Assembly: GCA_963804815.1 (NCBI GenBank)
Contig: CAWDRU010000002.1
Location: 4,934,780 to 4,998,779 of the forward strand
Reading direction: 5' to 3'
Length of the DNA stretch: 64,000 nt
Origin: Blastocatellia bacterium
GTDB taxonomy: Bacteria > Acidobacteriota > Blastocatellia > UBA7656
Shown: positions 1 to 64,000 of the stretch, piece by piece
Layout: every line of letters starts with the position of its first letter
Position numbering within the stretch: the first letter of the stretch is position 1
The notes under the pieces: model-generated
What the model saw: the letters and a program-made list of their open reading frames with translations, nothing else
Database searches by the model: none
What the model was told of the DNA's origin: nothing
Made by a program: the position numbers and the translations under genes

Positions 1-415
1 TGACTTTTTGAACAAGGCTGTAGAGATTCCCCGGCGCGTTCACCGATTTCAAATCGATGTTGGAATCGAAAAGCGCCTGCACGTTGTAATCGCCCGCAGG
101 CAGATGCGCGAGGTCCTCTATCGGAAAAGCGATGGCTTTATCGTCAAGTGTGGCCGCAACGCCGGGCGCAAAATCTCGCACGTCGCGCGCAAACATCGGC
201 GGCGCGTCAAGCCCCGTCTCGCCCACCATCAGCCTCGGCTCGCCCGCAGTTGCCCGGTTCATCACGACAAACAATCGCCCGCTTTGCGAGCCCTGCATCA
301 ACCCTTGCGCGACAGTGATCTCGAATTTAAGAGAAGTTGCAGCAGTGCTTCGCGCAGGAGATTGAATCACGGCAAGCGCCATCACCAGAGCAACGAGCAG
401 CCATCTTTTTTTCAT
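1..415 (-). CDS. hypothetical secreted protein, N-terminal portion (gene runs off window start)
   Basis: Not in ORF track. Reverse complement of 1-415 is open from an ATG at about 413-415 and translates as MKKRWLLVALVMALAVIQSPA..., a classic Sec signal peptide. The listed + ORF 8..472 is its Arg-rich antisense shadow. Confidence 0.45.
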   Translation of the reverse strand, partial: MKKRWLLVALVMALAVIQSPARSTAATSLKFEITVAQGLMQGSQSGRLFVVMNRATAGEPRLMVGETGLDAPPMFARDVRDFAPGVAATLDDKAIAFPIEDLAHLPAGDYNVQALFDSNIDLKSVNAPGNLYSLVQKV

Positions 416-436
416 ATATCTTTTCAATCGATTGAA

Positions 437-1168
437 TCATTCAATTCGGGCGATTTGATTGGGGTCGAGTAGTTCCAGCAGCGCCTTGTGCGCTCGCTCG
501 ACTGCCGTCGCTTCTTTCGATTCGATTGTGATCTTCACTCGATAATCTTCGCGCGTGAAAACCGGGTAAGAGCCTATCTCCACATCCGTGTTTTCTGCCG
601 CTATCTTGTTCAGATGTTGAGCGATGTCGAATTCGTCTTCGCGGGTGTAGATTTCAGATTTGTGAAACGGCGCGGCGCGGAACCGCTCGCGAATAGCTTC
701 AAATTTGCTGCGAAAAAGTTCCGGCACGCCCGGCAGCACGTAGACGTTTTTCATCACAAGCGCGGGCCAACGCAACTGTTTTTCCCGGATCAGTTCTGCG
801 CCTTCGGGCACATCTGCCATTCGCATTCGGACATCATCGGCCTCCGTTCCGAAATAGCCGCGCAGCATGGCTTCAAGCTCCGGGTGGCGAACAACCGGGC
901 AATCAAACGCGCGGGCAATGGCTTCTATCGTCACGTCGTCGTGCGTAGGCCCGACGCCGCCCGAAGTGAAAACGTAATCTACTGCCGAGGAGCATTCGCG
1001 CACGACCCCGGCTATTGTATCGACCTCGTCGGGAATGATTACTATGCGGCGCAGCGAGACTCCCAGCTCGTACAATTCGGCGATTAGAAAACTGGCATTC
1101 TTGTCCTGAGATTTGCCCGTGAGAATCTCGTTGCCGATGACAACAATGGCGGCGGTCTTCTGTCGCAT
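437..1168 (-). CDS. CinA-like / molybdopterin-binding (MoCF biosynthesis) domain protein
   Basis: ORF 437..1450 trimmed to the internal Met MRQKTAAIVVIGNEILTGK. GGVGPTHDD motif typical of the CinA N-terminal / MoaB-MogA fold. The upstream 94 codons overlap the divergent PQQ gene and look non-coding. Confidence 0.6.
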   Translation of the reverse strand: MRQKTAAIVVIGNEILTGKSQDKNASFLIAELYELGVSLRRIVIIPDEVDTIAGVVRECSSAVDYVFTSGGVGPTHDDVTIEAIARAFDCPVVRHPELEAMLRGYFGTEADDVRMRMADVPEGAELIREKQLRWPALVMKNVYVLPGVPELFRSKFEAIRERFRAAPFHKSEIYTREDEFDIAQHLNKIAAENTDVEIGSYPVFTREDYRVKITIESKEATAVERAHKALLELLDPNQIARIE

Positions 1169-1319
1169 GGCAAGAATATTAAATGATGAGATAGCGATTG
1201 AACAGCACGAGCGGCGCGGCGGGGCTGTTACTTTTCTTGAAAGAGATTCGTCAATCGAATAGAATCCATTCGGTCTTACCCCCTCTGCAATCAACATTGG
1301 AACTGGAAAGGAGCAATCA

Positions 1320-2807
1320 ATGCGCTTGAAGATTTGGCTGATAGTTTGCGCTATCTTACTCGAAGCCGGTCTGGTGGCCGGACAGACTGCCCGCCTGAAT
1401 ACGAAGAGTTCAAAGACAATCAACGGGCAGCAATCCTCCGACTGGCCCATGTATGGGCGCGACCTTGCAGGCTCGCACTACAATCCGACGGAAAAGATCA
1501 TAACGCCTGCGACGGCCTCTCGCCTCAAGGTCAAATGGATATTTGAAACAGGAGGCGACGTATCGAGCCAGCCGACGGTCGTAAACGGCGTCATCTATTT
1601 CGGCTCGTGGGACGGCAAACAATATGCGGTTGACGCAAAGACCGGCAAGAAGATATGGGAGTTTGAAGCGGGGCTTCCGTCGCGCAGCGGCACGGCTTAT
1701 GCCGACGGCGTCATCTATTTCGGCGACGTTGGCGGGCGACTCTTTGCGCTCGATGCAAAGACAGGCGCGCAGATATGGAAGACGAAGACCGACCCTCATC
1801 CGATGACCATCGCTACGAGCGCGCCGATCTATCACAACGGTCGCGTCTATATCGGCATCTCTTCGCGCGAAGAAGTGGTCATGATGGGGAATTCAAAATA
1901 CGAGTGCTGCACGTTTCGCGGAGGCGTGGCGGCTTTCGACGCAAAGACCGGCAAGCAGATCTGGCGATTCTACACCGTGACGGAAGAGCCTAAAGAACAG
2001 GGCGTAGACAAGATGGGTCGAAAAATATTCGGGCCATCCGGTGTTGGCGTCTGGTCAACAGTCTCTATTCACCCGGAAGAGAAACGAGTCTATGTCACGA
2101 CGGGCGATGATTACACGCGGCCTGAGTCCAAAATGAGCGATGCCATCATGGCTCTGGATATGGATACAGGGAAACTGGTCTGGTCATATCAGGCGACCGA
2201 AGGCGATGTATGGAACATGAACTGCGCTCAGATGCCGGGCGGGTGCGGGCCGGATCATGATTTTGGAACCATCGCGATCTCGTTCAAAGGGCCGGGCGGT
2301 AAAAAGCTGATCGGAGCGGGCCAGAAGAGCGGATGGTTTTACGCGATTGATCCGAAAGACGGCAAGCCTGTGTGGAAGACGGAAGTAGGGACGGGCGGAT
2401 TTCTGGGCGGCATCGAGTTCGGCGCGGCGACAGACGGCGAGCGCGTCTATGCAGCGATATCGAATGCGGCAAATAAAGACAGGCAAGGGTGGGTTTCTGC
2501 GCTCGATGGCGCTACGGGCAAAGTTTTATGGAAAACTCTGGCACCGGATGGCGGCTCCAATTTCGGCCCCATCACCGTAACAGGCACAGGCAATAACCGA
2601 CTGGTATTCGCTGGCTCATCGAAAAACGCTATCTGCGTATACGACGCGAAGGATGGCAAAATTCTCTGGCAATTCGACACGGGCGGAGGAGTCGGTGGCG
2701 GCCCGACCGTAGTTGACGGCGTGCTTTATGTCGGGTCAGGCTATCAATCGCTTCGCGTGGGCAAGCCGAACAACAAGCTCTATGCCTTCTCGATAGACGG
2801 AAAGTAA
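1320..2807 (+). CDS. secreted PQQ-like beta-propeller repeat protein
   Basis: Signal peptide MRLKIWLIVCAILLEAGLVAG. Repeated units of the type GVIYFGSWDGKQYAVDAKTGKKIW (PQQ / BamB-like propeller blades). Confidence 0.6.
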   Translation: MRLKIWLIVCAILLEAGLVAGQTARLNTKSSKTINGQQSSDWPMYGRDLAGSHYNPTEKIITPATASRLKVKWIFETGGDVSSQPTVVNGVIYFGSWDGKQYAVDAKTGKKIWEFEAGLPSRSGTAYADGVIYFGDVGGRLFALDAKTGAQIWKTKTDPHPMTIATSAPIYHNGRVYIGISSREEVVMMGNSKYECCTFRGGVAAFDAKTGKQIWRFYTVTEEPKEQGVDKMGRKIFGPSGVGVWSTVSIHPEEKRVYVTTGDDYTRPESKMSDAIMALDMDTGKLVWSYQATEGDVWNMNCAQMPGGCGPDHDFGTIAISFKGPGGKKLIGAGQKSGWFYAIDPKDGKPVWKTEVGTGGFLGGIEFGAATDGERVYAAISNAANKDRQGWVSALDGATGKVLWKTLAPDGGSNFGPITVTGTGNNRLVFAGSSKNAICVYDAKDGKILWQFDTGGGVGGGPTVVDGVLYVGSGYQSLRVGKPNNKLYAFSIDGK

Positions 2808-2822
2808 GAGAAAGCCTACAGC

Positions 2823-2865
2823 GCAACAGCCGCCGCACACAGTATCCCCTCGCGGCGGCTGTTGC
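2823..2865. terminator. bidirectional terminator-like hairpin between convergent genes
   Basis: Perfect inverted repeat gcaacagccgccgc ...15 nt... gcggcggctgttgc just after the stop of the PQQ gene and before the convergent EF-hand gene. Confidence 0.5.
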
Positions 2866-3108
2866 ACATCAACCGCATTGCGCCGGGCACAGGCGCTGCG
2901 GTAATCGGATGATCGAGAATATTTAACTTTGAACGATAGCTGGCCAGTGGCCGAGGCGACAGCGGTTCACCATCCCCAGTACAACTCACTTGCAGCCTCG
3001 GCCACGAAAGCCATTCTTTCACTAACGCTGCACGAACTGTCATCACACTTCAGATAGTCTGCCTCACCTCCTTTCTCAAGGAATAAGAGGACGCAAGCAC
3101 GGGCTTTG

Positions 3109-3936
3109 TTACTTGCTCGTCTCGTTGACTACCCTGAAGAGTTGCCCAAGCTCCGCCCTGTTGAGCAGGCTGTTATGATCGGCGTCGAGTGCGCTGAACA
3201 AGCCGGTCAGTTTGGAAAACTCTTCACGCGAAACTTTCCCATCTGCATTGCTATCGAAAAATGAAAGGGATCTCTCGCCAAAAGCCGGAGGGCCGCCACG
3301 CGGCAATCGTTGACGGGCGCTGCTCCATTCTGTCTCGTCTATACTGCCGTCGCGGTTTGCGTCTATGCGGTCAAACATCGGCGGCGGCCCCTGCCACTCA
3401 TCACGGCTCACTTTCTTATCCGAATTGGCGTCCAGATTTGCAAAGTTCGGCAAAAAACCGGGGCCGTTTCTTGGGCCGTCGTTTCTCGGCGGTCTGACTT
3501 CATCGTTTCCTATCGCGCGCGGCAGTCGGTCCAGTTCTTCGGCAGTAAGCGAGCCGTCTTTGTCCTGATCCAGCTTATCAAAAAAACCGGCGGCCTGATT
3601 GAACTCCGATTGCGATACGTTGCCGTCGGCGTCGGCGTCTAAAGCCTTCACCAACTGCGCTCCCCCGTCACCGTGAAACCCTAAGGGAGGCGGCGCGGCG
3701 TTCCATTCGCTTTCCTCGACGCTGCCATCGTGATTCGCGTCTATGTGATCGAAAGCTTCGGGAGGGCCTTGCCATTCTTCGCGGCTGATCTTTTTGTCGC
3801 TATTTTTATCGAGATTGGAAAAGGCCGGACGCCGTGGGCCGGGGCGCGGCCCTTGAAGAAAATTTTCGCCTAAGGTAACGAGCGCAAGGCTCAACATCAT
3901 AGTCAAAACTGTCACTGTCATTAATTGCTTATTCAT
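3109..3936 (-). CDS. secreted multi-EF-hand calcium-binding protein
   Basis: Start trimmed to MNKQLMTVTVLTMMLSLALV (signal peptide). At least six DxDxDG-type loops (DKNSDKKISREE, DANHDGSVEESE, DADADGNVSQSE, DQDKDGSLTAEE, DANSDKKVSRDE, DANRDGSIDETE). Confidence 0.6.
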   Translation of the reverse strand: MNKQLMTVTVLTMMLSLALVTLGENFLQGPRPGPRRPAFSNLDKNSDKKISREEWQGPPEAFDHIDANHDGSVEESEWNAAPPPLGFHGDGGAQLVKALDADADGNVSQSEFNQAAGFFDKLDQDKDGSLTAEELDRLPRAIGNDEVRPPRNDGPRNGPGFLPNFANLDANSDKKVSRDEWQGPPPMFDRIDANRDGSIDETEWSSARQRLPRGGPPAFGERSLSFFDSNADGKVSREEFSKLTGLFSALDADHNSLLNRAELGQLFRVVNETSK

Positions 3937-3982
3937 ACGATTGATCTCCTTACCATTTCTGTCCATATAAAAATCGAACGTG

Positions 3983-5017
3983 TCATTCAACAGGCCGCGT
4001 GAATGCGTATTCGCTTGAGAGCGTGTTGTCAGAGTTTCTGACCTGAAGCGTTACGGTCTCTCCGACATCGATCTTCTTGCCGGTCTTTTTGGCTATCAGG
4101 ACGGTTGTCGGGTTGGTGTCGTCGTTGCTGGTCTTCTGTTTGTCGCCGTTTAAAAACACCTTCGCGCCCGAACTGAAGTTAAGACCCGACACGATCAGCT
4201 TCTTGCCCGACACAACAGCGCCGGAAATCGCGGGCGGGTCGGTCGGCTCAACCGGATCGGCCTGCGTGATTCCTTCCAGCGCGATATTGAATACTCCCGT
4301 GTAAACCTGCCCTTCCCGCGTCAGGTCAAGTATCAGTTGAGAGCCGCCGCCGTTATAGATGCCGTCCTGATTGTTGCGCGTGTTGCGCACCCCCTTCGCG
4401 TTGTACGGAGATTGCGTGTAAACCTGATCGGTCAGCGAATCGTTGAAGAAGAGTTGCGATGTGAATTCGTAAGTCTTCTCGGAACCGGCGAAGAGGCGAA
4501 TCTTGAAATGGATATGAACGGCGCGGCCTGAATACCAGCCCGGATAGATCGTCACGAACTCAGCCGCTCCGTTGCTGTCCGTCACCTGATAGCCGCGCAG
4601 GTATCGCTGGCCTCGCGTATCAAATCCCCCGTCCCTGACATCGGAATAACTGCCTATCGCATCGCAGTGCCAGATGTCCACGTAAGCGCCGGTCAAAGGC
4701 ACGCAGGCGCTGTCGCTGACCCGGCTGACGTTGATCTTCAGGCGCAGTTCAGTTCCCGCCTTCACCACATTGGTCGTGGGGTCTGTTCTGATGTCTGAGC
4801 GATTTAATTTCTCGTCCACAAAGTACGGGCCTTCGGTCAACTGGGGTCTCACGACGCAGCTCTGTTGAGGGGGTGCGGCCTCTACCTTCCCTCCCGGCCA
4901 AAGCCTCGTGGCGGGCGCGCTCGCCCATCCGACAAGCGCCGTTGCGCCCGCCGCTCCCATGAGGCGAAGCGTCTCTCGACGGCTGATTGAATGCTTCGAT
5001 TTTCTGTTCGTCATCAC
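3983..5017 (-). CDS. Tat-exported intradiol ring-cleavage dioxygenase-like protein with C-terminal IPT/TIG-like beta domain
   Basis: Twin-arginine leader SRRETLRLMGAAGATAL. DIWHCDAIGSYS and GRAVHIHFKI resemble the intradiol dioxygenase core (RPAHIHF-type motif). C-terminal about 90 aa (AISGAVVSGKKLIVSGLNFSSGAKVFLNG) is Ig/TIG-like. Confidence 0.6.
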   Translation of the reverse strand: MMTNRKSKHSISRRETLRLMGAAGATALVGWASAPATRLWPGGKVEAAPPQQSCVVRPQLTEGPYFVDEKLNRSDIRTDPTTNVVKAGTELRLKINVSRVSDSACVPLTGAYVDIWHCDAIGSYSDVRDGGFDTRGQRYLRGYQVTDSNGAAEFVTIYPGWYSGRAVHIHFKIRLFAGSEKTYEFTSQLFFNDSLTDQVYTQSPYNAKGVRNTRNNQDGIYNGGGSQLILDLTREGQVYTGVFNIALEGITQADPVEPTDPPAISGAVVSGKKLIVSGLNFSSGAKVFLNGDKQKTSNDDTNPTTVLIAKKTGKKIDVGETVTLQVRNSDNTLSSEYAFTRPVE

Positions 5018-5138
5018 TCTCTACCCTCTGTTCAATTATAGTTTGTCGAACGTGCATGCACGCTCTCGGCTTCACTAATTAATACGCTCGATTCGAGGAT
5101 TGGGACGTTAAGTGTTTGCAGGCCAGTGTGAAGATTTG

Positions 5139-5534
5139 TCAGGATTTTGCTAAAGCCGCGCGCTGATCTGCCGTCAATTTATCCAGTATCCGACTCTTTA
5201 ATTGCTGCCTTGCGACGATCATCTCTTTTTGGATTCGCGCGCGCTGTATCAAGAGAAGCTCGATCTGCCCTTTGCTGAACAACAGAGTTTTAGCGGCGAG
5301 TTGCAGTTGCCGACAGTTTTTGATCAACTGGCTTTCAAGCAACTCTAGGTATAGCGTTTCGTCTTCGACAATGTGATAAATCTCTCTTTTCTGATTATCC
5401 GTCAGCTCCAACCCTGCGAGCAGGGTGGCTACGTTGATTTCCGGTTTCGATTCACTGTAAGGCATGCCGGATTGCTGCAATGGGTCAAGTATCTCTTTCA
5501 GGCTTTTGAAATCAGTAATTGCCATCATCTTCAT
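5139..5534 (-). CDS. LTXXQ-motif protein (CpxP/Spy-like periplasmic stress protein family?)
   Basis: Two LTxxQ motifs (LELTDNQKREI, DKLTADQRAAL). Start moved to MKMMAIT, which is preceded by GGAGAG at 7 nt spacing. No obvious signal peptide, so the assignment is weak. Confidence 0.4.
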   Translation of the reverse strand: MKMMAITDFKSLKEILDPLQQSGMPYSESKPEINVATLLAGLELTDNQKREIYHIVEDETLYLELLESQLIKNCRQLQLAAKTLLFSKGQIELLLIQRARIQKEMIVARQQLKSRILDKLTADQRAALAKS

Positions 5535-5738
5535 AATTATCTCTCCGTTCTGTCTGGCCAATCTCTAATCCGGGAAGGCTCGCTCAACAACCTTCCCGGA
5601 TTGTTCAAAGCGGATATGCGTCTTTACCCGCTTCTATTTAATCAACGCGCGGGGTTGGAAACAGATGTCCAGAGATTGTCAAGAATCAGCAGAGTTTTGC
5701 GAATGGATGCAACGCCACACCAATTCGCAAAGGCTGAA

Positions 5739-7199
5739 TTACAAGGTGAAGGCAAATGTGTTTGAAGCGACGCCGTTGCTGATTACTCGCACCTGATTTG
5801 TGCCGCCGAGCAGGTTGAGCACGCTTTGACTTGCTCTGATTTCCAGCTTCCTGGCGGCGTTGTTGACATCCAGCTCAAGGGTAGAAGCCAGAACAAGACC
5901 GTTGATTTCGACTTGAAGCACTCCGTTAAATTTCTTCCCTTTGATTTTCAGCTTCCTTCCATTGAAGGAGACGTTCTTTATCGTCGGCGCGTCGGAACTG
6001 CTCACATCTCCGACGACCGTGTAGCCAAAGCTTCTCAGCGCGGCCAGATCATTATCGGTGATCGTGTCTCGCTGCCCGTCGGCCAGAGTCGGGTCCATAA
6101 TGCCAACATAAGTTCCCGTCAGCCGATCATCTTTCCAGTGAGACGATTGTTCCCTGTCTCCGCCTGTGCCGTCGGGTCGTCCAGTAGAGAGCGCGGCCTC
6201 TGTGCTGCCATCAAAAAATTCCTGACTGCCGCCCGAAGACAGTATCCTTTGCGCCGTCTGAAAGCTGGCCGAGGTGACGCCGGGCCGGAAGCGAAACATA
6301 TCCCAGATCGTGACGGCCACGGGTGAAGAGCGAACCAGTTCTCTGTAACCCGTGTTCGACATAAATCCCAAAACGTGCCCGATTTCGTGCGCGGCTACGG
6401 AATCGAAATCAATGCGGTTCGAGTCAACGCCATCCGACGGGTCGAAATCGTAATCGAAATCCGAGTTGAACCCGACGGCGGGCGGGTCGCCCAGATCGCT
6501 CTGCTCGGAATCAGGGTCGGCCACGGGGTTGATGAATCCAAGCGCGCGCCACTGCGCGCTCGGAGCCAGCACGTAGCTGGTCGTTCCTATGTCTGTCGGG
6601 ACGGCGGACTGAGGCAACTGGTTAAAGAGACCGGCCTGTTCGTCGCTCGCGGCAAGGCCGACAAGGCTGTCTCGCACATCGCTATATATCGAGCTGTCGC
6701 CGAGCGTCTGCGAATCGGTCTGGCCCAATACATCCTCATCATAACTCTCGCCGAACCACGTTGGCCCGAAATCAACGTCGATGATAACGGTTATAGGCGT
6801 GCTGATTAAAGACTGCCACGTGGCGGCGGCATTCAGGAAAGCCGCTTTGGCTGTGGGGAAATTTTCCAACTGGCCTGTCGCGCGCAGGACGATTTGCAGC
6901 CCCGCGCTTTCTGCCGAGAGGCTCTGCGTGCTGACCGAACGCGTCGGCGAAATCACATGCATAGACTGATTCGCGCGCCGCTTCAGGGCGCTGGCTTCTG
7001 CTTCGGTCGCCTCGCGACACCCGATCCTGCCATCAGTCCTGTAGTTGATGAATGCGTGCGACTCCGGCACAGGCAGGGGCCGGGTGCGGCTTTGTCTGAT
7101 CGAGGTCGAAGCCGCGCCAGCAGTTGGTAAAAGAGAGACAAGCGAAATCATTAATAAAGAAAGCGACGACTTTCTTACTGATCGAAAGGCACGTTGCAT
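5739..7199 (-). CDS. secreted zinc metalloprotease (HEIGHxxGF metzincin-like) with C-terminal beta domain
   Basis: AAHEIGHVLGFMSNTGY zinc-binding motif. Signal peptide after start MQRAFRSVRKSSLSLLMISLVSLLPTAGAAS. AGGAG 6 nt upstream of that ATG. Confidence 0.55.
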   Translation of the reverse strand: MQRAFRSVRKSSLSLLMISLVSLLPTAGAASTSIRQSRTRPLPVPESHAFINYRTDGRIGCREATEAEASALKRRANQSMHVISPTRSVSTQSLSAESAGLQIVLRATGQLENFPTAKAAFLNAAATWQSLISTPITVIIDVDFGPTWFGESYDEDVLGQTDSQTLGDSSIYSDVRDSLVGLAASDEQAGLFNQLPQSAVPTDIGTTSYVLAPSAQWRALGFINPVADPDSEQSDLGDPPAVGFNSDFDYDFDPSDGVDSNRIDFDSVAAHEIGHVLGFMSNTGYRELVRSSPVAVTIWDMFRFRPGVTSASFQTAQRILSSGGSQEFFDGSTEAALSTGRPDGTGGDREQSSHWKDDRLTGTYVGIMDPTLADGQRDTITDNDLAALRSFGYTVVGDVSSSDAPTIKNVSFNGRKLKIKGKKFNGVLQVEINGLVLASTLELDVNNAARKLEIRASQSVLNLLGGTNQVRVISNGVASNTFAFTL

Positions 7200-7268
7200 A
7201 ATTACTCCTATGATTTTCATCGTGTTGATTAAGACAACACGAACTCTCACTTTGTTTGATAAAAAGGG

Positions 7269-8330
7269 TTAGTCGTTATCCGGTTCGCTGCCGGGTTTGC
7301 GCTTCAATGTAGGCGGGGCTTTTTCCGACCCATCCTCATTACCATCGGAACCAGTGTTTGCAGGTTTTCTTTTAAGCGTCGGGGCGGCTTTGCCTGTGTT
7401 GACCGGCATGTCTTTATTGATTGCCGCAAGCAATCGCTGTTTGACGAGGTTGAATTCTGATGTCGAGATGGTGTACTCGTCTCTCTCAGGAAAGCGCACA
7501 AGCAGGTCGCGGGCCTTTTCGATGCGGTCGCCTGTCGCAGGGTGAGTGCTGAATATTTTTGCGAGCGCCCCCGGCTCTTTCTTCTCTTTCGATTTGAGCT
7601 TTTCAAAGAAACTGAGCATCGCGGTCGGGTCATAACCCGACGCCCACATATACTGAAGCCCAAGTCGGTCTGCTTCTTCTTCAGCGCCGCGACTGAATTT
7701 CAGAAACGTCAACGGCACAAGAATGTTCGCGGCATTCTGCGCGATGGTTCCAAGCGGGCCGCCGACAAAAATCAGAGGGATTGACAGATACTGAAAGAGC
7801 GCGCCTTTCGATGCCTGCTCGACTCCGTGTCGGGCGGCAACATGCGCGATCTCGTGCGCCATCACGCCTGCGATTTCCGCTTCGCTATCGGCTGCCAGAA
7901 TGGCTCCGGTGTTGATATAGAAAAAGCCTCCGGGCAGAGCGAATGCGTTCACATCAGCCGATTCTATTACCTTTATGGTGAACGGCACCTTCGCGTCCGA
8001 GTGCAGCACGATGTTCTGGCCGAGCCGGTTTATATATTCAGTGATTACGGGGTCGGTTATGAACTTGCCCTTCTGATCTATTTCGGCGGCCAGTTGGCGG
8101 CCAACCTTTGCCTCTTTTTCGAGCGAGTAAAAATCTATAGTTCTTTTGTTTATATCCCGGCTGCCGATCTTCAGCGGGTTTTCATTATCCTTGAGCGGCT
8201 CAGGAGCTTTGGGCGCGCTTTTAGCTTCCGTATCGTTGCTGTGCGGAAATGCGGCGACCGACACAGCCATCATTGTCAGAGCTATTATCGTTGAAATTAC
8301 TTTATTCAAACTTTTCACCTTGAACCTCAT
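7269..8330 (-). CDS. M48 family metallopeptidase (BepA/YcaL-like), secreted
   Basis: HEIAHVAARH plus downstream EEEADRLG. Signal peptide. AAGGAAG RBS before ATG. Confidence 0.7.
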   Translation of the reverse strand: MRFKVKSLNKVISTIIALTMMAVSVAAFPHSNDTEAKSAPKAPEPLKDNENPLKIGSRDINKRTIDFYSLEKEAKVGRQLAAEIDQKGKFITDPVITEYINRLGQNIVLHSDAKVPFTIKVIESADVNAFALPGGFFYINTGAILAADSEAEIAGVMAHEIAHVAARHGVEQASKGALFQYLSIPLIFVGGPLGTIAQNAANILVPLTFLKFSRGAEEEADRLGLQYMWASGYDPTAMLSFFEKLKSKEKKEPGALAKIFSTHPATGDRIEKARDLLVRFPERDEYTISTSEFNLVKQRLLAAINKDMPVNTGKAAPTLKRKPANTGSDGNEDGSEKAPPTLKRKPGSEPDND

Positions 8331-8661
8331 AATCCATTCTTCCTTGTTTATCAGTTTTGGGGTTTAAGGGTTGTTGCTTATCCGACTGAGATTCGCAGAG
8401 GCTATGTGCTTGATAACTGCCTGGAATCTGCGCAACAACCCTTCGATTTATGGAACGCGATTGCACTTGAAATCGGCGTTAAGGTTTGTGAAGTTTTGTC
8501 AATTTCAAGCCTCATATCTTGACAATTAAAGCGGGACAATTGAGCTTCCTGAAAAAGAAGGCGATTCACCACCGCAGACGCAGAGAGCGCAAAGGGTGAT
8601 AAATTCTCTGCGAAATCTCTGTGTTCTGCGGCGTCTCTGCGGCGGTGAACTCTCTTCGGCT

Positions 8662-10014
8662 TTAAAGCGAATCCAAAAACGCCATCAGCTGGTTTTTCTG
8701 CCTTGTAGAGAGCGCGTTGTATCTGCGCGTCACATTTGCGGCCTGCCCGGCGTGACGCAGGATGGCTTCCTGCTTTGTAAAGGTCAACCCGTCATGCATC
8801 AGGCGATTGCGAGTCCTGAGCGCCCATAGCGGCGCTGTGCGAATCTGATTTGCTGTTGATGCAAAGTCCGCTGTTGGCAAAAACGGTATGCCGTCGCCTG
8901 TGCCGATGTTGTGTAACAGGAAATCGCTATAAGGATGAACGATTTTGTTACCCAGAGCCACCGGAACGATGAATGTGCCACCGTTAATGCTCGTGCCCGC
9001 CGCTGCCGTCGTGATCGAAGAAACATGACAGACAGCGCACCCAATCTGATTGAACAGAGTTTCGCCAGCCCGAACATCAGAGGTTACTGGCCCGCGAGAA
9101 GGCGCTTTTGTAGATCGCATGAAGTTGGCAAACGCCACAATATCTTCTCCATCGTCTTCGGGGTCGGCAACCGCGTCGTACGGACCAACGTCGCGGCCAT
9201 TGGAGGTGTTCTCCTGCGGAAACAGAGGGCTGGTGATTCCCATTTCGTTAAGGTACGCATCGGCGGAAAATGATTCGAGGCTGGCGTGCTGGCTTTTCCA
9301 TCCAAAACGCCCGATACGCGGGCTGCTGTCGCCTTCAAGCACAGGGACGATGAGCGCGGTGCCGCGCATGCTTGCAGGTTGCTGATCGCGAATGGCAGTT
9401 ATGGTGCCATTCGCAATGCACTCGATATAGCCGTTGCCCAACGTGTTTGTCGAGATGCGGAAAGTTCTAACGCCGTCCTCAAAGGCTACTCGCTCCATAA
9501 TCTCAGGGTCAGTTGCGCGTGATTGAATCAGCGAGCCACCGAGGGATTCAAAGAACCGGTTATTTGCCAGTCGTCCGGTTCGGTGTTCGGCTATCTGGCT
9601 TGCGCCTCCTGTCGCAACGTTTTGATGGCACTCTCCACAACTTTGCGCGTTGTACGTAGGTCCAAGCCCATCCGCTGCGTGTTCAACCTCCTCGAATATA
9701 AATCGGTTATCGTTGAAGGAACGAAGCGCCACGACGTTGTCTTCGTTTATGGAATCGAAAGGCGGCCCCTGCTCATTGAAGCCGTTAGTCAGGTTGTCAA
9801 ATCCCGTCGGCGCTTCGGTCACGTTGGCATTAGTCCCAACGGCAGGGCTGTCTTCGTCATCAACCACATCGGTATGCTGGAATCTCTCCAGGCGGGACTG
9901 AAGGCTTTCCGGGCGTGTGTTCAGCGATTGTCTCTGTATGACACTGGTGAAAGCAGCAGGCATAACGAGCGCTGCCGCAAAAAAGATCAAAGCGGTTATC
10001 TTCAAAAGTCTCAT
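8662..10014 (-). CDS. di-heme c-type cytochrome oxidoreductase (DUF1111 / thiol oxidoreductase-like)
   Basis: Two CxxCH motifs (CGECHQ, CAVCHV), about 450 aa, signal peptide from MRLLKITALIFFAAALVMPAAF. Start trimmed from the ORF-track start. Confidence 0.6.
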   Translation of the reverse strand: MRLLKITALIFFAAALVMPAAFTSVIQRQSLNTRPESLQSRLERFQHTDVVDDEDSPAVGTNANVTEAPTGFDNLTNGFNEQGPPFDSINEDNVVALRSFNDNRFIFEEVEHAADGLGPTYNAQSCGECHQNVATGGASQIAEHRTGRLANNRFFESLGGSLIQSRATDPEIMERVAFEDGVRTFRISTNTLGNGYIECIANGTITAIRDQQPASMRGTALIVPVLEGDSSPRIGRFGWKSQHASLESFSADAYLNEMGITSPLFPQENTSNGRDVGPYDAVADPEDDGEDIVAFANFMRSTKAPSRGPVTSDVRAGETLFNQIGCAVCHVSSITTAAAGTSINGGTFIVPVALGNKIVHPYSDFLLHNIGTGDGIPFLPTADFASTANQIRTAPLWALRTRNRLMHDGLTFTKQEAILRHAGQAANVTRRYNALSTRQKNQLMAFLDSL

Positions 10015-10517
10015 CGTCTCAGCGTCCTTTCTAAAAAAGTCAGGCGGCAGGGATAGCGATGGTGACCGCCGCTTTCCAAAAGCAGGCAACACCTATCACG
10101 GTCCGAGTAGTTCAAGCACGGGCGCAGCGATTCTTATACTTGTTTTCTAACAAGGGCGAGAGAGACTTCTCGAAAGTATTGATTTCAGTATGTGAGGAGA
10201 ACGCTCAACTGCACGCAAGCTCAAATGCTGTTAACGTGAGCACACAGCCGAAGCAGATATAATGCAAAGCGCTTTATAATACTCTTTAGTCACTCATTAG
10301 AACGTTACTATTTTCAAAGCAAGGTCAAGGTTTCGTTAAGCAAATAATTAGTTTTGTTAATTTCAGGGCGCGCGTCTTCACACTTCTTTGCAGAGAGCGT
10401 ATTCGCTAATTTGCAGTGCAAGGCGAATGCGGACTCGCGTTCGTAAGACTGGGCAGTGATGGTCTTGCCCGCACAATAATCGAAGGCGATTCTACTGATC
10501 AAACGAGAGGTTCCTAC

Positions 10518-11231
10518 ATGAGAATAAGCAAAAGTGTGTTCGCAGTTTTACTTTGCGCAGCTTTATTTTGCGCGGCCATACAGGCGAGGCCGCAGGCTGC
10601 GCGTGAAGCCACAATCGAGCCTGAAACCAGAGCGCGACTCGTATTGCAGTCGCATATAAACTCCAAGTTGAACGAGCCGGGAGACCCTGTCACAGCCATT
10701 TTGGACGAGCCTATTTACGTGGGCAGCGATATGGTGCTCGGACGCGGGACTGAATTTCACGGCAAGGTCGCTCAGGTGACGCCAGCCGGAAGAGGCCAGA
10801 AAAACGGGAAGATCGTTCTGGTCTTTGAGCGAATTCGTATGCCCTGGGGCGACGAGCCGGTCGCGGTCGAGATCACGGCGATAGACGACTGGACGAACAA
10901 CGAAAAGATGAAAGCCGATGAAGAAGGCAAAGTTAGCGGCAGTCGCAGCGGCAAAAGAACGGCTGAGAACGTCGAGCGCGGCGCGACAATCGGAGGCGCG
11001 GGGGCGCTCGGAACCGTGTTGCTGGGTGGCGGAGGGGCCGCCGCAGGAGCCGTGCTGGGTGGCGGATTGCTGGGGGGACTATTGCTTACAAGGGGCGGCG
11101 ATGTACGAGTCGCTCCGGGCGCAGTCTTCCGAATAAAGTTTGCCAGACCTTTGACCCTGCCCGTAGTACAGCAGCCCCCGGCTTCGCCTCGGCCCATTCA
11201 ACAGGCAGATCAGGATACGAAAAATCCTTAG
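10518..11231 (+). CDS. hypothetical secreted protein with glycine-zipper-like C-terminal region
   Basis: Start at MRISKSVFAVLLCAALFCAA preceded by GAGAGG. The Gly/Ala/Leu-rich segment GGAGALGTVLLGGGGAAAGAVLGGGLLGGLLL is a membrane glycine zipper. Confidence 0.45.
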   Translation: MRISKSVFAVLLCAALFCAAIQARPQAAREATIEPETRARLVLQSHINSKLNEPGDPVTAILDEPIYVGSDMVLGRGTEFHGKVAQVTPAGRGQKNGKIVLVFERIRMPWGDEPVAVEITAIDDWTNNEKMKADEEGKVSGSRSGKRTAENVERGATIGGAGALGTVLLGGGGAAAGAVLGGGLLGGLLLTRGGDVRVAPGAVFRIKFARPLTLPVVQQPPASPRPIQQADQDTKNP

Positions 11232-11275
11232 CGCAATTCGTAAACTGCGGACTACGTAAAATGAAGGGAGAGTAG

Positions 11276-11310
11276 CTACTTATATGGTCAGGCGCTGACC
11301 ATATAAGTAG
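11276..11310 (+). terminator. perfect 16-bp-stem hairpin downstream of 10518..11231
   Basis: ctacttatatggtcag gcg ctgaccatataagtag. No U-tract follows, so it could equally be a protein-binding palindrome. Confidence 0.4.
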
Positions 11311-11515
11311 CAATTGTCGCCGTACAAATTTTGATCGATAAAAATGCTCGACCCTCTACACAATTTCGACGCAGTTGATATATACTTTGTCCGCCTTTCT
11401 CACAGATGATGGTTTCTTCTGGGTGTGATCGTGAGGGGTTGAATTCTACAACTCTCACATTAGTGATAATTTTTCCGCTTATCAGGTTTAGCTGGAACAA
11501 GGAGGTACATTACAC

Positions 11516-13018
11516 ATGTTAGTCAAACTGAACAACAAGTTTATAGTCTCAATGATGGCCGTTCTCATACTGAGCATGGCTGTACCAGCAAGGACATTTC
11601 AGTCCCCGAATGCTGGAGATGCAGTTGAGGCAGGCCCTTCTGCCATAACAAACACAATTCTTCGCTGGAACAAAATCGCGGTCGATTGCAGCGGCCTCGA
11701 CCACACGCCTGTTGCGCCGGGCGAGACCCGCGTATTCGGCGAGCAGGTCGGGCCGTGCCGGGCAGCCCGCGCGATGGCAATCGTCCATATCGCGATGTTC
11801 GAGGCGCTCAACGCCATTGTCGGCGGCTTCAAACCCTATATAACAGGTAATCGCAAAACCGGCCCCGGATCGACCGATGCGGCAGTCGCACAGGCCGCGC
11901 ATGATGCGCTGGTGGGGATGTTCCCATCGCAGAAATCGCTTCTGGACCCGAAGCTTGATGACGATCTTGCATTGATTGCAAACGGGCAACAGAAAAACAA
12001 CGGAATCGCTATCGGCAAATGGGCGGCTGCCGCGATAATTGCGATGCGCGCAAACGATCACGCGGCGCACGCCGAGCCTCGCGTCAACATAGATTACATT
12101 CCGAGCATCGCTCCGGGGATATGGCGACAAGACCCGATCAGCCATCATCCGCTCGCACTGGGCGCGCACTGGGGTGAGGTTACACCCTTCATCCTGCGTT
12201 CAGCCGAACAGTACAGGATTCCGCCTCCGCCTCCGATGAACAGCGCCGCCTATACCGCCGCCTACAACGAAGTGAAACGACTGGGCGGCGACGGTCTGGG
12301 CACTCCTACAGAGCGCACTGCGGATCAAACGTTGGCTGGCGTCTATTGGGCTTATGATGGAACCCCCAGCTTGTGCGCGCCGCCGAGGCTCTACAACCAA
12401 GTCACAACAGTCATAGCTAATCAAAAGGGCACAAGCGGAATTCAGCTGTTGCGGCTGCTGACGCTCGTAAATGTGGCTATGGCCGATGCAGGCATCGCGT
12501 CCTGGGAATCGAAGTATTTCTATCAGTTCTGGCGTCCAATCGGAGGCATACGCGAATCCGATGTGGGCACGGGCGCGACCGGTTTAGGCGATGGCAATCC
12601 CGATACTATCGGCGATCCGCTATTCTCGCCGCTCGGCGCACCGGCCAGCAATCTGACGGGGCCGAACTTCACGCCGCCTTTCCCGTCTTATCCGTCCGGA
12701 CACGCGACGTTCGGAGGCTCGCTCTTTCAGGTTCTGCGCGATTTCTACGGGACGGACAATATCCCCTTCACCTTCGTTTCGGATGAATTCAACGGGACGA
12801 CGATAGGCAACGACGGCGTTGTGCGCCCGCTGATTCCGCGCAGTTTCGCGACGCTGTCACAGGCCGAAGAAGAGAACGGCCAGAGCCGAATCTATCTCGG
12901 CATTCACTGGGCGTTCGATAAGACCGAAGGTATCGCACAGGGACGCAACGTGGGCCATTACGTTTTCAAGAATCTGTTCCTGCCGGTGCCTGCATCGAAA
13001 AAGGCTACGACAAAGTAA
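11516..13018 (+). CDS. secreted vanadium-haloperoxidase-like / PAP2-superfamily (acid phosphatase-like) protein
   Basis: All three PAP2/V-haloperoxidase signatures are present: FWRPIGG (KX6RP), PSGHATFGG (PSGH), SRIYLGIHWAFD (SRX5HX3D). AAGGAGG RBS. Signal peptide. Confidence 0.6.
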   Translation: MLVKLNNKFIVSMMAVLILSMAVPARTFQSPNAGDAVEAGPSAITNTILRWNKIAVDCSGLDHTPVAPGETRVFGEQVGPCRAARAMAIVHIAMFEALNAIVGGFKPYITGNRKTGPGSTDAAVAQAAHDALVGMFPSQKSLLDPKLDDDLALIANGQQKNNGIAIGKWAAAAIIAMRANDHAAHAEPRVNIDYIPSIAPGIWRQDPISHHPLALGAHWGEVTPFILRSAEQYRIPPPPPMNSAAYTAAYNEVKRLGGDGLGTPTERTADQTLAGVYWAYDGTPSLCAPPRLYNQVTTVIANQKGTSGIQLLRLLTLVNVAMADAGIASWESKYFYQFWRPIGGIRESDVGTGATGLGDGNPDTIGDPLFSPLGAPASNLTGPNFTPPFPSYPSGHATFGGSLFQVLRDFYGTDNIPFTFVSDEFNGTTIGNDGVVRPLIPRSFATLSQAEEENGQSRIYLGIHWAFDKTEGIAQGRNVGHYVFKNLFLPVPASKKATTK

Positions 13019-13039
13019 CTTTCTGAATTGATAAAAACA

Positions 13040-13079
13040 CTTAAGGGGGCAAACGCGATATCGTGTTTGCCCCCTTAAA
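13040..13079. terminator. bidirectional terminator hairpin between convergent genes
   Basis: ttaagggggcaaac ...loop... gtttgcccccttaa followed by AAAATTT, between the stop of 11516..13018(+) and the stop of 13107..13940(-). Confidence 0.55.
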
Positions 13080-13106
13080 ATTTGCCTCACTAAATTCAAG
13101 TCTCGA

Positions 13107-13940
13107 TTAGTTGGCCCAGTCGCCTGTAGTTTGCAGGCTCGTGAAATTCCTCAGAAATTCAGGCTCAAGCGGCGTGCCGTCCGGCTTACGAACAAAGTTG
13201 AGAACTGCGTCGGGTGCGATGCCTCCGTCTGTCGGATCTTCAATGACAGGGCAGATGCCGTACATCGGGCCTTCCGATCCGTTCGGATTGCGAAGGCGTT
13301 TGGCGGCAAAGCCTTTGCTGAGCAGGTTTTCGAGTTCACTGAGCGTTCTGATTATCGGAGTCCCGTCGAGGGCCAGTCCGTTTCGCTTCGTCAGATCGTT
13401 AAGCGCCTTTCGACCGTCCGAAGTGTTGAACGCGCGGTCCGTGTAGCTGACCCAGACGTGGAGCCATAGACCGAGAGGGTTGCCGCTGAAGTAGCCGTTG
13501 CGCAGGTCTACGATGTCGGCCTGACGATTGTTGCCCAGTCCAATCGGGTTTCCGGTGCGCGTGGGAAAGACATAAAGAATGCTTCTGTCGGCTATCTGCT
13601 TCGCCCTGCGGCCCGCTGCGTCATTGGTGAAGCCTTCGACGAATAAATCTCCCATTACTGACCAGAAAGTTACTTTGCCGTTATGCGCATAGGCGGGATT
13701 GGTTGCCAGCATTCTGACGTTTGTCTGAGACGGAAAGATCGGGCTGTCAAAGACAGATCTCGGCGGTGTGCCGTTGACACGGTTTACAATTTTGACCGGG
13801 TCCACGCCGTTCTGCCAGTAGAAAGCGTTATTGAAATCGAAGATCCGGTCTTCGACATCAGCACGAACAGACGTAAAGGATGAGATTAATAATGTGGACA
13901 TTATCAGCGATAAGGTTGCGAGCGTCGTGAATCTTTTCAT
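13107..13940 (-). CDS. hypothetical secreted protein
   Basis: Start trimmed to MKRFTTLATLSLIMSTLLISSFTSVRA (signal peptide), preceded by GGAGA. No recognisable family. Confidence 0.45.
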   Translation of the reverse strand: MKRFTTLATLSLIMSTLLISSFTSVRADVEDRIFDFNNAFYWQNGVDPVKIVNRVNGTPPRSVFDSPIFPSQTNVRMLATNPAYAHNGKVTFWSVMGDLFVEGFTNDAAGRRAKQIADRSILYVFPTRTGNPIGLGNNRQADIVDLRNGYFSGNPLGLWLHVWVSYTDRAFNTSDGRKALNDLTKRNGLALDGTPIIRTLSELENLLSKGFAAKRLRNPNGSEGPMYGICPVIEDPTDGGIAPDAVLNFVRKPDGTPLEPEFLRNFTSLQTTGDWAN

Positions 13941-14175
13941 GCTTGTATCTCCCATAATTGTTAGTTGGATCAAAGCGAATGCTGAGGAAGCCATAAGCCC
14001 TGTCATGTTATATTGAGGATGAAGACAGCGACTTGATACATGTGAGTGTCAAGAATTTGTCAGGCAAATGTTTAGTTATGTCGAGTTCGACTGACATTTC
14101 TTCACAGCGGACCGGATCACACGAACGTTTAATTAATACAGTCAGCCCGTCTCATTTTTAACAAAGGGGTTACTG

Positions 14176-14892
14176 ATGAATCGCATTCTGGTTGTTGACG
14201 ACGATTTGGATCTATGCGAACTGCTGGCAAAGTACCTGCAGCGCGAAGGGTTTGAGGTCGAGATGGTGCATAACGGCGAGCAGGGCGTAGAACGCGCCAT
14301 GTCGGGCGATTACACGCTCGTAATCTTAGACGTGATGCTGCCCGGTCTTACAGGGTTCGATGTCCTGAGCAGCATAAGAAGAAGATCGAGCGTGCCTGTG
14401 TTGATGCTGACGGCGCGCGGAGACGATGTTGACCGCATCGTGGGATTAGAGATGGGCGCGGACGATTACCTGCAAAAGCCCTTCAACCCGCGAGAGCTTA
14501 TCGCAAGAATCCGCGCCATACTGCGGCGTGCAAGGCTTGAGCCTTCCGAAGCGACTGCGCCGGTAAGCCCTGAGCGCTTTGCTGTTGGCGATGTAGAGAT
14601 GGACAAAGGCACGCGCATTGTCACGCGCGGCGGCGAGCAATTGCCGTTGACGACAGTCGAGTTCGATCTGCTGGAAGCATTGATGCGGGCTGCCGGTCAC
14701 ATTGTTTCTCGCGAAGATCTGGTGAAGTCCATACTTGGGCGCAACTTCACCCCCTATGACCGCAGCATAGATACGCATGTGAGCAATTTGCGCAAAAAGC
14801 TCGGCCACTACGTAGACGGTATCGAGCGAATAAAAACGATTCGCAGCGTCGGCTATATTTACGCCACACCGGGCGAATTGCAGAAGGAGTGA
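14176..14892 (+). CDS. OmpR-family response regulator (REC + winged helix)
   Basis: ILVVDDD...LDVMLPG receiver motifs. C-terminal trans_reg_C (RSVGYIY). Confidence 0.85.
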   Translation: MNRILVVDDDLDLCELLAKYLQREGFEVEMVHNGEQGVERAMSGDYTLVILDVMLPGLTGFDVLSSIRRRSSVPVLMLTARGDDVDRIVGLEMGADDYLQKPFNPRELIARIRAILRRARLEPSEATAPVSPERFAVGDVEMDKGTRIVTRGGEQLPLTTVEFDLLEALMRAAGHIVSREDLVKSILGRNFTPYDRSIDTHVSNLRKKLGHYVDGIERIKTIRSVGYIYATPGELQKE

Positions 14893-14899
14893 TTGGTGT

Positions 14900-16291
14900 A
14901 TGCGCAGCCTTTTTTTAAAAATATTCATCTGGTTCGGGCTGGCTATGGCGATTGTTATATCGGCGAATTTCCTGTCCTCTTATGTGACGTTTCGAGAGGA
15001 CTCGCGCGGGCGGCCTCCCGGTAATTTCACGACGATGTTCGCTCAGACAGCCGTCGAGAAGCTTGAGCGCGAAGGCAAAAATGGAGCGACCGGTTATCTT
15101 GAAGCTCTGGAAAAAACGACGCTGACCCGCCCATACCTTTTCGATCAGAACGGGGATGAAATAACCGGGCGTAACGCTCCGCCGGAGGCGAAGGAAGCGG
15201 CCAGTAAAGCGAGATCTGAAAAAGAGGTACGGTACTCTGGAAACAACCAGCTTGAATATGTAGTCAGCCCCCTTATCGCCTCCGGCGAAAACCGGTATGT
15301 CATGGTCCACCAGTTTGGCGCGCGACCGCCAAGACCGCCGTTTCTGCCTTTCTGGCCTCGTAACTGGTGGGTGCAATTGACGGCTGTGCTCGTAACGGCA
15401 GGGCTGCTCTGCTACTGGCTGGCGCGGTACATAAGCTCGCCCGTCGCCAGACTGCGAGCAGCAACACAGCAACTCGCAAGCGGAGACCTTACGGCGCGCG
15501 TGGGCGCGGCGCAGCGGAGACGGCGCGACGAGGTGGCCGATCTGGGGCGCGATTTCGACATCATGGCCGAGCGAATAGAGACTTTGATGGCTTCACAGCA
15601 GCGCCTTCTGCATGACATTTCGCATGAACTTCGCTCGCCGCTCGCGCGCTTGAAAATAGCGCTCGAACTGGCGCGGCAGGATGACGGCGCAGAAGCCGGA
15701 TGGGCTTTGGATCGCATTGAGCGCGAAGCCGACCGCTTGAATGATCTGATCGGCCAACTGCTTACGCTCGCGCGTCTGGACAGCAAATCGCCGGGGATAA
15801 ACAGCGACCCGGTCGATCTGAAACGGCTTGTGCAGGAGATCGTTTTTGACGCAGATTTCGAGGCGCGCAATCACAATCGCTCGGTGAGAATGATTACGAG
15901 CGAGGCTTGCCTTGTAATCGGCAACGAGCAACTGCTGCACAGCGCCGTAGAGAACGTAGTGCGAAACGCAATGTCATATACGGCGGAAGGCACTGCGGTC
16001 GAGGTCTCTTTGCAGTGCGAAGGCGAGAGCGCAGTGATAACGGTTCTCGATCAGGGGGCGGGAGTCCCTCAATCAGTATTGGTCGATATATTTCGCCCTT
16101 TCTATCGAGTGGCTGACGCGAGAGACAGACAATCGGGCGGCATAGGGCTGGGGCTTTCCATCAGTCAGCGCGCAGTAGAAGTTCACGGCGGAACCGTGTC
16201 GGCTTCAAACGCGCCGCGCGGCGGGCTGCTGGTTGAAATCGTTCTTCCCATTACGAAAAAGGAAGAAGCGCCCGTATCGCTGAATGGATAG
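14900..16291 (+). CDS. sensor histidine kinase (TM-HAMP-HisKA-HATPase), CpxA/EnvZ-like
   Basis: H-box HDISHELRSPLARL, N/G-box GGIGLGLSI. Two TM segments. Immediately follows the regulator. Confidence 0.85.
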   Translation: MRSLFLKIFIWFGLAMAIVISANFLSSYVTFREDSRGRPPGNFTTMFAQTAVEKLEREGKNGATGYLEALEKTTLTRPYLFDQNGDEITGRNAPPEAKEAASKARSEKEVRYSGNNQLEYVVSPLIASGENRYVMVHQFGARPPRPPFLPFWPRNWWVQLTAVLVTAGLLCYWLARYISSPVARLRAATQQLASGDLTARVGAAQRRRRDEVADLGRDFDIMAERIETLMASQQRLLHDISHELRSPLARLKIALELARQDDGAEAGWALDRIEREADRLNDLIGQLLTLARLDSKSPGINSDPVDLKRLVQEIVFDADFEARNHNRSVRMITSEACLVIGNEQLLHSAVENVVRNAMSYTAEGTAVEVSLQCEGESAVITVLDQGAGVPQSVLVDIFRPFYRVADARDRQSGGIGLGLSISQRAVEVHGGTVSASNAPRGGLLVEIVLPITKKEEAPVSLNG

Positions 16292-16398
16292 GTCTGCGAT
16301 TAGCCCTCATCCGGCGTCATCAGGGCCGGGCACCGGTCTTGGCTGCCCGTCGCCTTGATTCATTCATTCGACACGATCATCTATACTCACTTGGATTG

Positions 16399-16731
16399 CT
16401 ACTTCCCGCTCACGCTACACTCAACTCCCTCTGAGTCCTTAAACCTCGCTATGCGGCCTCCGAATATTTCAGTTGGGGCAGATGTAAACTCCACTCCATT
16501 GTCCTTCATTTCCGCATAGAATTTATCAAGGTCATCCACTCCGAACCCCAGTTGCGATGTGCCCGCAGGATTGGCTTGCGAAGCTATATGCAGGGCAAGG
16601 GTTGTTTCTCCTGTTTCAAACTCGGTCCATTCCGGAGATTGAAATCTCAAAACGAGTCCAAGCCGATCTTTGTAAAATTCGATGGCTCGCTGCATATCAC
16701 CGACGTATTTAATGGCATAGGTTAATTTCAT
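16399..16731 (-). CDS. VOC (glyoxalase/bleomycin-resistance) family protein
   Basis: Trimmed to MKLTYAIKYVGDMQRAIEFYKDRLG, a typical glyoxalase-fold N-terminus. GGAGA RBS. The ORF-track N-terminal extension is Arg-rich junk. Confidence 0.55.
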   Translation of the reverse strand: MKLTYAIKYVGDMQRAIEFYKDRLGLVLRFQSPEWTEFETGETTLALHIASQANPAGTSQLGFGVDDLDKFYAEMKDNGVEFTSAPTEIFGGRIARFKDSEGVECSVSGK

Positions 16732-16978
16732 AATCATTCTCCTCTCTTCGACATTAGATTCCAGACCGGTATTCAGATTATTAATCCGATCTTTCGACAG
16801 CCGCAACCGTCTGACAGGCAATCTGCGGTTTGAGCAGCTAAAATGAACTATTTTAAAAAATAAACACATTTGTTGAATCAATCGCGATAGATTTTTCGTC
16901 CTATAAGTGATAGAAGATAGTTAATTGCAGGCCGTTGGAAGCCTACAAAAGTTTCGCGATTTTCAAGAGGTAAGCAAC

Positions 16979-17590
16979 GTGAAAAAATATCGAGTGTTCA
17001 CTCTGGCATTCACCTTAGTAGCAGTAGCGTCTTCCAGCTTTGCTCAGGCTGGCAAAACTGCAACTTCTGTGAGGGAAACCATGAATAGAGATCGGCTTTC
17101 AACTCTGCTGTCGGCAGTAGGTGTAAGCGTCGAAGATTCGGTGTTGCCCGCAGAGGTTCAGTCTTTTCAGGAGATGAGAATTCGCTGGGATGTTGCCGAC
17201 GCAATTTCGCAGGATATGGTCCTTTCGGAACAGGAACCTGTGAACCGTGTTTTAACCGCGATTGAGCGCAAAAAGCGCGCACAGGTGTTGTCGCGGCAAC
17301 GCTCTTTGGAACTCTCGACAAACCAGCTTTTAGTAGTGGCTGTTAACGAGAAACTTCAGCTTCGCTGGTGGTCGTTGATTCCGGACCCTCGCATTATGCG
17401 CGCAGAGACGCCGGATGCCGGAGGAACGCTTAGCGGACAGGTTCTCTATCGCTCTAAAGCAGACTTTGTCATCGCTTTTCCTGACGATGAGACGATCACA
17501 GAGTTACGCATTTTTCACCCACATTGGACAGGTTCCGAGTTCATTCTGGAGCCATTAGGGGCGATTCCTTCTGATAAAAAGTTGAGATGA
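16979..17590 (+). CDS. hypothetical secreted protein
   Basis: Probable GTG start at VKKYRVFTLAFTLVAVASSSFAQA (signal peptide). The ORF-track start is TTG further upstream. Confidence 0.4.
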   Translation: MKKYRVFTLAFTLVAVASSSFAQAGKTATSVRETMNRDRLSTLLSAVGVSVEDSVLPAEVQSFQEMRIRWDVADAISQDMVLSEQEPVNRVLTAIERKKRAQVLSRQRSLELSTNQLLVVAVNEKLQLRWWSLIPDPRIMRAETPDAGGTLSGQVLYRSKADFVIAFPDDETITELRIFHPHWTGSEFILEPLGAIPSDKKLR

Positions 17591-17596
17591 AACGCT

Positions 17597-19270
17597 ATGA
17601 TAAATCAGACGTTAAAACTGATGCCGAAGCTTTTATTTCTTTTGTTTCTGTTCTGCTGTCCTGTGGACGCGATGGCCGAGTCGTTTGAGACGATTGTCAG
17701 TAACGGCAGCCCTCAGAACAGAGTGGACATCGCCATTCTCGGCGATGGTTATACGGCCAGCCAGATGCAGCAATACAGGGCCGATGTTCAGAATTTTATT
17801 CAGGGCGTATTCGCGCAAGAGCCATACAGGGAATACTCGCGTTACTATAACGTTCACAGAATTGATGTAATCAGCAGTCAATCAGGAGCCGACCATCCGG
17901 AACGCAATCCCGCAGTTTTCGTCAATACCGCGTTTGATGCAACTTACAACTGCGGCAACATTCAGCGTCTCATCTGCGTGAATACTACTAAAGTCTTCAA
18001 CGTTATAAACAACACCCTCCCGGCTTCATTCTTTGACGTTGTGTTGATTATCGTCAACGACCCTGAATACGGAGGGTCGGGCGGCAGTGTGGCCGTCGCG
18101 TCAACTAATGGCGCGGTCGTAGAGCTTGTATTACACGAAGTGGGCCACAGCTTCGGACTCCTCGCCGACGAATACGCCGGAGGAGGTCCGAGTTGCAATG
18201 CCGGTATCGAGCCTTCCGAGCCTAATGCCACCAAAGAGACCGTGCGCGCCTTGATTAAATGGAATCAATGGATCGCGCTCACCACTCCCGTCCCGACAAC
18301 GACGAGTACGCCGGGCGTGCCGGGACTGTACGAGAGCGCCAAATACTGCGACTTTGGATTGTACAGACCAACGTTTGACTCCAAGATGCGGTCGCTTGAT
18401 CGCCCGTTCGAGCAGATAAACACCGAGCAGCATGTCAAGCGCGTATACAACCTTGTCTCGCCAATAGACTCCAGCCAGCCGCCCGGAAATAATCTGGTGA
18501 TTACAAAGGGACAGATACAGCCATTCAGCCTGACAACGCCAATACCGTTTACGCACACGCTTGGTGTGACATGGTTCGTTGACGGCCAGATGCAGGGTAC
18601 AGGGCTGACGTTCAATCTTGATTCCAGCGCGCTCAGTATCGGCTCTCATACGGTAGAAGGTCGGGTGAGCGACGCGACGCCTCTGGTTAGAAGTGATCCC
18701 CAGCAACTTTTATCCGAACAGCGAAGCTGGAATGTTACAGTCCAGTGTGCTCTTTCGCTTTCAAAGACCGGTCAGTTCTTCCCGATGAACGGTGGAGACG
18801 ACAGCGTAACCATATCGGCAGGGGCTGGCTGTGGCTGGACGGCTGTGAGCAATGACAACTGGATCATTATCACCTCAGCCAATAGCGGCACAACCAGCAA
18901 TGTCGTTACCTACACAGTGAGAGAGAACTTCACTGCAAGCGCGCGTACAGGTTCGCTTACAATCGCAGGACAGACCTTCATAGTGATTCAGAATGGCGTA
19001 TCGGGCGGGAGTTGCAGTTACTCGATCTCTCCCGCGTTCCAGTCTTTCACTAAGACCGGCGGGAGCGGCGCTGTGAGCGTATCGGCTGGTTCGGGTTGCG
19101 CATGGGGCGCTGTAAGCAACGTCAACTGGATAACGATTACTTCGGGCAATAACGGCATAGGGAATGGCACGGTGAATTACACAGTAGCGGCTAACCCCGG
19201 CACCAATGGCCGCGCAGGCAAGATAACGATTGCCGGAAAAACTTACTCGGTGAAACAAACGGGTAATTAG
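17597..19270 (+). CDS. secreted zinc metallopeptidase (M64 IgA-peptidase-like HEVGH) with two C-terminal Ig-like/BACON-like repeats
   Basis: VLHEVGHSFGLLADEY. Tandem about 75-aa repeats GCGWTAVSNDNWIIITSANSG...TYTV and GCAWGAVSNVNWITITSGNNG...NYTV. Confidence 0.5.
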   Translation: MINQTLKLMPKLLFLLFLFCCPVDAMAESFETIVSNGSPQNRVDIAILGDGYTASQMQQYRADVQNFIQGVFAQEPYREYSRYYNVHRIDVISSQSGADHPERNPAVFVNTAFDATYNCGNIQRLICVNTTKVFNVINNTLPASFFDVVLIIVNDPEYGGSGGSVAVASTNGAVVELVLHEVGHSFGLLADEYAGGGPSCNAGIEPSEPNATKETVRALIKWNQWIALTTPVPTTTSTPGVPGLYESAKYCDFGLYRPTFDSKMRSLDRPFEQINTEQHVKRVYNLVSPIDSSQPPGNNLVITKGQIQPFSLTTPIPFTHTLGVTWFVDGQMQGTGLTFNLDSSALSIGSHTVEGRVSDATPLVRSDPQQLLSEQRSWNVTVQCALSLSKTGQFFPMNGGDDSVTISAGAGCGWTAVSNDNWIIITSANSGTTSNVVTYTVRENFTASARTGSLTIAGQTFIVIQNGVSGGSCSYSISPAFQSFTKTGGSGAVSVSAGSGCAWGAVSNVNWITITSGNNGIGNGTVNYTVAANPGTNGRAGKITIAGKTYSVKQTGN

Positions 19271-19283
19271 CGAACGGATAAAG

Positions 19284-19328
19284 ATGCGACGGGTTCTCAG
19301 AAATTCAAACCCGTCGCATCTTTGTCAT
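19284..19328 (+). terminator. rho-independent terminator of the M64 peptidase gene
   Basis: gatgcgacgggtt ...11 nt... aacccgtcgcatc followed by TTTGTCATC. Confidence 0.6.
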
Positions 19329-19570
19329 CTATGGCTCACTCATTTACATCTCGCATCATTGCAGCAGGTCTTTCATCTACCTGCGCCAGAGCGAAGTCGA
19401 AGGATTAGGCGCTCGCATGGTTAGAGCGGGCCTATGAAGCGCAAAGCGATCTTCCGGTTTTCATCAAGGTAGAACCGACCTGGGACAACCTTCGCTCGGA
19501 CGCACGTTTTCAAGACCTCCTGCGTCGCATCGGTCTTCAATGATGATTTATATATTTTCTATTCCGTTTG

Positions 19571-19933
19571 TTAGCTGATCTTTTCACTCGAATCAGGCTT
19601 CTTCGACGAGCGAGGTTTGCGCTCGCTTAGACGAGTGCCGCCTACCTGAGCATATTGCGCCGAATTGGGACCAAAAACGGCCTTCATTCCGCTGCGTCCT
19701 CGCGTGTTATAACTCTCAACCAGTTTCATCTGATCGCTGGTATCGTCAACCAGTTTTGACAGATCGGTACGCATTTCATCGCGAGTTTGCTTCAGGTTGC
19801 GCAGTTTGGTTATAGAGCTTTTCAGGCTCTCAATCGTCACATCTCCCAAAGCAAATGTAGGGTTTTCACTCCAAACCTGAGCTAAACGCTCGGCATCAGC
19901 AATCACCGAATCCACCGTTTTATTTGAAGCCAT
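19571..19933 (-). CDS. hypothetical protein
   Basis: Start at MASNKT preceded by AGGAGG. No family recognised. Its upstream region carries palindromes (see regulatory feature). Confidence 0.4.
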   Translation of the reverse strand: MASNKTVDSVIADAERLAQVWSENPTFALGDVTIESLKSSITKLRNLKQTRDEMRTDLSKLVDDTSDQMKLVESYNTRGRSGMKAVFGPNSAQYAQVGGTRLSERKPRSSKKPDSSEKIS

Positions 19934-19967
19934 CTTTTTCCTCCTTGCATAAGTAAGCATTATCTCT

Positions 19968-19992
19968 TATTGAGAGATAATGATCTTTTGTT
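19968..19992. promoter_or_regulatory. operator-like palindrome upstream of 19571..19933(-): CATTATCTCT-N5-AGAGATAATG
   Basis: Perfect 10-bp arms. ATCTCT/AGAGAT half-sites recur at least five more times in the AT-rich stretch 19970-20215. Confidence 0.4.
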
Positions 19993-20351
19993 TATAGACG
20001 AGTATCTCTCGCTCAGAGAGCATCATCTTCTGTTTAGAGATTGTTATTTTTATTGAGAGAACGTCATCTATCGTTGACAGTAAATCATCTCTCGTTAAAT
20101 TATATTTTTTATTTTGCTAATATTTTTTTTGTCATCAGGCAGATTTATTATTATTAATTATATTTGTGCCCGCATTGCGATTAGCGAGCCAACTATATCT
20201 CTCATAGTTTTTGGTGTCAATAAAAACTGTGATTTTTAATACTAACAATTATTTCGCGTGCGCCACTGCGGTGAATCGCTACGGCGAGGACTCAACAGTT
20301 ATTCAGATTATAACGCCTGATATTCTTTGTAAAAATCATCATAAGTAATGT

Positions 20352-20566
20352 AACGTGAATTCGACATAAGAATCAGCCCTGAAAGGGCGAAATTCAATAG
20401 CACAGGGCATCGCCCTGTGTCGTACATCGTGAAATAAACCAAGTGATTTATTTCGCCCTTTCAGGGCTTGTGAGATGGTGGTGTTGCATACCGTGGGTTT
20501 CACCCACGGCTATTGAATTTCGCCCTTTCAGGGCTTTTACTTCGATTATTATGTCGAACTCGCGTT
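20352..20566 (+). mobile_element. MITE-like structured repeat, family A copy 1 (about 215 bp, internal about 24-bp deletion vs other copies)
   Basis: Terminal inverted repeats AACGTGAATTCGACATAAG ... ATTATGTCGAACTCGCGTT. Internal GCCCTGAAAGGGCGAAAT units in inverted pairs. Flanking AATGT direct duplication. Confidence 0.7.
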
Positions 20567-20767
20567 AATGTAGGCATTTAAAAATTCGAGATTCAAAATA
20601 AACACGACCCGAAGCGCCATTGCCTATTTGTTTTATTATGCAGTAAACGGTCTTTAGAATCAGATATTCACTTACACCCCATTACTGATTTCACACTTAT
20701 CCGGCCAGTTGCATCGAGACTAAAACTGTATGGTAACTGTCCCTATCTGGCGATCAAAATATTCCGG

Positions 20768-20905
20768 GCTGTAACAAAGTAACTGTAGGGGCAGGGCTTG
20801 TCCCTGCCCGGATCGCCGATAGGCGATGATCTGTCATGGCTTTCAGCCATTCGGGCAGGGACAAGCCCTGCCCCTACATTGATTGTCAACCGACTTTGTT
20901 ACAGC
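20768..20905. repeat. palindromic repeat family B copy 1 (BIME/REP-like), with 13-bp TIR GCTGTAACAAAGT and flanking 13-bp direct repeats CAAAATATTCCGG
   Basis: Inner arms TGTAGGGGCAGGGCTTGTCCCTGCCCGGATCGC / CCATTCGGGCAGGGACAAGCCCTGCCCCTACA are inverted relative to each other and each is itself a hairpin. Direct repeats at 20755-20767 and 20911-20923. Confidence 0.6.
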
Positions 20906-20975
20906 CCTGTCAAAATATTCCGGCAATTAGCGTTACGGATAGAGCGCCAGTTGGAATAATTAAAGCGTTAGGGGA

Positions 20976-22727
20976 TTATCGTTTCAAAGCGAAGCTTGCG
21001 TCGCGATAAACCTCTTTACCTTCTAACAAAGTGAGCAGCACTTTCGCATTGTGGATTTCGTGCGGCGCAATCTCAAACAGATTACGGTCCACGACTATCA
21101 GGTCGGCGGCTTTGCCCGTTTCAATCGAACCTGTCTCGGCCTCTTCAAAGTTCAGATACGCGCCGTTGATCGTATAGCCCGCAAGCATCGTTTCGAGATC
21201 AACTCGTTCTTCGGCAATCCACGCCTCTCCCGGCCCTTTATCAAGCCCTCTGCGCGTTATCGCTACCTGAATCGCATCGAGCGGGTTCATCGAAGTGACT
21301 GACCAGTCGCTGCCGCAAGCTATGACTGCGCCTGTTGCAGAAAGGCTGTGAATCGGGTAGAGCCATCGCGAGCGCTCAGGCCCAAGCACGGGCAGCGTAA
21401 GTTCCGTTATGTAAGTATCGGCATAAGCCCAGAGCGGCTGGAAGTTCGCAATGACGCCGAGTCGCCGAAAGCGCGGCACATCCTGCGGGTTGAAAAGTTC
21501 TATATGGGCTATCGTGTGCCGGGAGTCTCGGCTGCCGTTCTTTGAGCGGGCGAACTCGAAAGCGTCGAGCGCGTTTCTGATGGCCCTGTCGCCGATGGCA
21601 TGAACGTGGACTTGAAACCCTTCGCGGTCGAGCGCCGCGACCAGAGGATTGAATACATCAGGCTCGACGTTCGCCTTGCCGCGATCACCCTCAGTTCCGA
21701 CATAAGGCTCAAGCAACGCTGCTGTGCGGGCTTCGATCACGCCGTCCGCAAAGATCTTTACGGCAGTGGCGCGCAACCTGCGGCCCTGATACCGCTTTCT
21801 CATCTCTGCGAGGCGCGACACCTCTGCCGCGCCTTTCGACGTATCGACCGACAGCGCCGCGACGACTCGCGCAGTCAACTCGCCGCGACGGTCAAGTTCG
21901 GCGTAAGTTTTAAGATACGTTTCGCTCACACTTGCGTCCTGAAACGAAGTGATGCCGAAGCGATTTGCCATCTCAAGCCCGCGTCGAAGCCCTTTTGTGT
22001 AATCCTCAGTCGAATACTGAGGCAGGTGACGCTCGACAAGCGCCATCGCATCTTCGCGAAGCGTGCCCGTAGGCTCATTCGTCGCGGGGTCGCGCTCGAT
22101 GCGGCCCGGTTTCGGATCAGGCGTGTTTTTCGTTATTCCGGCAATTTCGAGAGCGCGCGAATTCGCCCACGCTGAATGGCCGTCGGCGGCATACAAAAAG
22201 ACAGGCCGGTCAGGAATCGTTTTGTCGAGACTGGATTTGTGCGGATTGGCATTTGGAAAAAGCGGAAGCTGCCAGCCCGACCCGCGAATCCACTTTTTCT
22301 GCGGGTTCTGCTCCGCGTACCGCCGAACAGCGTCAAGTATCTGCTGTTCGGAAGTAAGCTCGCTCAACTGGCATTCATCCATCTCTATGCCGCCCGACAC
22401 GACATGGACATGCGAGTCATGAAAGCTCGGCAACAGCATCCTGCCTCGTAAATCGACGACGACAGTCTGCGGGCCAATCCATTTTTGAGCCTTGCTGTCG
22501 GGGCCGACATAAACTATGCGGCCCTGGCTTACGGCTACGGTTTCAGCCCAACTGCGCGCTGCGTCGAGCGTGTAGACAGCGCCGTTGCGGAATATCAGGT
22601 CAGCAGTCTTTGTTGCGGGTTTCTGAGAGATGGCAAAAGCATTGCCTGACGAGAAGAGCACAAACAGGAGCAGGCTTGAAAGAGTTCGGCGCACGAGCAA
22701 CCTCCGAAAAGTGAAAGTGAGAAGCAC
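20976..22727 (-). CDS. secreted amidohydrolase-family metal-dependent hydrolase (amidohydrolase_3 / YtcJ-like)
   Basis: HDSHVHV near the N-terminus and HVHAIGDRA...HIELF later, typical of the amidohydrolase 3 family. Signal peptide. Confidence 0.7.
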   Translation of the reverse strand: MLLTFTFRRLLVRRTLSSLLLFVLFSSGNAFAISQKPATKTADLIFRNGAVYTLDAARSWAETVAVSQGRIVYVGPDSKAQKWIGPQTVVVDLRGRMLLPSFHDSHVHVVSGGIEMDECQLSELTSEQQILDAVRRYAEQNPQKKWIRGSGWQLPLFPNANPHKSSLDKTIPDRPVFLYAADGHSAWANSRALEIAGITKNTPDPKPGRIERDPATNEPTGTLREDAMALVERHLPQYSTEDYTKGLRRGLEMANRFGITSFQDASVSETYLKTYAELDRRGELTARVVAALSVDTSKGAAEVSRLAEMRKRYQGRRLRATAVKIFADGVIEARTAALLEPYVGTEGDRGKANVEPDVFNPLVAALDREGFQVHVHAIGDRAIRNALDAFEFARSKNGSRDSRHTIAHIELFNPQDVPRFRRLGVIANFQPLWAYADTYITELTLPVLGPERSRWLYPIHSLSATGAVIACGSDWSVTSMNPLDAIQVAITRRGLDKGPGEAWIAEERVDLETMLAGYTINGAYLNFEEAETGSIETGKAADLIVVDRNLFEIAPHEIHNAKVLLTLLEGKEVYRDASFALKR

Positions 22728-22840
22728 ATACTGTTGCGGGCCAAACAGTACCGAAAGCGATAGCGCCCGTGTAAAAAAAGATTGTTCGAGCTTGAATACA
22801 CCCGTGCGCTATCGCTTCCTGTACCGTCCTGCTTCCTGGC

Positions 22841-23887
22841 TCACTTCACCTTCTTCGCCTGAGCCTCCTGCCCGTTTACATTGAGATTCATGTGAGTCAC
22901 CTGACCTGTTGCATCTTTTACGAAAGTAATTTTCACTCCTACAGTCGGAACGTTAAAGACGGTCTCTGATTCAGCGATCAACTCTTCTTTCGTATCGTTG
23001 TTGGGCTGGCCGTAGAGCCGGTCGTTCTCTCTGGTTATATTGAGAGGCCCGAACGGAGTATCGTACTGTCCCACATAGGCGTCGAAATTTTTCGGATCAA
23101 CTTTGACGGCAGGCGGCGCAGACGCAGATGGCGTCGCCTTTGGCACGTCCACAACCTGCGAGGATGTCTGTGAAGCAAGACCCGACAATTGCGATGCGAC
23201 TACCTGCCAGCGACCGTTGCGCTTCACATATACATCCGTGTAGCGGTGCTGAAGGTTATAGTCCTGACCTTTTTGAGGCCCGTCCCGATAGGTCCCTCTC
23301 TGAATGACCTTGCCCGTCAGCACAGCCGTGTCGCCATAGATTCGCACCTTCGTATCGGCAGTCATAAATATAGGCGGCGCTCCTGCGGGAGCGGGATTTT
23401 TGAGTCTGGCTATTTCATCGGCCTTAGTCATGACTGTGCCATCAGAAAAGGTGATCGTAAAATCGTCTGCTTCTATGCGTTCCATTGCCGCCACATCGCG
23501 CTTTGTATAGGCGTCGAGCCATTCGCGCTCAAGCTTCAGCAGGTCCTGTTCGACAGAGCCTGCCTGAGTCGAGGGCGAAGCTGTGTCTGCGGGCTTTTTT
23601 GGCTCTTCGGCTTTCCTGTCTTCGACCTTCATGCCCGGCTTGTATTCGGCGAGCCATTCAATATCGATGGCGTCCGCGCCGCGCCGCGCCTTTTCTGATA
23701 TAAGCCACTGGCCGCGCTCGTTCCATGGCGCGCCGCCTTCGAGCGCTACGTGACAGAAGGTACAATCTTTCGCGCCGAACTTGCGTGCTTTGTTCAGGAA
23801 AAGCGGATAGCCGAACGACTCTCCCGCGAGCGCCGTAACAAAAGCCCCGACGAAAAAGAGCGCAATTGAAATTTTAATAGTCTTCAC
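22841..23887 (-). CDS. secreted protein: N-terminal CxxCH (cytochrome c-like) module fused to SnoaL-like/DUF4440 domains
   Basis: Signal peptide, then KDCTFCHV (CXXCH). Later segments (WLDAYTKRDVAAMERIEADDFTITFSDGTVMTKADEIARL) look NTF2/SnoaL-like. C-terminal beta domain. Confidence 0.5.
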   Translation of the reverse strand: MKTIKISIALFFVGAFVTALAGESFGYPLFLNKARKFGAKDCTFCHVALEGGAPWNERGQWLISEKARRGADAIDIEWLAEYKPGMKVEDRKAEEPKKPADTASPSTQAGSVEQDLLKLEREWLDAYTKRDVAAMERIEADDFTITFSDGTVMTKADEIARLKNPAPAGAPPIFMTADTKVRIYGDTAVLTGKVIQRGTYRDGPQKGQDYNLQHRYTDVYVKRNGRWQVVASQLSGLASQTSSQVVDVPKATPSASAPPAVKVDPKNFDAYVGQYDTPFGPLNITRENDRLYGQPNNDTKEELIAESETVFNVPTVGVKITFVKDATGQVTHMNLNVNGQEAQAKKVK

Positions 23888-23985
23888 CTTGACTCTCCCT
23901 TGCGTTTTAAAATATGTGCGGATAAATGACAGTATACACTACGAGCAAAACCGGGGTAGTTCAAGTCAGAGCTGTTGCGAGTAGA

Positions 23986-24104
23986 TGTAGGGGCAGGGCT
24001 TGTCCCTGCCCGGATCGCGAAGCGATGACAGACTTATAATTCGGTAGATTTCAAATCAATCATGGCCTTACGGCCATTCGGGCAGGGACAAGCCCTGCCC
24101 CTAC
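23986..24104. repeat. palindromic repeat family B copy 2 (inner arms only)
   Basis: TGTAGGGGCAGGGCTTGTCCCTGCCCGGATCGC ...57 nt... CCATTCGGGCAGGGACAAGCCCTGCCCCTAC. Lies between the stops of 22841..23887 and 24127..24906. Confidence 0.6.
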
Positions 24105-24126
24105 TATGCATTCAACCGAACTCGTT

Positions 24127-24906
24127 TCATCTGGCGCAGGTCAGCGCGCGACCGCCGTCGATGCCTATGGTTGCGCCTGTAATCCAGCTCGCGCGATCAG
24201 ATGCCAGAAAGCAGATCAACTCTGCGACCTCCCCGGCTTCGCCAACGCGACCGAGCGGGTGCGTGGTCTTACTGTGTTCGAGAAACGCTCGATAGGCATC
24301 CGCGTTCATTCCGCCCGAACGATGAAGACTGGTAACGACGACGCCCGGATTCACCGCGTTGACTCTGACACCTTTCGCGGCAAGCTCAAGCGCGGCGCAG
24401 CGTGTAAGCTGATCGAGTCCCGCTTTGCTCACGCAATAGGCCAGCACGCCCGGAAAAGAGCGCGGTCCGGTCACGCTCGACACGTTGACGATGTTTCCGC
24501 GCGAGCGTTCCAGATGGGGAACGGCCATCTGCATCAGGTGAAAGACCGAGCGCAGGTTGATGTTCATCATCTCGTCCCAAAGCTCAAGCGATGTCTCTTC
24601 TATGCGACCCGATTTGAGAATGCCCGCCGCATTGATTAACACATCAAGCCCGTCCATCATCTCAGCCCCTCGCGTCACGCAGGATTGGCTTTGCCTTTCA
24701 TCTGAAAGATCAGCCGCGATGATGAAAGCCTCTCCCTTATCGGCTGCCGCTTCATCCACAACGCGCTCAAGCGCGCTCTCGCTTCGGCTTACCAGCGTGA
24801 CGGTCGCGCCCGCGTTTAAGAAAAGCTTTGCCGTTGCGCGACCAATGCCGCTCGATGCGCCCGTCACTATAACTTTTTTTCGCGTTCTTTCTTCATGCAT
24901 AATCAC
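24127..24906 (-). CDS. SDR family oxidoreductase
   Basis: TGASSGIGRATA Rossmann motif, NAAG, and the YCVSK catalytic Tyr-x3-Lys. Confidence 0.85.
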   Translation of the reverse strand: MIMHEERTRKKVIVTGASSGIGRATAKLFLNAGATVTLVSRSESALERVVDEAAADKGEAFIIAADLSDERQSQSCVTRGAEMMDGLDVLINAAGILKSGRIEETSLELWDEMMNINLRSVFHLMQMAVPHLERSRGNIVNVSSVTGPRSFPGVLAYCVSKAGLDQLTRCAALELAAKGVRVNAVNPGVVVTSLHRSGGMNADAYRAFLEHSKTTHPLGRVGEAGEVAELICFLASDRASWITGATIGIDGGRALTCAR

Positions 24907-25111
24907 AGTCTGCTTATTGATCTGCTCAATGGCAAGCAGAAGTTTGTTTTAATCAATATGTAACATTCGCGTTACGTTTTATTAATAAAGCATTTATATA
25001 CTGAGCGTTCAATTCATATTTCCTTTACACCGGAGAGTGAAATATATCGCCTGTCCCTTCGCTGGTGATGTCGGGAACCAAACAAACCACTTCTATCTAT
25101 CTGGAGGAAAG

Positions 25112-26638
25112 ATGCAAAGCAGGTCAACAGTGCTGAGTTTAGTATTGATGCTCGCTCTCCTATTTTGTTTTGATAAGGCCGAGGCGAGAACGCAGCAACA
25201 ATCATCAGGCAACAACACAACAACCACAGACACGAGCGGGGCGTCAAAAGCCGCGCCTGCGCCTTCAGTTGAGGACAGGCTTCGCGCGCTCGAACAGGTA
25301 ATCGAACGACAACAGAACGAGATTCGATCTCTTCATGAGATGATAGACAAAGAAAAGCGCAATGCTGAAACCGCAAAGACCGACGCCGTCTCTGAAGCGC
25401 GTCAGCCCATAGTCGCCGCAGATCAAACTCCGGCTTCGGGCAAGAATGAAGCCGCGCCGCCCGACCAGACTCAGAAGCGAGTTGATGAGCTTTACAAGAA
25501 GTTCGGCGCGATTCGCTTCAGCGGCGACATTCGCTTTCGCACAGAGACGTTTCGCAATCAGGGCTTTGACAGCCTTGCCGAAGCGCCTGCGCGTAACCGG
25601 CTGCGGATGCGTGTGCGGCTTGCGCTCGACGGCTCGCTCAACAAGCATTTCGACTGGGGGGTCAAGCTGGCTTCCGGGATATTCACCGATCCGATATCGT
25701 CGAATCAGACCTTTACCGATTTCTTCGAGCGCAAGCCGTTTGCGCTCGAACGCGCCTTCGTTCGCTATGACTCGGTAGCGAGTGACAATGGGGCAGGCGT
25801 GCAACTGGTCGCGGGGAAATTCGAGCCGACCTTTCGCCGAACTCAGATGGTCTGGGACGACGATGTGAACGTTGAAGGCGCAAGCGAGGCGCTCTACTTC
25901 AAGTCAACTTCGAGCTTGAAGCAGATCAAGCTGGTCGCCTTCCAGTTGCCTTTCAATGAACTATCCGCCGCTAAAGACGGTGTGCTTTACGGCGGCCAGC
26001 TTCAAACCGACTGGCAATTTGCTCCGACGGTTTCAGCCAACGTCAATGCCTCTTATTACGCATGGAACAGGGCCGATCAGATCGCGCTTGGGCTTGGCGC
26101 GCTGGCGACTCAGGTCAACGGCGGAATCTTTAACGGCGCGGGGCTGACGGGCAATCAAAACGGCGCGCTCGGCACTTCAAATCGTCTCGTTAGAAATGCG
26201 AGCGGGAATGTTACGGGCTTTCTTGCCGGGTTCAATCTCTTTGACGTGCTCGGCAATCTGACATGGCAGGCAGGTCACAAAATCCCTGTGACTTTCACCT
26301 TTGACTATGTAAGGAATCTCTCAGACAGAATTGACGACGAAAAGAACGGTTACTGGGCAGGCGTACAGGTAGGCCAAACCAGAGAAGCGCACGACTGGAT
26401 GGTTGGCTATACATTCACGCGCATCGAGCAGGACGCCGTGCTTGTGCCGTTCAACTTCAGCGACATCCTCTCGTCCAACAGCCGCGCTCACATCCCGACT
26501 TTCGCCTATCAGGTTTCCAACGGCGTGACGTTGCAATGGACGGGGTTGTTCTCTCAGCGCGCGAACACAATCGTGCCGCTCTCCCCGGTCAATCGCTGGC
26601 TGAACAGAATGCAGTTCGACGCTATCTACAAATTCTGA
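25112..26638 (+). CDS. putative outer-membrane porin (N-terminal coiled coil + beta-barrel)
   Basis: GGAGG RBS. Signal peptide MQSRSTVLSLVLMLALLFCF. Coiled-coil VEDRLRALEQVIERQQNEIRSL. Alternating amphipathic beta-strands and a C-terminal aromatic residue (…IYKF). Confidence 0.5.
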   Translation: MQSRSTVLSLVLMLALLFCFDKAEARTQQQSSGNNTTTTDTSGASKAAPAPSVEDRLRALEQVIERQQNEIRSLHEMIDKEKRNAETAKTDAVSEARQPIVAADQTPASGKNEAAPPDQTQKRVDELYKKFGAIRFSGDIRFRTETFRNQGFDSLAEAPARNRLRMRVRLALDGSLNKHFDWGVKLASGIFTDPISSNQTFTDFFERKPFALERAFVRYDSVASDNGAGVQLVAGKFEPTFRRTQMVWDDDVNVEGASEALYFKSTSSLKQIKLVAFQLPFNELSAAKDGVLYGGQLQTDWQFAPTVSANVNASYYAWNRADQIALGLGALATQVNGGIFNGAGLTGNQNGALGTSNRLVRNASGNVTGFLAGFNLFDVLGNLTWQAGHKIPVTFTFDYVRNLSDRIDDEKNGYWAGVQVGQTREAHDWMVGYTFTRIEQDAVLVPFNFSDILSSNSRAHIPTFAYQVSNGVTLQWTGLFSQRANTIVPLSPVNRWLNRMQFDAIYKF

Positions 26639-26683
26639 GGTCGGACTCGGCTCTTTGGGAACAGTAAGCAATGATTCGGTGTC

Positions 26684-26720
26684 AAATGTAGAGCAGGCTT
26701 GAGGGCCTGCTCTACATTTG
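26684..26720 (+). terminator. terminator-like hairpin after porin gene
   Basis: caaatgtagagcaggc ttgagg gcctgctctacatttg (16-bp stem). No U-run. Confidence 0.45.
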
Positions 26721-26795
26721 CGATGGCGATGCAAGTTTTCCTGAGCGCGCCATTCCAATCGTTACGCAACCCTGTTTCAAGGAGTCTTCCGGCAA

Positions 26796-27878
26796 ATGAA
26801 ATCTATAACTATCTTCGCCATGCTCATGCTCCTGGTGCCGAGCCAGATTGCGCAAACGCGCACGGCCCGACGCGCCGTTCAAACCACCGAGGCATCCGTT
26901 CAACCCTCACAGCCACAGCTTCCGATTCGCCGCGTCATTCTTTACAGCAACGGCGTCGCTTACTTCGAGCGGCGCGGAACGGTGTCGCCTCACGCGGAGG
27001 TCAACCTGCCTTTCAAGCAATCGCAGATTAAAGATCGCCCGATGGGCGGGCTTCGATTAAAGAACACATCCGCGCTCACGCTCGAAGGCGGGTCGCTGAC
27101 AGTCCTTGACGGCGACGCTTATGCCGGTGAAGCGTTGATTGAAAGGCTCAAACCGGGCGAAGAAAGATTCATCTCTTTCGCTTTGGATCTGGGCACGCTC
27201 GTCACCACACGGTTAAAAAACGACCGTGAACCTGCATTTCTTATCAGAGCCGTGAAAGGCGTGATTCAGGCCCACTACTATCAAACAGACAGAAAAGTCT
27301 ACACCATCACCAATCAGACAGACCGCCCGCGCATCGTGTTCGTAGAGCATCCGATACGCGAGCGATGGAAGCTCTCAGGCGATACGGCAAAACCTTACGA
27401 AACGACCGCATCAGCTTATCGCTTCCACGTCGAAGTGAAACCGCGCGCGACGGTCGAGTTGCCCGTCATCGAACAGCTTGCGCTGATGGACAGCTATGCG
27501 CTCTCGAACCTGACTCGAAACGACATCGAGATTTTCGTCGCGCGCCGCTACATCGACGATACGACTCGCGCCGCGCTCGAAAATATAATTGAGATAAAGA
27601 GCAGGATCGCATCTGTCGATGCCCGTGTTGCGGCGGCAGACCGCGAAACCGTAGAGATCGCAGCAGACCAGGAGCGGTTGCGCGAAAACATCAAGGCGTT
27701 GAGCAAAGAGGCGGAGGCGCGGCAACTGATCGCGCGCTACGTTGCAAAAGCTACGCAACAGGAGACGCGCATCGAACAGATCACCGTTGAAAAACGAGCA
27801 GCGGCAGTCGAACGCGCGCGGCTACAGGCAGAGCTTGATGCGGCGATTCGCGCTCTTGCTCTGGATCGCAAGCTCTGA
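26796..27878 (+). CDS. hypothetical secreted protein with C-terminal coiled coil (possibly DUF4139-like)
   Basis: Signal peptide MKSITIFAMLMLLVPSQIAQT. Family assignment is from memory of the N-terminal pattern only. Confidence 0.4.
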   Translation: MKSITIFAMLMLLVPSQIAQTRTARRAVQTTEASVQPSQPQLPIRRVILYSNGVAYFERRGTVSPHAEVNLPFKQSQIKDRPMGGLRLKNTSALTLEGGSLTVLDGDAYAGEALIERLKPGEERFISFALDLGTLVTTRLKNDREPAFLIRAVKGVIQAHYYQTDRKVYTITNQTDRPRIVFVEHPIRERWKLSGDTAKPYETTASAYRFHVEVKPRATVELPVIEQLALMDSYALSNLTRNDIEIFVARRYIDDTTRAALENIIEIKSRIASVDARVAAADRETVEIAADQERLRENIKALSKEAEARQLIARYVAKATQQETRIEQITVEKRAAAVERARLQAELDAAIRALALDRKL

Positions 27879-27902
27879 CTTTCGATCTACTGGTTTGGGT
27901 TG

Positions 27903-28352
27903 CTATTGAGCAAAGCTTGATCGCAGCTTGACTGCCCATCGCCCGGCTTCTTTCGTCACGATATAGAGCGAATCATAGGAGCCTATTTTCGTGCCGTCGG
28001 CCCGGTAGCGTGTGAATCTGGTATCGACATGCACTTTGTCTTTGGACGCATGAATGATACGGCGACGGTCCCATTTGCTGTGATGCCAGTCACTGCCCGC
28101 GCTTGCCCATACCTTTGTCGCATCCTGTAGTCCGGGGCGTTCGAGAACGCTCATATTGCCGCTGGCCAGCCGGTAGTGCGGGAAATGAAAGGTGCGTTCC
28201 CATGCAGACAAATCCTTCCGGTTCCAGGCGGCCATATAATCGTCTAAAAGCTTCATCACCTCTGCTTCAGCCTCTGCCTTTGGCTTTTGAGCGGCAGCCG
28301 CAGTCCCCGTAATTGAGCCGATGAGTAAAAAAATGACCGCAATGATTTTCAT
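27903..28352 (-). CDS. secreted SnoaL-like / NTF2-fold protein
   Basis: Signal peptide. LLDDYMAAWNRKDLSAWERTF is typical of DUF4440/SnoaL-like proteins. Confidence 0.5.
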   Translation of the reverse strand: MKIIAVIFLLIGSITGTAAAAQKPKAEAEAEVMKLLDDYMAAWNRKDLSAWERTFHFPHYRLASGNMSVLERPGLQDATKVWASAGSDWHHSKWDRRRIIHASKDKVHVDTRFTRYRADGTKIGSYDSLYIVTKEAGRWAVKLRSSFAQ

Positions 28353-28475
28353 AATCGCCGCCTCCTGATTTGTGTCAACTGGAAATCAGTTTCTTTCGGC
28401 AGAAAATAAATTCTTTCATTGTTGATGGCGCTCCGGCGATAAAGCATCTATTGCTTAGACTCTGGCGCTCTCCGT

Positions 28476-28709
28476 TTACAATGCTTGCATTAAGGCATGT
28501 TCGATTGCAGGGGGGAAATCAAAAAGAACAAAGTAATCCGCCGGATAGAGATAATCCTCTCCTTCATTATCTATCACTCGGATGTAGTTTGATTTTGCGG
28601 CTTTCTTGTCGGGCAGCACCTGATAGATCATTCGAGGCGTCAATAAATCCGGGTCGTCCGTGTTAATGCAGATAGCAAATTGCCGCGCTGAATTCTTTTG
28701 CTTTGTCAT
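28476..28709 (-). CDS. small hypothetical protein (77 aa)
   Basis: ORF only. Tightly adjacent to the 80-aa ORF upstream. Confidence 0.3.
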   Translation of the reverse strand: MTKQKNSARQFAICINTDDPDLLTPRMIYQVLPDKKAAKSNYIRVIDNEGEDYLYPADYFVLFDFPPAIEHALMQAL

Positions 28710-28713
28710 AGCC

Positions 28714-28956
28714 TTAATCCAGAAATCGTTTGATCCTCATTTTCTTCCTGCCCAGTCCATGCGCCTCAAACCAATGTAGTTCCGCTAAACGAATATTACC
28801 ATTTACCAGTCGCACAGTTGCAATACCTTTGAGCTTTCGCCAGCGACCTTTTCCATATCTCTTTCTCAAAATCGGAAGTATGCGAATCTTGCTGCCGATG
28901 GCAATTGTTTCGATTTCAACAATCTCACTGATGATCTCAAAGTTCATCTGTATCAA
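28714..28956 (-). CDS. small hypothetical protein (80 aa), basic C-terminus
   Basis: ORF only. Its stop is 5 nt from the next ORF start. ELHWFEAHGLGRKKMRIKRF. Confidence 0.3.
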   Translation of the reverse strand: MIQMNFEIISEIVEIETIAIGSKIRILPILRKRYGKGRWRKLKGIATVRLVNGNIRLAELHWFEAHGLGRKKMRIKRFLD

Positions 28957-30594
28957 CTAGACGGCGAGGTGTTCGACGCCGGGCAGAAACTGTGGCGCGC
29001 GACGGTGCTTCGTTGCCTGCTCGTAGGCGTAAGCCAGCTTTATCAGCACTGGCTCGCTGTAGGCTCTGCCCGCAAATGACAGGCCGACAGGCAGACCGGA
29101 AACATAGCCCGCCGGAACCGTGATGTGCGGATAGCCCGCTACTGCGCTCGCGGTCGAAAACCCGCCCGTGAAATGGTCGCCGTTAATCAGATCGGTCTTC
29201 CACGGCGGCCCGCCCGTAGGCGCAATCAGCGCATCGAGCCTGTGTTTTAGCATCACGGCATCAATGCCCTCGGTCCTTGAAAGCCGCAGGTTCTTTGCGA
29301 GCGCCTTTCGATATTCGGGGCTTGTGAGCGGCCCTTTGGCTTCGGCCCGAATCATGACTTCCTGTCCGAAGTAAGGCATCTCCTTTGCGCGATTCTGCTC
29401 GTTGAACTCGATTATCTCTTTCAGAGAATGGACAGGCGCGCGCGCGCCGAGGCTTGCGAGATAAGCATTCAAGTCTGCTTTGAATTCGTATAACAGCACC
29501 TCGAACTCCGAGTCATCGAACTTCCCTGCCGTTGGAATATCCGCCGGGTCAACGACCACTGCGCCGAGCCGCTTCATCACCTCGATGGACTCGTTCATCA
29601 GTTTGTCTACTCGCTCGCTAAAGCCGAAAGACTTTCTCATGACACCGATTCGCGCGCCTTTCATACCCGCAGGGTCGAGAAACTTTGTATAGTCGGTCAT
29701 CGATTTACCGCGACTCTGGTTCGTCGCAGAGTCGCGCGAATCGATTCCCGTGAGCGCGCCGAGCAACAGCGCGACGTCGGCAACAGATCGAGCCATCGGC
29801 CCTGCCGTGTCCTGGCTGTGAGCTATCGGAATTATGCCCGCGCGGCTGACCAGACCGAGCGTGGGTTTGATTCCGACGAGCGAATTTGATGACGAGGGAC
29901 AGACGATTGAACCATCCGTTTCCGTACCGATTGCTGCGGCGCAGAGATTGGCTGAAACCCCTGCGCCCGATCCGCTGCTTGATCCGCAGGGGTTTCGGTC
30001 CAGTGCGTAAGGGTTCTTTGTCAGCCCGCCGCGACCGCTCCATCCGCTCGTCGAATGACTCGATCTGAAGTTCGCCCATTCGCTCAGGTTCGTTTTGCCA
30101 AGCAGCACCGCTCCCGCCTGGCGAAGTCGCCCGGCTATAAACGCGTCTTTCGACGGAGTCGAACCGGCCAGCGCCAGCGAACCGGCAGTGGTCATCATCC
30201 GGTCGGCAGTATCGATGTTGTCTTTGATAAGTATTGGAATGCCGTGCAGCGGGCCGCGCGGGCCTTTCGCTTTTCGTTCACGGTCAAGCGCGTCGGCTAT
30301 TGACAGAGCATCGGGATTGATCTCGATCACAGAATTGATCGCAGGCCCATGTTTGTCTATCTCGTCAATGCGATCCAGATACATTTCCGTGATCTGCCGC
30401 GCGGTATATTTCCCCGACTTCATCGCTTCCTGCAAAGCAGCGATTGTTGTTTCTTCCAGATCAAATGGTTTCGCTGTTTGAGATGCTGAACTGCGTAAAA
30501 CAGGCGCGACTATAGCCATTGCGCCTGCCTGTAAAAATCGCCTGCGATTTCCTATTGAACCTGCACAGTTGTCTTTATTACTTTTGCCCATCAT
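28957..30594 (-). CDS. Tat-exported amidase (amidase-signature family)
   Basis: GSSSGSGAGVS amidase signature. Twin-arginine leader NRRRFLQAGAMAIVAPV. Start trimmed to MMGKSNKD. Confidence 0.8.
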   Translation of the reverse strand: MMGKSNKDNCAGSIGNRRRFLQAGAMAIVAPVLRSSASQTAKPFDLEETTIAALQEAMKSGKYTARQITEMYLDRIDEIDKHGPAINSVIEINPDALSIADALDRERKAKGPRGPLHGIPILIKDNIDTADRMMTTAGSLALAGSTPSKDAFIAGRLRQAGAVLLGKTNLSEWANFRSSHSTSGWSGRGGLTKNPYALDRNPCGSSSGSGAGVSANLCAAAIGTETDGSIVCPSSSNSLVGIKPTLGLVSRAGIIPIAHSQDTAGPMARSVADVALLLGALTGIDSRDSATNQSRGKSMTDYTKFLDPAGMKGARIGVMRKSFGFSERVDKLMNESIEVMKRLGAVVVDPADIPTAGKFDDSEFEVLLYEFKADLNAYLASLGARAPVHSLKEIIEFNEQNRAKEMPYFGQEVMIRAEAKGPLTSPEYRKALAKNLRLSRTEGIDAVMLKHRLDALIAPTGGPPWKTDLINGDHFTGGFSTASAVAGYPHITVPAGYVSGLPVGLSFAGRAYSEPVLIKLAYAYEQATKHRRAPQFLPGVEHLAV

Positions 30595-30746
30595 CACTCC
30601 CCTGAGAAGCGAATTTTTTGACTGCCTGCCAGAATGCCTTTTGGTATTGCTCAAGAATACCACTTCTGCTGCGTAATAAAAAAATCGCTCGCCGCACAAA
30701 GCGACGAGCGAACTTGAATTTACTTGAGGAAGTTAGTTTGGGTGGT

Positions 30747-33700
30747 TCAGAAATTCAAACGCAGCGCGAACTGAATCTGCCGGTTCGTTCCCAGCCCTAC
30801 GGTCTTTGCGACTGTCGAATTGACGATGCCGAACGTTCCCGCCGCCGCCGAGGTGAAAGCCTCTCCCGGTTGTAGCTGGTTCAATCCGGTTCCGAGCGCA
30901 TTTGGCAGCGTCACCGGAGGATTGGCAAAGTTCGCGCGGTTGAAGATGTTAAAAATCTCTGCGCGGAACTCCAGGTTAGCCGATTCTGTGACTCTGAATC
31001 GCTTCGTCGTTACAAGGTCGAACTGCTTGAAGTCCGGCCCGCGCAGCGCACCTCGTTTGAGATTGCCAAACTCTCCCGGCGCGGGGATAGCAAACGCCGC
31101 TGGGTTGATGAACGCAGTACCGTTGATGTGTATGTAAGGATCAACGCCGGGTATCAGATCGGGTCTTCGCACGTTGCGCGATGCGCCGCCGCCCGGCGTG
31201 TTGATGATCGCAGTGCGCCCTGCGGCTGGCGAGCTGAATATCTTGCCTGCCGCGTCACGATATACGACATCGGGTCGCGTGACGAGCACGCTCAGCGGCA
31301 CGCCGCTCCGCGCGTTGACTATAGTCCCGACTTCCCAGCCGCCCAGAAACATATCGCCAATGCCGTTGAGGTTGTTCATATACGCTCTGCCTCTGCCGAA
31401 CGGCAGCGCATAGAGCGCGCTCAAATTGAAGGTGTGGCGCACGTCGAACTGATTCCAGCCTTCGTCGTAATCGAAGCTGGCGGTCCTTCTTCCTGAGGGC
31501 GTTTCTGATGTTTCGCGCGCCAGATTGCCAGAGGTCAGCGCTTCGTTTGACCCTCCGGTGGTGCCGTAGCTTCTCGCGAACGTGTACTGCGCGTTGAGCG
31601 TCAGCCCCGTGTTGAAACGGCGACCGAGCGCCAGTTGCAGCGCGTTATAACTGTCGCGCCCGCCGCTCGTCTTGAAGTCGATTTCGGCAAACGGTCTCAG
31701 AATCGTGCTTCCCTGCACAATGTCGAACTCGCGAATCACTATCGCGTTGCCTGTCGGATTAGGATTGGTTCTTACTTCCACGATCTGGTTTGTGACGCTG
31801 CGCAAAAAGAGGTTGCGCCCCTGGCTGCCTACGTAAGCCGCTGTCAACACCATTTTGTAGAAAAGCTCCTGCTGCACAGAGAAGCTGTACTGAAAAACGC
31901 GCTCCGGGATGGCATAGTCAGGAGAGTATGCGCGCGGCTGGTACTGGCGATTGTCGGGGTTGTTGATGAAGTTATTTTTCAACAGGTTGGCATCGACCGG
32001 AAACGCGCCGCCGCTGAGGGTAGAAGATATGCGGTCGCTTTCAATCGGCTGAATCTGGTCTTCGGTCTGGCCCGGCCCGTAATATAGGCCAAAGCCTCCG
32101 CGAATAACTGTTCGACCGCCGCCGAAAAATCCCGACCCCATAGGGCTGGGCGACCATGTGGCCGCGACGCGCGGGCCGAAGTTGGATTTGTGAGATCCAA
32201 AGAACTCCTGCTTCGGATCGAGCAGCACGCCTCTTGTTATATCGAACTGCACGTTCAGGTCGTTCGCCTCGCGAAGCGGCGTGTAGTATTCGTATCGAAG
32301 CCCGTAGTTGAGCGTGAAATTCGGTTTGATCTTCCACTCGTCCTGCGCAAAGCCTATGTAGTATTCCTGTTCGGCCTTGCGATTGCCGACCGCTCCATTG
32401 TTGAACGGGCTGGGCTCGCTGAGGTCGCCGCTGAACTGTACCTGCTGCACTCTATTGGCGAGAAATTCCGTGATGTTCGAGTAGGTGTAGGTGATGCCGC
32501 CGAGCCTGTCCGTGTACATGCGGATCAAGCGCGCTTCGACTCCGAACTTTGCGTTGTGGCTCCCCTTCACCCACGACAGGTTATCAACGAAAGAGAGCGA
32601 GTAAGGCGTATACGGGAATCCGCGACCGTTGAACGCGCTGCTGCCGCGTATCAATCCGCCCGGTATGGCGATGCCTGAGCTTCCGCCCTGACCCGCGATG
32701 CCTGCGTTTGCGACAGCGCCTGAGATGTTGATTATGGCGTTCGACAGATCTATGCCGTTGACTACGGGCGCGATGCCGTTGACGCGCGACAGCGCTTCGT
32801 TGAAACCGAACTTGGCTTCGTTGATCGTGTTCGACGACAAGGCTCCCTGCAAAGAGAGCACCCCGTTTTGAGGGACGGAGGTGACGACGAGGCGGCGACC
32901 CGTGACGCCCTGCGGCTCATCGTTTTCGCCCTGATCGCGGAAGTAGCGCGCGTACATGGACCACCGCGAATTGAAGCGATAATCAAAGCGAAGCGCCACA
33001 GAGTTTTCATTCACCTTCTGGCTGGAATTGAGTTGCGCCAGTTCAAAATCGGGGCTTGCCGAACGGCCCGGCAGTATGACAGCGCCGGGGGCGAGAAATG
33101 TATCAACCACCGGTCTTATAGAAGCCACGGCCCGCGCGGCTGCCGCCGCCGACGGCACGGCTTCGAGAAAGTTGATGCCAGAACGCAAACGGTATCCTTC
33201 ATAGCTTCCAAAGAAGAACAATTTATCCTTGATAATGGGGCCGCCGATTGAGCCGCCAAACTGGTTGAGGCGCAGCGGCGACTTCATTGCGCCGTCGAAA
33301 AAGTTGCGCGCATCCAGAACATCATTGCGCAAAAACTCGAACAGCGAGCCGTGAAACCGGTTCCCGCCCGAACGGGTTACGACGCTGATCTGCCCGCCTG
33401 TTCCCGTGCCGTATTCTGCCGGGTAGCTGTTGGATTCGACGCGGAATTCCTGAACGTTTTCGAGGCTGGATTGAAGACGAAACGGAGACGGCAACTCGCC
33501 GTTGACGTTGCCGGGCGATGCGTCGATGATGGCCGACCCTTCGATGCCATCGTAGCGAATGGCGTTCTGCTCTACTGCGCGACCGCTGAAGCGGATGTCG
33601 CCGAAAGTGCCCGATCCGCTGTTTTGCGAGCCGGGCGCTTGCAGGTAGAGTTGCGAAAGCTGGCGGCCATTGATCGGAAGCCCGACCACTTCGCGCTCGC

Positions 33701-34136
33701 TGACGTTTGCGCCGATGCGCGCAGAGCTTGTATCGATTGCGGCTTCCTGTGTCCCGACGATTGTTATGCTCTCGGAAGTGCCTGATGGCTTAAGCTCGAT
33801 GTCGAGCGTAAGCTCCTGACCTACGGACAACTGAACATTGGTGAATTCAGCATTGCTGAACCCCTGCGCCTTACAGTTTATCGTGTAAAAAGATGGCTTC
33901 AGCGCTGTGACCAGGTATTGGCCCTGCTCCGTCGCATTGACTGCGCGCTCTTCGCCCGTGCGCTCGTTTTTTATGGTGATGCCTGCGCCGGGCACCACCG
34001 CATTAGACTGATCGCGGACTGTGCCGACGATGCGGCCCTGATCGGTTTGAGCCAGCGCGACAGCTTGAATGAACAGCTGCGCGAAGAGTGTGAGGGCGAG
34101 CATCAAGCTCACTGAAGTACTCTTTTTTCCTGCCAT
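30747..34136 (-). CDS. TonB-dependent receptor with N-terminal carboxypeptidase-regulatory-like domain
   Basis: 1129 aa. Signal peptide. GRIVGTVRDQSNAVVPGAGITIKN (CarbopepD_reg). C-terminal ...QIQFALRLNF barrel terminus. AGGAGG RBS. Confidence 0.8.
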   Translation of the reverse strand: MAGKKSTSVSLMLALTLFAQLFIQAVALAQTDQGRIVGTVRDQSNAVVPGAGITIKNERTGEERAVNATEQGQYLVTALKPSFYTINCKAQGFSNAEFTNVQLSVGQELTLDIELKPSGTSESITIVGTQEAAIDTSSARIGANVSEREVVGLPINGRQLSQLYLQAPGSQNSGSGTFGDIRFSGRAVEQNAIRYDGIEGSAIIDASPGNVNGELPSPFRLQSSLENVQEFRVESNSYPAEYGTGTGGQISVVTRSGGNRFHGSLFEFLRNDVLDARNFFDGAMKSPLRLNQFGGSIGGPIIKDKLFFFGSYEGYRLRSGINFLEAVPSAAAAARAVASIRPVVDTFLAPGAVILPGRSASPDFELAQLNSSQKVNENSVALRFDYRFNSRWSMYARYFRDQGENDEPQGVTGRRLVVTSVPQNGVLSLQGALSSNTINEAKFGFNEALSRVNGIAPVVNGIDLSNAIINISGAVANAGIAGQGGSSGIAIPGGLIRGSSAFNGRGFPYTPYSLSFVDNLSWVKGSHNAKFGVEARLIRMYTDRLGGITYTYSNITEFLANRVQQVQFSGDLSEPSPFNNGAVGNRKAEQEYYIGFAQDEWKIKPNFTLNYGLRYEYYTPLREANDLNVQFDITRGVLLDPKQEFFGSHKSNFGPRVAATWSPSPMGSGFFGGGRTVIRGGFGLYYGPGQTEDQIQPIESDRISSTLSGGAFPVDANLLKNNFINNPDNRQYQPRAYSPDYAIPERVFQYSFSVQQELFYKMVLTAAYVGSQGRNLFLRSVTNQIVEVRTNPNPTGNAIVIREFDIVQGSTILRPFAEIDFKTSGGRDSYNALQLALGRRFNTGLTLNAQYTFARSYGTTGGSNEALTSGNLARETSETPSGRRTASFDYDEGWNQFDVRHTFNLSALYALPFGRGRAYMNNLNGIGDMFLGGWEVGTIVNARSGVPLSVLVTRPDVVYRDAAGKIFSSPAAGRTAIINTPGGGASRNVRRPDLIPGVDPYIHINGTAFINPAAFAIPAPGEFGNLKRGALRGPDFKQFDLVTTKRFRVTESANLEFRAEIFNIFNRANFANPPVTLPNALGTGLNQLQPGEAFTSAAAGTFGIVNSTVAKTVGLGTNRQIQFALRLNF

Positions 34137-34270
34137 AAATGCCTCCTGTTGTTGTTTGCGGAATGTAGTTGTTTATCTCTTCAAGTGGTAAGACATAGTG
34201 ATGCAAGCGCGGAGTCTAGCAAGCTGCGGTTAAACGATTATGAAGCCAAAATTAAATCTTTGTTACAGGT

Positions 34271-34509
34271 AACGTGAATTCGACATAAGAATCAGCCCTG
34301 AAAGGGCGAAATTCAATAGCACAGGGCATCGCCCTGTGTTGCGCATCAAGAGCAACTACAAGCCCTGTAAGGGCGAAATAAACCAAGTGATTTATTTCGC
34401 CCTTACAGGGCTTGTGAGGTGGTGGCAATCATACCCGGCGCGATGCGCCGGGCTATTGAACTTCGCCCTTTCAGGGCTTTTACTTCGATTATTATGTCGA
34501 ACTCGCGTT
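34271..34509 (+). mobile_element. MITE-like structured repeat, family A copy 2 (full length about 239 bp)
   Basis: Same TIRs as copy 1. Flanked by ACAGGT direct duplication. Its internal hairpin is cccggcgc-gat-gcgccggg instead of ccgtgggt-ttc-acccacgg. Confidence 0.7.
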
Positions 34510-34615
34510 ACAGGTAGAGTTCAAATGTATTTAAGGTTTGATTAACAAACAGATAACCCTGTGACATTAAGCTTGCATCGGACAGGAAACCTTATGTGCA
34601 AAGTGCGAGCAAGCA

Positions 34616-34852
34616 ATGTCAAAGAGCCTGGAAGAATATGCAGTGGAGTTAGAGCGCAAGGCCCGGGAGAAAGCCCACGTCATCAGGCGTGTGGTCAAAG
34701 AATACAATGCGTGTCTTCAAGGCACGACCAGCGGTGATGCATATCAAATTCCCCGCAAGCAGCGCGAAATCGAGCGCGTGGTCGCCCAATACATTCAACT
34801 TTATAAGGCGCTCAAACGGTTGCGAAAAAAGATGCGCGCCAAGCGGGAGTAA
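34616..34852 (+). CDS. small hypothetical coiled-coil protein
   Basis: ORF only. Lys/Arg/Glu-rich. Confidence 0.35.
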   Translation: MSKSLEEYAVELERKAREKAHVIRRVVKEYNACLQGTTSGDAYQIPRKQREIERVVAQYIQLYKALKRLRKKMRAKRE

Positions 34853-34881
34853 TAGTTTAAAGATTTGTCAGGAGGCAGGAA

Positions 34882-35277
34882 ATGACAGACAAGAGATCAG
34901 CATATGATCGATGCGTAGCAGAGCTTGAAATGGCTCAGATGATGTTAAACCAGATAGCCAGCAAACAGGACGCTCCGGCTGAAGATATTCACAAAGCGGC
35001 AGTCGAAGCCAAGAAACTCGAAATCCAACTGGCCGCAACTAAACTTGCGCAGGCCGATTATCACCTCGACGCTCTGAAAGCGCGGCTCGACTTTCTGAGT
35101 GCCCGTGTGGCTGCCGCAGGCGGCCCGTCGAAAAGAGAGCAGGCGGAACTTGAGTGGGCGCGCACGGCAGTGCCCATTAACAGTTCAACCGTCGCGAGGC
35201 TTGCAAACGAGCTTGAAGAACGCAAACAGGAACTGGTAGAGATGATCAGCTTCGCTTCCAAAGACGCGGCGGCCTGA
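34882..35277 (+). CDS. hypothetical coiled-coil protein
   Basis: ORF with a plausible GGAGG-like RBS (caggaggcaggaaATG). Followed by a strong terminator. Confidence 0.4.
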   Translation: MTDKRSAYDRCVAELEMAQMMLNQIASKQDAPAEDIHKAAVEAKKLEIQLAATKLAQADYHLDALKARLDFLSARVAAAGGPSKREQAELEWARTAVPINSSTVARLANELEERKQELVEMISFASKDAAA

Positions 35278-35310
35278 ACGCTCCGGTCGCTTTATAGAAT
35301 CATCTATTTT

Positions 35311-35351
35311 GACCCTGAAAGAGTCGCTCTTTCAGGGTCACACGTTTTTTT
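35311..35351 (+). terminator. rho-independent terminator
   Basis: gaccctgaaagag tcgc tctttcagggtc followed by ACACGTTTTTTT. Confidence 0.65.
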
Positions 35352-35933
35352 AGGCGGCGATGCTCACGATTGCCTGCGCATAGTGTTACATTAAAACTCA
35401 CCCTGAACAGATCACCAGTTCAAAAAAGAATAAGCGCGGCGTAACAGAGGTTGGGTGGGTTCTGTTGCGCCGCGCACAGGGAATCAATCCGACCGCGCGC
35501 TCTTTGTTCGCCAGAGGTGTGACGCGCGGTATCAGGTCTACCGATTTCGGAAAGAAGATGTTCGTAGATTAACCCGGCCTCGTTAGATAACAATTACGCA
35601 ATTGTTAAATAATCGTATCATCTGCATCCGATTTTATGGTTACTTCGGGGCATTAAATGAAGAATTTTTGTATTTCCGAAGCGAGTTTACACTCTGTTAT
35701 TGTGAATGGCTAAAAAGATATCGAAGCAGAGAGCTTATCAGTTAAGACATAAAAAGGCGGGTCTGTGCGCCCGCTGCTCAGAGGCGGCTGTAAACGGGAC
35801 TCACTGCGAGAAACACAGGGAGATGATTAATCGCATTTCCCGTGAAAGCATGAGGCGTCGCAAAGATTCCAAGCCTCAGGCCTGAGACTAGATACTTCTT
35901 TTCCCGCCCCTCGAAGCGATATTTATCGCGCTA

Positions 35934-36371
35934 TTAATTCTCTTTAAGCGCCCGCCTGCTTTTCTGCTCTACCCACGCGCCTGTTGCCGCGAATTTTTCG
36001 ATCAGCTTGTGATAATCCGAACGGTAAAGCAGCTTGATATTTACTTCCGGGTAATGCTGGCGCAGCAATCGTACTTTGCGATTCTTGGCCGTTACGAGCT
36101 TCTGTTTCAGCGTAGTCAATTCGATATAAATGTCGTGCTGAGGCAGATAGAAATCAGGCGTGAAGCCGTTGACGAAATTGCCTTCATCATCCCATTCGAT
36201 GGCAAAGGTGCGCGGCTCGTAATGCCAGGCTATCTGGTAAAAGTCGAGTATGCGCGCAAACTCTTCTTCGGATGGATGAGCGAACTCCACATGCCGCCGC
36301 TCGGCAAAGTGAACAGAGGTCTTATGCGGGCTGAGATTGCCAATCGGTTCTTCAAAATAAGATGTGGTCAT
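35934..36371 (-). CDS. hypothetical protein (possible PD-(D/E)xK-like nuclease fold?)
   Basis: ORF. GFTPDFYLPQHDIYIELTTLKQK loosely resembles a D...E.K nuclease core. Weak. Confidence 0.35.
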   Translation of the reverse strand: MTTSYFEEPIGNLSPHKTSVHFAERRHVEFAHPSEEEFARILDFYQIAWHYEPRTFAIEWDDEGNFVNGFTPDFYLPQHDIYIELTTLKQKLVTAKNRKVRLLRQHYPEVNIKLLYRSDYHKLIEKFAATGAWVEQKSRRALKEN

Positions 36372-36504
36372 ATAACGCTCCTTGTCCTGCTGGCGCGCAA
36401 CTTACGATCAGGGGGAAAGCGTCACGCGCTTCAAGAGGTTTAACCGAGTGATTAGACAGCATAAAGCCTGAAAGTTAGATGGCTATGTCCTTACTTTTAA
36501 TTTT

Positions 36505-36744
36505 AACGCGAGTTCGACATAATGATCGAAGTAAAAGCCCTGAAAGGGCGAAATTCAATAGCCGTGGGTGAAACCCACGGTATGCAACGCCACTACCACA
36601 CAAGCCCTGTAAGGGCGAAATAAACCAAGTGATTTATTTCGCCCTTACAGGGCTTGTAGTTTATCTTGATGCGCAACACAGGGCGATGCCCTGTGCTATT
36701 GAATTTCGCCCTTTCAGGGCTGATTATTATGTCGAATTCACGTT
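36505..36744 (-). mobile_element. MITE-like structured repeat, family A copy 3 (inverted orientation)
   Basis: Reverse complement matches copies 1 and 2 end to end. Flanked by AATTTT direct duplication. Confidence 0.7.
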
Positions 36745-36827
36745 AATTTTATGTAAAATCCTCATCGTTGCTTATGCTCGCCACTTTACTTTGGCGTGGA
36801 GTACACTCGCTTTCAACGGAGGGACAG

Positions 36828-37571
36828 ATGAACTGGGGTGACCTTTTAAAACTCAGCGGAATCGTAATCGTGATTGTGGGATTTGCGCTCAAGCTGCGCA
36901 CGACTCTCGTGGTCGTAACGGCTGCGCTTGTGACAGGGCTTGTGGCAGGGCTGCCGCTTTTTTCAAGCGACCTTCCCGCTCTGACCAGCCCCGAACAGGA
37001 AGGCATCATCAACATGCTTGGTCGCGCATTTTCAGACAATCGCCTGATGACGCTTTTCATCATCACGCTTCCGGCAATCGGGCTGGCCGAGCGATTCGGA
37101 TTGCAGGAGCAGTCAGCCTCGCTCATCCGCCGCATCAGCGCGGCAACCGTGGGCCGTTTGCAGATCGTCTATCAACTGCTCCGCGTGCTGATGGGCATAA
37201 TCGGCCTCAGGCTCAACGGCCACGCGGCATTCGTGCGCCCGCTGATATTTCCAATGTCCGTAGGCGCAGCCGAAGCGCAGACCTGCGCCCATAGCGCAGA
37301 CGAATTGCCCACGGAATCGGTCGAGCGAATCAAGGCCGCGAACTCCGCGAGCGAAAATTACGGTAACTTCTACGGCCAGAACCTCTCGCCCGTTCAATCG
37401 GGCATACTTCTGGTATACAGCACGTTGAAAGGGCTGGGCTATGAAGTCAGCGTTAAAAGCCTTGTGCTGTTTGCCATCCCCATCGCTTCCATCTCAATCG
37501 TTCTTGCGATCATTCAATTCCTGTTATTTGACCGGATGTTCAGAAAAAAGGCGGCGAAAAATGAACTCTAG
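36828..37571 (+). CDS. polytopic membrane protein (DUF969-like)
   Basis: Start [21 protein letters not shown] after GGAGGG. Multiple TM helices. Confidence 0.45.
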
Positions 37572-38544
37572 CGCAATGGTTTTTCTCTTTGCCATAACGG
37601 ACAGGCTCTCCATGCTCGATTCTGTATACGCGCTGACGGGTATAGTGCTCTTCGTTTTCGCCTGCCGGACGTGGGCCGACCACAGCAACCCGCGAAGAAG
37701 AACGAGCGCCGCGTTCTGGCTGATACTCAGCATAGTCTTCGCGTTCGGAAGCCTCCTGCCGCACTGGCTTACAGGAGTGCTCATTCTGGCGATGGTCGCG
37801 CTTGACGGAGCGGGCCGCGTCGCTCGCGGAAGCTATGACGAAGCAACCACAGCAGAGCAGATAGAGCATGCCCGCCGTCTGGGCGATAAAATATTTCTGC
37901 CCGTGCTGGTGATTCCCGTCGTGACTTTCGGCTTCGCGTTCGCGTTCGGCAAGCTTGGCCTTGACGTGACCAGAGGCGCGCTCGTAGGTCTGGGCTTCGG
38001 CGGTGTAGCGGCCATGGCGGTCGGCTTATGGCTGACGGGCGGCACTCTTCGTCGGATGATGAACGAAGGCCGCCGCCTCAACGACGCTATCGGAACGGTC
38101 AGCATTCTGCCTCAACTGCTCGCCTCGCTCGGTATCATCTTTACAGCGGCTCATGTCGGCGACCTGATTGCGAAAGGCATTTATCAGGTCATACCGGCTG
38201 ACAACCTTTTTCTGCTTGTGCTGGCGAACTGTTTAGGGATGGCGTTGTTCACAATCGTGATGGGGAATTCTTTCGCGGCCTTTCCGGTCATCGCCGCGGG
38301 CGTGCTCGTACCGCTGATAATCAAACCGTTCGGCGTCGATCCCGCGATGGTCGGTATCATCACGCTGACAGCCGGGTCGAGCGGAACACTGATAACGCCG
38401 ATGGCCGCGAACTTCAACATAGTGCCGACTGCGCTTTTGAACATGCGCGATCAATACGGGGTGATAAAATTCCAACTGCCGTTCGCCATAACCATCTGGT
38501 CGCTGCACGTTTTTTTGATGTGGCTGATGATAAAGCTGTTGTAA
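37561..38544 (+). CDS. polytopic membrane protein (DUF979-like)
   Basis: Start [12 protein letters not shown] overlaps the upstream stop by 11 nt, suggesting translational coupling. Multiple TM helices. Confidence 0.45.
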
Positions 38545-38559
38545 GCGGGCAGGCGCTCG

Positions 38560-40920
38560 CTACTGCTCGCCGCGCCGTTCTGCTTCGAGCGCGCGTCGGA
38601 CGCGGAGGAATTCGTCTTCAAGCTCTCTGGCCATCTCGGCGGCCCCAACGACTGAACCCGCACGGCCAATCGTTTCCAACTCGGCGCAGATCGCCGTCAT
38701 CCGCGTAGCGCCGAGGTTGCCGCAACTGCTCTTTAAGGAATGCGATTTGTTGGCAAGCACATGAGCATCGGCCTGCGCTATCGCCTTTTGTATGATCGCC
38801 AGATGAGCTGTTACTTCTTCAAAAAACAGGTCGATCAGCGACGAGAAAAAATCAGGCTCGCCTTTTATCTGAAGCTTGCGCAGGCTTTCAATCACGCGCG
38901 CGTCCAGCGAAACAGTCTCGCTTGCGGCAATCTCTTCGGTCTGCCCGGCTGTTTCTGATCGAAGCGATTGTTTCCCGACCCATCGTTCGAGAACTTCGGC
39001 AAGCTCGCGCTGCCTGAAGGGCTTGCTGATATAGTCGTCCATCCCGGCGGCTAAACAGAGGTCGCGGTCTTCCGGCAAAGCGTACGCGGTCATCGCAATG
39101 ATTACGGTGTGCCTCGAATCAGCTTCGCGCCGCCTTATCTCTTTTGTCGCCTGATACCCATCCATCTCAGGCATCTGGCAGTCCATCAGCACTATGTCGT
39201 AAGCGATTTTCTCCAACGCGTCAATCGCTTCTCGCCCGTTTGAGACGGTGTCGGTTTTATAACCGGCTCGCTGAAGCTGCAACACTCCGACCTCGCGATT
39301 GACGGCATTGTCTTCGACAAGCAATATGCGAATCTGCTGGCGGCGTTCGCGCGAAGATTGCCTTTCGGGCGGCGCGTGATTTTGCCGGGCTTTAACGCTT
39401 TCGACGCCGGTCTGTTTTTCCAGCGGCGCGGTAAACCAGAATGTCGAGCCACGGCCCGGCTCGCTTTCAATTCCTATCTCTCCGCCCATCAATTCAACGA
39501 TCTGTTTAGAGATTGCCAGCCCAAGCCCCGTGCCGCCGTATTTGCGCGTCGTCGAACTGTCGGCTTGAGTGAAAGGCTGAAAAAGGTGTTGCTGCGCTTC
39601 GGGTGAAATTCCGATCCCTGTATCGCTCACGGCAAAACGGACAGTGATGCGCGATTCGCTTTCGCCTTCTCTGCTGACATGGATACGCACCTCGCCCTCT
39701 TCGGTAAATTTCACCGCATTGCTCAACAGGTTCGCGAGCACCTGACCCAATCGAACAGGGTCGCCGCGAAGCCTCCTGTGCACGCCCTCGTCAATGTGCC
39801 ACCCAAGGTCGATATCTTTTGCGCGCGCGCGTTCGACAAGCATATCTGCCACTCTTTCGACCGTCGTGCCGAGGTCGAAGTCAATGGTTTCGAGCACGAG
39901 TTTTCCCGCTTCAATTTTCGAGAAGTCGAGGATGTCATTGATTATTGCCAGCAGCGTATCGGCGCTGAACTGCGCGGTCTCGACGAGCTTGCGCTGGTCG
40001 GCGGTCAACTCGGTGCCCAGCAGCAGATCGACCATGCCGATGACGCCGTTCATTGGCGTGCGAATCTCGTGGCTCATCGTCGCCAGAAAATTCGCCTTGG
40101 CGCGAGCGGCCTCAAGCGCCTCCTCGCGCGCGCGGATCAATTCGCGCTCCAGTCGCTTTCGCTTAGTGATGTCGCGCACAATGGCAAGCGTCTCATCTTC
40201 GCCGCTCACGATGACGCGCAATTCGTAATCGCGGTCTTCAAGCTCGTACTCGAAGATTTGCGCGATGCCGTTTTCCATCTCCGCCTCGCCGCACTGTTCG
40301 ATCTGTCGCGCCATCTCAGGCGGCAAAACATCCGAGACATTTTTTCTTATGAGGTCCGAGGAGTGAGGCAGCAATTCGATGCCGCGCTTCGGGCGGTAAT
40401 CGAGAATCAACCCCTGTCGGCTCATTCTCAACATCAGATCCGGTATCGCGTTGAGCAGCGCCTGATTGCGGGCCTCGCTTTTTCTGAGCGCATCTTCGGT
40501 GCGAGCGAGTCGTTCGTAATCCAGGCTTTTCTCTCTGGCTTTCTGCGCAAGCGTCTGTATCTCTTCGTAGTTGAAGCGGAGTAGCTCGATGACAAGCAAC
40601 CTACGCGTCCCTATCCTCAGCGCGGCGGCTTCGAGGTGGCAGAGCTTCCCGGTCGAATCGGTCTCGCTCCACGGGCCGGACTTCAATCTATCGACACGGC
40701 CCGCAGTCCAGAAAGAATTGGCTTCCCAGAGAAAGTGCTCAAGGAAGATGAAAACGTCCTGTGGTCTGATCGTCTCGCTTGCAGAGATCGGCGCGGGGTA
40801 GAGGCGGGCGAACCAGTCCGGCGCGCTCCCCATCAATTTGAAAGAGCCATCTTCGAGTCTATCCATCGCCACGATATCGAGCGCGGCAAGCATCTCTGAA
40901 TTGATCGTTTCGTCAGCCAT
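38560..40920 (-). CDS. hybrid sensor histidine kinase (unknown N-terminal domain, PAS, HisKA, HATPase, REC, Hpt)
   Basis: H-box [11 protein letters not shown]-box [10 protein letters not shown], receiver LLVEDNAVN...[12 protein letters not shown]-terminal Hpt ([12 protein letters not shown]). Confidence 0.85.
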
Positions 40921-41417
40921 TAACCTTTGATCATCTTTTCGCCGATTGATTGAAAAACCTCTTCCACATTCTCGCCGGTCTTTGCGCTCGTTTCAAACAC
41001 GACCCAGCCCTTCTGTGTGAGCGCCGCGATCTCCGAATCCTGAATCTCCCATTCGCTTTTCAGGTCCGATTTGTTTATCAGGAGGATGAACGGCGCGCTG
41101 CCTATCTCGTTTTCCGCGCGTTGTTGAAGCTCGGCGGCTTTATCAAGCGTCGCTCGCCGCGTGCCGTCAGCGACCAGAAAATAGCCCGCCGAGCCGCGCA
41201 GGTAAGATGTGCGTAACTGTAGAAATTCGTCCTCGCCCGCAAGGTCCCAGAGTATGAGCGTCATCTCCTGACCGCCGACGCTCAGGCTCTTTTTATCAAT
41301 CTTCACGCCCACCGTCGTCAGATACTTATCCGAGAATATGCTTTTGACGAAGCGCGCGACAAGACTAGTCTTGCCCACTGCGAAAGCCCCAACCATGCAA
41401 ATTTTTTTCTGAATCAC
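40920..41417 (-). CDS. Ras-superfamily small GTPase (Ras/Rab-like)
   Basis: All five G-boxes present: GAFAVGKTS (G1), TTVGV (G2), WDLAGED (G3), NKSD (G4), ETSAK (G5). Its stop overlaps the start of the hybrid kinase (TAATG). Confidence 0.8.
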
Positions 41418-41447
41418 TGCCCTAACGCCTCTCTGTTGGCGGCCTCT

Positions 41448-43175
41448 TTACAGGCCCATCACTTTGAATGTTACCTTCCGCTCAATCGTGCGGCGACCTT
41501 GTGCGCCGGTCGAAACGACTTCATCCGGCTTCACGCCTCTTGCGATCAGGGCGGCACGAACGGTATCAGCGCGCTGCTGGCGAAGCCGTTCGTTGCCTTC
41601 TTCGGTTCCGGTTTGATCTGTGTAACCTGAAACCTCTACGCGGACGGCTTTCCCGATCTCGCGCGACAGCGTGCCGAGCGCCTGAATGTCAGACGCGATT
41701 TTATGAAGAGCATCATCCTGATCCGGCGATAGATTCGGGCTTCCCGCATCGAACGTGACGGCGCTTCGTTCAATCTGCTGCCTGAGCGACGCGATTTTAT
41801 TCTCTGCTCCATCTGCGTCAATCAGTCTCTCTTCGCGAAAACCTGTGACGCCGGAGATCATCTGCGCAAGCCTGCGAGCTTCTATAATCCATGTGTGCGG
41901 GGCGATGCCTTCGGCAAAAAGCGCGCCGTCTTCGATTCTGAGCGCGACCGTTTCGGGCGGCTGGAGCAGGCTCTTTGCTCTGGCCAGCGCGAATTCGGGA
42001 TAAGCGGATTGATAAGGCTCCCACCGGCTTATGACATCTTCAGGAGCGATATTCGTCGCTTCAAATTTCGTCGATGGGTCCGTGGCCATCGGGTCGCGCA
42101 GTCCTGTGATGAAATATTTTCCGCCGCGCTTTTCTTCGGAAACGACGACAAGGCCCGGCTCCTGTTTGAGCGCGCTCACATAACTGTTCCAGCGGCTGCG
42201 GTCACGAATCGAAAAGAACAACCAGACGCCAAGCGCCAGCACGACTGCGGCAATCGCAATCCAGATGACTGGTGAAGCCTTCTTATGCCGGGTCTCCAGT
42301 TGCATTCGGAGGCAGTTTTCAAGTTCGTCGCGAGACGCATCAAACGGCGCGGCGTCTCCTTCAAATGAATCGAGCGCGGCCCTTTGCCGCAGATGAATCT
42401 GGTCGAGCGCGTCCTGCAAGGTCGCGCGAAGCTCGCCCGGAGCATTGCCGCGAATGACTGCTGCGATCACCGCCTGTTCGCCCTGCTCTATCCAGACCGT
42501 CAGTTCTCCAACCTGCAGGGATTGAAGTTCGTCGCCTTTTTCAGCGCCCAGTGAATCGCGAACGAAATCCTGAATCGCCGTCAGCATCCCTGACACAAGG
42601 TCGGCATCCTGAGTCGATACGGACGCTCGCGCCACGTGTTGAAGCAACAGGCCCGTGCTCTTGTGTATTAGAAAGACCTGCTCGACGCTGTAGAGCAGGG
42701 TGTGTGTGAGCACGACTTCTGCGAACGGCTTGCCCGTTCTTATCCCTTCGATTCTCCACTTCAGACCCTTGAGCGAAAGGCTGTGTTCAAGGGTCTGGTT
42801 TAGCGATTGAACCATCTGACCGAATATTTGAGAGATGGTCTTTCGGATGGCCGGGCCGATGACGGGAAAGATGGCGTTTGCTAAAGTCTCAGGATTTTTT
42901 CTGACCGAGGCCGTGATGCCTTCTTCGATTGCAGGCATCAGCGCCTTTGTGAATCGCTTGTCGCGGGACGTGCGAAGCAGGATTGCGTCGGGCAGCACGC
43001 GGCTGACAGCTTCGGTCTGGAGTTTCGGATCATCCAGCCGATGTTGCAGTTCGTTTATCCGGGACTGCTCCTCAGAGAAAAGCAGACTGCGAAGCTCGGA
43101 CAGGTCTTCCTGATTCGTATCGCAATCATCACCTTCGGCTTCCGCAGTGCCGCCTTCTCTGATCATTTCAGCCAT
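41448..43175 (-). CDS. bitopic membrane protein: cytoplasmic N-domain (roadblock/LC7-like?), one TM, periplasmic OmpA/MotB peptidoglycan-binding domain
   Basis: TM PVIWIAIAAVVLALGVWLFF. C-terminal RVEVSGYTDQTGTEEGNERLRQQRADTVRAAL OmpA-like motif. Start set at MAEMIREGG. That ATG overlaps the upstream gene's stop by 8 nt. Confidence 0.6.
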   Translation of the reverse strand: MAEMIREGGTAEAEGDDCDTNQEDLSELRSLLFSEEQSRINELQHRLDDPKLQTEAVSRVLPDAILLRTSRDKRFTKALMPAIEEGITASVRKNPETLANAIFPVIGPAIRKTISQIFGQMVQSLNQTLEHSLSLKGLKWRIEGIRTGKPFAEVVLTHTLLYSVEQVFLIHKSTGLLLQHVARASVSTQDADLVSGMLTAIQDFVRDSLGAEKGDELQSLQVGELTVWIEQGEQAVIAAVIRGNAPGELRATLQDALDQIHLRQRAALDSFEGDAAPFDASRDELENCLRMQLETRHKKASPVIWIAIAAVVLALGVWLFFSIRDRSRWNSYVSALKQEPGLVVVSEEKRGGKYFITGLRDPMATDPSTKFEATNIAPEDVISRWEPYQSAYPEFALARAKSLLQPPETVALRIEDGALFAEGIAPHTWIIEARRLAQMISGVTGFREERLIDADGAENKIASLRQQIERSAVTFDAGSPNLSPDQDDALHKIASDIQALGTLSREIGKAVRVEVSGYTDQTGTEEGNERLRQQRADTVRAALIARGVKPDEVVSTGAQGRRTIERKVTFKVMGL

Positions 43176-43751
43176 TGCCCAGGTCCCCCGCGCCTGGAAG
43201 CGTGAATTCGTTGTTGAGCCGCAACGCAAGCTCTGTGAACATATCGGCGAGCGCGGAACGGTCGGTCTTGTCATTGCGAAGTTCTCCGGCTTCGCGGTCG
43301 AGCGCGGCTGAAAGCTCTTCGTATTTTTGACGAATATCGCTGCTGAGATTCTTTGACTGATCCAGTATCTGGTCGCGAAGCTCGCGTTGTGTCTTTGTGA
43401 CCTTCTCGTCGAGTTGAACGGTCTTCTTCTCTACGGTCCGGGTCAAATCCTTGAGTTCGCGCGACAGTTCCTTAACAGATTCCGACCGCTCGCCCTGTTC
43501 GGTTTTCCAGCGGTCAGTTAGAGATTCGATTTCGCCTTTGATATAGGATTCAAGCGAATCGAAGCGCATCTTTATTTCGCCTCTCAGGTCGGACGACTCT
43601 CTGGCGATTCGTTCTTCCAACCGAATGATCCTCTTTTCGTACTCGCGCGACTGAGCGCCAAAGAGTATATCCCTGACTTTATCGAGGCTTCCTGCGCCTG
43701 CAAGGTCTGCCCCGGGCTACCATCGTTACGTGTTTTTTTCTCTTCAGCCAT
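43168..43751 (-). CDS. coiled-coil protein with apparent frameshift in a CCCCGGGG run (sequencing error or pseudogene)
   Basis: N-terminus MAEEKKTRNDGSPG (frame A, ATG at about 43751) and body ...SLDKVRDILFGAQSREYEKRIIRLEERIARESSDLRGEIKMRF... (frame B, ends 43168). One extra G in the run at about 43709-43717 would fuse them into about 194 aa. Confidence 0.35.
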
Positions 43752-44024
43752 ACTTTTAGGTTTGCTCCTTATTTTAGAATTGCTTTTATTGCCTGCCGCT
43801 TTATTCGACCGGTTGTTCGATTTGGTCTTCTTCAATATAGTCGCTTTGATCCGCTTTTTACCAAGCATATATTCATCTCTGAGGACAGGCTTGATCGGCA
43901 TATAATTGGAAGTCCCAACCGCGAGGCAGCCCAAGTATATCACACGCCTGAATATGTCGCGTAAAGAATATCCGGGGAGATCCGGTATCGACGGGCGGGA
44001 TTAAACTGCCTGAGGAATGGCCTT

Positions 44025-44825
44025 TTAATTTGCAGATTTCTTTTCCAGTTCGAGCGCGCAACAGACGCGACGGAATTCTTCTTCGAGCGTCAAAACGAGC
44101 GCGGCTGTGCCGTGCATATGGCCTGCGCGGCTGCGGTCTTCGACGATGTCACACAGCGCATGCATTCGCCGCGCGCCGACCTGACCGCTGCTGCCTTTGA
44201 GCGTATGAGCCGCCACGGCAAGCGCCCGCGAGTCGTCCATCGCGAGAGCCTCTTTCATCCTGTCAATCCTCGTGGGCGAATCTTTTATGAACATATCGAT
44301 CAGTTCCGACAGAAATTCGGGACAGGACGCTTTTGTAAGATTGCGAAGGTTATTTATCACTTCGCGGTCTATCACTTTCGTCAGGGCGTATTCATCGTCC
44401 GTCGCGTCCAGCTTAGCCGACGTTGCCTGCGTCCAATGCGCAAGCACCGCTGCGAGGTCTTCCTGCCGGGCTGGCTTTTTGATGTAATCATCCATGCCGG
44501 ATTGAAAGCAGCGTTCGCGATTCGCTTCAACCGCGTTATCGGTCATTGCGATGATCGTCGTGTGACGCGACTGGCCTTCGCGCCGCCTTATCTCCTGCGT
44601 CGCTTCGTAGCCGTCCATCTCAGGCATCTGGCAGTCCATCAGCACTACGTCATAAGCGGTTTTTGAAAGAGCTTCGAGCGCTTCCAGTCCATTGCTCGCG
44701 GCATCGGCTATGTATCCGAGCATTTGAAGCTGACGAAGCGCTATCCGCTGATTCACCGCATTGTCTTCTACAAGCAGTATGCGAGCCGGTTTTGACAATG
44801 TGTTTGTGGATTCGCTTCCTGCCAT
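44025..44825 (-). CDS. REC-Hpt phosphorelay protein (paralog of the C-terminus of the hybrid kinase)
   Basis: [10 protein letters not shown]...[34 protein letters not shown] is almost motif-for-motif identical to the hybrid kinase receiver. C-terminal Hpt (HTLKGSSGQVGA). Confidence 0.75.
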   Translation of the reverse strand: MAGSESTNTLSKPARILLVEDNAVNQRIALRQLQMLGYIADAASNGLEALEALSKTAYDVVLMDCQMPEMDGYEATQEIRRREGQSRHTTIIAMTDNAVEANRERCFQSGMDDYIKKPARQEDLAAVLAHWTQATSAKLDATDDEYALTKVIDREVINNLRNLTKASCPEFLSELIDMFIKDSPTRIDRMKEALAMDDSRALAVAAHTLKGSSGQVGARRMHALCDIVEDRSRAGHMHGTAALVLTLEEEFRRVCCALELEKKSAN

Positions 44826-44943
44826 AAGTTTCACCCGACGGAAGATTCACTTGACGGGTCGCCTGCGCGTCATCACACCGGCGATGGAGAGAAACGATAA
44901 TACTGTAAACAGCAGCCCGTCCGTAAGAGAGAGTGAGGCTTGC

Positions 44944-45372
44944 TCAAGCAGACATCAGGCACTGTGCGGGCAACATTCGATCAGAAGAATCGGTCACAAA
45001 CGGCGATTTTTTGTCGCTTTTGATGAGAGTAAGGCTGATAACAACAGAAGTGATCAGCCGCTCCATCCCGGCAGACGACAGGATATAGAAGACCGCGCGC
45101 CCGCCAACCTGTAGCCCGGAACTTTCGCTCACCTCTACATCCGCGCCTTCAATTATCGAGCCGATCAGTATAGCGCTGCGCGGCCTATCGTTCAGGACTC
45201 CGCCGGAAAGCATCCCCTGCCGCAGCGACGCATCAGCAAAGACAAATCGATAGATGTTGTTGCCGGTCTTTATCTCTATCATGTCGTTGTTGCTTATGTT
45301 GTCAAGCGATAGTCTGCCGCTATCATTATTCCCGGCATCCCGTCGATCTTTGTATTCACTTGAGAAACTCAT
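44944..45372 (-). CDS. hypothetical protein
   Basis: Start at MSFSSEYKD preceded by GAGGA. No family recognised. Confidence 0.35.
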   Translation of the reverse strand: MSFSSEYKDRRDAGNNDSGRLSLDNISNNDMIEIKTGNNIYRFVFADASLRQGMLSGGVLNDRPRSAILIGSIIEGADVEVSESSGLQVGGRAVFYILSSAGMERLITSVVISLTLIKSDKKSPFVTDSSDRMLPAQCLMSA

Positions 45373-45696
45373 ATCAGTTTCCTCGCCTGTCGAATAGAGG
45401 GGGAGCCGAAGCCGAGCGGAGTGAGCATTCCACATAAGCTTCGGCGTCCCCGTGCCAGCCCGACATCATCCCCATCCTAGTTGCCGAGCTAGAGCACTCT
45501 TTGTTCGGCTCGCAAGGCGCGTCTGTCGCTGCCAGCTTTGCGCCGAATAAAACTTCTCACTAATAAAACTCATCACTTGCCAACGAGGCCATTAGACCAC
45601 AGGGCCGTTTTTCGCGCATCGTGCGGGACGCCTATTTTTGATAGCTGCGGGAGACCATTTTTTCTGAGCGCGCATGGTCGCGCCAGCCTATCGCCC

Positions 45697-45712
45697 CGGC
45701 ACAATTGTGCCG
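45697..45712. promoter_or_regulatory. 16-bp perfect palindrome CGGCACAATTGTGCCG
   Basis: Seen directly. A related palindrome lies at 46573. Confidence 0.35.
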
Positions 45713-45818
45713 CTTTGATTGAAGCAGGTTCACAGCTGACGAAAAAAAGAATTGCCGGATTATGAGGTGATCGTCGCTGGCAGGATAGAGTAAATATATG
45801 TGGGGATTACTGGAAGAG

Positions 45819-45874
45819 GTCTGGCCCGAAGCTAATTGATCCCCCCGTGCGCGTCCCCGACTTCGGGCCAGACC
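45819..45874 (-). terminator. 14-bp-stem hairpin downstream of GlsB-family gene
   Basis: ggtctggcccgaag ...28 nt... cttcgggccagacc. Weak U-tract. Confidence 0.35.
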
Positions 45875-45953
45875 CTGTGCGAGCCTTTGACAAATGAGGG
45901 TTCAGATATCAATAGCTCGAATAAAATTCATTTCAGATTTGCGACTACGCCAT

Positions 45954-46220
45954 TTACGCCTTCGGGCCGAACTTTCGCCATAACCACAGCAAAATGATCG
46001 CTCCCAGAAGTGAAAACAGGAAGCTGGGACGCAAAAGCGCGTCTTCCCTTCCATCTTTTGCTCCTAAAATCAGGCGGCCCAGAAATCCGCCTACTAAAGA
46101 CCCGGCTACACCCAGCACTATCGTAGCGATGATGCCCATAGGGTCTTTACCCGGCAGGATCAAACGCGCCAGCGCGCCTGCGATAAGCCCAACGATCAGC
46201 ATGCCTATGATGTGAAACAT
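45954..46220 (-). CDS. GlsB/YeaQ/YmgE family (transglycosylase-associated) small membrane protein
   Basis: Trimmed to MFHIIGMLIVGLIAGALARLILPGKDPMGIIATIVLGVAGSLVGGFLG. AGGAG RBS. Confidence 0.7.
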   Translation of the reverse strand: MFHIIGMLIVGLIAGALARLILPGKDPMGIIATIVLGVAGSLVGGFLGRLILGAKDGREDALLRPSFLFSLLGAIILLWLWRKFGPKA

Positions 46221-46572
46221 AGTCTTCGCTCTCCTTTCAGGATTCGTTTCGACGCGGCCCCTCTCAAATCGGTAAAGCATCACGCCCGTTGTTGATTAGT
46301 GGTCGCAAGTTTTGATGGCTAATCATACTCTTATCTCGCGCCGATACAAGCTCTCCGATATCAGCCCGGTTGAAGAATCAAAAGGGCGCGTTTCAATCCG
46401 CTCGTGGATAGAGCTTATTCCCTATAAGCTTATGATGAAGCATGGAGAGAATCATCCACTCCTTTGAAACGCGCCTCTCATGTTTGCGATTAAAACACGA
46501 CCTGTCGTAATGCGCATCGTACGCGGCTCCTAATTCGGGCAACACTCGACTCCTATTTTTTGCAGCGCGCAA

Positions 46573-46588
46573 TGGCACAATTATGCCA
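46573..46588. promoter_or_regulatory. 16-bp palindrome TGGCACAATTATGCCA
   Basis: Related to the 45697 palindrome (core GGCACAATT-TGCC). Sits between the GlsB-family gene and the NarL-type regulator. Confidence 0.35.
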
Positions 46589-46604
46589 TAAGTTTTTTTG
46601 AGTC

Positions 46605-47288
46605 TCAGCGAGGCGGGTCGGCGAGTTTATGCTTGTATGCATAGATCAGAAGCTCTACGCGGTCGCCAACATCGAGTTTGTCGAAGATGGAAGTCAGGTG
46701 ATGGCGCACGGTCGTTTCGCTGATGAAGAGTCGGTCGGCTATCTCTTTGTTCCTGATGCCCTCGCCGATCAGCGTAACGACCTCTCTCTCTCGATTCGTC
46801 AGCGTGGCTATCTTTTCCGCTTCGGGATCAGGGGTTTTGGGTTTGGGCGCGCGCGACATTTCGCCCAGCATGCTTGCCGTCGTCGCAGGGTCGAGCCACG
46901 CTTCCCCTCTGCGAACCACCTTGATGGCGTTTATCAGCACGTCAGCGGCTTTGTCCTTGGCCACTATGCCCATAGCGCCAAGCATGAGGGCTTTTTTGTA
47001 AACTTCCGTGCTGCGCATACCCGTCAGTATGATTATTCGCGCAGCATTTGCGGCGGCAAGCAGATCGGCGATGATCTCTGTGCCGTTGAAATCGCCCATA
47101 TCGAGGTCGAGCAGAATGATGTCCGGGTTTTCACTCGCGGCCAGCGCCAACGCCTCAGCACGATTGCCCGCTTCGCCAACCATTTTCATATCGGGCTGGC
47201 TGTCGATTATCATGCGCAAGCCTGTGCGAACCACCAGATGATCATCCACCAGAAGCACTCGAATATGTTTTGCGCCGGAGTTGTCCAT
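46605..47288 (-). CDS. NarL/LuxR-family response regulator
   Basis: Receiver VLLVDDH...LLDLDMGD. C-terminal LuxR HTH LTNREREVVTLIGEGIRNKEIADRLFISETTVRHHLTSIFDKL. Confidence 0.85.
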   Translation of the reverse strand: MDNSGAKHIRVLLVDDHLVVRTGLRMIIDSQPDMKMVGEAGNRAEALALAASENPDIILLDLDMGDFNGTEIIADLLAAANAARIIILTGMRSTEVYKKALMLGAMGIVAKDKAADVLINAIKVVRRGEAWLDPATTASMLGEMSRAPKPKTPDPEAEKIATLTNREREVVTLIGEGIRNKEIADRLFISETTVRHHLTSIFDKLDVGDRVELLIYAYKHKLADPPR

Positions 47289-47407
47289 AGCGACTTTGAC
47301 GCGTGCAAGCGAGGATTGAGAAGCCAGCCTGATTTTACTTCACATAGCCCGCGCCGGGCAATCATAGAATTAGCATTGCTTGACACCCGGAAATCGCGGC
47401 TCGTAGC

Positions 47408-50134
47408 ATGCAATCCATGGCTCACTCTGAACGCAAGCGGCTATTCCTCGTTGACGGGATGTCGCAAATCTATCGCGCCTATTATGCCATCCGAGGGCTG
47501 ACCAATTCACACGGGCTTGCGACGAATGCGATATACGGCTTCACGATGATGTTGCGCCGTTTGATCGCCAACGATAAGCCCGATTATCTGGGCGTTGCTC
47601 TCGATTCGCCCGAACCGACGTTTCGCCACGAATCTTTTGAAGCTTATAAGGCAACCCGTGCCGCAATGCCGGACGATCTGTCGGTGCAGCTCCCTTATAT
47701 TTTTCGCGCCTGCGAGGCGCTAAAGGTTCCAACCACGCGCGCGCCCGGTTACGAAGCCGACGACATCATCGGCACGTTCGCATGTCAGGCCGAAGCGCTC
47801 AATCTCGATGTTATCATTGTTACAAATGATAAAGATATGTGCCAGCTTGTCACAGATCATGTGAAGATACTGCGCACGGGGCGCGACGGCTCACTGGCGC
47901 TGCTCGACCGTGAAGGGGTGAAACAGCGATTTGGCGTGCGGCCAGATCAGGTGGTTGATCTGCTGGGACTCTGGGGCGATCAATCGGATAACATTCCCGG
48001 CGCTCCGGGCGTGGGCGAGAAAGGCGCGCAGCAGATCATCAATCAGTTCGGCTCGATAGAAAATGCGCTCGCGCACGCGGATGAAATCACGCGAAAGACA
48101 TATCGCGAAAGCCTTCAAAACAACCGCGAATTGATTCTGCAATCGCGCGAGCTTGCGCGGATTCATTGCGAGATGCCGATCAAACTTGACCTCGACGCGC
48201 TCATCTACGAAGAGCCTGATCGCCGCGCCGCTTACGAACTGTTTTCGGAGCTTGAATTTTCGCAACTGACGCGCGAGTTCGCAGACGCGGCCACGCACGA
48301 AGCGGTCGCAACGGTCGCCGCGCGCAAACCGGGCAAGCCGCGTTATTCGCGCATAACGACTCGCGCAGAGCTTGAAAAGTTCATCAAGTCGCTGTGGGCG
48401 CTTGATCGCTTTGCGCTCTCGATAGCCGAACGCAAAGGCGCGATGTACGGCATCAGTATCTCTACGGCGCAGATGAATGCCGCGCTGATAGATCTCGAAA
48501 AATTTGAAGAAGGCGCTGACCCGCTGCCGCTTGTGAAAGAGATGCTGGAAAACGGGCTGATTCGCAAGTCCGTGCATGACTGGAAAGGCGCGCTCACCAT
48601 GCTCGACCATTACGTATGCGAGCGCGAAACGACCGAAACGCCGAATAAATCCGCCGACGCGGGCTGCATTCAGGATTTCAAACCTGCAATTCGCATCGAA
48701 GGCGTTGAAGACGACACGATGCTTGCGGCTTACCTGCTCGACCCGAACCGCACCACCTATCGCGTGCTTGAAATCGCGCGCGAACAGTTAGGACTTGAAC
48801 TGGCCGAAACAATCGAAGGATTTGACGCAGACGATTCGCGCGCGCTTCAAACGGCTGACCTGACATTTCATATCGCGGATGTGCTGCGCGCAAAACTCGA
48901 AGCCCAGGGGCTTGAGCAGGTCTATTCCGCTATCGAGCTTCCGCTGGTCGAGATACTTTTTGAGATGGAGCGGATAGGCGTCCGCATAGACACTGCGGCG
49001 CTTGAACAGGCGGGCGCTGAAATGGAGAGCGAGCTTGCGCGGCTCACAACAGAGATTTACAGTCTCGCGGGGCAGGAGTTCAATATCAATTCCACGATTC
49101 AGCTCGGCGAAATTTTCGAGAAGCTGAATTTCGATGTTGGCCGCAAGACAAAAACCGGGCGCATATCAACATCCGCAGATGTGCTCGAAGAGCTTGCGAC
49201 GAAATATGATCTGCCTCGCCTCATTCTGGAGTATCGAGAAATTGCGAAACTAAAGAACACCTATGTCGATGCGCTGCCGAAGCTGATCAACCCACGCACG
49301 GGCCGCGTTCACACGACTCTGAATCAGGCCGTCGCCGCGACGGGAAGATTGAGCAGCACGAATCCAAACCTGCAAAATATTCCGATCCGAAAAGAGAGTG
49401 GCCGCCGCATTCGCGCCGCGTTCGTCGCATCACCCGGCTACGCGCTGATGTCAGCCGATTATTCGCAGATCGAATTGAGATTGTTCGCGCACCTGACGGG
49501 CGACCCCGTTATGACCGATGCGTTCAACAAAGGCGAAGACATTCACACGCGGACGGCTCGCGCGGTGTTCGGCGCGAAGACAAAGCAGGAAGAAGCGGAT
49601 GTGCGCAGGCTTGCAAAGATTGTCAATTTTGCAATCGCATATGATGTTGGCCCGTTCGGCCTCGCCGCCAGAACCGGGCTTACGCGCGCGGAAGCAAAAA
49701 AAGCGATTGAAAATTACTACGAGACCTACACGGGCGTGCGCCGCTACATGGAAAAGACGCCCGAAGAAGTGCGCGAAACGGGACTCGTGCGAACCGTGTT
49801 CGGTCGCATTCGCCCGATACCCGATATCAACAATCGCAATCACAACCTGCGCGCGCGCGCCGAGCGCGAAGCCATCAATGCCCCGTTGCAGGGAACTGCG
49901 GCGGACCTTGTGAAGATGGCGATGATTCGCGTCTACGAGCGATTGAACCGCGAGCATCTGGGCGCGCGAATGATTCTTCAGGTGCATGACGAATTGCTGC
50001 TCGAAGTGCCTGAACAAGAGATCGAGCGCACCACAAATATAGTGCGCGAAGAGATGGAATCGGTCTATCCGATTGCAGTCCCGCTGATCGTAGATATTGG
50101 CATCGGTCACAACTGGATGGAAGCCAAGCCTTAA
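47408..50134 (+). CDS. polA: DNA polymerase I
   Basis: 5'-3' exonuclease N-terminus (LFLVDGMSQIYRAYYAI). Pol A motifs A, B and C: DYSQIELR, RRLAKIVNFAIAYDVGPFGLA, QVHDELLLE. 908 aa. Confidence 0.9.
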   Translation: MQSMAHSERKRLFLVDGMSQIYRAYYAIRGLTNSHGLATNAIYGFTMMLRRLIANDKPDYLGVALDSPEPTFRHESFEAYKATRAAMPDDLSVQLPYIFRACEALKVPTTRAPGYEADDIIGTFACQAEALNLDVIIVTNDKDMCQLVTDHVKILRTGRDGSLALLDREGVKQRFGVRPDQVVDLLGLWGDQSDNIPGAPGVGEKGAQQIINQFGSIENALAHADEITRKTYRESLQNNRELILQSRELARIHCEMPIKLDLDALIYEEPDRRAAYELFSELEFSQLTREFADAATHEAVATVAARKPGKPRYSRITTRAELEKFIKSLWALDRFALSIAERKGAMYGISISTAQMNAALIDLEKFEEGADPLPLVKEMLENGLIRKSVHDWKGALTMLDHYVCERETTETPNKSADAGCIQDFKPAIRIEGVEDDTMLAAYLLDPNRTTYRVLEIAREQLGLELAETIEGFDADDSRALQTADLTFHIADVLRAKLEAQGLEQVYSAIELPLVEILFEMERIGVRIDTAALEQAGAEMESELARLTTEIYSLAGQEFNINSTIQLGEIFEKLNFDVGRKTKTGRISTSADVLEELATKYDLPRLILEYREIAKLKNTYVDALPKLINPRTGRVHTTLNQAVAATGRLSSTNPNLQNIPIRKESGRRIRAAFVASPGYALMSADYSQIELRLFAHLTGDPVMTDAFNKGEDIHTRTARAVFGAKTKQEEADVRRLAKIVNFAIAYDVGPFGLAARTGLTRAEAKKAIENYYETYTGVRRYMEKTPEEVRETGLVRTVFGRIRPIPDINNRNHNLRARAEREAINAPLQGTAADLVKMAMIRVYERLNREHLGARMILQVHDELLLEVPEQEIERTTNIVREEMESVYPIAVPLIVDIGIGHNWMEAKP

Positions 50135-50457
50135 ACTCACGGATGGCTTTGCATCAAAAGTTTAAAGATCAGCCCGCGTTTGGTTCAAGGGTGATTTCAA
50201 AACCAACTTGACCCTGTCGAACCTTGATTCAATATTTGACCGCTTGCGACAGGCGACAAGGCACTCATCACGCTTGTAGTTGTAGAGGTGAAACATCTTT
50301 TCAAACAATCCACCTCCTGCGCCAGCGGTTGGCTATATACCAATTCTGGCAATCACCTCACGCATAAAAGCCTGATTTCTGATAGACATGTCGGGGAAAA
50401 GTGCTATCATCTGCTATCAGATTTACCCAGCGAAGGATTTGAACAGAAAAGGAAGCT

Positions 50458-50592
50458 ATGAGCAATCTGTTAGTCAGAGACGTGCCGGAACAAATTCGCT
50501 CCTGGATAGAGCAGGTGCGAAGCGAGCACAGGATGACTCAACAGGAGTTCGTTCTTAAGTTCGGGAATGCCGTAGAGCCTAAAGCAGCGTAG
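50458..50592 (+). CDS. 44-aa ribbon-helix-helix (Arc/MetJ, antitoxin-like) protein
   Basis: Below the ORF-track cut-off. AAAAGGAAG RBS then ATG. MSNLLVRDVPEQIRSWIEQVRSEHRMTQQEFVL has the beta-strand plus two helices pattern of RHH antitoxins. Confidence 0.4.
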   Translation: MSNLLVRDVPEQIRSWIEQVRSEHRMTQQEFVLKFGNAVEPKAA

Positions 50593-50633
50593 TCAGAGTT
50601 TATTTGCAGATTGATGGCTGATCGAAAATAACT

Positions 50634-51392
50634 ATGCCTCGTCAAAGCTGGTCTAGAGATGAACTACTTGTAACCTTTAATCTATATTGTCGCACTCCTT
50701 TCGGTCGGTTGCACAGAGGCAATCCTGAAATCATTTCACTCGCACGCAAGATTGGTCGAACACCTAGCGCAGTGGCAATGAAGCTTGTCAACTTCGCGAG
50801 CTTTGACCCTGTTCATCAAGCGCGATCTGTTCGAGGGTTGAGCAATGCTAGCCAAGCCGACCATCACATTTGGGATGAATTTAATGCTAACCCAGAGCAA
50901 TTGGCATTTGAAAGTCAAAAAGCATTCGATGAAATTGTAGAGCGCATTACGGAACCTGAGAAGATAGTTTTTCCACCTTCTGGCCCAACCGAAACAACTC
51001 GGTCAGTCCGGGTACGCTTGGTTCAACGTTTTTTCCGTGAATCTGTTCTTACAAGTTACGACTATCGTTGTACTATTTGTGACCTCAGTTTAGTGGAATT
51101 ACTGACAGCCAGCCACATCATTCCTTGGAGTCGAAATGTGGAGCGACGTGCTGATCCTCGAAATGGATTGGCCCTTTGTGCAATCCATGATCGTGCTTTT
51201 GATCGGGGAATAATAACGCTCGATGATTCATTTCGGGTACTGCTTTCCAAGACAGCAAAAGTAATAACCTCAAGCCGACTGCATATGGTTGCGCTGCTGG
51301 AGATTGAACGTAAAATAATCTCGCTGCCGAAAAGATTCTCCCCTGATCCTGTAGCTTTGGCTTATCATAGGACAGAGATTTTCAGGCAGTAG
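50634..51392 (+). CDS. HNH endonuclease (HNH_2 / restriction-endonuclease-like)
   Basis: CTICD...ASHIIPW...NGLALCAIHDRAFDRG. Local GC visibly lower than surroundings. Confidence 0.7.
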   Translation: MPRQSWSRDELLVTFNLYCRTPFGRLHRGNPEIISLARKIGRTPSAVAMKLVNFASFDPVHQARSVRGLSNASQADHHIWDEFNANPEQLAFESQKAFDEIVERITEPEKIVFPPSGPTETTRSVRVRLVQRFFRESVLTSYDYRCTICDLSLVELLTASHIIPWSRNVERRADPRNGLALCAIHDRAFDRGIITLDDSFRVLLSKTAKVITSSRLHMVALLEIERKIISLPKRFSPDPVALAYHRTEIFRQ

Positions 51393-51416
51393 AATTCATG
51401 ATAGAGGACTGCGCCT

Positions 51417-51677
51417 ATGTCGAGACCGATCACAATCATCTTGGAAGCCGCCGATGTTCTACAGATACTTGATGCGCTGGAAAACAGAGCGGAATGTTAC
51501 GAAAAGACAGCGGTTTTGATGAATGGTGAATATAAAACAGAGATGGATAGTGAATATGCGTTAGATCAGTTTTTTATTCCAGAAGAATGTAGAGACGCAA
51601 CTGAAGCGGAAGACATAGGCAGGCATTTCAGAGATATAATTACCTCTTTGGAAAAGCAACTTGGCGAATCCAGCTAG
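51417..51677 (+). CDS. hypothetical acidic small protein
   Basis: ORF in the low-GC islet. No family recognised. Confidence 0.3.
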   Translation: MSRPITIILEAADVLQILDALENRAECYEKTAVLMNGEYKTEMDSEYALDQFFIPEECRDATEAEDIGRHFRDIITSLEKQLGESS

Positions 51678-51713
51678 ATTCTGGGAAAATGTCGTAAGTA
51701 AATCACTTTCACC

Positions 51714-51968
51714 TTGAAATCATCTACAACTTTCATCATCAGATCAACCCAACAGGGCAGTAATACGAATACCGCATGGGCGCGGCAAAACCCAAGACAA
51801 TTGATCTCGCGTGAAAGTGCGCCACTCTTGGGGTTCACCGATGAATTTCGCATCGTTGTTTCTGATACTCAGGTATATATGAATTCTGGCAGAACAAAAG
51901 ACTTTCAAATGTTGACCGTGACAGGCGCAACCTCGAATCTCTTGAACGCGAAGGATGGAAAGTTATGA
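51714..51968 (+). CDS. hypothetical small protein
   Basis: ORF in the low-GC islet. No family recognised. Confidence 0.25.
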   Translation: MKSSTTFIIRSTQQGSNTNTAWARQNPRQLISRESAPLLGFTDEFRIVVSDTQVYMNSGRTKDFQMLTVTGATSNLLNAKDGKL

Positions 51969-52104
51969 TTGTATGGGAGTGCTTGATAAAAGATAAGCGG
52001 TTTGACTACATTCAGACATCCGTTAAAGAATTTCTTATTAAAGGCGTGCAGCCTTTTGATGCAAACACGACTTTAGGCGCAAAGCCATTACAGGTAAAGA
52101 AAAA

Positions 52105-53217
52105 ATGAATTACTCAAGATGGCTGCTGGTCGCTGCGCTCTTCTGGCATTTTTCAGCAAGCGAGGCTGTTGCGCAGGCGAAACCGGAGGTCCGCGTCGGC
52201 ATGGTGACACGGGATTTCGTAGACGAAGGAAGAAAGAACTGGCAGGCGACAGGCCCGCGCCCGCTGCGAACCGCTATCTGGTATCCGGCAGCCGTCACGA
52301 CCGAAGAAGAAACGATCTTTTCCGGCCCGCCTGAAACGCAGGTTTTTGCTGCCGTCACGGTTGCGCCATCTGCTGAGGTTTCGCCTGCCTCAAAAAAATA
52401 TCCGCTTATTCTCCTGTCTCACGGCACAGGAGGCTCGGCTGTGATGATGATGTGGCTGGGCCATTATCTTGCATCTCGCGGCTACATAGTTGCGGCCCTG
52501 AATCATCACGGCAACACGGCGGCGGAAAAACAACCCGCCGCTCAAGGCTTTCTGCTCGTCTGGGAACGCCCCAAGGATTTGACCATCGTGCTCGATAAGC
52601 TGCTTGCCGACCCGGTCTTTGGAAACCGGATTGATAGAAACCGAATTGGTGCGGCGGGCTTTTCGTTGGGCGGCTACACGGTTATCTCGATTGCCGGGGG
52701 CCGGTTCAGCCTGAAAGAGTTTGAAAGCTTTTGCAATTCTCCGCAGCGAGACTTCACCTGCGAGCCTCAGCCTGAATTCCCCGCAGCGCGAGCGAAATTC
52801 GAGGAACTGATAAAGACAGACCCGGTCGTGCAGGCGTCCGTGCTTCAGGCAGGCGATTCCTATATTGATAAAAGAATCAAATCTGTTTTCGCCATCGCTC
52901 CTGCGCTCGGCAGCGGGTTTACGAAAGCCAGTCTGAGCGCGATAAAAATACCCGTTCGCATAGTCCTCGGTCAGGCAGATGTAGTGACTCCGTTGGCTAC
53001 GAACGCGCAGCGGTACGCGAACCTGATCAAGGGAGCGAAGCTGACGGTTCTTTCGGGAGAAGTAGGGCACTACACATTTCTTGCAACCTGCACGCCCAAC
53101 GGAAAAAAGGTTTTGCCAATCTGCCGCGACGGCGCGGGGGTTGACCGCGCCCTTGTACACGAACAGGTAAGCCGGATGGCTTTCGAGTTCTTCGAGAAAA
53201 CACTGGCGAAGAGATGA
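52105..53217 (+). CDS. secreted alpha/beta hydrolase (dienelactone hydrolase / PAF-acetylhydrolase-like)
   Basis: GAAGFSLGG nucleophile elbow. LILLSHGTGGS. Signal peptide. Confidence 0.6.
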   Translation: MNYSRWLLVAALFWHFSASEAVAQAKPEVRVGMVTRDFVDEGRKNWQATGPRPLRTAIWYPAAVTTEEETIFSGPPETQVFAAVTVAPSAEVSPASKKYPLILLSHGTGGSAVMMMWLGHYLASRGYIVAALNHHGNTAAEKQPAAQGFLLVWERPKDLTIVLDKLLADPVFGNRIDRNRIGAAGFSLGGYTVISIAGGRFSLKEFESFCNSPQRDFTCEPQPEFPAARAKFEELIKTDPVVQASVLQAGDSYIDKRIKSVFAIAPALGSGFTKASLSAIKIPVRIVLGQADVVTPLATNAQRYANLIKGAKLTVLSGEVGHYTFLATCTPNGKKVLPICRDGAGVDRALVHEQVSRMAFEFFEKTLAKR

Positions 53218-53252
53218 GCCGATTTCAATGCGCGCTCTGAACCAAAGGAGGG

Positions 53253-54263
53253 TTGATTATGATTTGGCTTCGCGTGCTGGCCTGCCTGCTTTTAAGTTCA
53301 TCAAACGCTCAGAAGCCGCCGGTAGGGATCATTGATTTTTACGGGCTTCACAACCTCACTGAAAGTCAGGCGCGGCAGGCTCTCAAATTCAAAGATGGCG
53401 ATTTTAACTCCGCAGCTTCAGAAGAAGCGGTAAAAGATCTGCGTTTACTGGCGGGCGTAGAACAGGTTTATATCAATATCACCTGTTGCGATGATAAGGG
53501 GAAATCGATACTGTATATCGGCATCGAGGAAAGAGGGTTTCCGGCATTACGATTCCTCCCGGCTCCTAAAAAGAATCTCCTGCTGTCACCCGATATTGTC
53601 GAAGCCGGTGAGGCTCTCGAAAAAGCAATACGGCAGGGAGTTTTAAGCAATGATGTAACGGAAGATGAATCTCAGGGCCATGCGCTTTTGCACTATCCAC
53701 CGGCCCGCGCAATTCAGGAGCAGTTTATCAAATTCGCCGCCCGCGACCTGAAACATTTGCGCGATGTTTTGCACAATTCAAATAACTCACTGCATCGCGC
53801 GCTGGCAGCAGAGATTATCGCTTATACAAAAAACAAACAATCGGTAGTAAACGATCTTGTCGCCGCAATCAAAGACCCTGACGAAGAGGTGCGTAACAAT
53901 GCGATGCGGGCGCTCGGCGTAATGGGGCAGGCGGAAAAATTAAAGATCACGATTCCCTGGACTCCGTTTATAGAGATGCTCAATTCGTCAGTTTGGACAG
54001 ACCGTAACAAATCATCTTTTACGCTCATGACTCTCACTCAAAAACGTAATCCTGTATTGCTCGCCGAGCTTCGCAATCGAGCGTTTGAATCGCTTGTCGA
54101 GATTGCTCGATGGAAAAACAGAGGTCATGCGGCGCAGGGTTTCTTTATTCTTGGACGCATCGCAGGTATGGGCGAGCAGGAACTTTTTGAAGCCTGGGAG
54201 AGAAATGATCGGGAAGCGATAATCAACGCCGCAATGAAGCGCGCAGGAAAGAGAGCGCAATGA
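53253..54263 (+). CDS. secreted HEAT-repeat protein
   Basis: Signal peptide. AAIKDPDEEVRNNAMRALGVMG is a HEAT/PBS-lyase-like repeat. Confidence 0.45.
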   Translation: MIMIWLRVLACLLLSSSNAQKPPVGIIDFYGLHNLTESQARQALKFKDGDFNSAASEEAVKDLRLLAGVEQVYINITCCDDKGKSILYIGIEERGFPALRFLPAPKKNLLLSPDIVEAGEALEKAIRQGVLSNDVTEDESQGHALLHYPPARAIQEQFIKFAARDLKHLRDVLHNSNNSLHRALAAEIIAYTKNKQSVVNDLVAAIKDPDEEVRNNAMRALGVMGQAEKLKITIPWTPFIEMLNSSVWTDRNKSSFTLMTLTQKRNPVLLAELRNRAFESLVEIARWKNRGHAAQGFFILGRIAGMGEQELFEAWERNDREAIINAAMKRAGKRAQ

Positions 54264-54733
54264 AGATTCTGTTGCTCATCGCGGTTCTCGCCATACCGGC
54301 GCTCCCGCAACGTTGCGGCGATTCGCTATTGCTATATCTCCGCGACCAAACTGGAAAAATAATTCTCCCTTCGGATTTTGAATCCGCGACAGTGTCGGCC
54401 ACTTACACAGTTGATAATGTCGATACACTTGTGGATGTGAAGCCGGAGCTTATGAAGACATCGTCAGGCATTCAAAGTTTTTCAGTGCGCGCAGAGTGCG
54501 GCATAAAACTGGCGCAGTTTAAATTGAGATACAAAGGCCAGTCCATGACGATTCGAGTCTTAAACGTGCCCGGAGACGTGCGGCATATATTGATGGAAGG
54601 AATTGTTTTCAGAAAAGACTCATTTGAAGTTGATCTGGGGAATCGCCCGATGAAGAATGTCGAAGAGTACGACGGTCAGGCTGATCAAATAAGATGGGTA
54701 ATTAGGGACAAATCATTGAGAAAAGTTGATTGA
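54260..54733 (+). CDS. hypothetical secreted protein
   Basis: ATGA overlap with the HEAT gene. Signal peptide MKILLLIAVLAIPALP. Confidence 0.4.
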   Translation: MKILLLIAVLAIPALPQRCGDSLLLYLRDQTGKIILPSDFESATVSATYTVDNVDTLVDVKPELMKTSSGIQSFSVRAECGIKLAQFKLRYKGQSMTIRVLNVPGDVRHILMEGIVFRKDSFEVDLGNRPMKNVEEYDGQADQIRWVIRDKSLRKVD

Positions 54734-54763
54734 GCCTCGCGCGGCCCAATCAACTCTGTTTCG

Positions 54764-55240
54764 TCACGGCAAGCGGTCGGCATTGAATGACCCGTTCGAC
54801 GTATCGTAGAGCGCAGGGTTCTGCTGGTTTTCAGTGTCCCACATCACTATCACATCGCCCTTCTTGATCTTCGAGTTGCTGCTCTTGAGTTTTCCTATAA
54901 GAACGAGCGAGGCGCACGGGCCGCCGTCTTCCGGGCAAAGCTCGAAAGTGGCAGAGATCTTCTTGTTGACCTGCCGCCAGACGCCGCCCGTTGTGCGGCC
55001 CTGTTCATCAAGGATCGTTATTCGACCGTGCAGGCTTTCGCCGCGCGGGCCGACATCGAAATTAACGGTGAAGGTGCGTTTGTCATTGCTGCCCGGCGCG
55101 ACAGGCATAGTGATGGAAACCGACCACCGGCCCTCGAACTTTTTGGAGGCCAGCGCCGAAGGCGCAAGGGCAAGCACCGTGACGAGAATTAAAGCGGCGA
55201 CGTGCGCGCGTTTGCGAAGGAGTTGAATTCCGACTGCCAT
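54764..55240 (-). CDS. hypothetical secreted protein (paralog of next gene)
   Basis: Start MAVGIQLLRKRAHVAALILVTVLALAPSALA. Shares ATFELCPEDGGPC with the neighbour's ATFQLWCPDSRGAC. Confidence 0.45.
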   Translation of the reverse strand: MAVGIQLLRKRAHVAALILVTVLALAPSALASKKFEGRWSVSITMPVAPGSNDKRTFTVNFDVGPRGESLHGRITILDEQGRTTGGVWRQVNKKISATFELCPEDGGPCASLVLIGKLKSSNSKIKKGDVIVMWDTENQQNPALYDTSNGSFNADRLP

Positions 55241-55737
55241 CAGTTTGATCCTCCCGACACGCGATTTCCGCTGAACGAAAAAACCCACGTGTCATAGCCT
55301 GTCGGGCGGAAGTTGTCTTCCTGATCGAAGAAGACGGTCATAGTCCCTTTCACCTTATCCTCGCGCAAAAACTCGCCGCGCATGATGACTGACCCGCAAG
55401 CGCCACGGCTGTCCGGACACCACAATTGAAAGGTCGCGCTGAACTTATCGCCCGAAACGCGCCACACGCCAAGCGGGCGGACATCCTCGCCTTCTTCGCG
55501 CAGGACCACGCCCGTGCGCAGGTCCCCCTGCTGCTCGAAGATCATGTCGCGGTCGGGGAAGCCGAGCGAGTTGCCCATCCTCGAAAACAACTGATTACTG
55601 ATCGGGCTGGAAACCATTACCCACTCGCCAGCAAGCGTCAACTCGGACTGCATTGCAGCCTTCGGAGTGAAAAATGATGCGGCGAGTACCAAAAAGGCGG
55701 CGACGGATAAAGCAATGAATCTTGTTCCCTTAGACAT
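55240..55737 (-). CDS. hypothetical secreted protein (tandem paralog)
   Basis: AGGAG RBS. Signal peptide. Stop overlaps the downstream start. Confidence 0.45.
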   Translation of the reverse strand: MSKGTRFIALSVAAFLVLAASFFTPKAAMQSELTLAGEWVMVSSPISNQLFSRMGNSLGFPDRDMIFEQQGDLRTGVVLREEGEDVRPLGVWRVSGDKFSATFQLWCPDSRGACGSVIMRGEFLREDKVKGTMTVFFDQEDNFRPTGYDTWVFSFSGNRVSGGSN

Positions 55738-55847
55738 AACTGCTCCTCTTGATAGAGTAATAAAATACCAACGCGGGTCGCAGAGTCAAGCCCTTAATTA
55801 CAATGATTACGACCGAGGGTTGTCTATAGCCTCCTGATGACAGAAAA

Positions 55848-56987
55848 TTGTCCGTTATGAAATTGAACCGCCCTTTATGCTGTTTAATGGTGCTTGCCAT
55901 CGCAATCTTTGCAGTAAGCTGTCGCTCGCGATCAAACGAGCAGCGCTACGAGTTGAAAGGCGTCGTCGTCAGCCTTGACAAGCGAGGCTCTACAGTCACC
56001 CTCGCTCATCAGGAAATCCCGAATTACATGGACGCGATGACCATGCCGTTCAAACTGAAAGACGAATGGGCGTTCGGTGTGCTGGCTCCGGGCAATCGCG
56101 TGCAGGCTACGCTCGTTGTCGATGGCCTGCGCTCGTGGCTTGAAAACATAATCATCATGCAGGAGACCGTTGACGACACAGGCTCAGTCAGTCCTAAGTC
56201 AGTCGGGCCTGCGCCGGGCGAAGAAGTGCCCGATTTCACGCTCGTCAATCAGGACGGCAGGCCCGTGCGACTTCGCCAGTATAAAGGCCGCGCGCTGGTC
56301 CTGACGTTCATCTACACGCGCTGCCCGCTGCCGGATTATTGCCCGCTGATGACAGACAATTTTGCCGAAATAGTCAAAGCGATCAAAGATGACGCGGCGT
56401 TATACGGAAAGACTCAACTCTTGAGCATCAGCATTGACCCTGAATACGATACGCCTGCGCGATTGCGCGAGCACGGCGCTCGACACACAAGCGGGCACTG
56501 GGAGTTTGCCACGGGAAGCAGTGATGAAGTGAAAAAGATTGCGACTTATTTCGGGCTGCAATACTTTACCGAATCAGATCAGATCATCCATTCGCTCGTC
56601 ACGGCCTTAATCTCGCCCGATGGAAAGGTGGTGAAGCTTTACACGGGCAACGAGTGGAAACCTGCTGAGATCATCAGCGACTTAGAGCAGTTCAGGCAGC
56701 AATCGAAAGAGAAGCCCAAAGAGAATCCGACGCAGGAGAATCCGGCGCAGGAGAATCCGCAGGCGAAGCTTTATCACGGCGTCGGGGTCGTTGATTCCAT
56801 CAACGAGCAAAGAACAACCGTGCAGATAGATCACGAAGATATCAAAGATTTAATGCCTGCGATGAAGATGCCCTTTGAGGTCAAGGACAGTTCGCTGCTC
56901 GACCGAATCGCGGCAGGCGACCACGTGGCGTTCACGATTCAGGATATGCCTTACGGGCTGATTGTGATCGAGATCAAAAAGCGTTAG
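55848..56987 (+). CDS. lipoprotein: CusF-like Cu-binding domain, SCO1/SenC-like thioredoxin-fold domain, CusF-like domain
   Basis: Lipobox FAVSC. HQEIPNYMDAMTMPFKLKD and HEDIKDLMPAMKMPFEVKD are His/Met-x-Met copper sites. Central YTRCPLPDYCPLM is a SCO-type Cys pair. Confidence 0.55.
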   Translation: MSVMKLNRPLCCLMVLAIAIFAVSCRSRSNEQRYELKGVVVSLDKRGSTVTLAHQEIPNYMDAMTMPFKLKDEWAFGVLAPGNRVQATLVVDGLRSWLENIIIMQETVDDTGSVSPKSVGPAPGEEVPDFTLVNQDGRPVRLRQYKGRALVLTFIYTRCPLPDYCPLMTDNFAEIVKAIKDDAALYGKTQLLSISIDPEYDTPARLREHGARHTSGHWEFATGSSDEVKKIATYFGLQYFTESDQIIHSLVTALISPDGKVVKLYTGNEWKPAEIISDLEQFRQQSKEKPKENPTQENPAQENPQAKLYHGVGVVDSINEQRTTVQIDHEDIKDLMPAMKMPFEVKDSSLLDRIAAGDHVAFTIQDMPYGLIVIEIKKR

Positions 56988-57000
56988 TTCCAACTGTCTG

Positions 57001-57444
57001 TTATTGATCGAGATTTACCGGCAGAAGCGGCAGGTCCCAGTGCGAGATCAATATCTCGAATCGCCGCTGCTCTTCGCGCTTGAAGGTTTCCTGATCGGGG
57101 TAGAGTTGTCTGGTTAAAGCTTCTTCGCCGCTTGAATCCGACGCTACCGAGGCGTTTTTGAAGACTATAGTGATGCGATAATCCCAGCGCCCTTCTTCGG
57201 TCGTATGATAGCGCGGTCGGTCGGCGCGGACTTCGAGTATGCGCCCGCTTTCAATCTGCTTTTTAAGCACGGGGTAATGGTTCTTTTTAAACAGGCGGAT
57301 GAATTCGTCTGCGTACCCCCATTTCGCTTTGTAGTAATACTCGACGACAAAGGGCTGATCCTGCGTTTTATTTTGACCGGCACAGGCGGCTGCGACCGAG
57401 CAGATCATTAAAAACGCCACCGAGAAACGACAGACTTTCTTCAT
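57001..57444 (-). CDS. hypothetical secreted protein
   Basis: Signal peptide MKKVCRFSVAFLMICSVAAACAG. Last gene of the sigma/anti-sigma transcription unit by position. Confidence 0.4.
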   Translation of the reverse strand: MKKVCRFSVAFLMICSVAAACAGQNKTQDQPFVVEYYYKAKWGYADEFIRLFKKNHYPVLKKQIESGRILEVRADRPRYHTTEEGRWDYRITIVFKNASVASDSSGEEALTRQLYPDQETFKREEQRRFEILISHWDLPLLPVNLDQ

Positions 57445-57485
57445 TGCTGTTCCTTAAGATTATTAAAACTATAAAATATTTCGGA

Positions 57486-58403
57486 TTATCGTGCAGGCTT
57501 TAAGCTCTCGACGAAGTCGCGGTCTTTCGTGCCCGCGTGACAGACCATGCAGGACTGCTGGCCGCGTTCTTCGAGGTCGCTGACAAGCGCATAGGTCAAA
57601 CCTCTATCCGACCATGTTATGACTTTCAACCCGTCAATCGAGTCATAGTGAAACGTCAGCCCTTTTGAAACGATCTCTTCTCCGCCCGACGGCACGGCCA
57701 CGCGTTCCGAAGTCACCACAAGGCTGATTGGCCGCTTCTGCATCTGATAGGCGACGTATGCCGCGTAATCGTTCTTGAATCCGACCAGCCGCGCGCCCTC
57801 CAATCGATATAGTTTCTCCTGCCCTGACGCTTCCTGATAATTGGGCAGTTGCAATTTGAAAGAAACTTTCCCTGAAAACCAGAGCGAAATTTCATCGGGA
57901 GAATCTGTCGCGATCTCGAATGGAAGCTGGCCGCGCAGGTGACGCAGATGTGTGTCAACGGCCATCATCGCAAAATCCGAGGGGAGTTTTGCAAGTAACC
58001 GCTGGCGAAAGCTTGTCGCGTACCACACGCTTGCCAGCCCGACGACGAAGACAAACATCGCGGCCACTGCTATCAGGCGACGGCGACTGCTTAAGCGGAA
58101 AGGCGAAGCGAGCGACTTGCGAACTCGACGGCGCAATTCAGGCGGCGCGGCGTAAGGCGGCGCGGCACGGTTTAGAATCTGTTCGACCGCTTCGCGAAGC
58201 GCAGGCGGGGCGGCGCGAAGCGGTTTGGCCTCGCGGATGCTTTCGATAAAGCGCCGTTCGCTTGCGATCATCTCGCTGCACGAATCGCAAACCTGTAGAT
58301 GCGACTCGAAGGCGGAAAGATCGCTTCCGCTCAACTCGTCGTCGAGGTAAATGGCCATAGCTCTGCGAACTTCATCACACTGATTTTTGCTTCTTTTACT
58401 CAT
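57486..58403 (-). CDS. anti-sigma factor (zinc-finger ZAS-like N-domain, TM, periplasmic domain)
   Basis: HLQVCDSCSE (HxxxCxxC). One TM LIAVAAMFVFVVGLASVWYA. Four-nt overlap with the sigma gene. Confidence 0.6.
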   Translation of the reverse strand: MSKRSKNQCDEVRRAMAIYLDDELSGSDLSAFESHLQVCDSCSEMIASERRFIESIREAKPLRAAPPALREAVEQILNRAAPPYAAPPELRRRVRKSLASPFRLSSRRRLIAVAAMFVFVVGLASVWYATSFRQRLLAKLPSDFAMMAVDTHLRHLRGQLPFEIATDSPDEISLWFSGKVSFKLQLPNYQEASGQEKLYRLEGARLVGFKNDYAAYVAYQMQKRPISLVVTSERVAVPSGGEEIVSKGLTFHYDSIDGLKVITWSDRGLTYALVSDLEERGQQSCMVCHAGTKDRDFVESLKPAR

Positions 58404-58972
58404 GCTTCTTTCGCTCGCATTTTATTTCCAGCCGTCTCAGCCTGCCACTGACCGAGAAGGTGTCGCAGCTTTTCTCGCGCTCGCCCCAATCTACTCATCA
58501 CGGTTCCGGCAGGGCAGCCCAGCACGCGCGAGATCTGCTGATAGCTGAACCCTTCGATGTCGCGCAGCACGATGACTTCGCGATAAGATTCGGGCAGACT
58601 CTCTATAGCCTGTCGAACCTCTTCGCGCTCCAGTTTTCGCACAAAGACGATATGCGGGTCTGCGGCCATATTATCGAGCCACGCCATCTGCCCTTCTGTT
58701 TCCGCATCGATCTCGACGAATCGCGGGCCGCTGCGCGAATGACGAAGCTGGTTGAGCCAGGCGTTACGCATAATGGTAAACAGCCAGCCCTTCAGATTGC
58801 TGTCGGGAACGAGCGTGCCAAAGGCTCGCACGGCCCGCAGATATGTATCCTGCACGAGGTCCTGCGCTTCGGTCGGGTTGCGCGTCAGCATCATGGCAAA
58901 GCCATACAGAGCATCCAGATGCTCAAGCGCCGCCTGACTGAAATTCGATTCGCTCGTATCGGGTTTACTCAC
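58400..58972 (-). CDS. ECF (sigma-70 group IV) RNA polymerase sigma factor
   Basis: Region 2 DLVQDTYLRA, region 4 YREVIVLRDIEGFSYQQISRVLGCPAGTVMSRL. Start moved to GTG (VSKPDTSE), which lies 7 nt after AGGAGA. Confidence 0.75.
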   Translation of the reverse strand: MSKPDTSESNFSQAALEHLDALYGFAMMLTRNPTEAQDLVQDTYLRAVRAFGTLVPDSNLKGWLFTIMRNAWLNQLRHSRSGPRFVEIDAETEGQMAWLDNMAADPHIVFVRKLEREEVRQAIESLPESYREVIVLRDIEGFSYQQISRVLGCPAGTVMSRLGRAREKLRHLLGQWQAETAGNKMRAKEA

Positions 58973-59327
58973 AGGGGATTCTCCTGCGGAGATAACTGAT
59001 TTCCGCATTCCAACCGGATGTTCAATCCCACTTAATTCATAACACGCCAGGAATCGAGATATTCCCTAGACACGTCAATATTATTTTTTTTGAAGCTATG
59101 GAATAAACCGACGCATCACGTGTTATTACTGGTGCGGTCAGCTTTATCTGTCGAACATCGAGAAGAATAAATTTACAGCTATATGCAGGCGCTCACAAGG
59201 CCATTAATGTTTAATGTGTCTTCGGCTCAATTACCGCAAAAAACAGGTCGCTTCAAAGTCAGGGCGTTTTTCGCCTGTCGATAAATAGATGAAGAGTTCG
59301 AGTAAAGAGAAGAGTTCGAGGGCTGCC

Positions 59328-60587
59328 ATGAAAAGAATCACAAAATCTATCGCGCGACTGGCCGGTTTCAACCGAAAGGCGCTTATAAAGCTCGCGGTGT
59401 TAATTGCTTTCGGCTCAATCGCAATCACGCTGCTTTTGATCGCCGGAGGCGGCCAGATCGACACAATCGCTCAAGCGGCAGCGCCGCAGGCCCGGTTTCA
59501 GATGCAGGTTCCGAAAGGTCTGCCCGCAGACATATGGGCCTACCTTGTGCCGGAAGATAACCCGCTGACGACGGAAAAAGTTGCGCTTGGCGAAAAGCTC
59601 TACTTCGACAAGCGGCTCTCGGCAGATCGCTCGGTCAGCTGCGCCACCTGCCACGATCCCGCGACTGCGCTTGCCGACAATAACCCGTTAGCCGTCGGCA
59701 TCGAGTTAAAGAAGGGCGCGCGTAACTCTCCGACCGTGCTCAACGCCATGTTCAACGAATTGCAATTCTGGGACGGTCGCGCTCCTTCGCTCGAAGAGCA
59801 GGCCAAACTGCCGATCATCAATCCCATAGAGATGGGCATGAAAGACCACGACGCGGTCGTCGAACGCGTTCGCGCAGTGGCGGATTATCAGAAACAATTT
59901 GCCGCCATCTTCCCCGATGAAGGCATAACGATTGACACAATCGCAAAAGCCATAGCTTCGTTCGAGCGGACGCAGCTTTCGGGCAATTCGCCTTTCGACC
60001 GGTTTATAGCGGGCGATGAAAAAGCCATCTCTGCTGCGGCAAAGCGCGGCTGGGAGCTTTTCAACGGACAGGCGCGCTGCATGAGCTGTCACGCATTCAA
60101 CGCTTCGTCGCCTTTCTTCAGCGATTTCAAATTCCACAACATCGGCGTCGCCGCAAAAGATCAGAACTTCAACCTGCTTGCGCGACGCGCGCGACAGATT
60201 ACGGCTTCAAATCCGCGAAGCGCAGAACTGGTCGATCAGCTCGCGCTCTCGGAAGGATTTTCCGAACTGGGTCGATACCTCGTCACCAAACAGCAGAGGG
60301 ACATTGGCGCGTTCAAAACCTCCATGCTTCGCGATATAGAGTTGACCGCGCCCTACATGCATAACGGTTCGGAAAAGACCCTGCTTGATGTCGTCAAGTT
60401 CTATAACAAGGGCGGCGAGCCGAACGCGAATCTGGATGGAGGCATGCGCCCGCTTAAACTGACCGACCCGCAGATGGATGACGTGGTCGAGTTTATGAAG
60501 ACGCTCACAAGCGACGACACACGCCGCAAGATAAAAAGCGTGAAGCCGCAGACGCGCGCGCCGATCTCTGCGTCCGGCGACAGATAG
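59328..60587 (+). CDS. di-heme cytochrome c peroxidase (CCP/MauG family)
   Basis: CATCHD and CMSCHA heme sites, the conserved W/PFD region, N-terminal anchor. Start at MKRITKSIARLAG after GAGGG. Confidence 0.8.
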   Translation: MKRITKSIARLAGFNRKALIKLAVLIAFGSIAITLLLIAGGGQIDTIAQAAAPQARFQMQVPKGLPADIWAYLVPEDNPLTTEKVALGEKLYFDKRLSADRSVSCATCHDPATALADNNPLAVGIELKKGARNSPTVLNAMFNELQFWDGRAPSLEEQAKLPIINPIEMGMKDHDAVVERVRAVADYQKQFAAIFPDEGITIDTIAKAIASFERTQLSGNSPFDRFIAGDEKAISAAAKRGWELFNGQARCMSCHAFNASSPFFSDFKFHNIGVAAKDQNFNLLARRARQITASNPRSAELVDQLALSEGFSELGRYLVTKQQRDIGAFKTSMLRDIELTAPYMHNGSEKTLLDVVKFYNKGGEPNANLDGGMRPLKLTDPQMDDVVEFMKTLTSDDTRRKIKSVKPQTRAPISASGDR

Positions 60588-60608
60588 AGCAATAAGGAGA
60601 AAAGCTTT

Positions 60609-61748
60609 ATGAATCCGCTAAGATGGATCAAGCGACGAGAGCAGTATTTAAACGAGCGCGAGCAATGGTTCGGCGAGTTAATGGCCGCAGGCCGCGTCGA
60701 AGCAGGCAGGCGCAAGTTCATGAAGATGGCGGCAATGGCCGCAGGCGTGGCCGTGGGCGCGAAGCTTATGCCACACACTTTCTCGCTCGTCGATGTTGTG
60801 GGAGCGCAGGCGACATCAGGGCCGCAGCCCTTTACATTCGCATACATCTCGGATTCGCACCTGTACGAGAAGACCTTAAACGAGCGTTTCGTTCGCCAGC
60901 TTGAGCGCGCAGTAGCCGATGTAAACGCGCTCGACCCTCAACCCGATTTCGTGCTCTACGGGGGCGACCTTGCGCAACTCGGTCAACCGGGCGAGTTAAA
61001 GCTCGGCCAGCAGATTCTCAAAGAACTCAAAGCGCCTATGAAGATGATGGTCGGCGAACACGACTGGTTTCTGGACATGGGCGATCTGTGGAAGCAGATG
61101 TTCGGTGCGCCTTATTATTCATTCGATCACAAAGGCGTTCACTTTATAACATTGATGAGCGTTAACGAGCGCGACTTCTGGACCGAAAAGAAACTGACGC
61201 CGATGCAGCGCATGCATATTGTCGCGGGGCTTGATGATGGCCGCCAGAGCCGGTTTGAAGTCGGCGAGCAGGAACGCGAGTGGCTCAAAAAAGATCTGTC
61301 GCGCATACCCGCGACCACGCCCATCGTCGTCTTTTCGCACTCTCCGCTCTACAAATACTATCGCGACTGGAATTTCTGGACCGATGACGCCGAAGAGGTT
61401 CAGGCGATCCTGCAACCCTATAATTCCGTCACCGTGATTCACGGCCACACGCATCAGGTATTGACGAACAGGATCGGCAACATTCACTTTCACGGAATGC
61501 TTTCGACCGCCTGGCCCTGGCCGTATGCGCCGACGGGACTGCCACGGTTAACAGTGCAGATGAACCGGCCTGACCCGTTCAACCAGACAGACGGCATGGG
61601 CGACGGCATAATCCGATTGCGCCGGACCGGGCGCGTCGATATGCAGTACGATTTGTGGAATCGCAATCCGATGATAGTTTCGGAGCGATACCTTTCATCG
61701 AACGGGGCGGAAGATGTACCGGCCAAAACGACCCTGACGTTTTATTGA
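60609..61748 (+). CDS. Tat-exported metallophosphoesterase (calcineurin-like)
   Basis: RRKFMKMAAMAAGVAVGA twin-arginine leader. GDLAQ, GEHD and GHTH motifs. AAGGAG RBS. Confidence 0.6.
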   Translation: MNPLRWIKRREQYLNEREQWFGELMAAGRVEAGRRKFMKMAAMAAGVAVGAKLMPHTFSLVDVVGAQATSGPQPFTFAYISDSHLYEKTLNERFVRQLERAVADVNALDPQPDFVLYGGDLAQLGQPGELKLGQQILKELKAPMKMMVGEHDWFLDMGDLWKQMFGAPYYSFDHKGVHFITLMSVNERDFWTEKKLTPMQRMHIVAGLDDGRQSRFEVGEQEREWLKKDLSRIPATTPIVVFSHSPLYKYYRDWNFWTDDAEEVQAILQPYNSVTVIHGHTHQVLTNRIGNIHFHGMLSTAWPWPYAPTGLPRLTVQMNRPDPFNQTDGMGDGIIRLRRTGRVDMQYDLWNRNPMIVSERYLSSNGAEDVPAKTTLTFY

Positions 61749-61759
61749 GGAGCGAGCTT

Positions 61760-62524
61760 ATGATTAGCCAGTATAGGTTGAAGATCAGCATCCTTGTCGC
61801 CTTTGTCTGTGGCATCGCTTTCTACCAGATTGCGCAGGCGCAACAGGTCAGGCATAAGCCCGCGCCCGGAGACGGCAAGAACATGGTCGTTCAGCTCTGC
61901 GACGGGAAGACAAACCTGACCGTTAAGGGCGTTCGCCCCGACGAGCGGTTGACGCCGGAAAAAGCGCAGGCGGTGTCGGATGAAATCATGTCGCTGTGGC
62001 TTTCGCAGCAGGACCCCACGGCGGCAGCCAAATGGGCTGAAGAAATCGCTCAGGCGCAAAAGCAGAACCCGCAACAGCAGAACCCGAAGCCCGGAACACC
62101 GCCTGAATCAATGAAAGATGAAAAGACCGTGCCAAAGCAGGATACAGGTCGCGGGCAGCTTACGCCCGTAACCGAGCAGGTGGCCGATTTCAGCCCGCGC
62201 GATCACCTGATCTGGGACCGCGAAGTGGCTCGCGAAGTCGAATACGGCAATCAGATTTTTCACGATGACAAGCTGATCGGAAGCACCAACGGCATCGCCT
62301 GCGCGATGTGTCATCCGAACGCCTCCAATACTCATCCGGAGACTTATCCGAAGTTTCAGATTCAGCTCAAGCGCGTAGCCCTGCTGCGCGACATGATCAA
62401 CTGGTGTATTGAAAACCCCGCACGGGGCAAGGTGTTGAATGCCGATGATCCCAAGATGCGCGCGCTTGAGGCTTACATTCTGTCGCAGCGCAAAGGCGTG
62501 GCGCTCGAACCGGGGAAACATTGA
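61760..62524 (+). CDS. membrane-anchored mono-heme c-type cytochrome
   Basis: Start MISQYRLKISILVAFVCGIAFYQIAQA after GAGGAG. C-terminal CAMCHPN (CXXCH). Confidence 0.5.
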   Translation: MISQYRLKISILVAFVCGIAFYQIAQAQQVRHKPAPGDGKNMVVQLCDGKTNLTVKGVRPDERLTPEKAQAVSDEIMSLWLSQQDPTAAAKWAEEIAQAQKQNPQQQNPKPGTPPESMKDEKTVPKQDTGRGQLTPVTEQVADFSPRDHLIWDREVAREVEYGNQIFHDDKLIGSTNGIACAMCHPNASNTHPETYPKFQIQLKRVALLRDMINWCIENPARGKVLNADDPKMRALEAYILSQRKGVALEPGKH

Positions 62525-62535
62525 GCATCAAGGAT

Positions 62536-62610
62536 GTGGGAGCGGAGAAGGTCGCCCTACCACGACTTAACCTTGCAGCGCATTAATGCGCTGTGAGGCT
62601 CCGCTCCCAC
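62536..62610. other. nested cruciform-capable palindromes between convergent genes
   Basis: Outer arms gtgggagcggag / ctccgctcccac enclose an inner perfect palindrome cagcgcattaatgcgctg. Confidence 0.45.
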
Positions 62611-62716
62611 GCGTTTCAAAAGCATCATCGCCTTCCGAAGTTTAAACTTCAGTGTTGGATTTATCCATTTTAAGCGCGATTCTAAGGCTCGGCAATTAAT
62701 CTCCGGGCCTTCTGTT

Positions 62717-64000
62717 TTACCGGCAAACATCGTCATTTGGATTTTGCTGGCAGAGCAGTTTTTTCAACCCATCAATTAGTGATTGCTGTTGTTTGAGTTG
62801 TTTCTGCTGCGATTCAAGCTGCGTCTGCTGTTGTTTGAGTTGGGATTGCTGCGCTTCGATCTGCGTTTGTTGTTCTTTGACAGCGTTGACCAAAACGGTT
62901 GAGATGCGATCATATTTGACGCCTTCGACCTGCCCTTTCTCATTATAGGTAACGAGTAAAGGATTGATTGCCGCAACCTCTTCTGCGCCAAAGCCGAGGT
63001 CTTTCATCCCGCCGTCCTTCCAGATGAAGGTGATCGGGCGCAAACGCTGCACAAGGTTCAAGCCGAAATTAAAAGGCGCAATGTTCGTTTTATAGCGGAG
63101 GCTTGACGAGCAGGCAGCGATTTGATTGGAAGCGTTTCGACAAAGCTGACTGCTGCCCGCCGTGCCAAGCGCGTTCAGTTGCAGTTTGCCGGGAATTAAA
63201 ACGGTATCGACTCCCGCGCTCTGCCCTAAAACTATAGTGTTGCTGGCGCTGACAGTTGTGCCTGCGCCAATAGCAGTAGCAAAGGAAAGATTGTTTGAGC
63301 CGACATTGGCGGATGAACCAATGATCGTGTTACTGCTGCCTGTTGTATTGGTCGATCCTGCCTGATAACCGGCAAACACATTGCTGCTGCCTGTCGTGTT
63401 GTTGTAGCCCGCGTTTATCCCCAGAAATGAATTCAGGTTCCCAGTCGTGCTGCTGTAACCGGCCTGCGTGCCGATGAACGAATTGTTCGTACCCTCTGTG
63501 TTGCTGTAGCCCGCTTGAGAGCCGAAAAACGAGTTAAAAAAACCAGTGGTGTTGCTGAAGCCTGCGCTGGTGCCAAAGAATGAACCGCTGTTGCCAGTCG
63601 CATTAGTATAGCCCGCTTGATAACCGGCAAATGCGTTCCCGCTGCCCGTTGTATTGTTTAAGCCTGCCTGAAGACCAAAAAACAGATTAGCGAAGCCCGT
63701 CGTGTTGCTTTGGCCCGCGCTGGTGCCAAAGAACGAGTTATAGTTCCCGGTCGTGTTGCTCAAACCTGCGCTGGCCCCGAAAAACGAATTGCTGAAGCCC
63801 GTCGTGTTGTTATAGCCCGCGCTGGTGCCGACAAATGAATTGGCATTGGCTGTCGTGTTATAGAAGCCTGCGCTGGTGCCGACAAAAGTATTACTGTTGC
63901 CTGTCGTATTGCTATAACCCGCGCTGCGACCGAGAAACGCATTAACAACGCCGCTCGTATTATTGAATCCTGCGCTGGTGCCGACAAACACGTTATTGTT
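62717..64000 (-). CDS. tail-fiber-like repeat protein with C-terminal peptidase-S74 intramolecular-chaperone domain (5' part beyond window)
   Basis: More than 25 tandem units of the type GTSAGYNNTTGxSNSFFG. C-terminus LRYKTNIAPF...ITFIWKDG... and a Q-rich coiled coil, as in phage tail-spike autochaperone domains. The ORF is open to the window edge. Confidence 0.6.
   Translation of the reverse strand, partial: NNNVFVGTSAGFNNTSGVVNAFLGRSAGYSNTTGNSNTFVGTSAGFYNTTANANSFVGTSAGYNNTTGFSNSFFGASAGLSNTTGNYNSFFGTSAGQSNTTGFANLFFGLQAGLNNTTGSGNAFAGYQAGYTNATGNSGSFFGTSAGFSNTTGFFNSFFGSQAGYSNTEGTNNSFIGTQAGYSSTTGNLNSFLGINAGYNNTTGSSNVFAGYQAGSTNTTGSSNTIIGSSANVGSNNLSFATAIGAGTTVSASNTIVLGQSAGVDTVLIPGKLQLNALGTAGSSQLCRNASNQIAACSSSLRYKTNIAPFNFGLNLVQRLRPITFIWKDGGMKDLGFGAEEVAAINPLLVTYNEKGQVEGVKYDRISTVLVNAVKEQQTQIEAQQSQLKQQQTQLESQQKQLKQQQSLIDGLKKLLCQQNPNDDVCR

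What the first reader, a model, noticed from the sequence alone, without database searches (positions are those of the whole stretch)
38560..44834. Operon coupling a Ras-superfamily small GTPase to an OmpA/MotB-domain membrane protein and a hybrid histidine kinase: candidate undescribed envelope signalling module
Minus-strand gene order is REC-Hpt protein (44025-44825), 270-bp gap, coiled-coil protein (43168-43751, frameshifted), membrane protein (41448-43175), small GTPase (40920-41417), hybrid kinase (38560-40920).
The GTPase has all five canonical G-boxes including the eukaryote-like ETSAK G5, and its stop overlaps the kinase start.
The membrane protein has one TM helix, a periplasmic OmpA/MotB peptidoglycan-binding domain and a roughly 300-aa cytoplasmic N-domain. 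That N-domain has alternating beta-strand-like segments (VLTHTLLYSVEQVFLIHKSTGLLLQHVA ... LQVGELTVWIEQGEQAVIAAVIRG). This makes me suspect a roadblock/LC7/longin-type fold, which is the known partner class (MglB-like GAPs) of prokaryotic Ras-like GTPases. This fold assignment is inference, not seen as a motif.
The hybrid kinase has about 120 N-terminal residues of unknown function ahead of PAS-HisKA-HATPase-REC-Hpt. Its REC-Hpt tail has a near-identical free-standing paralog just upstream, which suggests a branched phosphorelay.
Bacterial small GTPases wired to a peptidoglycan-anchored partner and a phosphorelay are, to my knowledge, not a characterised system.
Basis: partly seen in the sequence, partly recalled or inferred. 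Interest (0 to 1): 0.75.

Follow-up and report, generated by a model that had tools for sequence, protein, structure and literature searches.

The report
Bacterial Rab-like GTPase envelope signalling cassette
This is a real, strongly conserved four-gene bacterial signalling cassette built around a Rab-like small GTPase; it was catalogued by computer in 2014 as the 'Group 1 Rup' system but has not been tested in the lab as far as I could find, and structure prediction here suggests its membrane partner has the same 'longin' fold that regulates Rab GTPases in eukaryotes.

Summary
The operon is real. On the minus strand it reads REC-Hpt, coiled-coil protein, membrane protein (cytoplasmic domain, one TM helix, OmpA-like domain), small GTPase, soluble hybrid histidine kinase.

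It is not undescribed. It matches the 'Group 1 Rup' (Rup1) neighbourhood of Wuichet & Søgaard-Andersen 2014 (DUFY > DUFX:OmpA > Rup > signalling output with an invariant N-terminal Gln). I found no experimental work on it.

In 80 genomes from many phyla:
- The coiled-coil gene precedes the membrane gene in 75/75 loci.
- The GTPase follows in 71/77.
- An output protein with the same N-terminal domain is present in 62/68.

Corrections:
- The REC-Hpt paralog is 49% identical, not near-identical.
- The coiled-coil 'frameshift' is one missing C, absent from two otherwise identical public assemblies.

Verdict: a new member of a known, uncharacterised kind, with two fold assignments I did not find reported.

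The parts
41448..43175 (-). DUFX:OmpA membrane protein (575 aa): cytoplasmic N-domain, one TM helix, periplasmic region ending in an OmpA-like peptidoglycan-binding domain
   Evidence: ORF. OmpA PF00691 at 49 bits against a cutoff of 27.2. Single TM. Family of 4885 50%-identity clusters. 575+ genomes.
42735..43121 (-). Helical N-terminal region of DUFX (res ~19-147). It includes the near-invariant FPVxGPAIRK...MxQSLNQ segment, which is modelled with low confidence.
   Evidence: Alignments A1/A4. AF2 helices 19-147, with pLDDT below 50 for residues 100-133.
42306..42728 (-). Longin-like domain of DUFX (res ~150-290): helix, two strands, helix, three strands, then helices
42201..42275 (-). Transmembrane helix (res ~301-325)
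   Evidence: Kyte-Doolittle 19-residue maximum 2.75. It is the only segment at or above 1.6.
41496..41756 (-). OmpA-like peptidoglycan-binding domain (res 474-560) with the TDxxG...N..L...RA motif
   Evidence: Pfam and NCBIfam. The motif is read directly from the sequence.
40920..41417 (-). Group 1 Rup (Rup1) Rab-like small GTPase, 165 aa, GTG start. Phe12 sits at the Ras-Gly12 position and Glu62 at the Ras-Gln61 position.
   Evidence: Ras PF00071 1e-34. Best solved relatives are Rab23, Rab2A and Sec4, E ~1e-25. Family-wide Phe 61/74 and Glu 59/74.
38560..40920 (-). Soluble hybrid histidine kinase (786 aa): PAS-like N-domain, PAS, HisKA (His284), HATPase, REC (Asp580), Hpt (His727)
40483..40920 (-). 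Cassette-specific PAS-like N-domain of the kinase (res 1-146). Gln126 (codon 40543-40545) is at least 90% conserved in the 121-sequence family alignment and Arg129 is conserved only in this subfamily; both lie on the C-terminal helix.
43168..43751 (-). DUFY coiled-coil protein. It reads as frameshifted in the window because one C is missing after 43711. The public copies encode an intact 194 aa.
   Evidence: Present upstream of DUFX in 75/75 loci.
44025..44825 (-). Free-standing REC-Hpt protein (266 aa from the ATG). A lineage-specific accessory, 49% identical to the kinase tail.
44944..45372 (-). Small conserved hypothetical protein. It lies upstream of the cassette only in the closest Blastocatellia relatives. 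A link to the cassette is uncertain.
   Evidence: phmmer hits in L001-L003 only. No Pfam, NCBIfam or PADLOC family.

Best explanation
The locus is a Group 1 Rup (Rup1) GTPase signalling cassette in a Blastocatellia-type acidobacterium.

Shown:
- Four co-oriented genes are present, with the last two translationally coupled: a coiled-coil protein (DUFY); a single-pass membrane protein with a cytoplasmic longin-fold domain and a periplasmic OmpA-like peptidoglycan-binding domain (DUFX:OmpA); a Rab-like GTPase with intact nucleotide-binding motifs but Phe at Ras-Gly12 and Glu at Ras-Gln61; and a cytoplasmic output protein.
- The first three genes and a PAS-like N-domain on the fourth are conserved. 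The rest of the fourth protein varies. Here it is a hybrid kinase; elsewhere it is a simple kinase, an HD-GYP protein, a sigma-54 activator, a class III cyclase, or nothing.

Inferred mechanism:
- The wall-anchored DUFX protein, probably dimerised or scaffolded by DUFY, uses its longin domain as the platform that loads or holds the GTPase. By analogy with longin/roadblock platforms, this role is most likely nucleotide exchange.
- GTP-bound Rup binds the PAS-like domain of the output protein. Here that would alter autophosphorylation of His284 and the His-Asp-His relay to a response regulator.
- The invariant Gln126 on the PAS-like domain's C-terminal helix, with Arg129 in this subfamily, completes the GTPase active site in trans. 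The output protein would then be both effector and off-switch.
- The free REC-Hpt protein is a local add-on that could divert or buffer phosphoryl groups.
For: Identity:
- The gene order and every component match the published description of Group 1 Rup neighbourhoods and Table S2, 'DUFY>DUFX:OmpA>Rup>'.
- The GTPase lacks the G3 Gln, as described for Group 1.
- The output N-domain carries the near-invariant Gln: at least 90% in the 121-sequence alignment and in all 10 sequences of the mixed-subfamily alignment.

Functional linkage:
- DUFY is upstream in 75/75 loci. Rup is downstream in 71/77, plus 4 divergently transcribed. The PAS-like-domain protein is present in 62/68 loci. These loci span Acidobacteriota, Cyanobacteria, Thermodesulfobacteriota, Verrucomicrobiota, Armatimonadota and Nitrospirales, while the flanking genes are not conserved.
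- There is a one-base stop/start overlap between the GTPase and the kinase.

Longin platform.

Output role of the fourth gene: one conserved N-domain is fused to HisKA/HATPase, HisKA_3, HD_5, Sigma54_activat+HTH_8, Guanylate_cyc, PAS only, or stands alone.

In-trans catalysis:
- The GTPase has Phe12 and Glu62.
- Gln126 is kept even in stand-alone 126-199-aa proteins that have no downstream domain to signal to.
Against: - No interaction, nucleotide-exchange or hydrolysis data exist, and no complex model could be run here.
- The longin assignment rests on one AlphaFold model (mean pLDDT 66; mostly 64-90 in the longin part, dipping to 51 around a low-confidence loop). It has no sequence-level support.
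- Longin domains can also be GAPs (folliculin, NPRL2) or plain adaptors, so the GEF role is analogy only.
- PAS domains are not a known class of small-GTPase effector or GAP.
- Gln126 and Arg129 lie on a helix that in kinases usually forms a dimeric signalling helix, so their conservation could be structural. Arg129 is lost in the divergent subfamily.
- The direction of information flow (envelope to kinase) is not shown.
Confidence: 0.6

Rival explanations
1. Reversed wiring ('inside-out'). The cytoplasmic PAS-containing output protein is really the input. It senses a cytoplasmic cue and sets the nucleotide state of Rup. Rup then acts on the wall-anchored DUFX/DUFY complex, which would be the true output (envelope organisation or localisation). 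This is similar to the proposal that the GTPase is the output of the actinobacterial conservon.
For: - In many genomes the fourth protein is just the PAS-like domain with no enzymatic output (126-199 aa). In Pyrinomonadaceae it is the PAS-like domain plus one further PAS.
- Wuichet & Søgaard-Andersen argue that the GTPase is the output in the conservon.
- The kinase here has a second cytoplasmic PAS that could sense something.
Against: - The variable part of the cassette consists of classic output enzymes (kinase, HD-GYP, cyclase, sigma-54 activator), while the membrane/GTPase part is constant. That is the usual signature of a conserved input with swappable outputs.
- DUFX has no recognisable enzymatic or effector domain in the periplasm beyond peptidoglycan binding.
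Confidence: 0.2
2. Same cassette, but with the roles of the two partner domains swapped or reduced. The longin domain is the GAP (arginine-finger type, as in folliculin or NPRL2, or MglB-type repositioning) or merely a membrane anchor. The PAS-like domain is only an effector, and its conserved Gln is structural.
For: - Longin and roadblock domains act as GAPs in MglB, FLCN and NPRL2, and all of these appear among the structural hits.
- The DUFX longin region has invariant or near-invariant arginines: R141 and R146 just before it, and R242 at the end of strand 5.
- Arg129 of the PAS-like domain is not universal.
Against: - The GTPase lacks its own Gln. MglB-type GAPs work by repositioning intrinsic catalytic residues, which are absent here.
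- The Gln on the PAS-like domain is the one residue conserved across both subfamilies and in stand-alone versions.
Confidence: 0.25
3. A MotB/ZorB-like stator or an anti-phage defence module. In this reading the OmpA-like protein is a stator subunit and the coiled-coil protein resembles a ZorA tail.
For: Only weak PADLOC and NCBIfam hits: the OmpA-like region to ZorB (E 2e-4) and the coiled coil to ZorA/LeoA (E 1e-7 to 5e-4).
Against: - The hits cover only the generic peptidoglycan-binding domain and low-complexity coiled coil.
- No MotA/ExbB/ZorA membrane protein is encoded in the cassette.
- The TM helix follows a 300-residue cytoplasmic domain instead of sitting at the N-terminus. The GTPase has no PADLOC hit.
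Confidence: 0.03
4. The cassette is decaying in this genome: the coiled-coil gene is a pseudogene.
For: The window's copy has a frameshift. From the ATG at 43751 the reading frame ends at a TGA stop inside the gene.
Against: - Two public assemblies, 99.98% identical over 10.9 kb and 5.5 kb, have the extra C and an intact 194-aa gene.
- All other cassette genes are intact.
Confidence: 0.08

Closest known systems
Group 1 Rup (Rup1) GTPase neighbourhood, Wuichet & Søgaard-Andersen 2014 (PMC4316618)
   Same: - Same four components in the same order: coiled-coil DUFY, DUFX with TM and OmpA, and a ~165-aa Rup GTPase lacking the G3 Gln.
- The output protein has an N-terminal region carrying an invariant Gln.
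- A histidine kinase is one of the outputs they list.
   Different: - Acidobacteriota were not in their Group 1 list.
- They called DUFX and the output N-region 'unknown'. Here these are assigned longin-like and PAS-like folds.
- More output types are seen here: HD-GYP, sigma-54 activator, class III cyclase and stand-alone.
- This copy has an extra REC-Hpt gene.
MglA/MglB polarity module (Myxococcus, Thermus)
   Same: A small Ras-superfamily GTPase paired with a partner of the roadblock/longin structural superfamily. It has links to two-component-type proteins.
   Different: - MglA has a modified G3 motif and intrinsic Arg/Gln (PMC3000849 abstract and my own knowledge). Rup has a canonical DxxG but no Gln.
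- MglB is a small soluble roadblock dimer. Here the domain scores best as longin and is part of a wall-anchored membrane protein.
- Wuichet & Søgaard-Andersen predicted no MglB partner for Rup.
Actinobacterial conservon (CvnA-D / Mfp)
   Same: An operon that couples a small GTPase, a roadblock-superfamily protein and a histidine kinase.
   Different: - The conservon GTPase is MglA-family.
- Its kinase is membrane-bound and carries a C-terminal LPxR motif.
- The roadblock protein is free-standing, and a DUF742 protein is present.
- There is no peptidoglycan-binding component and no coiled-coil protein.
Eukaryotic Rab regulators built on longin domains (Mon1-Ccz1, TRAPP, DENN; folliculin and NPRL2 as GAPs for Rag)
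   Same: A Rab-like GTPase next to a longin-fold domain. Mon1, Ccz1, TRAPP subunits, DENND1A, FLCN and NPRL2/3 are all structural hits.
   Different: - There is no detectable sequence relationship.
- It is a bacterial single-pass membrane protein with a periplasmic wall anchor.
- Function is untested, and common descent versus convergence is open.
GAPs that supply catalytic residues in trans (TBC RabGAP Arg+Gln dual finger; Rap1GAP Asn thumb)
   Same: The GTPase lacks its own catalytic Gln, and the partner has a conserved Gln (plus Arg in this subfamily). This is the idea proposed in PMC4316618.
   Different: The partner is a PAS-like fold unrelated to TBC or RapGAP. The comparison comes from general knowledge, not from a test run here.
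Unorthodox/hybrid kinases of the BarA/ArcB/TorS type
   Same: HisKA-HATPase-REC-Hpt architecture. The best NCBIfam matches are BarA and TorS, well below their cutoffs.
   Different: There is no transmembrane or periplasmic sensor. The input is a cassette-specific PAS-like domain.

Membership tests
Group 1 Rup (Rup1) system | Single-domain Ras-superfamily GTPase with eukaryote-like G1-G5 motifs | tested here: met
   Ras PF00071 1e-34. G1-G5 located. Best solved relatives are Rabs.
Group 1 Rup (Rup1) system | No catalytic Gln after the G3 DxxG | tested here: met
   WDLAGED. Glu62 in the window, and Glu in 59/74 or Ala in 8/74 relatives.
Group 1 Rup (Rup1) system | Neighbourhood DUFY (coiled coil) > DUFX (unknown domain, TM, OmpA) > Rup | tested here: met
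   Compare Table S2 of PMC4316618.
Group 1 Rup (Rup1) system | Fourth gene is a signalling output whose N-terminal region has an invariant Gln | tested here: met
   Gln126 is present in at least 90% of 121 sequences and in all 10 of the mixed-subfamily alignment.
Group 1 Rup (Rup1) system | Phylogenetic placement inside the Group 1 clade | not tested
   No tree was built. Proxy: cassette GTPases from Nostoc, Anabaena, Fischerella and Calothrix loci match at E 1e-64 to 1e-70; Nostoc and Anabaena are genera listed in Group 1.
MglA/MglB module | MglA-type G3 and intrinsic catalytic Arg/Gln, with a separate MglB roadblock gene adjacent | tested here: not met
   Canonical Asp58 with Glu62. No free roadblock gene is present in the cassette.
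Longin domain | Two strands, helix, three strands, then two C-terminal helices, with close structural similarity to solved longin domains | tested here: met
Longin domain | Sequence-profile membership (Pfam longin-type or roadblock models, or a PDB sequence match) | tested here: not met
   No Pfam hit at E up to 1. A profile search against PDB sequences finds no longin or roadblock.
PAS domain (kinase residues 1-146) | PAS fold: two strands, helices, three strands, then a C-terminal linker helix | tested here: met
OmpA-like peptidoglycan-binding domain | PF00691 above the gathering score, with the conserved Asp and Arg of the TDxxG...RA motif | tested here: met
   49 bits against 27.2. YTDQTG at 518 and RLRQQRA at 530. 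Binding itself is not testable here.
MotB/ZorB stator subunit | N-terminal TM helix with a proton-binding Asp and an adjacent MotA/ZorA gene | tested here: not met
   The TM is at residues 301-325, after a 300-aa cytoplasmic domain. No MotA-like gene is present. Only weak ZorB hits, confined to the OmpA-like region.
Hybrid (unorthodox) histidine kinase | HisKA with His, HATPase_c, REC with Asp, Hpt with His | tested here: met
   His284, Asp580 and His727 located.

The most novel reading that the evidence does not exclude
The unknown domain of DUFX is a genuine longin domain that acts as the exchange factor or platform for a Rab-like GTPase. If so, a Rab-plus-longin regulatory pair is widespread in Bacteria (thousands of sequence clusters, many phyla), where it is wired to a peptidoglycan-anchored transmembrane receptor and plugs into interchangeable outputs through a PAS-like domain that supplies the missing catalytic Gln. 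This would be a bacterial counterpart, and possibly a relative, of eukaryotic Rab/longin-GEF modules. It would also be a new principle of transmembrane signalling: a wall-anchored receptor passing a signal through a small GTPase to a two-component or second-messenger output.
Probability: 0.3. Interest if true: 0.75.

Novelty: new member of a known kind. Interest (0 to 1): 0.5.

Why it matters
Rup1 GTPases are the bacterial group that clusters with eukaryotic Rab/Ras/Rho/Ran and Asgard RasL proteins. I found no experimental work on any of them.

This analysis gives them concrete, testable partners:
- A longin-fold domain on a wall-anchored membrane protein.
- A PAS-like domain carrying the invariant Gln on the output protein.

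If these hold, three things follow:
- The prediction that Rup proteins do not work with MglB-type partners would need revising.
- The Rab/longin pairing would extend to Bacteria.
- It would define a widespread way of coupling the cell envelope to kinases, cyclic-nucleotide enzymes and sigma-54 activators.

For this window specifically, the locus is one more member of that catalogued cassette.

Tried and rejected
- Word-indexed homologue search with the kinase N-terminus alone found only 5 proteins. A profile built from neighbouring genes was needed.
- Sequence-level tests for longin/roadblock membership gave nothing: Pfam at E up to 1 and a family profile against PDB sequences. The only hit was a spurious phage tail protein at E 0.037.
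- A shared origin of the N-termini of DUFY and DUFX (both have an L..(V/L)R..L(F/L)G motif) is not supported: hhalign probability 4%.
- BON domains in the periplasmic region are weak: 1 of 16 homologues, E 6e-4. I do not claim them.
- Defence-system reading: only generic weak PADLOC hits.
- Promoter and terminator scans gave nothing convincing in the 273-bp gap between REC-Hpt and the coiled-coil gene.
- Flanking genes (LuxR-type regulator, DUF969/DUF979, transglycosylase-associated protein) are not conserved next to the cassette elsewhere, so I left them out.
- Ten literature searches, including locus tags from model strains, found no experimental study. The held library lacks many subscription-journal papers, so absence is not proof.
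- Not possible with these tools: complex prediction (GTPase with longin or PAS-like domain), and coevolution analysis (80 loci are too few).

Full report
**1. What is in the sequence**

Five co-oriented ORFs lie on the minus strand:

| Coordinates | Product |
|---|---|
| 44025-44834 (ATG at 44825) | REC + Hpt |
| 43168-43751 | coiled-coil protein |
| 41448-43175 | 575-aa membrane protein |
| 40920-41417 | 165-aa GTPase |
| 38560-40920 | 786-aa hybrid kinase |

- Pfam confirms Ras (1e-34) for the GTPase and OmpA (8e-13, residues 474-560) for the membrane protein. It also confirms HisKA, HATPase_c, Response_reg and Hpt in the kinase, and Response_reg plus Hpt in the upstream protein.
- The GTPase TAA stop and the kinase ATG share one base (TAATG).
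- The coiled-coil stop overlaps the start of the membrane gene.
- Only the 575-aa protein has a hydrophobic segment, residues ~298-325. The kinase is therefore soluble.
- The phospho-sites are present: His284, Asp580 and His727 in the kinase, and the equivalent Asp and His in the free REC-Hpt protein.

**2.

- The free REC-Hpt protein is 49% identical to the kinase tail, not near-identical.
- The coiled-coil frameshift is real in the window. A MAG contig (GCA_049590935.1, JBAWDW010000309.1) and a Logan assembly (SRR28022924) carry the same locus at 99.98% identity.
  - The only differences in 10.9 kb are one extra C after window position 43711 and one mismatch near 36690.
  - In both public assemblies the gene is an intact 194 aa.
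  - The frameshift is most likely a sequence error or a rare variant. The two assemblies may derive from the same sample, so they are not certainly independent.
- The GTPase has all five G boxes. However, it has Phe12 where Ras has Gly12 and Glu62 where Ras has the catalytic Gln61. This holds across the family: Phe in 61/74 and Glu in 59/74.

**3. It is a conserved cassette**

- The membrane protein's cytoplasmic domain defines a large family: 4885 clusters at 50% identity with E ≤ 1e-3.
- A scan of one genome per species found at least 575 genomes encoding a relative. I kept 80 loci, from Acidobacteriota, Cyanobacteria, Thermodesulfobacteriota, Verrucomicrobiota, Armatimonadota, Nitrospirales and others.
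- In these loci:
  - The coiled-coil gene sits immediately upstream in 75/75 cases where sequence is available.
  - The GTPase sits immediately downstream in 71/77, and is divergently transcribed upstream in 4 more.
  - A protein with the kinase's N-terminal domain is present in 62/68.
- Flanking genes are not conserved.
- The REC-Hpt gene occurs full-length only in the closest relative (L001), with a REC-only version in L003. The small ORF at 44944-45372 occurs only in the three closest relatives, L001-L003.

**4. It has already been described**

Wuichet & Søgaard-Andersen (Genome Biol Evol 2014, PMC4316618) defined the Rup family and its Group 1. They reported that Group 1 rup genes lie with three conserved genes:
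- a coiled-coil cytoplasmic protein;
- a protein with an unknown domain, often followed by a TM helix and an OmpA domain;
- a signalling output (GGDEF/EAL or histidine kinase) whose N-terminal region has an invariant Gln. They proposed this Gln replaces the missing G3 Gln in trans.

Their Table S2 lists 'DUFY>DUFX:OmpA>Rup>' in Nostoc, Anabaena, Nitrospira, Sorangium, Mesorhizobium, Alteromonas and others, but no Acidobacteria. The window meets every listed feature; only a phylogenetic placement was not done. Later work calls the group Rup1 and places it with Rab/Ras/Rho/Ran and Asgard RasL. Ten full-text searches, including locus tags of model strains, found no experimental study.

**5. What the two unknown domains are**

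Neither has a Pfam model.

*Membrane-protein residues 1-305.*
- AlphaFold2 with a 121-sequence alignment gave a mean pLDDT of 66. The N-terminal part is helical. It includes a near-invariant but low-confidence segment, FPVxGPAIRK...MxQSLNQ.
- A better-modelled C-terminal subdomain covers residues ~150-290, with block pLDDT mostly 64-90 and a dip to 51 around the low-confidence loop at 211-216. Its order is helix, two strands, helix, three strands, helices.
- Foldseek agrees independently: top hits are Mon1-Ccz1 at E 4e-5 and Sec22b at TM 0.78.
- A family profile finds no longin or roadblock sequence in the PDB, so the assignment is structural only.

*Kinase residues 1-147.*
- The model has pLDDT 84.6 with PAS topology plus a long C-terminal helix.
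- Gln126 and Arg129 lie on that helix.
- Gln126 is kept in both subfamilies of the domain, and in stand-alone proteins of 126-199 aa. Arg129 is kept only in the window's subfamily.

**6. The output is swappable**

The PAS-like domain is fused to several different modules:
- HisKA/HATPase with or without REC and Hpt;
- GAF-HisKA_3-HATPase, followed by a LuxR-type regulator;
- HD_5 (HD-GYP type);
- Sigma54_activat plus HTH_8;
- a class III cyclase domain;
- a single PAS;
- nothing at all.

A constant membrane/GTPase part with a variable enzymatic part argues that the fourth gene is the output.

**7. Most likely mechanism**

The steps below are inferred, not shown.
- The wall-anchored DUFX protein, scaffolded by DUFY, uses its longin domain as the platform that controls the nucleotide state of Rup. 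By analogy this is most likely exchange.
- Rup-GTP engages the PAS-like domain and changes kinase activity and the His-Asp-His relay.
- The conserved Gln, with Arg here, on the PAS-like helix completes the crippled active site, so the output protein also switches Rup off.
- The N-in/C-out topology is inferred from the cytoplasmic partners and the peptidoglycan-binding domain.
- What is sensed in the periplasm is unknown.

**8. Rivals**

- Reversed wiring, with the envelope complex as the output.
- Swapped roles, with the longin domain as GAP or anchor and the PAS-like Gln as structural.
- A stator or defence module. This has only generic weak hits and no MotA-like partner.
- A decaying cassette, which the intact public copies contradict.

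Chance co-location is excluded by the conservation counts.

**9. Verdict**

- The anatomy is confirmed, with two factual corrections.
- The claim that the system is undescribed is not supported.
- The locus is a new, acidobacterial member of a catalogued but uncharacterised kind.
- I did not find four things reported: the longin-like assignment for DUFX, the PAS-like assignment for the output N-domain, the wider range of outputs, and the size of the family. They make the published in-trans-Gln hypothesis and a GEF/GAP assignment directly testable.

Noticed in passing
window 20350-20568, 34269-34510, 36503-36745: Three ~240-nt palindromic elements. Each holds two inverted copies of the Acido-Lenti-1 RNA motif (RF01687, 41.7-43.5 bits against a gathering score of 37). 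The last two are inverted relative to each other. They bracket a ~2-kb segment with two small ORFs: 34882-35277 (+), with no family, and 35934-36371 (-), with a weak Phage_endo_I match at 1e-4. This might be a small mobile or cassette-like unit.
   Followed up: partly
window 43711 (coiled-coil gene 43168-43751): A single missing C relative to two public assemblies of the same locus (99.98% identical) creates the apparent frameshift. The only other difference in 10.9 kb is one mismatch near 36690.
   Followed up: yes
window 46605-47288 (-): A NarL/LuxR-type response regulator (REC + GerE) lies 1.8 kb upstream of the REC-Hpt gene. It is a possible terminal acceptor of the relay. Similar regulators lie near the cassette in only 3 of 80 other loci. 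One of these (L056) directly follows a HisKA_3 kinase that carries the PAS-like N-domain.
   Followed up: partly
window 44944-45372 (-): A small hypothetical protein with no family match. It is conserved upstream of the cassette only in the three closest Blastocatellia relatives.
   Followed up: partly
window 43630-43689 and 43040-43100 (N-termini of DUFY and DUFX): Both proteins begin their conserved part with a similar motif: LDKVRDILFG..., followed by RLEERI, versus LSELRSLLF..., followed by LQHRLDD. A profile comparison does not support homology (hhalign probability 4%). It may be a shared interaction motif.
   Followed up: partly
L060, L063, L068, L076, L080 (related loci): In some Desulfobacterales-type and acidobacterial loci, a more divergent small GTPase (~166-207 aa, E 1e-27 to 1e-49) is transcribed divergently upstream of the coiled-coil gene. 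In L080 it is additional to the downstream GTPase; in L060, L063, L068 and L076 no downstream GTPase was found.
   Followed up: no
window 36768-38544 (+): A DUF969/DUF979 membrane-protein gene pair converges on the 3' end of the kinase gene. It is not conserved next to the cassette elsewhere.
   Followed up: yes

What the first reader, a model, noticed from the sequence alone, without database searches (positions are those of the whole stretch)
50135..52104. Low-GC islet after polA: RHH mini-protein, HNH_2 endonuclease and two orphan ORFs, a possible defence or addiction module
GC drops visibly across this 2-kb stretch. It contains (1) an unlisted 44-aa ORF MSNLLVRDVPEQIRSWIEQVRSEHRMTQQEFVL with a good RBS and ribbon-helix-helix antitoxin-like character, (2) a 252-aa HNH_2 endonuclease with the full C..C / HIIPW / NGLALC..HD.FD signature, and (3) two small acidic hypothetical ORFs. 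No methyltransferase or cognate toxin is visible. An RHH regulator paired with an HNH nuclease could be a minimal restriction-like or abortive-infection unit acquired horizontally.
Basis: partly seen in the sequence, partly recalled or inferred. Interest (0 to 1): 0.55.

Follow-up and report, generated by a model that had tools for sequence, protein, structure and literature searches.

The report
Decayed restriction cassette with surviving nuclease
The low-GC islet after polA is the wreck of a horizontally acquired cytosine-methylation restriction cassette: the "RHH mini-protein" is the stump of its methylase, and only an HNH nuclease and a small acidic partner gene remain intact.

Summary
The GC dip is real. 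The islet has GC 0.444 against a window mean of 0.535, the lowest 2-kb stretch in the window. It is missing from the closest relatives, where polA runs straight into the HEAT-repeat gene.

It is not an RHH+HNH two-gene unit. A 90%-identical HNH in another Blastocatellia MAG (L081) lies in the order C5 methylase, HNH, 94-aa ORF, vsr.
- **44-aa ORF:** the first ~33 residues of that methylase fused in frame to its last 11.
- **84-aa ORF:** a dead methylase 3' fragment.
- **47-aa ORF:** the tail of a dead vsr.
- **Intact genes:** the HNH (homeodomain-like HTH plus a VcaM4I/TagI-type HNH_2 domain) and the 86-aa acidic ORF. That ORF follows the HNH in about half of 87 related loci.

Neighbouring methylases in those loci are nearly always N-terminal stubs, including at the N. 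gonorrhoeae NgoAXIII locus. HNH and its partner still stay under purifying selection (omega about 0.08). The nuclease therefore persists without a cis methylase, either through an unlinked methylase or by some methylase-independent means. This copy may instead be attenuated by a unique G226R change.

The islet itself is an ordinary R-M remnant. The HNH/partner pair is uncharacterised and moderately interesting.

The parts
50143..50161 (.). Left arm of the inverted repeat that brackets the islet, 9 nt after the polA stop
   Evidence: It pairs with 52053-52065 (13/13) and 52070-52088 (16/19). No shuffle of 2000 gave a perfect inverted repeat of 13 nt or more between the first and last 60 nt of the islet.
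50383..50410 (+). Promoter-like site (TAGACA, 16 nt, TG-TATCAT) about 48 nt upstream of the methylase stump ORF
   Evidence: It is the best consensus match in the region, 10 of 12 with an extended -10. Its downstream end falls inside the block conserved with the region upstream of the L081 methylase (window 50402-50529 ~ L081 8794-8925). This is a consensus match only.
50458..50592 (+). 44-aa stump of a C5 DNA methyltransferase: the N-terminal DNA-binding-like extension (residues 1-33) fused in frame to the methylase's last 11 residues (KFGNAVEPKAA) and its native stop codon
   Evidence: Residues 1-33 are 74% identical to residues 1-34 of the 368-aa L081 methylase. Residues 34-44 are 91% identical to its residues 358-368. 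About 322 codons carrying all catalytic motifs are missing.
50634..51392 (+). Intact 252-aa HTH-HNH_2 nuclease gene
51417..51677 (+). Intact 86-aa acidic (pI 4.2) helical-hairpin protein, the conserved partner of the HNH
   Evidence: 70% identical to the ORF after the L081 HNH. A homologue lies next to the HNH in 47 of 79 loci that have enough downstream sequence, with a median gap of 14 nt. It matches 329 50%-identity clusters in 1.84 billion proteins. No Pfam, PADLOC or PHROG match passed threshold. The model has pLDDT 85 with only generic helical matches.
51720..51890 (+). Dead 3' fragment of a C5 methyltransferase (motifs IX-X), lying inside the 84-aa ORF 51714-51968
   Evidence: It aligns to L081 methylase residues 303-360 at 45% identity, with the conserved motifs degraded. 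PF00145 E=0.0012 is below the cut-off. NCBIfam Dcm E=4e-5. PADLOC DrmMII/MTase_II down to 3e-8.
51881..52108 (+). Dead 3' fragment of vsr (very-short-patch-repair endonuclease). The 47-aa ORF 51965-52108 is its tail.
   Evidence: It aligns to Vsr residues about 96-149 of three relatives at 40-68% identity, E down to 1e-18. The Vsr HMM gives 6e-18. The N-terminal catalytic half is absent, and PF03852 gives no hit.
52053..52088 (.). Right arm(s) of the inverted repeat, 17 nt before the hydrolase start codon

Best explanation
The islet is a horizontally acquired, inverted-repeat-bounded remnant of a 5-methylcytosine restriction-modification / very-short-patch-repair cassette.

The intact layout, reconstructed from relatives, is: C5 methyltransferase with an N-terminal DNA-binding extension, then HTH-HNH nuclease, then a small acidic protein, then (in some loci) an EcoRII-type endonuclease, then Vsr.

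**State in this genome (shown)**
- A roughly 0.97-kb in-frame deletion has reduced the methylase to the 44-aa ORF.
- A second methylase 3' end and the vsr 3' end survive only as dead fragments.
- Only the nuclease gene and its 86-aa partner are intact.

**How the nuclease is built (predicted)**
- The nuclease is a two-domain enzyme: a homeodomain-like helical DNA-binding domain and a beta-beta-alpha-metal (HNH_2) cleavage domain.
- Its acidic partner lies 24 nt downstream.

**How it works (inferred)**
- The pair is transcribed from the old methylase promoter.
- The pair is the selected unit of this cassette family. It keeps working as a restriction-type nuclease without its own methylase.
- Host DNA would be protected in trans by an unlinked methylase of the same specificity, or the small partner restrains the nuclease.
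- In this particular copy the nuclease may already be attenuated by G226R.
For: **Anatomy**
- L081 carries a 368-aa methylase, a 90%-identical HNH, a 94-aa ORF and a frameshifted vsr.
- The window's 44-aa ORF equals methylase residues 1-34 plus 358-368, in frame.
- The methylase C-terminal and Vsr C-terminal fragments are mapped.

**Foreign origin**
- In L001, polA is followed 20 bp later by the HEAT gene. L002 carries a different 840-bp insert at that spot.
- Cassette dS is 0.2-0.27, against polA dS of 1.41 for the same pair of genomes.
- The cassette is a low-GC island in five hosts.
- Terminal inverted repeats bracket the islet; 0 of 2000 shuffles matched them.

**Nuclease intact**
- All invariant residues are retained, and omega is 0.17.
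- The fold is described.

**The pair is the persistent unit**
- Across 87 loci, orf86 is the commonest neighbour (51 loci), then Vsr (44), the methylase (19-24) and EcoRII (10-12).
- Methylase hits are almost all N-terminal stubs that end flush with the pair.
- L091 and L093 share one truncation by descent. Even so, HNH omega is 0.08, orf86 0.07, EcoRII 0.12 and Vsr 0.13, at dS of 0.5-0.8.
- An EcoRII-type enzyme kept under selection without a cis methylase argues for methylation supplied in trans.
- A solitary Dcm is known to protect against loss of EcoRII R-M (review PMC3874152).

**The same architecture in a cultured species**
- The N. gonorrhoeae pheS-pheT locus carries V.NgoAXIII, a 133-aa methylase stub ending at motif IV, a small ORF and a 249-aa HNH homologue.
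- The literature describes that methylase as a non-active remnant (bioRxiv 10.1101/630434).
Against: - No activity data exist for any member of this HNH family.
- The rest of the 7.9-Mb source genome could not be searched for a second C5 methylase. None lies in the 64-kb window.
- The sample of loci was selected through HNH similarity, so intact HNH genes are over-represented.
- orf86 is missing next to the HNH in 32 of 79 loci, so it is not an obligatory partner.
- orf86 omega in the window/L081 pair is 0.59.
- G226R hits a position where 27 of 28 relatives have Gly. It could mean this copy is already dead.
- The methylase 3' fragment downstream of orf86 cannot be derived from the L081 layout by deletion alone. 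The history is therefore more complex than one cassette plus deletions.
Confidence: 0.65

Rival explanations
1. The islet is pure wreckage. The HNH ORF is open but enzymatically dead, inactivated by a missense change before the methylase was deleted (the usual order of R-M decay). orf86 is drifting, and nothing in the islet functions.
For: - G226R is the only departure from the 85% family consensus.
- orf86 omega is 0.59 against L081.
- Three of the five cassette genes are demonstrably dead here.
- The omega of 0.17 averages over both lineages since the split, so it cannot detect recent relaxation of selection.
Against: - There is no frameshift or stop codon in 252 + 86 codons, while the neighbouring genes are shredded.
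- All 60 invariant residues are kept.
- In other lineages the pair stays under strong purifying selection long after methylase loss.
Confidence: 0.15
2. HNH plus orf86 is a self-contained, methylase-independent module. Either the acidic 86-aa protein is an immunity/antitoxin-like inhibitor of the basic nuclease (toxin-immunity or abortive-infection logic), or the nuclease cuts only modified foreign DNA, like its closest structural relatives. On this reading it has invaded, or outlived, 5mC R-M cassettes.
For: - The HNH domain is closest to the modification-dependent enzymes VcaM4I, TagI and McrA.
- It matches the NCBIfam PT-DNA restriction endonuclease C-terminal region (3e-18).
- The partner is acidic (median pI 4.45) and the nuclease basic (median pI 9.2), with a median gap of 14 nt.
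- Methylase stubs end at or near motif IV, flush with the pair, in both orientations and in two methylase subfamilies, including in Neisseria.
- The HNH occurs with neither methylase nor orf86 in near-complete genome contigs of 5.0 and 6.3 Mb (L082, L084).
Against: - Intact, tightly linked methylase-HNH pairs exist in typical R-M arrangements and involve different methylase families (L081, L133, L092).
- Co-maintenance with EcoRII and Vsr implies that 5mC is present in those hosts. That makes a 5mC-dependent nuclease unlikely.
- orf86 is absent from 32 of 79 loci, and its fold gives no link to known immunity proteins.
- The N-terminal domain is an HTH, not a PUA/SRA/EVE reader.
- There are no conserved termini and no recombinase.
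Confidence: 0.2
3. One reading: the 44-aa RHH protein is a working antitoxin/repressor and the HNH is its toxin, forming a minimal addiction or abortive-infection pair.
For: - The stump ORF is open, with a good ribosome-binding site and a promoter-like site.
- Three loci (window, L086, L087) have independently different deletions that each keep just this N-terminal domain.
- Methylases are known to repress their own promoters by binding to the promoter region; EcoRII and SsoII are cited in PMC3874152.
Against: - The ORF is a deletion product of a methylase, not a gene family of its own.
- The RHH fold is unconfirmed.
- Most HNH loci have no such domain upstream, and another methylase subfamily carries a different N-terminal domain.
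- The deletion replaces the end of the predicted second helix.
Confidence: 0.08

Closest known systems
Type II R-M systems with a C5 methyltransferase and linked vsr (Dcm-Vsr of E. coli; EcoRII; NmeDI of N. meningitidis)
   Same: - The reconstructed parent cassette has a PF00145 methylase, a nuclease and a Vsr gene in one tight cluster.
- Several relatives also carry a full EcoRII-N/EcoRII-C endonuclease.
- It is a low-GC mobile island, as is typical of R-M cassettes.
   Different: - The methylase and vsr are dead here.
- The nuclease is an HTH-HNH_2 protein, not a PD-(D/E)XK enzyme.
- An extra conserved 86-aa acidic gene has no counterpart in those systems.
- Across loci it is the methylase, not the nuclease, that is usually lost.
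N. gonorrhoeae NgoAXIII locus (V.NgoAXIII + truncated methylase, between pheS and pheT)
   Same: - It has a Vsr, a C5-methylase stub cut at motif IV, and a 249-aa homologue of this HNH (37% identity over 98% of the length) in a known insertion hot spot.
- The methylase has been published as a non-active remnant.
   Different: - The gene order is Vsr, stub, small ORF, HNH.
- The small ORF is not an orf86 homologue.
- Vsr is intact and active there according to the literature.
- In the passages of the papers searched, the HNH gene was not mentioned as part of the system.
Modification-dependent HNH endonucleases VcaM4I (EVE-HNH, PDB 6YEX) and TagI (SRA-HNH, PDB 6GHS)
   Different: The N-terminal domain here is an all-helical homeodomain-like HTH, not a PUA-superfamily modified-base reader. 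Those enzymes are not linked to methylases or Vsr.
Type II HNH_2 restriction enzymes (HphI, BbrI, AlwI; group 6 of the His-Me finger classification, PMC5714182)
   Same: They belong to the same Pfam family and pair with methyltransferases.
   Different: No sequences of those enzymes were compared here, and their recognition domains are unknown.
HNH DNase / immunity protein pairs (colicin E9-Im9 type)
   Same: A basic HNH nuclease is followed within a few nucleotides by a small (about 85 aa) acidic helical protein.
   Different: - The HNH subfamily is different.
- orf86 is a two-helix hairpin with no detectable similarity to immunity proteins.
- There are no translocation or secretion domains, and orf86 is dispensable in many loci.

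Membership tests
HNH_2 endonuclease (PF13391) | Profile match above the gathering score | tested here: met
   46.9 bits against a cut-off of 21, E=2.5e-12.
HNH_2 endonuclease (PF13391) | beta-beta-alpha-metal core with the catalytic His/Asn and Cys ligands conserved | tested here: met
   C146, C149, H161, N177, C182, H185 and D186 are invariant columns and are present in the window protein. The fold superposes on the VcaM4I and TagI HNH domains.
Complete type II R-M system | Intact cognate methyltransferase next to the nuclease | tested here: not met
   Only a 44-aa stump and a degraded 3' fragment remain. There is no other C5 methylase in the 64-kb window.
Complete type II R-M system | Sequence-specific cleavage blocked by the cognate methylation | not testable with these tools
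   This needs biochemistry.
C5 DNA methyltransferase (PF00145) | Motifs I-VIII, including the AdoMet-binding FxGxG and the catalytic PCQ | tested here: not met
   The stump lacks residues 35-357 of the L081 enzyme. The downstream fragment covers only motifs IX-X, with PF00145 at 18.7 bits against a cut-off of 22.
Vsr endonuclease (PF03852) | N-terminal catalytic half matched by the Pfam model | tested here: not met
   Only residues about 96-149 survive. There is no PF03852 hit.
PUA-superfamily-HNH modification-dependent restriction enzymes | N-terminal SRA/EVE/YTH-type modified-base reader domain | tested here: not met
Ribbon-helix-helix antitoxin / type II TA | RHH fold recognised by a profile | tested here: inconclusive
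   Only sub-threshold hits were found: DUF7726 at 0.031 and VapB at 0.067. Pfam and the PDB profile search gave nothing for the domain family. The sequence pattern looks RHH-like from memory only.
Ribbon-helix-helix antitoxin / type II TA | Free-standing antitoxin gene paired with a cognate toxin family | tested here: not met
   The ORF is the two ends of a methylase gene joined by deletion.
PADLOC-listed defence component | Match to a PADLOC protein model | tested here: met
   PDLC04132 'HNH' at E=3.8e-90, covering residues 3-251. Which system rule uses this model could not be checked. orf86 and the stump have no PADLOC hit.
Transposon / MITE-like element | Terminal inverted repeats, target-site duplication, transposase or multiple copies | tested here: inconclusive
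   13/19-nt inverted repeats lie at both ends. No target-site duplication, no transposase and no further copy were found in the window or in 170 loci.

The most novel reading that the evidence does not exclude
The HTH-HNH nuclease and its 86-aa acidic partner form a previously undescribed, methylase-independent two-gene module. It would be a nuclease plus inhibitor, or a nuclease with a new kind of target discrimination. It would colonise Dcm/EcoRII/Vsr cassettes and outlive or actively displace their methylase, which would explain methylase stubs cut at motif IV from Acidobacteriota to Neisseria.
Probability: 0.15. Interest if true: 0.7.

Novelty: new variant of a known kind. Interest (0 to 1): 0.42.

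Why it matters
For this genome the answer is mundane. The islet is a decaying, foreign R-M cassette, and the 'RHH mini-protein' should be annotated as a methyltransferase remnant.

The comparative pattern is less mundane. The textbook order of R-M decay is nuclease first, with the methylase surviving as an orphan. Here the reverse is seen repeatedly:
- A widespread HNH_2 nuclease (more than 5000 homologues) and an unannotated small acidic protein (about 330 sequence clusters) stay under purifying selection.
- Meanwhile the adjacent methylase is reduced to a stub.
- This includes the much-studied gonococcal NgoAXIII locus, where the passages I searched did not mention the HNH gene.

Working out how the host tolerates this nuclease would clarify how restriction genes persist and spread without their own methylase. 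The candidates are trans-methylation, an inhibitor, or unusual specificity.

Tried and rejected
- **RHH confirmation.** Pfam, NCBIfam, PADLOC and PHROGs scans of the 44-aa ORF, Pfam on four full N-terminal domains, and a PDB profile search gave nothing significant. A weak XRE-type HTH resemblance also appeared (4i6t, E=1.4).
- **Type IV (5mC-dependent) reading.** I considered this seriously because of the VcaM4I/TagI similarity. I downgraded it because EcoRII and Vsr are co-maintained with the HNH and because intact methylase-HNH pairs exist.
- **Homing-like insertion into methylase motif IV.** Breakpoints cluster at residues about 134-170, but they are not identical (31 to 169). No conserved module termini or flanking inverted repeats were found in other loci.
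- **A third methylase 3'-end trace upstream (50331-50353).** It is not significant against L081 (63 of 300 shuffles) and only marginal against the downstream fragment (4 of 300).
- **orf86 versus intact methylase as mutually exclusive.** The numbers are too small; I estimated that the trend is not significant.
- **R.NmeDI as a characterised homologue.** Rejected. It is 351 aa, and the paper does not mention HNH.
- **Phage and plasmid collections.** These gave only distant hits, at most 42% identity.
Full report
**1. The observation**

GC drops from about 0.55 to 0.43-0.47 between the polA stop codon (50134) and the hydrolase start codon (52105). The islet (GC 0.444) is the lowest-GC 1970-bp window of the whole 64 kb (mean 0.535, sd 0.026). 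It ties with one other stretch near 19 kb. Third-position GC is 0.37 for the HNH gene and 0.41 for the 86-aa ORF, against 0.64 for polA.

The 252-aa ORF matches PF13391 HNH_2 above threshold.

**2. Synteny**

A polA-anchored scan of GTDB species genomes returned 25 Blastocatellia relatives.
- In the closest one (L001, polA 93% identical at protein level), polA is followed 20 bp later by the HEAT-repeat gene that lies at 53253 in the window.
- L002 carries an unrelated 840-bp insert at the same spot.
- No relative has the HNH, the small ORFs or the alpha/beta hydrolase near polA.

Relative to L001 the whole of 50135-53228 is extra. However, only 50143-52088 is low in GC, and that part is bracketed by an inverted repeat (13 nt perfect, 19 nt at 84%). 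No shuffle of 2000 matched it. The islet therefore looks like a separate unit inserted between polA and the hydrolase.

**3. What the pieces are**

The best HNH homologue (P0001, 90% identical) lies in another Blastocatellia MAG. There it belongs to a cassette with this order:
- a 368-aa C5 methyltransferase;
- the HNH;
- a 94-aa ORF;
- a frameshifted vsr.

The window's pieces map onto that cassette as follows.
- **The 44-aa 'RHH' ORF.** Its residues 1-33 match methylase residues 1-34 (74% identity). Its last 11 residues (KFGNAVEPKAA) match the methylase C-terminus, and it uses the same stop codon and the same spacer before the HNH. It is therefore the product of an in-frame deletion of about 322 codons that removed every catalytic motif.
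- **The 84-aa ORF.** It contains a degraded copy of methylase motifs IX-X.
- **The 47-aa ORF.** It is the tail of a vsr gene whose first ~95 codons are gone.
- **The 86-aa ORF.** It is 70% identical to the ORF after the L081 HNH.

The islet therefore holds five cassette elements, of which three are dead. The cassette is much more similar between the two genomes (dS 0.2-0.27) than polA is (dS 1.41). It is also a low-GC island in every host examined. Both results point to horizontal transfer.

**4. The nuclease**

The family is large: 5398 hits, typically 250-260 aa, with 61% mean column identity across phyla. The window protein keeps all 60 invariant residues. It departs from the 85% consensus at a single site, G226R.

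The AlphaFold model (pLDDT 86) shows two domains:

PADLOC has a full-length model for exactly this family (PDLC04132, E=3.8e-90), and a type II REase HNH model also matches. HNH_2 also includes methylase-partnered type II enzymes such as HphI (PMC5714182). Family membership alone therefore does not settle the mode of action.

**5. The partner**

orf86 is acidic (pI 4.2; family median 4.45). It follows the basic HNH (family median pI 9.2) after a median gap of 14 nt. It has 17 invariant residues and matches 329 50%-identity clusters. No library describes it. It is predicted to be a two-helix hairpin with no informative structural neighbours.

**6. Comparative anatomy of 87 loci**

The only recurrent neighbours of the HNH are orf86 (51 loci), Vsr (44), the C5 methylase (19-24) and EcoRII-type endonuclease (10-12).
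- Methylase hits are almost always N-terminal stubs that end flush with the HNH start or the orf86 end.
- Stub end positions range from residue about 31 to about 169 and cluster at motif IV (PCQ).
- They occur in both orientations and in two methylase subfamilies with different N-terminal domains.
- Intact methylases adjacent to the HNH were seen only in L081, L092 and L133.
- EcoRII and Vsr are also found in all states of decay.

The same layout occurs in N. gonorrhoeae between pheS and pheT: V.NgoAXIII, a 133-aa methylase stub, a small ORF and a 249-aa HNH homologue. The literature treats that methylase as a non-active remnant.

**7. Is the HNH functional without its methylase?**

L091 and L093 share the same truncation junction by descent. 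They have diverged to dS 0.5-0.8, yet omega values remain low:

| Gene | omega |
|---|---|
| HNH | 0.08 |
| orf86 | 0.07 |
| EcoRII | 0.12 |
| Vsr | 0.13 |
| Methylase stub | 0.21 |

The nuclease and its partner are therefore maintained by selection long after the cis methylase was lost. EcoRII-type enzymes kill unmethylated hosts, and Vsr is useful only where 5mC exists. The simplest reading is that an unlinked methylase methylates these genomes, which makes the cassette's own methylase redundant. Protection of this kind is documented for Dcm against EcoRII (PMC3874152). This argues against a 5mC-dependent type IV role for the HNH. It does not exclude a methylase-independent mechanism, such as inhibition by orf86 or another target specificity.

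**8. This copy**

The window retains a promoter-like site upstream of the stump, the stump ORF, the HNH and orf86. I could not determine whether the HNH is active here. There is no second C5 methylase within 64 kb, the rest of the genome is out of reach, and G226R is a candidate attenuating change.

**9. Verdict**

The reading of 'RHH regulator + HNH minimal module, no methylase' is not right. The islet is a decayed 5mC R-M/Vsr cassette, and the mini-ORF is the methylase's stump. The islet itself is ordinary. The recurrent survival of the HNH/orf86 pair beside gutted methylases is an uncharacterised and moderately interesting pattern.

**Unresolved**
- The origin of the methylase 3' fragment downstream of orf86, which L081 lacks.
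- The meaning of the terminal inverted repeats.
- The function of orf86.

Noticed in passing
window 50135-53228; L001 4900-4945; L002 11236-12075: The polA/HEAT-gene junction is a variable insertion spot in this Blastocatellia lineage. It is empty in L001, holds an unrelated ~270-aa ORF in L002, and holds the islet plus an alpha/beta hydrolase in the window.
   Followed up: partly
window 52105-53217: The 370-aa secreted alpha/beta hydrolase (PAF-AH/PETase-like Pfam hits) is also absent next to polA in all 25 relatives. It has normal GC (0.56) and lies outside the inverted repeats, so it looks like an older or separate acquisition.
   Followed up: partly
window ~18850-21000: This is a second low-GC stretch (0.444-0.452), as extreme as the islet. 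It covers the 3' part of a 557-aa ORF of undetermined function, a 129-aa ORF on the minus strand (19571-19960) and about 1 kb without long ORFs.
   Followed up: no
L171 (N. gonorrhoeae NZ_CP119142.1 370359-379099), 2956-4747: The gonococcal NgoAXIII locus carries a full-length 249-aa homologue of this HNH directly after the truncated methylase. The passages of the papers I searched describe only the Vsr and the methylase remnant. The record is a chromosome filed as a plasmid in PLSDB.
   Followed up: partly
L097, L107, L123, L135, L138 (methylase stubs): A second methylase subfamily next to the HNH carries a different N-terminal domain of about 110 aa (MESRVIELT...TDIPTD...PRW). It has only a faint B3-domain hit (E=0.21) and is retained in all stubs.
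   Followed up: no
L082-L085, L101: In some relatives the slot after the HNH holds an unrelated basic 88-aa ORF instead of orf86. In L083 and L082 a 192-aa ORF that looks like a PD-(D/E)XK nuclease precedes vsr instead of EcoRII.
   Followed up: no
window 50334-50351 and 51874-51891: An 18-nt direct repeat (16/18 identical) lies upstream of the stump promoter and inside the downstream methylase fragment. It is marginally non-random (4 of 300 shuffles) and may be a third trace of a methylase 3' end.
   Followed up: partly
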